Under the pieces are notes generated by a model. The model saw nothing but the letters and a program-made list of their open reading frames with translations. It was not told the DNA's origin and made no database searches. From NCBI GenBank assembly GCA_001275005.1, contig JWZX01003352.1, positions 48,587 to 68,586 on the forward strand: DNA of 20,000 nt, read 5' to 3'. Each line of letters opens with the position of its first letter. Position 1 is the stretch's first letter. The DNA comes from Chrysochromulina tobinii (Eukaryota). This document shows positions 1 to 20,000 of this stretch, in pieces. A program made the translations under genes and the position numbers.

Positions 1-1
1 A

Positions 2-3000
2 AAGCTCGAGGCACCACTGTGTAACTCGGATGTACGATGCGCCCGGTATCGCTGCGGGCATAGCGCGATGCTCCCGTGCAAGCTCGAGGCGGGGGCAGTC
101 GCAGCGCAGCCGGGCAAGCGCCTTGAGGAGGGCGCGAAAGTGCTGGCGGGCGTGCAGTAGTGCCCGGTTCCAGAGGGTGTGCCAGCGTGCGACGCGCTCG
201 TTACTTTCTGTACCGAATGCGGCCATGAGAAGGACGTGCCGTGTAGCCTCGCGTTTCGATGGGCCGCCGCTCCTGAAGAGGTACCGCCGTGCGATTCGCT
301 TGTCGAAACGTGCAGCCCTCTCTGCGGCCACTCCCTCAGTATGAGGTGCCATGACGCAAAAACGATGCCGGATCTTGCGCAAGCGCTCTGGGCTGCGGAG
401 GCGAAGCCGTGGGGGCAGCAGCCGAAACAGTTCCTGAGGTTCGATGCCGATGATGCGTCAACCGAGACTATTGTCATCGATGAGGACACGCCACAGCCCA
501 CCGGACTCGACTCGCTCACTCCAAGGCAGCGCGGGCTGCTCCTGTGCAACAGTACCATCGCCATCAGCCGTCCGTGCGGGCACCAGCAGCAGGTACCGTG
601 CATGGAGGCGCTCAAGAGGCTAACCACGGGCCAGTGCGAACACTTAGTGAGTGTTGCTTGCGAAGACTGCGGAACAGAATCACTCGAACCATGCCACAGA
701 GCTATTGCAATTGAGTTGGGCACCGTCCAGCACATATGTCAACAGCTGATCACGAAGGTCTGCATGACTTGCTTCATCAACGAGCAGTCCGTTTCTTGCT
801 CTGTGCGCCATACGAGCTGCGCACGCGAGGTGACGGCGCAGCTCGGTTGCGGTCATTCCATCAGCTGGCGCTGCGGCGAAGATGCCGATCCTCGCATCGA
901 TAACAGCCAGGCCTGCTCAGAATGCACGCTCTCACGGTGGATGCTCGAGGACAAGAGCCCGCATCTGACTGTCAGTCTTGACCAGCTGCGCGGTTTTGCC
1001 ATGTCTGCTCTGCACCCGCACCCCACTGTGGAACATAAACCGCTCGAACCATCTTTCAAGCCGCTTCTGAATTGGCACGAGGGCATGAGACGCGCGCAGC
1101 GCAAGATCGTGAGCACATATGTTGACTTGATTCGGGCCAGCATCGAGAATGGTGAGATGTGGGACAGCGATCGAGCAGAGCCACCAGACCTCTCGGATCT
1201 TAAGAGCTACCAACCAGTTTTCTGTCGCTTAAGGGCAGATCGAAAGGATGATGAACAGATTTTGTGTTTCTTTCAGCAGCAAGACACGCGATATGGCACG
1301 GGAGTTCAGATCTTGCCTCTGACAACTGACAATATGAAGGCGTACACCGCCGAGGAGGACCTCTCGCTTCGAATTTGTGTTGGTGTCGCGTTTGGATTCT
1401 CACCTCTCGTTGGCACAGCGCCATTCAAGCAGGCACTAGCACCAGGTTCAAAATCCAAGGTCAAAAAGGGTGCTGCAAACGATAATCTAGTGAAGGCAAA
1501 CAGACACGCGTTCAATGCTCAGCAGCGCGGTTATGATTACGTCATCCCGTCTTCTGGTGACCAGAAAATGGACTCCTCGCGCATCTACTGGCTACCAGGC
1601 TCGGTGATTCCGCTCTCAATTGTGACGATCAGGATTCACCGCTCGTGTGCATCTTGCAAGAAGAGCAACTTTATCAGCACAGACGGCGCTCCTGGCATCG
1701 ACACTGATGAGATGCTTTGTGATTTCTTGTGTCATAGCTGCCGACGTGACTGCTTCGTGTGCGTTAGGAGCTTCGCCGCAGCCGCGGGCCTTGAGTGTCG
1801 TGACAAGCACTTTGTTTGCCGTGCCTGCCTGCAGCGCCACTGCGCGCAACTGTGCTCACAGCCAGATCACTTCGCAGCGCATGCCGGTATCACCTGCCCT
1901 TTCACCACATGTGGCGAGTCGTTTGCGGAGAGCGTCCTCGCGAAATGCGTCGCACAGGCTACGATGGATGAGGTACTTAAGGCAAAGCAAGCAGGGCTTG
2001 AGCGGCAGTTCGAGGCGGTTACAAAGGCGCAGGAAGAACTGTATCGAGATCAGCTGCATCAGGCAGAGCGTCAGAAGGCCGAGGCGGAGAGAGCAGGGGC
2101 CAAGGCCACAAAGGAGCGTGATGAGCTTCGCATCGCCCGCGCCATGCCAGACTACTGGGAGAAGCGAATTGCGACCAGTTCGCTGGATGGCCTCGCCGCG
2201 ATTGCCCTCGACCGCACTGGCCGCGACCGTAGCACTTGGGCCGCACTCGAGCGGCTGCTGCAGACCGACCCAGTGAAGCTGAAACAGAGCGGTGCCGATC
2301 GACGGGCCCCCGTCACGCACGACCGGCTGGAGCTCGCGTGCGCGTGGCGCCTCGAGAACCCGTCGCTGTGGGAAAAGTATATGAGCGGCGTGCAGGGTGT
2401 GATGAACGACATGAAGCGCATCCGGCAGGGGCGAGTGGCATCCGCGGGCGGCGCGCCGCCCCTTACATGCCGCGTAGCGGACGCCTTACCCGGCGACCTG
2501 CGCGTGGACGTCAATGAGGCCTTCCTGATGCACGGCACGAACGCCGGCGTGCTCATCAATATCCTCTCCACGGGCATGAACGAGCGCTTCGCCGGCACGG
2601 CCGCCGGAGCTGCATACGGCGAGGGCTCCTACCTGGCCGAGGACGCGGGCAAGAATGACCAGTACACCAAGGTGGATCAGCAGTACGATGGGAGCTCGGA
2701 GCTGCACAAGCGGCTGTACGCGCATGGCGCGCGCCACCCGGGCATGGTCTTCTACATCCTCGTGTGCCGCGTGGCGCTCGGTCATCAAGTGCGCACGCAG
2801 GAGCATGGGCCGTTAGCAACGAGTTCCGATACGGGTCGACGCGTGTTCCCCATCTCGTTCCGCGAGCTCGATACGGTGGCCGGCGTCTCTCCACCCGTGC
2901 ATCACCACTCGCTGCTTGCCGACGTCATCGGCATTGGCAGGCGCTACCGCGAGTACATCGTCTTCCACTCTGAGTACATCTACCCCGAGTACCTGCTGGC

Positions 3001-3016
3001 CTACCAGCGGTACTAG
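2..3016 (+). CDS. NF-X1/ZNFX1-like Cys/His repeats + RING finger + coiled coil + C-terminal PARP-like ADP-ribosyltransferase domain. Open at the 5' window edge, with an in-frame TAG at 158-160 (possible pseudogene or sequence error).
   Basis: The frame of ORF 179..3016 continues to base 2 (KLEAPLCNSDVRCARYRCGHSAMLPC...VQ*CPVPEGVPAC). It has repeated C-x(n)-CGH-x4/5-C units and a RING-like CFVC...CRDKHFVCRAC...CPFTTC (~1751-1912). PARP motifs: RLENPSLW, FLMHGT (His 2531), YGEGSYLAE, CRVALG, YREYIVF (Glu 2951), YPEYLLAY. Confidence 0.85.
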
Positions 3017-3413
3017 TGCAACCTTGGGCCGATGGCATGAGTGTGGCGAGTGAGTGTGGGCGCGCTAGAGTGACTGTGCAGTGTCTGGAACGCTGATCAT
3101 GACCGCGCGGCGGTATGAGGTATGTGAAGACGATGAAGTTCGACAGTTCTTCTCCCGCGCGGCGCGCCAGGGCCACAACTTAATGTTATTCCATCGCTCC
3201 GCTGAAGCTCGTCACGGCGTCCGTCTAAAGTTGTTCAACATGCAAGCGGCCGCTGAAGCCGTGAAGCGATTCAAAGCCCAAAGCGGCCGCCTCCTTTCAT
3301 TGGTTTGACCTCAACCCTCTATTCGGGCGCACAGCAGCAGCAGCATAACAGCAGCAGCCAAGGCAGTCCATGCGACACGCCGTTAAACAGTCACGCTGCA
3401 CCATTTTACCTTC

Positions 3414-3597
3414 TTTACCCAAGGGGGTATAGGCTAGGGGAGGGATTAATATCTGGATTTGCACCCATTCCTCATTACCCTGATTTCAAACTGTGTGAGT
3501 GATTTACCCAAGGGGGTAGGGGAGGGATTAATAATAAATCTGGATTTGCACCCTCCACCCATTCCTCATTAATATACCCTGATTTCAAACTGAGTGA
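3414..3597. repeat. Two-copy tandem duplication (89 bp + 95 bp, 78-bp shared core)
   Basis: Copy 1 (3414-3502) and copy 2 (3503-3597) both run TTTACCCAAGGGGGT...CCCTGATTTCAAACTG..AGTGA and differ only by five 4-7 nt indels. Confidence 0.95.
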
Positions 3598-3892
3598 CCT
3601 GCTCTTCCATGGAGTTGCCCAGATCAGGCTGTTATCAGGCTGTGCCCAACATCCAATCCGAAGGGATCTCCATGAAAGAGCAGGAGTTTCCCTCCACCAG
3701 CCCACTTCGAGTGGCTAACGAGTGGCGCGTGGCAGCGTAAACCGTAATACCGCAAGATCCAAGAACCGGATCGTGTGTACTTGTAAATCGTACTTGTATA
3801 TCGTTTTGTTGTGTAGAGCGGTCGACCCGGACTACGTCCATGTATGCATGCAACCTCCTGGAATTCCCCCAGCTCCTGCCCTCCTCCCTCGA

Positions 3893-5248
3893 TCAATCCT
3901 CATCCTCCTCATCCTCCTCGCCGTCATCGGACGCGATCGCGAGGTTCGCGTAATTGCCCGCCGGGTAGATGACCTTGGCGACCACCTCCCACTCTATTCG
4001 GAAGACTGCCCAGACGTGGCGGCGAAGGATCTCGATGACCTCAAAGAAGAGCATGCCGAGCCCGCGCCCGGGCACCCCGCCAAAGACAGAGAGCGCCCAC
4101 GCGAAGCGCAACACCAGGTCGAAGACGCATAGGAGGATGTAGACGCTCTTGGAGCGTGTCACGAGAAGCGGCTCGCGCATGGCGCACACAGCGGCCGGCC
4201 CACCGCAGTACGCGGACCCGGTCTCATCGGGGTACCGGCCGCCGAGGTTGGCGCGCCGGAAGAGCCCCCAGTCCATGTGAACGTCCCAGATCAAGCAATA
4301 CGTCGACTGCACGACCGCACAGAGGATGAAGAGCTGCTCGTGGAATGCGGACGGCTCATGCTTCTTGAGGTAGCCCGCGTAGACGAGCGGGAAGGCGGTC
4401 GAGTACTTGAGGGCGTTCCACAGGTTCTTGACCTCGCGCGTCTCCGAGTACACCCGGAGGCATTGCATCAGGCGCCACCAAAAAGGAAGAGCCAGGAAGA
4501 TTCCGTTCACGGGCGAGTCGGCGCACGACTTGTACGACTGGTGCCAGAGCGTCGTGGTGCGCGCATAGTTGCCCTCGCCGTCCGCATCGCCCAGAAAGAT
4601 GCCCGAGGAGATGCACATGGTGATCTGCAGGTCAGACATCGCCTTGGCCAGCGACGTCAGGTAGTCCGCAACGATCACGTGCCAGAAGGTCACGGGCGCA
4701 AACGGCGCGATCAAGGACTCGAAGAGAGTGCGAAGCAGCGAGAGGCGCGAGTCGCCATAGAAGAGGTTGCACGGGAGCGCGCCGATCAGGAAGAAGGCGA
4801 CATTCAGCGCGCAGTTGGACACCAGCCATGGCCTCCATGTGACGCCCGGCGTCTCGGAGGCCCAAAAGTGTAGCAGATGGGCAGCAAGCAAGAGGCACAG
4901 CAGCTGCAGGGCCGCGTGGTAAGTGGCCCCGGGCATCTGCACCGGACCACCGAGGACATGGTCAACCTCCAGTCGCGCAGCCTGGCACACGCTGATCACC
5001 CAGCCCCAGCCGCCCACCACGAGCACGATGAGCAGCGGCGGCCGCACGGTGGCATTCTTCCAAAAGAGCTTAGAGAGCACGGTGTACAGGCTTGGCGTGT
5101 GGATCTCGTCGTGCAAATTGACAACTAGAAGCGCTAACATTAGCGTCACGAGAAGGATCGCGGTCACTGTGGCGGTGGGGCTCATCGTGATCAAATTTCC
5201 TAAATTGGCTTCTTGCCTCCAGGGAGAGAGGACAGGAGGTGCAGTCAT
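3893..5248 (-). CDS. EXS-family (ERD1/XPR1/SYG1/PHO1) multi-pass membrane protein without SPX domain
   Basis: 451-aa hydrophobic ORF with EXS motifs VTFWHVIVADYLTS, LPFWWRLMQCLR, NALKYS, YCLIWDVHMDWGL, DLVLRFAW and EILRRHVWAVFRIEWE. Start could also be the downstream Met (MSPTAT). Confidence 0.92.
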   Translation of the reverse strand: MTAPPVLSPWRQEANLGNLITMSPTATVTAILLVTLMLALLVVNLHDEIHTPSLYTVLSKLFWKNATVRPPLLIVLVVGGWGWVISVCQAARLEVDHVLGGPVQMPGATYHAALQLLCLLLAAHLLHFWASETPGVTWRPWLVSNCALNVAFFLIGALPCNLFYGDSRLSLLRTLFESLIAPFAPVTFWHVIVADYLTSLAKAMSDLQITMCISSGIFLGDADGEGNYARTTTLWHQSYKSCADSPVNGIFLALPFWWRLMQCLRVYSETREVKNLWNALKYSTAFPLVYAGYLKKHEPSAFHEQLFILCAVVQSTYCLIWDVHMDWGLFRRANLGGRYPDETGSAYCGGPAAVCAMREPLLVTRSKSVYILLCVFDLVLRFAWALSVFGGVPGRGLGMLFFEVIEILRRHVWAVFRIEWEVVAKVIYPAGNYANLAIASDDGEEDEEDED

Positions 5249-5377
5249 GTTTGTCGGGTGTGACTATGGAAGTTCGAACAGACCAGTCTTGGAGATTTCC
5301 GTGCAAAACGCCGTTGCGGCGGCGATCAAGGAGGAACGTGGTCACGGCAATTTCATCACCACACAAAATCCAACTTC

Positions 5378-7264
5378 ATGCCGGCACCGCTTGCAGTGCC
5401 TGCCCCGCTTCCGCAGCCTGTGGCCGAGGACGACAAGAAGACAGACGCTGCGACGGACGCTGCTACGGAGGATGCTACGACGGGGCTTGAGGACCTGACC
5501 CCTGCGGAGCTGGAGTCTGTGTACGTCGTACAGGCAGACGCCGAACAAGACGCCCTCGTTACTGGCTCAGTTGACGAGCCAGTTTCGGGCATCGTCATCT
5601 CGTACATGCTGCAGGACGACATCCGCCAGTCCAAGATGCTCGACAACAAGAACCTCAAGGAGGTGGACGCACTCACAAAGACGATTGACGATCAGGTTCC
5701 CGAGGAGCATATCGAAAACATCACGCTCGAGGAAGTTGAAAAGGTTGACAAGCAGGCAATCGAGGATAAGCTGGATAAAATGATGGAGCTGTACGACAAC
5801 GTGAACCTCATGGAGGCGATGCTTGAGCAGTCGCTGCAGCCCGAGGGTGACGACGCCGTCCCGTATACTCTCGACGAGCTCACTGTGAAAGACGCGGAGG
5901 TCACGGCTGGGATGGAACCGGCGGTCGCGGCGGCTGTGTACACCAAGTACGGCTGCCTTCCGATCGCCGCCGGTGGACCCTTGGCGATCAGGGAGCTCGC
6001 GCAATCGTACATTGCATCGTCCGACATCGACGACTCGTTTTACATCATGGACCTCGGCAACGTCCAGCGCTTGTATGATGCGTGGCACGCGGCGATGCCC
6101 CGCGTCAAGCCGTTCTACGCGATGAAGTGCTCGCCGATGCCCGCCCTGATCGACGTGCTCGCCGCAAACGGCTGCGGCTTTGATTGTGCCTCGGCGGCCG
6201 AGATCCAGCTCGCGCTCGACGCCGGCGTCTCGCCCGACCGCATCATCTTCGCCCACCCGGCCAAGCGGCCGTTTGACATCCGTTTCGCCGCGTCCAAGGG
6301 CGTGACCATGACCACGTTCGACTCCATCATTGAGCTCGACAAGATTGCCAAGTGGCACCCGGACGCGCAGTGCGTCCTCCGCATCCGCGCCGATGACCCC
6401 GAGGCTGGCATCTCGTTTGGCATCAAGTACGGTGCGAACCTCGACGAGTACGAAAACCTCATCTCCCATGCGAGAGACATCGGCCTCGACATGATCGGGG
6501 TCTCGTTCCACGTCGGCTCACTTGCCAAATCGGGCAAGGCCTTCTACCGCGCCATCGAGTGCGCACGCAAGGCCTTCGATGTTGGCACCGCCTGCGGTTT
6601 CCACTTTTCGCTCCTCGACATCGGCGGCGGCTTCACAGGGCGTTTCAACTCATTTGGAATCGTCCAGTCGATGGTCGGCGAGATCCCAGCCTACATTAAC
6701 GAGGCGCTCGAGAAATTTTTCGGGCCGGACACGCCCTACTCCGACCTGAGAGTCATCGCCGAGCCTGGGCGCTACTTTGCCGAAGCGTCGATGCATCTCG
6801 CCTGCCACGTGCACTCCGTGCGCAACCGCCTCGATCGTGCCTCGGATGACGAGCCCGACGTGCTCATCCCGACGTGTGACTACCTCATCTCCGACGGCCT
6901 GTACGGCTCGTTCAACTGCGTCGTGTACGACGGCGCGAAGCCTCGCGCCTGGCTCCTCCCGGGGCCCAACCTGCCCCCGATGGACACCGTGCTGATGCGT
7001 TCTACGGTCTTCGGCCCCACATGCGACTCGATGGACTGCGTCTTCAAGGACGTCATGCTGCCCCAGCTGCGTGTGGGCGACTGGCTCCTCTTCCCGCACT
7101 TTGGAGCGTACACCCTCGCCGGCGCCACCAACTTCAACGGCATCCAGAATGCGAACCCGAGCCTGTTTTACGTCTGCTCTCAGTCCTCGGTGGACGAAGA
7201 GAACGCGGTGGTCATGTGGGCCTGTGAGATGGAGAAGGCGCCCTCGCAGATCGTAGCCACATGA
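5378..7264 (+). CDS. ODC1: Ornithine decarboxylase (fold-type III PLP enzyme) with ~190-aa acidic N-terminal extension
   Basis: Motifs PFYAMKC (PLP lysine), GFDCAS, IIFAHPAK, KYGA, GVSFHVGS, LDIGGGF, IAEPGRYF, DGLYGSFNC, FGPTCDSMD (catalytic Cys) and GAYT...FNG. Confidence 0.95.
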   Translation: MPAPLAVPAPLPQPVAEDDKKTDAATDAATEDATTGLEDLTPAELESVYVVQADAEQDALVTGSVDEPVSGIVISYMLQDDIRQSKMLDNKNLKEVDALTKTIDDQVPEEHIENITLEEVEKVDKQAIEDKLDKMMELYDNVNLMEAMLEQSLQPEGDDAVPYTLDELTVKDAEVTAGMEPAVAAAVYTKYGCLPIAAGGPLAIRELAQSYIASSDIDDSFYIMDLGNVQRLYDAWHAAMPRVKPFYAMKCSPMPALIDVLAANGCGFDCASAAEIQLALDAGVSPDRIIFAHPAKRPFDIRFAASKGVTMTTFDSIIELDKIAKWHPDAQCVLRIRADDPEAGISFGIKYGANLDEYENLISHARDIGLDMIGVSFHVGSLAKSGKAFYRAIECARKAFDVGTACGFHFSLLDIGGGFTGRFNSFGIVQSMVGEIPAYINEALEKFFGPDTPYSDLRVIAEPGRYFAEASMHLACHVHSVRNRLDRASDDEPDVLIPTCDYLISDGLYGSFNCVVYDGAKPRAWLLPGPNLPPMDTVLMRSTVFGPTCDSMDCVFKDVMLPQLRVGDWLLFPHFGAYTLAGATNFNGIQNANPSLFYVCSQSSVDEENAVVMWACEMEKAPSQIVAT

Positions 7265-7828
7265 CATCGCTCTCGCGCGTGCATCCTCCTTCGCCGAAAG
7301 ACTCGTTGCTCTCGCAAGTGTGCGCGGAAGGGTTTGGCGAAGACATGTGGAGGCTGGGTGAGCGCACCATGTTGAACCACCGCACTTTGGGTCCGCGGTG
7401 CCGCGTATGCCGTATCCGCGTATGAACCGACGACCGCACGGTGGGCGGCTGTAAAGGGCCACAGCCGAATGACTCAGTGGTACAAGTGGAGCGTACTGTA
7501 TAAGTGTGCTCGGGTGTAGGCTGAAGTAGGCTGTAACGGATAGGCCGGGTTCGGTTGGGCTCGGGGTCGGATCTTGTGTACCTGTACACGACGTGGAGTC
7601 CCTGGGGAGGGGGATCTTCGGAACTCGATGGCCGGTGTTCGTGTTGGCGGTCCCAACATGTTCCGCACCGTCAAACCGCGATCCCGATGACGATTTTCCG
7701 AGTAATATGGCGTTTTAAAACTGTCGATAATACTGTCGAGTAGGGCGCGAGAGAAGCGAGAAGGGAGCGCCTTCGCGTTGATGTGCGGCCCGCCCTCTCG
7801 CGTCGCGCGACCGGTTATTCCGTGAGCG

Positions 7829-10800
7829 TTACCGCTGCCCAGTTACGACCTGATGCTGATACCTCTCGAGAGTGCCACAAACTCGTCTTCTCTGAGCTTC
7901 ACAAAGTAACTCTGCCAACGCAGCCCGTCGCGCCCCACACATGCGCTCCCACTCGCGATCCTGCTTTGGCACGAGACTCGGCTTTGTATGGCTTTGGCAT
8001 GCCCGTTGCCCGCCCGGCTGCCGCGTGGGAAGTGCGGGCAGCGACAGCGAAGGGGCCATCGGACGCTGAAGCCGCGTCGCCGTGTGTGGCGTGGCCGTGC
8101 GGATCACGTTTTCGAGCACCCCGAACTCGAGCCGCTCGAGGGCTGCCTGTGTCTCGCGGCTGATGACCGTCACCGGCAGGCCGTACGGAGAGCAGCCCCC
8201 CCCGCCGCTGACGCCGCGCTTGCACCCGCGTGCAATGATATCGTCGAACTCGGTCTTCGTCGGGGGCGAGAGGACCGTGCTGAGGTGCGTGGACGGTCGC
8301 GGACTATGACTTCTCGCCTCGGGGCGACGAGGGCTGGTGAGGCCCCGCAGCAGCACGGCCATCCCTTGATTCCACTCGCACGCCGTACGTGCCGTACGGC
8401 TTGTTTGCGCCTCCAAGTTTCCCGCCAAGACATGTTCACCCATCTCGATCGGCGCCGTACATGCCGACGCCGCCGCCGCTCCTCTCGACGCTGCTGCGAC
8501 ACTCGATGCGGGCCCTCGCACGGCCTCGGCCTGCTCGTCGAGGGCTTGAGCTGTACGCCGAGAAGGAGATGCGCCGAGAGATACACTTGCCTCCTCGTCG
8601 AGGGCTTCTGTGGATGGCGCACGCCCTGATCTTGCTTGCTGCCGGCGCTCCAGCATCACGAGCAATCGCTCCGTCTGGTACAGCGGCACGATACGCGCGC
8701 CCCCGAGCCGGCCGCCAGGTGCACCATCCTTGAGGGTGAGCGGGATGGGCGTCATGGTGAGCTCGTGGAGCGCGGCGAGGCACTGTCGGCGCTGCTCACC
8801 CTGCTGCCGCCCGAGGGCGACCAGTCGAGCCTGGCGACGCGCGGCGAGGCGCCGCTTGCCCATCGCTGCCTCGAGCCGCTCGCCGAGCGCCACGAGTCGC
8901 TTCTCATGCGCCGCCAACTTCGAGCGCACGTACTCGTCGTCATCGATCCGAGGCCGCTCCGAGAGGGGAACCGATGGGCCGCTTGTAAGGCCACTTGGCG
9001 GCCCGTCGCCCTTGCTGGGCTGGGCATGGAGCCGCTTGGCTTGCAAATCGGGTGGCGGCTTGGCGCGCTGTCGGCCGAGGTCGAGCAGCGACGCGTACTC
9101 TCCCCCGATGAATCGTTTGAATTCATCCGCCTGCGCGCGTAGTCGCATCATTTGCGTCCATTACTGTCAATCAGGGACCATCGTGCAATCAGGGACCCTC
9201 TTGACGCAATCAGCCTATCAGCGACCCTCAGAAGCAAACACCTGCACCGCATCCGAATCGTCCGCGTCGAGAACGCACCAGAGCGCCTTGAGCTGACCCT
9301 CGCTAAGCTCGGCCTTGCTGACGCGCAGCTTGGTGCGTGTGGCGTCCTGCAGCTCCTTGAACGTGACGAAGCCGCCTGCAGAGGCGAGAGAGGTGTCAAC
9401 GTTCGGTGAGAGTTCGAACTCGTGCGAGATGAGAGGAGCGGCGCGGGCGAGAGGCCGAGCTTCGAGTCGCGCCGCTGTACTGCCGTCCACGTCCACACGC
9501 GCAAACAGCTGGTACCATGAGTTCGCCTTAGAAGTTGCATGCGTGTCCCGGCCGCGCGAGCTTCCGATGCGGTGACGAAACTCCTCGAGCCGTCCACCGA
9601 AGAGTTTCGAAAGTTGAAGGAGTGCTGCCACCTCGGGCAGCTCCACCTGTGCGGCCTCGAGCTCGGCGCGCATGGCTGCGGTGGAATGGGAAGCGAGGGC
9701 GGTGCCGCGCGCTTGCAGCGGCGCTTGGAAGGCGTCGAAGGCTTGCCCCCTGACGGACCCTTTGCCGCCGAATTTTGGCTTCGAATTCTGAGGCGGTGCG
9801 AAGCGCTTGAGGAGCTTGGCGAGCTCATCGACCCGGATCGCGTTCGAATTGTCCGCATCGAGAGCGCACCAAAGGGCGCGAAGCCGTGCTTCCGACATCT
9901 CGGCCGGCGCGAGATTGAGCTTCTTACGCACCACGATCTGGAATTCGTCAAAGGTGACTTCGCCACTCCCATCAACGTCAGCCTCGCGGAAGAGCGCGTA
10001 CCTGATGAGGGAGACCATCCGAGGTCATCAAAGGCGATCACAACAGTCATCCGAGGCCATCAAGCAGCCTCGCGGCAGAGCGCGCACCACGACGCGATGC
10101 CATTCGCGAGCTTCGTGCCGCGATGGCGCGCCTGCTCGAGCTGCTCGTAGAAAGTGCGCGCGATCGCATCCAGCTCAGCTTCGTCCGGCAGAGGCTCGCC
10201 AGCCGCCTCGAGCTCCGCCCGCATCACCTTTGTCGGCGCCGGCGCGAGCGCTTCGGAGGTCGCGATCTCGGAGAGCGCGCCGCCTTTGACGAATCCCTTG
10301 CCGCCGAAGCGCTGCCTGCTCCGCTTGGGCGGCGTGTACCGATCACGGAAGCTTTTAAACTCTGCTGGTCGTACCGAGTTGTCGTCGTTGGCATCGAGCG
10401 AGCAGAAGAGAGCCTTGAGCCTGTGTGCGGACAGCAGCTTGGGCCCCAACTTAAGCTGGGTTCGGATGGCCCTCTCAAGCTCATCGAACGTGATCACGCC
10501 GTCGCCCGACACGTCCAGCGCGGTGAAGAGGTTGTGCCACGACATCGTCCCTTGGTTCTTCGTGCCTATGCGAATGCGCACGGCCTCGAGCCTCTGATAG
10601 AACAGCTGGGCCAGCGTGGCAAGCTCCTCGTTCGAGGGAAGCGACATGCCCGCGGCCTCGAGTTCGGCACGCATCTCGCGCGTGGGCGTGGAGGCGAGCG
10701 CCTCCGACGTCGTGAGCGATGAGAACGCGCCGCCTTTGGCGAAGCTCTTCCCGCCAAATGTGGGGCCGTGACCACCCGACAGGCCGCCTCGTATGATGAA

Positions 10801-11148
10801 GCGCTTGAACTCCTCTGCTGCAACTGAGTCGTCATCATTGCCGTCGAGAGCGCACCAGAGCGCCTTGAGCGATGCTCGCGAGAAGTCCTTGGATGAGAGC
10901 TTGAGCTTGCTGCGCACGGCCACCTCGAGCTCATCGAACGTGATCACGCCAGATCCGTCCTCGTCGACCTGGCTGAAGAGCTGATGCCAAGAGATGGCGC
11001 CCTGGCTCTTCTCGCCGAGCTTGCTGCGCAGCGCTCCGAGCCGATCGATGAAGAGCTTGGCGAGCTCCGCGAGGCGCTCGTCATCGGGGAGGGCCGTGCC
11101 CACTGCCTCGAGCTCGGAGCGCATCTCGCGCGTAGGCGTCGATGCCAT
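7829..11148 (-). CDS. Multi-EF-hand Ca2+-binding protein, 4 exons (11148-10088, 10001-9481, 9375-9242, 9130-7829; 1005 aa): four ~115-aa modules plus a coiled-coil/low-complexity tail
   Basis: EF loops DEDGSGVITFDE, DGNDDDSVAAEE, DVSGDGVITFDE, DANDDNSVRPAE, DVDGSGEVTFDE, DADNSNAIRVDE, DVDGS|GFVTFKE and DADDSDAVQ|ADE. Removing three GT-AG introns restores the loops and gives 3018 nt in frame. Confidence 0.88.
9131..9241 (-). other. Spliceosomal intron 3 of the EF-hand gene (111 nt)
   Basis: GTGTTT...GCGCAG. Contains in-frame stops and GGTCCCTGATTG twice. Removal restores DADDSDAVQADEF. Confidence 0.88.
9376..9480 (-). other. Spliceosomal intron 2 of the EF-hand gene (105 nt, in frame, stop-free)
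   Basis: GTACAG...CCTCTGCAG. Removal restores EF loop DVDGSGFVTFKE. Confidence 0.85.
10002..10087 (-). other. Spliceosomal intron 1 of the EF-hand gene (86 nt)
   Basis: GTGCGC...CCCTCATCAG. Removal gives SW|YALFREAD, matching SWHQLF/SWHNLF/SWYQLF in the sister modules. Confidence 0.9.
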
Positions 11149-11251
11149 CTCGTGAATGACAGGTTGCAAGTAACGAAAGTCCGCAAAAACTTTGACGAAT
11201 GGTAACGTGTAACGTGACGGTGTTCATGATGCATGCGGTGACTGCGTTCCG

Positions 11252-11439
11252 CTACTTAGCCTGCTTGCTTCGTCCACCAGCGGCAGGTTGCTTGTGCTTT
11301 GCAAATGCCGCAAGCACTGAAGCGTCGTCCTCCTTATCGTCTTCGTCTTCGTCTGGGATGTTGAAAGCAGATTCCTCCTCCTTTGCCTCTTTGACCTGCT
11401 CTTTGCTCAACTCATCCTCAACCTCCATGATTATCGTCC

Positions 11440-11484
<45 letters not shown>

Positions 11485-12940
11485 TGTCATCGTCCTCCTC
11501 CTCCTCCTCCTCCTCTTCCACCTCCTGGACAACCATGCCCACCTCCAATTCATCTGTGCCTTCCTCCCCGTTTGCCTCTGACTGCACCTCAGACCCAAGC
11601 TCCAACCGCCAATGGGCCGCCCGTGCATCACCATCGTCAACCTTGCCGCCTTCCGCCTCCGCCTCTTCCTCCTCCTCCTCCTCTTTCTCGTCGTTCCGTG
11701 ACGAACGGTCGACATCTCCGCCGCCCTGCTCCCCGCCGCCCTGCTCCCCCCCGCCGCCTCGCTCGTCCCCACTCCCTCGCGCACTCTTGCGACCCCAGCT
11801 CTGGACTTCTGCTGCGTCGACCTCCTCCGCGTCGATGACCACCACCCGCCGCGGCTTGACATTGGCCAGCGACCCATATTTTGAAAGCGCGCTGTAGTGG
11901 GCGTGACGCGGCCGGCCGAGCGCCCCCTTGACACGCGCACCCACAAACAGCACCATAGACAGCAGCAGGACGCATCCCCCCAGCAGCACAGTGAGTGCCT
12001 GCGCATGGTTCCAGAGCAGCACCGTCTGCGTGAACGCGAGGTAGGGCGCCGTGTCGCCGCTCAACACGACCGTTTGCAGCGCGGCGAGGAGCCCGACGGA
12101 GGTGCTCGGTACGGCGCTCGAGGAAGTACCCGGAAAGGCGCCGATCGACGCGCTCGAGAGCATACCAAGGATGGGCGGCAAGGGTGGCGGATGAGGGTCA
12201 GAGAAGCTCAGTGACGCTGCGGTCCCTAGCAAGAAGCGCGGAGGGCCAGGCGGCGGCGGCGGCGGCGGCGTTGTGGGCGGCGGCGGCGGCGGGCGCGGCT
12301 GCGGCGGCACTGCGGGTGGTGGGCGGCGTGGCGGCGGACGCGGCGGCGGCGGGCCTGGGCTCGGTGGCTGGCGAGGTGGCGGTCGCGAGGGTGGCGGTGG
12401 TGGTGGTGGCGGAGCGTAGTGGCCGCACGCACGGATCTGTGGCGGCGAGCGCGGAAGCGCCGTTCGACACTCAAACATGAAATGGATTGTCAAGCCACGA
12501 TCAGTCTTCTCGTTGCCCGCGCCGAGGGCGAGAGATAAACCGCCGTCCAAGCCCGAAGCGAGCGTGATCGTGCCCAGGGTCGCTGGGCTTAGTGCGTTGC
12601 ACCCGCTCGGGCAGTTGCCGATGCCAATCTTCTCGCCGCGGACGAGCGGTGTCCGCAGCGCCACCAAGTTGACAGGACGCGACGCTGCGTCGCCGTAGTT
12701 GATCGCGTGCACGATCGGCGCCTTCGCCAGGAAGGGCATTGAGTCAGGCAGCTCCACCTCGATGATTGAATCACCCACCCAATTTCGAATCGTGAGCGCC
12801 ATGTCGAAGCCGACGCTCCCGGTCGGCCCGTCCGCACCTCGATTGTCCCATGCAGCCTGAGTGCCGAAGCTCGCGGAGAGGTAGTTGCACGTGGATGGTG
12901 GCGACTTGGGCTGCCCGAGGAGCGGTTGCCAGCCGGTCAT
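11252..12940 (-). CDS. Hypothetical single-pass membrane protein: Cys-containing N-terminal domain, poly-Pro stalk, transmembrane helix, highly acidic tail
   Basis: 562-aa ORF with PPPPPPPPSRPPP... stalk, hydrophobic LTVLLGGCVLLLSMVLFVG followed by a basic patch, and poly-E/poly-D C-terminus. No clear signal peptide. Confidence 0.75.
11442..11483. repeat. (TCG)14 coding microsatellite (poly-Asp on minus strand)
   Basis: Perfect trinucleotide run, with adjacent (TCC)n poly-Glu runs. Confidence 0.95.
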
Positions 12941-13660
12941 GATGAAAAGAGAAATAGGAATCCGAAAAACCTCTCTCCCACCTTGGAAATTCCAGAGTAT
13001 GCATGTGCATGTAAATCATGCTGCAGTAGTGCAGTTACACAACGCGCGCTTCAACCTCCGGACCCCCAAGCGAGGGCCTCTATCGCTATGGACGGAGGTG
13101 TGATCAATCATAGCAACAAAGCGGCATATCACACAGAAAAGCTTTCCATATTCCGTGTAGTAAAATGGCAGTAATGCTAATGGAGAGAGACGAAGATTTG
13201 CAATCAAAAATGGATTGTCAATCAAAAAAATTCATGCGGGGGCAAATTGCCTCACAAGCAAGCAAGCTAGGAACACAGTCAGTAGTCAGTCAGTTTCGTC
13301 GGATCGCCGCACGTCAAGGAGCCCGGCGCCCTGCATGCTGACGTCAATCGTCATCTACACACTGGCGCCTTGGGCTGTACAGGTAGCCGCGCTGCCGCCG
13401 CAGCCTCGATCGCGGCCTCGACATCACACCCAGAGCCACAGCCTCCTGGCTCCGGATGGACGTGAGAATGAGCTGTTCGAGCTCCGCCCGGGAGCACTTT
13501 GCAACGAGAACGTCAGCTGCCGCCAAGACGTGGCGAAGCAGGCGCACTCCCGACGAGCCTCCGGCAATGGCGTTGGCCGTTGGCCGTAGTACGGCGCTTC
13601 GCAGGCGGCCATTTTCTAAGACAGTAAGCGATGCGCGTGAGCGCGACTGTGGGCGTGGTT

Positions 13661-14884
13661 CTAGCCGCTCGCGCGGGTCGGGGCGAAGCGCTGGGCTTGC
13701 TTGAGCTGACGCTGAGCGTCCTGCTGCCGGATGTCGAAGGTACCCGGAGGGAAGACCCGTGGCACCTCCTTAGGGCGCGTGGCTTTCACGATGGGCACGC
13801 TCCCACCCTTGACCCATGAAAGTTCGTTCAGGGGGCCGCTCACCGGCGGCGGTTTCTCGGCCGCCGGTGCGGATTCGGACGGTTGGACTCCGCGGGCGGT
13901 TGCGCGCGCGACCGCTTCGCGCGCCGCGACCGTTACGGCGGCGGTTACGGCGGCGGCTAACGCCGGCGCCTGACGATCCTGCTCGTCGCGGTTGGCGGCC
14001 GTCTGCGAGCGCGTGACCGGGCGGAGCTTTCCCTTGTCGCCCGGCTGGCTGTAGGCTTCCGTACCGGAGAGCACGCCACGGATACCCATCGAATAGAGTT
14101 CGAGCAGCTCGTTGGCCTCGGACGCCTCGACGGCTTTCTTCTCCGCCTGCTGCCGCTTGAGCACTTCGCGCATCTTCGCAGCCTGCTGGTCCTTGACGAG
14201 CGCGCTACGGAGCTCCTCCGCAGAACAGCCGTCCGCTGTCTGCCGGCGCGTCACGCGCACGACCGTCTGTATCTGCGGCTGCGCCGGATCGAAGAGCACG
14301 CTGTGCTTGTAAACATCGCTCAGGTGGTCGCGCGCCGAGTGGCGCGGCAGCATCGGCGGAGCATCCTTCCGCTGCACCAGCGGATTGGCATCCGCGCGCG
14401 ACAGCCACTCGACCGCCGGCATGACTTCGGTCGAGCGATCGCCGTCCACGCGCCGTTCGTAGCTTACCGAAAGATTTCGCATCTCCTCCTCGGCCGTCGG
14501 AACATTTGAGTACTCCCGCCGCGGATACTGCGTCGGCCCAGGCTTTAGGTCGCCGGTCGGCGACTCGCCGTCACGCATGCCGAGCCGCCGCTCGAGCGGC
14601 GAGCGCAGCGACGCCGAGTCGCGTTTCTGTGGGTCATTGAAAGAGACGGTGTTGGTCGACTTGAAGCGCGTCTTCCTTTCTGGCGCCCACACGTCTTTTT
14701 CGGCACCGGAGTGGAGGCCAGTGGTCGTGTACTCAGGCGGGTCAGGCTTCTGCGCAAACCGACCGAACTGCATGAGATGGCGTGGAGACCAAGCAGGGTG
14801 AAGATTGGAGCCGGGGCTAAAAATACGACCATGTTTTTGTAACTTTTCGTGCGTAACCGATCGCGCAAACATGCGAGGATGCAT
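13661..14884 (-). CDS. Hypothetical protein (~407 aa, largely disordered, short coiled coil)
   Basis: Long ORF with GC3-rich codons like its neighbours and helical ELRSALVKDQQAAKMREVLKRQQAEKK. First ATG at 14884. No recognisable domain. Confidence 0.65.
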   Translation of the reverse strand: MHPRMFARSVTHEKLQKHGRIFSPGSNLHPAWSPRHLMQFGRFAQKPDPPEYTTTGLHSGAEKDVWAPERKTRFKSTNTVSFNDPQKRDSASLRSPLERRLGMRDGESPTGDLKPGPTQYPRREYSNVPTAEEEMRNLSVSYERRVDGDRSTEVMPAVEWLSRADANPLVQRKDAPPMLPRHSARDHLSDVYKHSVLFDPAQPQIQTVVRVTRRQTADGCSAEELRSALVKDQQAAKMREVLKRQQAEKKAVEASEANELLELYSMGIRGVLSGTEAYSQPGDKGKLRPVTRSQTAANRDEQDRQAPALAAAVTAAVTVAAREAVARATARGVQPSESAPAAEKPPPVSGPLNELSWVKGGSVPIVKATRPKEVPRVFPPGTFDIRQQDAQRQLKQAQRFAPTRASG

Positions 14885-15020
14885 GCACAGCTGCCTTGCT
14901 CTTTCGGCACCGGTTTGCGGCGGCTGACAAGACTCCACCTACGAGCGATGATTGGCGATGATGCACGGTCGGACCGGAGTCTTCGCTGCACTGAAGCGAC
15001 TGACTGAAGGCGCGATTCCT

Positions 15021-15888
15021 CTATCGCATCGGCTCCCAGTCGTCCGGCTCTGAGTCACTCATCTCGAAAACGCGCGTGAGCTGCGCTGTGGGCGCTGCCG
15101 GCGCCGGCGCCGCAAAATCAGCCGTGAGCAGCGCCGAGAGCGGCTTGCCCTCGACCACCATGCCAAACCAGCAGATCTGGCCCAGTAGCAGACCGTTCAC
15201 AGCGAGCCCAAAAGCGAACCCGGCCAGCAGCAGCGGATCCGAGCCTGCCAGCGCGATCGTGGTGAAGAGCCGCACCGAGCAGCCGGCACATGCGAGGCCC
15301 GCGGTCAGTGGCGAGTAGCCGCCGGGGCTTCTCCTCCGGAGATTCTGATAGAGCTGCGGGAGGAGGGCGCCCGTGTTCAAGAGGGTGGCCACCGTCTGGC
15401 CGAGCGCGACCACAGAGGCGGGCGCGGCGCTCATGGCGTACACGCACGCGCCGCCGTATGATGCTGCTAGAGCGAAGAACGATCGGTCCATCCGCCTCTG
15501 GTAAAATGCGACGAGTGCAAGTACCACTGCCGCCTCCACCGTGATGATGAGCGTCTCGATGTACCTGAGTCAACGGGATTGTTCTGCACTGAGAGAGTCA
15601 CGTACCTGATAGAGAGCAAGGGAAAGTGTGGAGCGCTGCAACTAAAGCCACGCACGTGGAGACGAGGTAGCCATTCGCAAAAGAATAGACGTCGGAGCAG
15701 GTATATGAGATCAATTTCAGCCACCACGTCGAGAGCGTCAGCCCAGACGCGTCGCGCTGGCGGCAGACCCTGATGGCTATTGGCGTGTACAAGAGCAGCG
15801 AACCAGCACCGACTACGTACCCAAGCCCTTGAGCAATGACGCTAGTTGCTGAAACCTCAGCGATCGTGAACTCGGGTGACGGTGGCAT
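15021..15888 (-). CDS. MPDU1: PQ-loop membrane protein, MPDU1/Lec35-like, 2 exons (15888-15656, 15564-15021; 258 aa)
   Basis: GLGYVVGAGSLLLYTPIAIRV...ASGLT, NGYLVST|YIETL, LPQLYQN.RRRSPG and G..VRLFTT. Removing intron 15565-15655 joins the two ORFs in frame (777 nt). The symbol is a family-level call. Confidence 0.82.
15565..15655 (-). other. Spliceosomal intron of the PQ-loop gene (91 nt) with an internal CAG|GTACGT
   Basis: GTGCGT...GACTCAG. Removal restores STYIE. Confidence 0.82.
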
Positions 15889-16027
15889 GGATAGGTTCCG
15901 ACAGGTACAAGAAGCGCAGCACCAGGAGGAAGAGAGGGCAGGTTCCCCTCGTTCTGGGTCGCTTTCCAAAGCTGTGAACGTGATGTTTTCTGTGAACAGT
16001 TCGGGAGAAGTCCCGAGATCGTACAGG

Positions 16028-16073
16028 CAGAGTTTCTCTTTTTGGAAGCTGTCAGAGTTCCCCTTTTTGGAAG
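16028..16073. repeat. 21-bp direct repeat pair in the divergent PQ-loop/ATPase intergenic region
   Basis: CAGAGTTTCTCTTTTTGGAAG (16028-16048) vs CAGAGTTCCCCTTTTTGGAAG (16053-16073), 19/21 identical. Confidence 0.8.
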
Positions 16074-16090
16074 AGTCGCCACGCGGCATC

Positions 16091-18384
16091 ATGGCCTCGT
16101 ACGGCGGCGGCGGCTACGGTAAGGGAAAGGGCAGCGGCAAGGGCAGCAGCGGCAAGGGCGGTGGTGGCGGCGGCCGAAGCAATCCAGGCAAGGGCGAGTA
16201 CTACAAGAATCTCTCGCGCGGCGCTGGCCGCGGCAAAGGTGGCGGCAAGGGTGGGGGCGATGACAGCGGCGACAACGGCGATAGCGATGCCGGCGGTAGC
16301 GCCGACGGCGGCTGCCGCGGTGGCGGAGCATACGAGGATGCAATGAACAAGCGGCGCCGGCACAGCACGGCGGACGAGCTGTGCCGCACGCTGTTGAGCA
16401 TCGACGGCAAGCCATACCCAGCATACCACGACATCGAGAAGACGGACTACGACATGGGCGGCCGCTTCACTCTCTGCATCGACCACGTCCAGTCGGACCC
16501 ATTTGCGCCGCCCTCGCAGTGCCACGTGCGTGTGCCGCTCGTCCTCGCCGGCTTCCCTCCGTCGACGCTCACGCCCAAGGTGCGCGAGGTGGCGCTGCGC
16601 GACTGGCTGACACGGCGTTTCGCGAGCGCCGCGCGCCGCGCCGGCGTAGACCAGCGCACGGTTGGCGAGGGCGGCTGGCACGGCCGCAAAGGCGGTGAAC
16701 TCCTCGTCGATCTACCTGGCCAGCACATCCTCGAACGCTCCAGCGTCGTCATCGACCGCCTCGAGGGGTGTATCGAGGCACGGTTCACCGTCGCACTGCC
16801 CGCTCGAGGCCGAAGTATCTGCGGCGACTGGGCAGCCAATGTGCTCACGACAACGCTGACCGAGCTTGTGCACGAAGCTCTGTATTACTCGAGTTCCGAC
16901 CCGGCGGCCCTCAAGGCGCATCTGGACTGCGCCGAGGACCAGCAGGCAGCTCGCGCGCAGCTCGCGCCACGCGGACTGGTCGCCTTCGTGGCGGATGGTG
17001 CCATGTTGGCACGTCGGTCAGGCGCCTCCGACCTGCCGTTGGACAGCTCATCCGCTGTTCCCTTTGCCTCGCCGCCCTCGCTGCGCGTGAGCCTCCCGGT
17101 GCCAAACGCGAAGCAACTCGTGGGCATGGGCGTGAGACGCGGCGTGACCCTCATCGTCGGCGGTGGGTTCCATGGCAAGTCGACGCTGCTTGAGGCGTTG
17201 CAGCTCGGTGTGTATGATAAGGTGCCCGGCGATGGGCGCGAGGGCGTTGTGACCGATGGCGCCGCTGTCAAGGTGCATGCTTGCATGCTTGCATGCAGAG
17301 AGGGTGGTGGGCGCGGTTCTTACCGATGCGCTCGTATAGCCACTGATGTGGCCATTGATTGCTGCCCTCATCAGGTTCGTGCCGAAGACGGGCGCGCGGT
17401 GACCGCCGTCGACATCTCTCCGTTCATTGACCATCTGCCATTCGGCAAACGCACCACGGCCTTTGCGACCGAAGATGCGTCCGGTTCGACCTCGCAGGCG
17501 GCAGCCATTATTGAGGCGCTCGAGACCGGTGCAAGCGCTTTGCTGATGGACGAAGATACGTCGGCGACCAACTTTCTGATGCGCGATGCGCGCATGCAGG
17601 CTCTCGTGGCGGCCGACAAGGAGCCCATCAAGCCCTTCATCACTCGCGTGAGTTCGGAGCACCTCGGATTGCGATGGATCGGCCGCTGATGGACCGTTGA
17701 TTGCTCTCCTCATCAGGTGCGCGGGCTGTGGGGATCCCTTGGCGTGTCCACAGTGCTCGTCCTTGGGGGGAGCGGCGACTACTTCGACGTGGCAGACACC
17801 GTCCTGATGCTCGACGAGTACAGGTGCGCCGACGTCATCGAGCGCGGGCTGTGGGTTCTCCCTTTGCTGATTGGCCGTTGATTGCTCTCCTCATCAGGTG
17901 CGCCGACGTCACCGAGCGTGCAAAGGAGATTGCCGCGAGCATCGCTGGTGGCCCTCCGCCGGAGGCCCTCGGCTCAGGCGCGACATTTGCGCGCCCGCCA
18001 CGGCGGTGCCTCACCGGCGCGACCGGCGTCGTATCGGGCGCCAAGCTGAGCGCGCAGCGCACGAGCCTCCGGATAGGCGACGCACCGGAGCTCGAGCTCG
18101 CCGCCCTCGAGCAGCTCGTGGAGCACTCACAGACGCGCTGTATCGGTGAGGCGCTACTGTACCTGATCAGCGGCCCAATGGACGGTGCCACGCCACTCGA
18201 CGCGCTGCTTCGGACGCTTGACGAAACCCTCGACCGGGAGGGCCTCGACGTGCTGCGCCCCGGCCGGCGCCTCGGCAATCTCGCGCGCCCACGTATGCTT
18301 GAGGTCGGCGCGTCCCTCTCCCGGCTGCGCTCGCTCAGGGTTGCAATACCATCGGCGGCCCCAGCCCAGGGACCGGTGGAATGA
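16091..18384 (+). CDS. Predicted ABC-class ATPase (COG3044/PF09818 type), 4 exons (16091-17272, 17375-17647, 17717-17823, 17898-18384; 682 aa), Gly/Lys-rich N-terminus
   Basis: IDHVQSDPFAPPS, LPARGRSI, Walker A GGGFHGKSTLL, K|VRAEDGR, DISPFI, ASGSTSQAA, Walker B LLMDEDTSATNF, GVSTVLVLGGSGDYFDVAD, EQLVE.SQTR and LARPR.LEVGA.L.RLR. Spliced length 2049 nt in frame. Confidence 0.92.
17273..17374 (+). other. Spliceosomal intron 1 of the ATPase gene (102 nt, in frame, stop-free)
   Basis: GTGCAT...TTGATTGCTGCCCTCATCAG. Removal restores conserved AVK|VRAEDGR. Confidence 0.9.
17648..17716 (+). other. Spliceosomal intron 2 of the ATPase gene (69 nt)
   Basis: GTGAGT...TTGATTGCTCTCCTCATCAG. Contains an in-frame stop. 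Removal gives PFITR|VRGLW. Confidence 0.92.
17824..17897 (+). other. Spliceosomal intron 3 of the ATPase gene (74 nt)
   Basis: GTGCGC...TTGATTGCTCTCCTCATCAG. Removal gives LDEYR|CADVTERAK and restores the frame. Confidence 0.9.
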
Positions 18385-18720
18385 CCGGTGGATTGATGAT
18401 TGGCCTACTCCACTGCTCGCGCTCCTGTCACACACGCAGTCTTGCGATGGCAAATTGAAGGTGGAGAGCTGGAGGCTGAGCGGAGCCGTGACCGTGTGCA
18501 TGTTTGGCGAGACTGAGAGCGCCAGCGGCTCATGCGATGTGTGAGGTCCGTGTCCGTGCGGGTGTGATCTCTGATCTGTCTTGGCGACGGCGACAGCATG
18601 GCGAGTTGTCGTGGCCTCCGCTCACACTACTGGGCCAGCCCCGATGACGGAGAGGACGACGGAGCAGCAGGCAGAGAGATGGGAACCATCACAGAGGTGC
18701 TTGCGAGTGACGCCCGACAT

Positions 18721-18880
18721 GACGCCCGACACGACGCGACGCATCACGGCGGTGCCCGACATGACGCGACGCATCACGGCGGCGCCCGACACGACGCGAC
18801 GCATCACGGCGACGCCCGACACGACGCGACGCATCACGGCGGTGCTCGACACGACGCGACGCATCACGGTGGTGCTCGAC
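18721..18880 (+). repeat. 30-bp minisatellite, 5.3 copies
   Basis: Unit GRYGCYCGACAYGACGCGACGCATCACGGY at 18721, 18751, 18781, 18811 and 18841, partial at 18871. No spacers. Confidence 0.97.
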
Positions 18881-19180
18881 CCGCCGCGCACTGGCCTCGC
18901 CCCGTCCGTGTGCAAGGCGCTCCGGGCAGAGAGTGCCATCGACCGGATCGTGTTCGTGAGCTGCAACCCGCATGGCCACACGCTGCGCCATGACTACGTG
19001 GTCAAGGGCGGCTCGCTCGCGGCCAACACTAGGCCAACACCAAGATACTTTGCAAGCGCGGTGGGCGCTCGGGGCCCTTTATTCTCAGCCGTGCCATCCC
19101 TGTCGATCTCTTCCCCCACACGCCGCACGTCGAGCTGTGCTTGTGCTTCGAGAGGGTTGGGCCAGGCGTTGCTCGGCAGG

Positions 19181-19238
19181 TCGGGAGGAGAGCTGCGAAT
19201 CTCGGTGAGAATCTCGGTGCGAATCTCGGGAGGAGAGC
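19181..19238. repeat. Three 12-bp units TGMGAATCTCGG bracketed by a 13-bp direct repeat
   Basis: TCGGGAGGAGAGC at 19181-19193 and 19226-19238. Units at 19194, 19206 and 19218. Confidence 0.85.
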
Positions 19239-19474
19239 CACGCGCACGGCCTCCGCAGCTCAGGTCGCGGGGCTCGCGGCTGGGTTGTGAGGCGTGTCCT
19301 GACAGCTGTTTCTTGGGCATTTTCGTACAGAACTTACGAACTTGATTTTTTCCTACCTTTTTTAGAAAGCCTTTTTGGTAAGTTAGGGGTCGAAGCCGCC
19401 ACGCGTTCCAAAGTCTCTAGGATTCCTACAGTAAATTGAGACGCCGTTGGGCGGACGATTCGTCGCGCGCATGG

Positions 19475-20000
19475 ATGCAAAGTGCACCCACGCCGCCACC
19501 AGCCATGCCACTCATCGCCTCGTTGTGGACGTCGAAGGTAGAGAAGGAGGCCGCGGCGGCTGCTGCGAAGAAGGCGGAGAAGGGGACCGCCCGCAAGGGA
19601 GCGTTGCGCTGGAACTCTTTGGGAACTCTCGGGCAGCCGCCAGCCGCTCAGGCGCAGCTTGACCTTCAGCTGCAACTAGCAGAGGCGATCCGCCAGAAGC
19701 AGCAGCGCGAGGGCATCGTCGTTGTCCCATGGGAAACGATCTCGTTCACCCAGACCACCTTGGCCAAGGGCGCGTTCGGCACCGTCGCGCTCGCCAAGCT
19801 GAACCAGCTCGGCGGCCTTCCGTGTGCGGTCAAGATCGCCGATGTGCACTCGGGCGATGGGCTAAAAGAGGCACTCGCGCTGCTGGACGAGGGCTCGATG
19901 AAGAACATGAGCCATCCGAACATTGTGAAGACGCTTGGGATCGCCTTCGACGCGCCCGCAAAGATCGGCTTGATTATGGAGCTCATGAGCTGCTCACTGC
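19475..20000 (+). CDS. Protein kinase, tyrosine-kinase-like group (5' part, runs off window)
   Basis: Not in the ORF track because it has no stop in the window. Translates MQSAPTPPP...VPWETISF...LAKGAFGTV...CAVK...E...MSHPNIVKTLG...LIMELMSCSL (subdomains I-V). Confidence 0.92.
   Translation, partial: MQSAPTPPPAMPLIASLWTSKVEKEAAAAAAKKAEKGTARKGALRWNSLGTLGQPPAAQAQLDLQLQLAEAIRQKQQREGIVVVPWETISFTQTTLAKGAFGTVALAKLNQLGGLPCAVKIADVHSGDGLKEALALLDEGSMKNMSHPNIVKTLGIAFDAPAKIGLIMELMSCSL

Follow-up and report, generated by a model that had tools for sequence, protein, structure and literature searches.

The origin of new spliceosomal introns is an old open question, to which introners are the best-supported answer. 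The question is raised anew by the third intron of an ABC-class ATPase gene in the window analysed here, a 20,000-nt stretch of the Chrysochromulina tobinii contig JWZX01003352.1. This 74-nt intron resembles a patchwork of its own surroundings, and a sequence-only reading had proposed that it was put together by serial template switching of the Pol theta/MMBIR type and may have been caught in the act. The exons and introns of the gene, and the segments of the third intron, are located in the window as follows.

16091..17272, + strand: exon 1 of the ABC-class ATPase gene (ABC_N and P-loop domain; Pfam PF20446, E 2.7e-42, and PF09818, E 2.4e-48), the start codon being the predicted ATG of the ORF at 16091
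17273..17374, + strand: intron 1, 102 nt, of the family type but older; its last 20 nt are the family tail with 2 mismatches
17375..17647, + strand: exon 2, PF09818 profile positions 124-213, a direct continuation of exon 1
17648..17716, + strand: intron 2, 69 nt, which belongs to the family and carries its tail and degenerate repeats of the decamer
17717..17823, + strand: exon 3, from whose start (17717-17732, 16 nt) patch (b) was copied
17824..17897, + strand: intron 3, 74 nt, phase 2, with an RNA junction and a DNA contig
17824..17844, + strand: patch (a), the upstream copy of the target-site duplication, which supplies the GT donor; 20/21 to 17898-17918
17840..17855, + strand: patch (b), a 15/16 copy of the exon 3 start (17717-17732), with GA for GT; overlaps (a) by GAGCG
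17856..17865, + strand: filler TTCTCCCTTT, without a convincing source
17866..17897, + strand: patch (c), the family 3′ cassette, i.e. a branch-site-like CTGAT, a spacer and TTGATTGCTCTCCTCATCAG
17898..18384, + strand: exon 4, MRB1590_C domain (PF21117, E 6.4e-23), with the stop codon at 18382-18384
17898-17918, + strand: first 21 nt of exon 4, the native, downstream copy of the duplication

Intron 3 is a genuine intron that is cut from the RNA. The 17823/17898 junction, for which the sequence-only reading had suggested an RNA check, was found in an RNA contig of X17, where the alignment joined 17820 to 17895 and a cut placed 3 nt further on gives 17823/17898 with GT..AG ends and 74 nt skipped. 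The shorter side of this contig held 127 letters with 0 mismatches. An RNA contig of X15 with intron 2 spliced continued for 21 nt with 1 mismatch and ended in 3 unaligned letters, as predicted by a form with intron 3 also spliced. RNA coverage was uneven, as X14, X18 and X19 had no contig over 17836-17990 and X16 covered 17958-18222 only. The junction of intron 2 (17647/17717, GT..AG, 69 nt skipped) was present in RNA contigs of X14, X15 and X18. For intron 1, an X18 RNA contig began at 17373 with a loose end reading the end of exon 1, which fits 17272/17375 splicing. Translation of unspliced intron 3 led to a stop codon; the spliced protein (...LDEYR/CADVTERAKE) aligned gap-free with homologues, and the CADVTER of exon 4 was kept as xxDVTxR in homologues with no intron at this site.

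An assembly artefact, i.e. 74 nt wrongly inserted by repeat collapse or a mis-join, was one of the ways in which the sequence-only reading had expected that it might fail, and it is hardly conceivable. The region does hold repeats shared with other loci, and records 2 and 3 of DNA run X13, which are short contigs from other copies, align partly to the tails. Yet a 4418-nt X13 contig crosses intron 3 with 0 differences over 17400-18300, all sampled words were present in 13 DNA runs, and the locus is identical in three assemblies (L031, L043 and L076). Moreover, the intron is read through in proteins predicted from other assemblies, and the RNA lacks exactly the GT..AG segment.

The three local matches reported from the sequence alone were all recovered in place, were non-random against shuffles, and leave intron 3 as largely a set of copies of local sequence (20/21, 15/16 and 30/32 for (a), (b) and (c), respectively). 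Including the preceding CAG, patch (a) reached 23/24 (17821-17844 against 17895-17918), with the sole mismatch at 17838 (T) and 17912 (C). The core of (b), 17842-17855, equals 17719-17732 in 14/14 positions, and exon 3 is regarded as the original because its protein (VRGLWGSLGVS...) is conserved in the homologues P0003 and P0007. Patch (c) differs from the end of intron 2 (17685-17716) at 17872 and 17874, and supplies the pyrimidine tract, the AG and, by prediction, the branch point of intron 3. Among 500 dinucleotide shuffles of 17200-18000, 3 contained an exact direct repeat of at least 14 nt, the longest repeat in the real sequence being 29 nt. The 20-nt tail (at most 3 mismatches) occurred three times in the window against 0.01 expected. 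The third copy, which had been missed earlier, is the 3′ end of intron 1 (17355-17374, 2 mismatches), and the tail is thus common to all three introns of the gene.

Patches (a) and (b) share an overlap of GCG or GAGCG, as would be expected of a templated junction; on the other side, 6-10 nt of filler (17856-17865) are without a template, and the layout of (a) plus (c) recurs at unlinked sites. The matches to the filler, of 9 nt at 17059 and of 10 nt at 17538, were within chance. The latter, CTTTGCTGAT in exon 2, was rejected as a fourth patch (d), six of its bases overlapping (c). A loose continuation of (b) to TCCCTT, included in the earlier description, was weak and was not counted.

Intron 3 belongs to a dispersed family of short introns, and patch (c) is the 3′ module of that family. 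The family cassette consists of at least one CTGATGA-type repeat, a short spacer and then TTGATTGCTnnCCTCATCAG, and terminates precisely at the 3′ splice site. A search with the 18-base tail pattern yielded 109 matches in 88 metagenome loci, representing 52 distinct contexts, in which tail conservation is partly by construction since the copies were fetched with the exact 18-nt pattern. About two dozen distinct, unlinked, GC-rich eukaryote-like sites from culture and lake metagenomes carry CTGATGA repeats upstream of the tail, several of them in assemblies of the same culture. DNA run X13 contains other family copies as loose ends, and further copies with slightly different tails were seen in flanks. 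The viral contigs gave no match to the tail. Elsewhere in the 20-kb window the tail was not found beyond introns 1-3, the small predicted intron of a PQ-loop gene included, and it is therefore not a general splice signal.

That the intron arose as a one-off event is contradicted by these loci, at many of which, unlinked as they are, the same layout of a downstream exon copy followed by the 3′ module recurs; a dispersed mobile family is therefore involved. A private local patchwork, in which the tail would be convergence on branch-point and 3′ splice-site constraints and the 21-nt repeat would belong to this intron only, is accordingly very improbable and already largely refuted. Patch (b) is indeed private to the intron 3 locus, and the tail has a functional-looking CTGAT, pyrimidine tract and CAG. 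Convergence is nevertheless a poor account of 18-20 identical bases at some two dozen sites, each with CTGATGA decamers and many with a long exon duplication, and of a tail missing from the rest of the window.

The duplication seen as patch (a) is a common feature of the family. With fuzzy tails allowed, 19 of 43 distinct contexts opened with a duplicate, 12-42 nt long, of the exon beyond the AG, compared with 1 of 42 controls, and 20 of 47 contexts had a duplication score of at least 12 and a length of 12-60 nt, placed so as to give a 60-90-nt intron. The exon copy begins with GT or GC, which is the intron donor, and forms the 5′ end of the intron; removal of copy and cassette together therefore restores the original message. 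Such excision extended the ORF from 187-196 to 325-378 codons at L001, L007, L011 and L013, the RNA evidence of splicing referring to the window introns and this ORF restoration at four loci to the other family copies. The 23 of 43 contexts without a duplication are presumably older. Within the gene, candidate duplication remnants in intron 1 (GTTCTTACCGA against GTTCGTGCCGA, 9/11) and in intron 2 were not above control scores, and intron 1 has no intact target duplication.

In most copies with a duplication, the cassette is entered at one common point, where a CTGATGA unit starts; decamer number and duplication length both differ between copies. Besides patch (b), filler among these copies was limited to GGTTGA in L007, L013 and L015. 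Tandem arrays occur, with four units of 84 nt in L055, and at one locus the unit number changed at the DNA level, from two units in L014, L017 and L006 to three in L019 and L075 or the reverse.

Several comparisons point to intron 2 as the source of the cassette in intron 3. The tail of intron 3 matches intron 2 in 30/32 positions and 43 other contexts in at most 26/32. The sequence-only reading had held that the tail was borrowed from intron 2, and that equally good matches in unlinked introns would instead favour a dispersed element: the dispersed element exists, and (c) is a module of it rather than a mere loan, while intron 2 stays its nearest relative. In one strain, intron 3 appears as GCTGATGGG, as read back from protein P0001, which would be 31/32 to intron 2. 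More than one family intron lies within about 1.2 kb in 10 of 31 locus groups, and cassette likeness was 0.720 within the same locus against 0.667 otherwise, a difference reached in 61 of 5000 permutations (223 of 5000 without the window locus). As same-gene copies are more alike than different-gene copies, local copying of family cassettes is likely, and intron 2 is the likely donor of intron 3 on these sequence comparisons.

The reading that we prefer, with a probability of roughly 0.55, is that intron 3 is a real family member whose cassette probably came from intron 2 and was inserted at an exonic CAG/GT site in a break-repair-type step that duplicated 21 nt. The cassette would have been copied from intron 2 of the same gene and would provide the branch point. 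The duplication may reflect a long stagger of variable length (12-42 nt) that was filled in, or a target that was copied a second time. Direct repeats, once present, would let slippage or unequal recombination change the number of units, and would thereby account for the tandem arrays. Against this reading count that no enzyme or autonomous element of the family turned up in the sequences analysed, that we know of no transposase that makes duplications varying from 12 to 42 nt, and that 23 of 43 contexts have no duplication.

Patch (b) admits two accounts under this insertion of a cassette. It could be the fossil of a donor flank, left over from a time when the intron-2 site held a tandem array with a unit of exon-3 start plus cassette, or it could be filler that was templated as the 5′ junction was closed. 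As no copy of exon 3 stands at the 5′ end of intron 2 today, the fossil account needs an array unit that was lost. That (b) has no parallel in the other duplication-bearing copies also counts against the preferred reading. Among the 88 fetched loci, the 11-mer CGGGCTGTGGG of patch (b) was found only in the three copies of the intron 3 locus, and in other strains the patch is seen as ...ERGLWVLPLL (P0032-P0034). Patch (b) is unique to the intron 3 copy and would mark an origin beside intron 2.

Template switching is still a live mechanism, now in a form that applies to the whole family. According to this copy-choice alternative, which is unlikely, no free element exists and the family spreads in the course of replication or the repair of breaks: the growing strand departs from the exon, reads the 3′ portion of a resident family intron through its CAG/GT junction and rejoins its first template upstream of the point of departure, whereby 12-42 nt are copied again. 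Intron 3 would take three switches, from the start of exon 4 to the start of exon 3, to the tail of intron 2 and back, as in the sequence-only reading. The long and variable duplication is as expected from such a path, and so are the overlap of (a) and (b), the presence of CAGGTGCGC at both the intron-2 acceptor and the target, and the local relatedness, with the templates of the patches 123 and 181 nt upstream and all within 181 nt. In addition, L007 and L013 are unrelated genes that share an 86-nt intron together with short similar exon flanks of 6 nt and 19 nt, which hints at homology-guided targeting, a feature not predicted by plain insertion. The shared CTGATGA entry point, however, suggests a defined element end and not arbitrary microhomology, and the second half of (b) matches exon 3 poorly. 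Also at odds with copy-choice, no significant relation emerged between cassette subtype and how the downstream exon begins, as would follow from carry-over of a donor flank or targeting by microhomology (Mantel r 0.046, 1092 of 5000 permutations; r 0.094, 471 of 5000, without the window introns and L013; 28 of 37 contexts, in which the downstream exon starts with GT or GC).

An RNA-mediated route is quite improbable. Here, a nicked target would receive a reverse transcript of intron RNA, whether excised or still unspliced, in a target-primed, SINE-like manner, for which a precise 3′ end at the AG, variable duplications and 5′ ends, and sense-only insertion are expected, and a full-length copy would carry the 5′ duplication of its donor, which would be (b). 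The cassette does end at the 3′ splice site in every copy, duplication length and decamer number both vary, and (b) starts at the base corresponding to the first base of exon 3. No reverse transcriptase partner, A-tail or other retroelement mark was seen with the copies analysed, though, which end in CAG; RNA of the present-day intron 2 would not include (b); and a nested old duplication is present in none of the other duplication-bearing copies.

Beyond the preferred origin of intron 3 from an intron 2 cassette, we tentatively propose that family introns may multiply without a transposase. Resident copies would seed nearby AG/GT sites through break repair or copy-choice, patch (b) would be a pedigree mark from the flank of the parent, and gain, array growth and precise loss would be reversible in DNA. 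If this is true, a new spliceosomal intron can be linked directly to its parent in the same gene. Introns 2 and 3 would then be a parent and daughter pair with an internal mark of descent, i.e. rare material for the chemistry of insertion.

Intron 3 is probably lineage-specific and gained in this lineage, as judged from protein comparisons. The ORFs of P0003 and P0031 (76% identity) and P0007 (51%) are uninterrupted across the sites of introns 2 and 3, on contigs that could be DNA or transcripts. P0002 and P0016 (97%) have no intron 3, but they were rejected as proof of DNA-level empty-site alleles since the same configuration is seen in an RNA contig that retains intron 2 and lacks intron 3. 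In strains with as little as 90% protein identity, exon 4 is still preceded by the intron tail, and an intron common to these strains is therefore not one caught in the act.

Described introner families have short, fixed target duplications of the kind typical of transposases. In the present family, a cassette of about 30-60 nt brings the predicted branch site, pyrimidine tract and AG, and a variable exon copy brings the donor; this architecture predicts local spread within genes, growth of tandem arrays and precise loss through recombination of the repeats. In the tandem exonic AGGT duplication model, two AG/GT copies frame a new intron that is wholly duplicated exon. Intron 3 is likewise framed by copies of an exonic AG/GT; unlike in the model, only 21 of its 74 nt (17824-17844) are duplicated exon and the acceptor comes from the cassette (17866-17897).

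The family has three properties of introners, namely related introns at many unlinked sites, spliceosomal splicing (introns 2 and 3) and a duplication that supplies a splice site. Target duplications of known introner families are given as 3-9 bp (PMC9860276). The Chrysochromulina sp. introner family 5 of Gozashti et al. 2022 also comprises short introns of a haptophyte-type alga, but as summarized there its members bring the 5′ splice site, make use of an existing 3′ site and have a 4-bp duplication, an arrangement of splice sites opposite to that found here (PMC9860276). Introner-like elements of Symbiodinium and Polarella glacialis (classes 4 and 5; bioRxiv 10.1101/2020.10.14.339549) and Symbiodinium family 1 (Gozashti et al. 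2022, PMC9860276) are likewise related introns at unlinked sites. Those elements, as outlined in these reports, restore the mRNA on removal, as does the present family, and have inverted repeats ending at the 3′ splice site, to which a candidate counterpart here is a pair of only 7 nt (CTGATGA/TCATCAG). Their duplication is a fixed 4 nt, against a variable 12-42 nt here (10.1101/2020.10.14.339549, PMC9860276). The minimum cassette of about 30 nt, the variable decamer array, the tandem arrays of duplication plus cassette and the clusters within genes also set the present family apart from the Symbiodinium and Polarella elements in the accounts compared.

Neointrons of Daphnia pulex at staggered double-strand breaks have repeats of 4-12 bp and mostly unique inserts of unknown source in the published description (PMC4202315). 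Intron 3 shows the direct exon repeat, but unlike in Daphnia the repeats of the family are longer and the insert is one recurrent cassette (PMC4202315). Introners of Micromonas and Aureococcus are also mobile, intron-generating, non-autonomous, short and algal; the portions of the reports considered here give constant-length direct repeats and TIRs for them, and describe no variable long duplication or gene-internal arrays (PMC9860276, PMC7789003). In the main texts of the literature searched on introners, haptophyte introns, target site duplication, tandem repeats and GC-AG introns, no description of the present family was found, and nothing relevant was among the papers listed for the family motif strings. 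Judged against that literature, the family adds to the introner-like elements a variant whose target duplications are long and of variable length.

The contrast with TIR-bearing introners, drawn already from the sequence alone, holds only in part: the canonical copies start with CTGATGA and finish with TCATCAG, a 7-nt inverted pair, of which intron 3 keeps only CTGAT. The pair was base-paired in the minimum free energy folds of L001, L011, L080 and L032, and the folds of canonical copies had no extra stability over shuffles (z -1.07 to +0.85). Rfam, queried over 17200-18000 with a hammerhead in mind for CUGAUGA, returned only WLE3 at 17.2 bits against a gathering threshold of 50 (E 0.81). Introns 3 and 2 folded no better than shuffles (z 1.36 and 0.30, respectively), and the fold of intron 1 had a z of -2.45 against shuffles.

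The ABC-class ATPase gene hosting intron 3 (domains ABC_N, P-loop and MRB1590_C) lies in eukaryotic DNA of high GC content, where ORFs are long and introns few, together with PARP, EXS, ornithine decarboxylase, EF-hand and PQ-loop genes, and has the following structure.

16091-17272, plus strand, exon 1, followed by intron 1 (102 nt)
17375-17647, plus strand, exon 2, followed by intron 2 (69 nt)
17717-17823, plus strand, exon 3, followed by intron 3 (74 nt)
17898-18384, plus strand, exon 4

Intron 3 is a phase 2 intron, its length is no multiple of three, and a stop is met on read-through. The spliced product (...LDEYR/CADVTERAKE..., slash at the intron site) aligned without gaps to homologues with uninterrupted ORFs at this site, e.g. 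the proteins P0003 (LDEYK/AADVTARAKE) and P0007 (LDEYK/TSDATAKAKQ).

The sequence-only reading had described intron 3 as a patchwork of three local copies, and this observation was confirmed. Segment (a), 17824-17844, matched the start of exon 4 at 20/21 positions (23/24 including the preceding CAG), segment (b) the start of exon 3 at 14/14 (15/16 if the count begins at base 1 of this exon), and segment (c), 17866-17897, the end of intron 2 at 30/32. Among 500 dinucleotide shuffles of the 801-nt region, 3 contained an exact repeat of at least 14 nt. The end of intron 1, previously overlooked, is the same conserved 3′ tail (2 mismatches in 20), so that the window holds three tail copies, every one in the ATPase gene, against 0.01 expected. 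The 5′ part of intron 1 (17275-17298) contains GCATGCTT three times, and this intron folded better than its shuffles (z -2.45, 5/200).

All sampled words of the stretch were found in 13 DNA runs of the mixed culture, a 4418-nt DNA contig covers 17400-18300 with zero differences, and the intron 3 locus was identical in three assemblies (L031, L043, L076). On the RNA level, contigs of three runs carried the intron 2 junction 17647/17717, and a loose contig end at 17373 was consistent with intron 1 splicing. The predicted 17823/17898 junction was recovered in a 334-nt contig of RNA run X17, which with 0 mismatches joins 17820 to 17895; shifted three places right, the join becomes 17823/17898, with GT..AG borders and 74 nt skipped, and the same contig still retains intron 2. 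A contig of RNA run X15 lacking intron 2 extends 21 nt further, with one mismatch and three letters left unaligned, and its end fits the spliced exon 3-exon 4 form because exon 4 starts with the same 21 nt. This evidence, being contigs and not reads, shows junctions and gives no levels. An assembly artefact is a very unlikely source of intron 3.

Metagenome contigs were scanned with the tail pattern TTGATTGCTNNCCTCATCAG, resulting in 109 matches in 88 loci (L numbers) and 52 distinct sequence contexts, about a dozen of which were unrelated chance matches, low-GC or bacterial-looking. The remaining contexts were GC-rich, many of them originating in lakes and in assemblies of similar cultures. 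The arrangement within the family introns was observed directly: the 5′ start is a copy of the exon behind the AG, and upstream of the tail stands the decamer CCTCTGATGA in one to many copies (CTGATGA-type repeats, spacer and tail together are here called the cassette). Examples of the exon duplication are as follows.

L001, 31 nt, 3 mismatches
L011, 25 nt, exact
L080, 30 nt, exact, the entire intron being only 60 nt

Duplications scoring at least 12 were present in 20 of the 47 contexts with enough flank; the offset control reached this score only within tandem arrays. Fuzzy tails (at most 5 substitutions) gave 133 copies in 43 contexts, with a duplication in 19/43 versus 1/42 controls. The first two bases of the duplications were GT or GC, and the three bases ahead of the upstream copy were mostly unlike the CAG of the cassette, which places the boundary exactly at the donor. 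The GC opening was seen in L021, L033/L048, L010:889 and L006:765, and GC-AG introns are therefore apparently tolerated in this organism. Excising copy and cassette raised ORF length over the site from 187-196 codons to 325-378 (L001, L007, L011, L013), a test inapplicable in its simple form to array loci. Since exon copy and tail recur at unlinked loci, segment (a) is the family footprint and segment (c) its conserved module.

Canonical cassettes (L001, L011, L032, L080) start with CTGATGA and end with TCATCAG. The two form an exact inverted pair of 7 nt, paired in MFE folds, of which intron 3 (17868-17897) retains only CTGAT. The hammerhead core box also reads CUGAUGA; neither a GAAA box nor an Rfam match was present, and a search for an RNA family, a stable fold or a viral copy found none.

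The proposed origin of segment (c) from intron 2 held in so far as intron 2 was its closest match among 45 distinct contexts, intron 3 itself counted (30/32, the runner-up reaching 26/32 with 18 of the matching positions set by the search pattern), but the tail also recurs at unlinked loci. A strain variant in P0001 (ADG for ADW) implies, as read from protein, GCTGATGGG, one base nearer to intron 2. Clustering is a trait of the whole family, with 2-4 family introns within ca. 1.2 kb in 10 of 31 locus groups. Copies are locally related: cassette likeness was 0.720 within the same locus versus 0.667 between loci, an excess reached by 61 of 5000 label permutations (223 of 5000 without the window locus). 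Tandem arrays of duplication plus cassette were common, in L055 (four 84-nt units, 601-872), L008 (889-1205), L030/L078 and L033/L048. Whole units of 84, 74 and 75 nt make up the arrays of L055, L008 and one orthologous locus seen in several strains. At that locus the array is polymorphic at the DNA level, with two units in L014, L017 and L006 and three in L019 and L075. Introns 2 and 3 are likely a parent-daughter pair inside one gene, and this is the contribution of the window. Separately, L003:600-725 holds head-to-tail 21-nt units resembling bare tails (CTTGATTGGCCCCCTCATCAG and variants), seemingly a satellite of the cassette 3′ module alone, and the 10-mer GCTGATGGAC is found in exon 2 (17542-17551, Walker B region, coding LLMDE) and again where the intron 2 cassette begins (17685-17694), which may be chance.

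Segment (b) equals the sequence immediately after intron 2, beginning where exon 3 begins, and shares GAGCG with (a) as an overlap. Its 11-mer core was absent elsewhere in the 88 loci, and no comparable filler was found in other duplication-bearing copies, apart from GGTTGA in L007, L013 and L015. Segment (b) is also present in other strains reading through here (ERGLWVLPLL in P0032-P0034) and so dates from the origin of intron 3. It fits the old flank of the donor, that is, a former second array unit of exon 3 start and cassette at the intron 2 site, which would have moved 107 nt downstream and then been lost from the donor site; it also fits filler templated by nearby DNA during sealing of the 5′ junction. 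Both readings, each hypothetical, would put the origin beside intron 2. For bases 17856-17865 a source was sought and none found.

The intron 3 tail stands in frame directly ahead of exon 4 in P0001, P0017, P0020 and P0023 (97.5-99.4% identity), and likewise in P0026 (92.5%) and P0027 (90.1%), which contradicts an intron birth caught in the act. ORFs at 76% and 51% identity were unbroken where introns 2 and 3 would sit, and the repeats differ by 1/21, so intron 3 appears, from these comparisons, lineage-specific and fairly young, not newborn. The T at 17838 (Ile on read-through) was present in 3/3 ORFs covering (a). In P0002 and P0016 (97% identity) exon 3 leads straight into exon 4, with no intron 3, and both ORFs open at one shared internal GTG, which is what an upstream intron 2 still in place would give. 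They were rejected as proof of DNA polymorphism, the X17 RNA contig having the identical form; they may be transcript-derived. At a position where Thr is conserved in the exon copy, P0002 has Ile, which would fit conversion or deletion between repeat copies, or could be a plain variant.

The cassette end is exactly the 3′ splice site, the donor sits within the duplicated exon copy, and intron 3 is cut from RNA at the bounds of copy and cassette. We prefer a model in which a cassette copy goes in at a break whose stagger is long and variable, or in which the target is copied again to the same effect. The cassette would then have a defined 5′ end, because the entry point of most copies is where a CTGATGA unit starts, and its ends would be the inverted pair. 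Pure copy-choice switching, i.e. the serial template switching of the sequence-only reading extended to the family, is a less likely alternative, as is an RNA route of copying. Of that earlier interpretation the build from local copies was supported, but intron 3 is no one-off, as the layout recurs at unlinked loci. The unrelated genes in L007 (NYN/YacP-like) and L013 have in common only a 112-nt block, in which the 86-nt family intron, GGTTGA included, is flanked by 6 nt of exon upstream and 19 nt downstream, the downstream exon starts being 16/20 alike (VRVATSD, VRVLTSG). This block hints at homology-guided targeting, which was not significant family-wide.

The intron family represents introner-like intron gain, with variable long duplications as the new feature. 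Introner-like elements of Symbiodinium and Polarella share the scheme of a carried 3′ splice site and a donor from duplication, with a duplication of 4 nt there and a variable 12-42 nt here (bioRxiv 10.1101/2020.10.14.339549). Gozashti et al. quote 3-9 bp duplications for known families, their Chrysochromulina family having the arrangement opposite to the one here (PMC9860276); the direct repeats of Amoebophrya introners measure 3-5 nt (PMC7789003); in Daphnia neointrons the exon repeats are 4-12 bp long and the insert is non-recurrent, unlike the recurrent cassette here (PMC4202315); and a 2025 survey lists DNA, retro, Crypton, Helitron and unknown mechanisms as introner sources (PMC12130899). 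In the literature, supplements aside, no account was found of 12-42-nt variable duplications with a ca. 30-nt cassette and gene-internal arrays.

The ORF of P0007 (the 51% homologue) starts with MLPCCPRA/ISVDHLPFGKR, which on the protein sequence looks like read-through of another intron ca. 10 codons downstream of where intron 1 sits in the window; introns gained elsewhere in the ATPase gene may thus exist in relatives. On the minus strand, at 15565-15606, a very short predicted intron (37 nt, assuming GTGACT...CTCAG) seemingly interrupts the PQ-loop gene, flanked by the 7-nt direct repeat CAGGTAC and without the family tail. In an ORF downstream of the ATPase gene, 18724-18888 is a 30-nt tandem repeat (5.5 copies, 92% matches), encoding a recurring ARHDATHHGG-like peptide and adjoining a fragmentary tRNA (U5) methyltransferase match.
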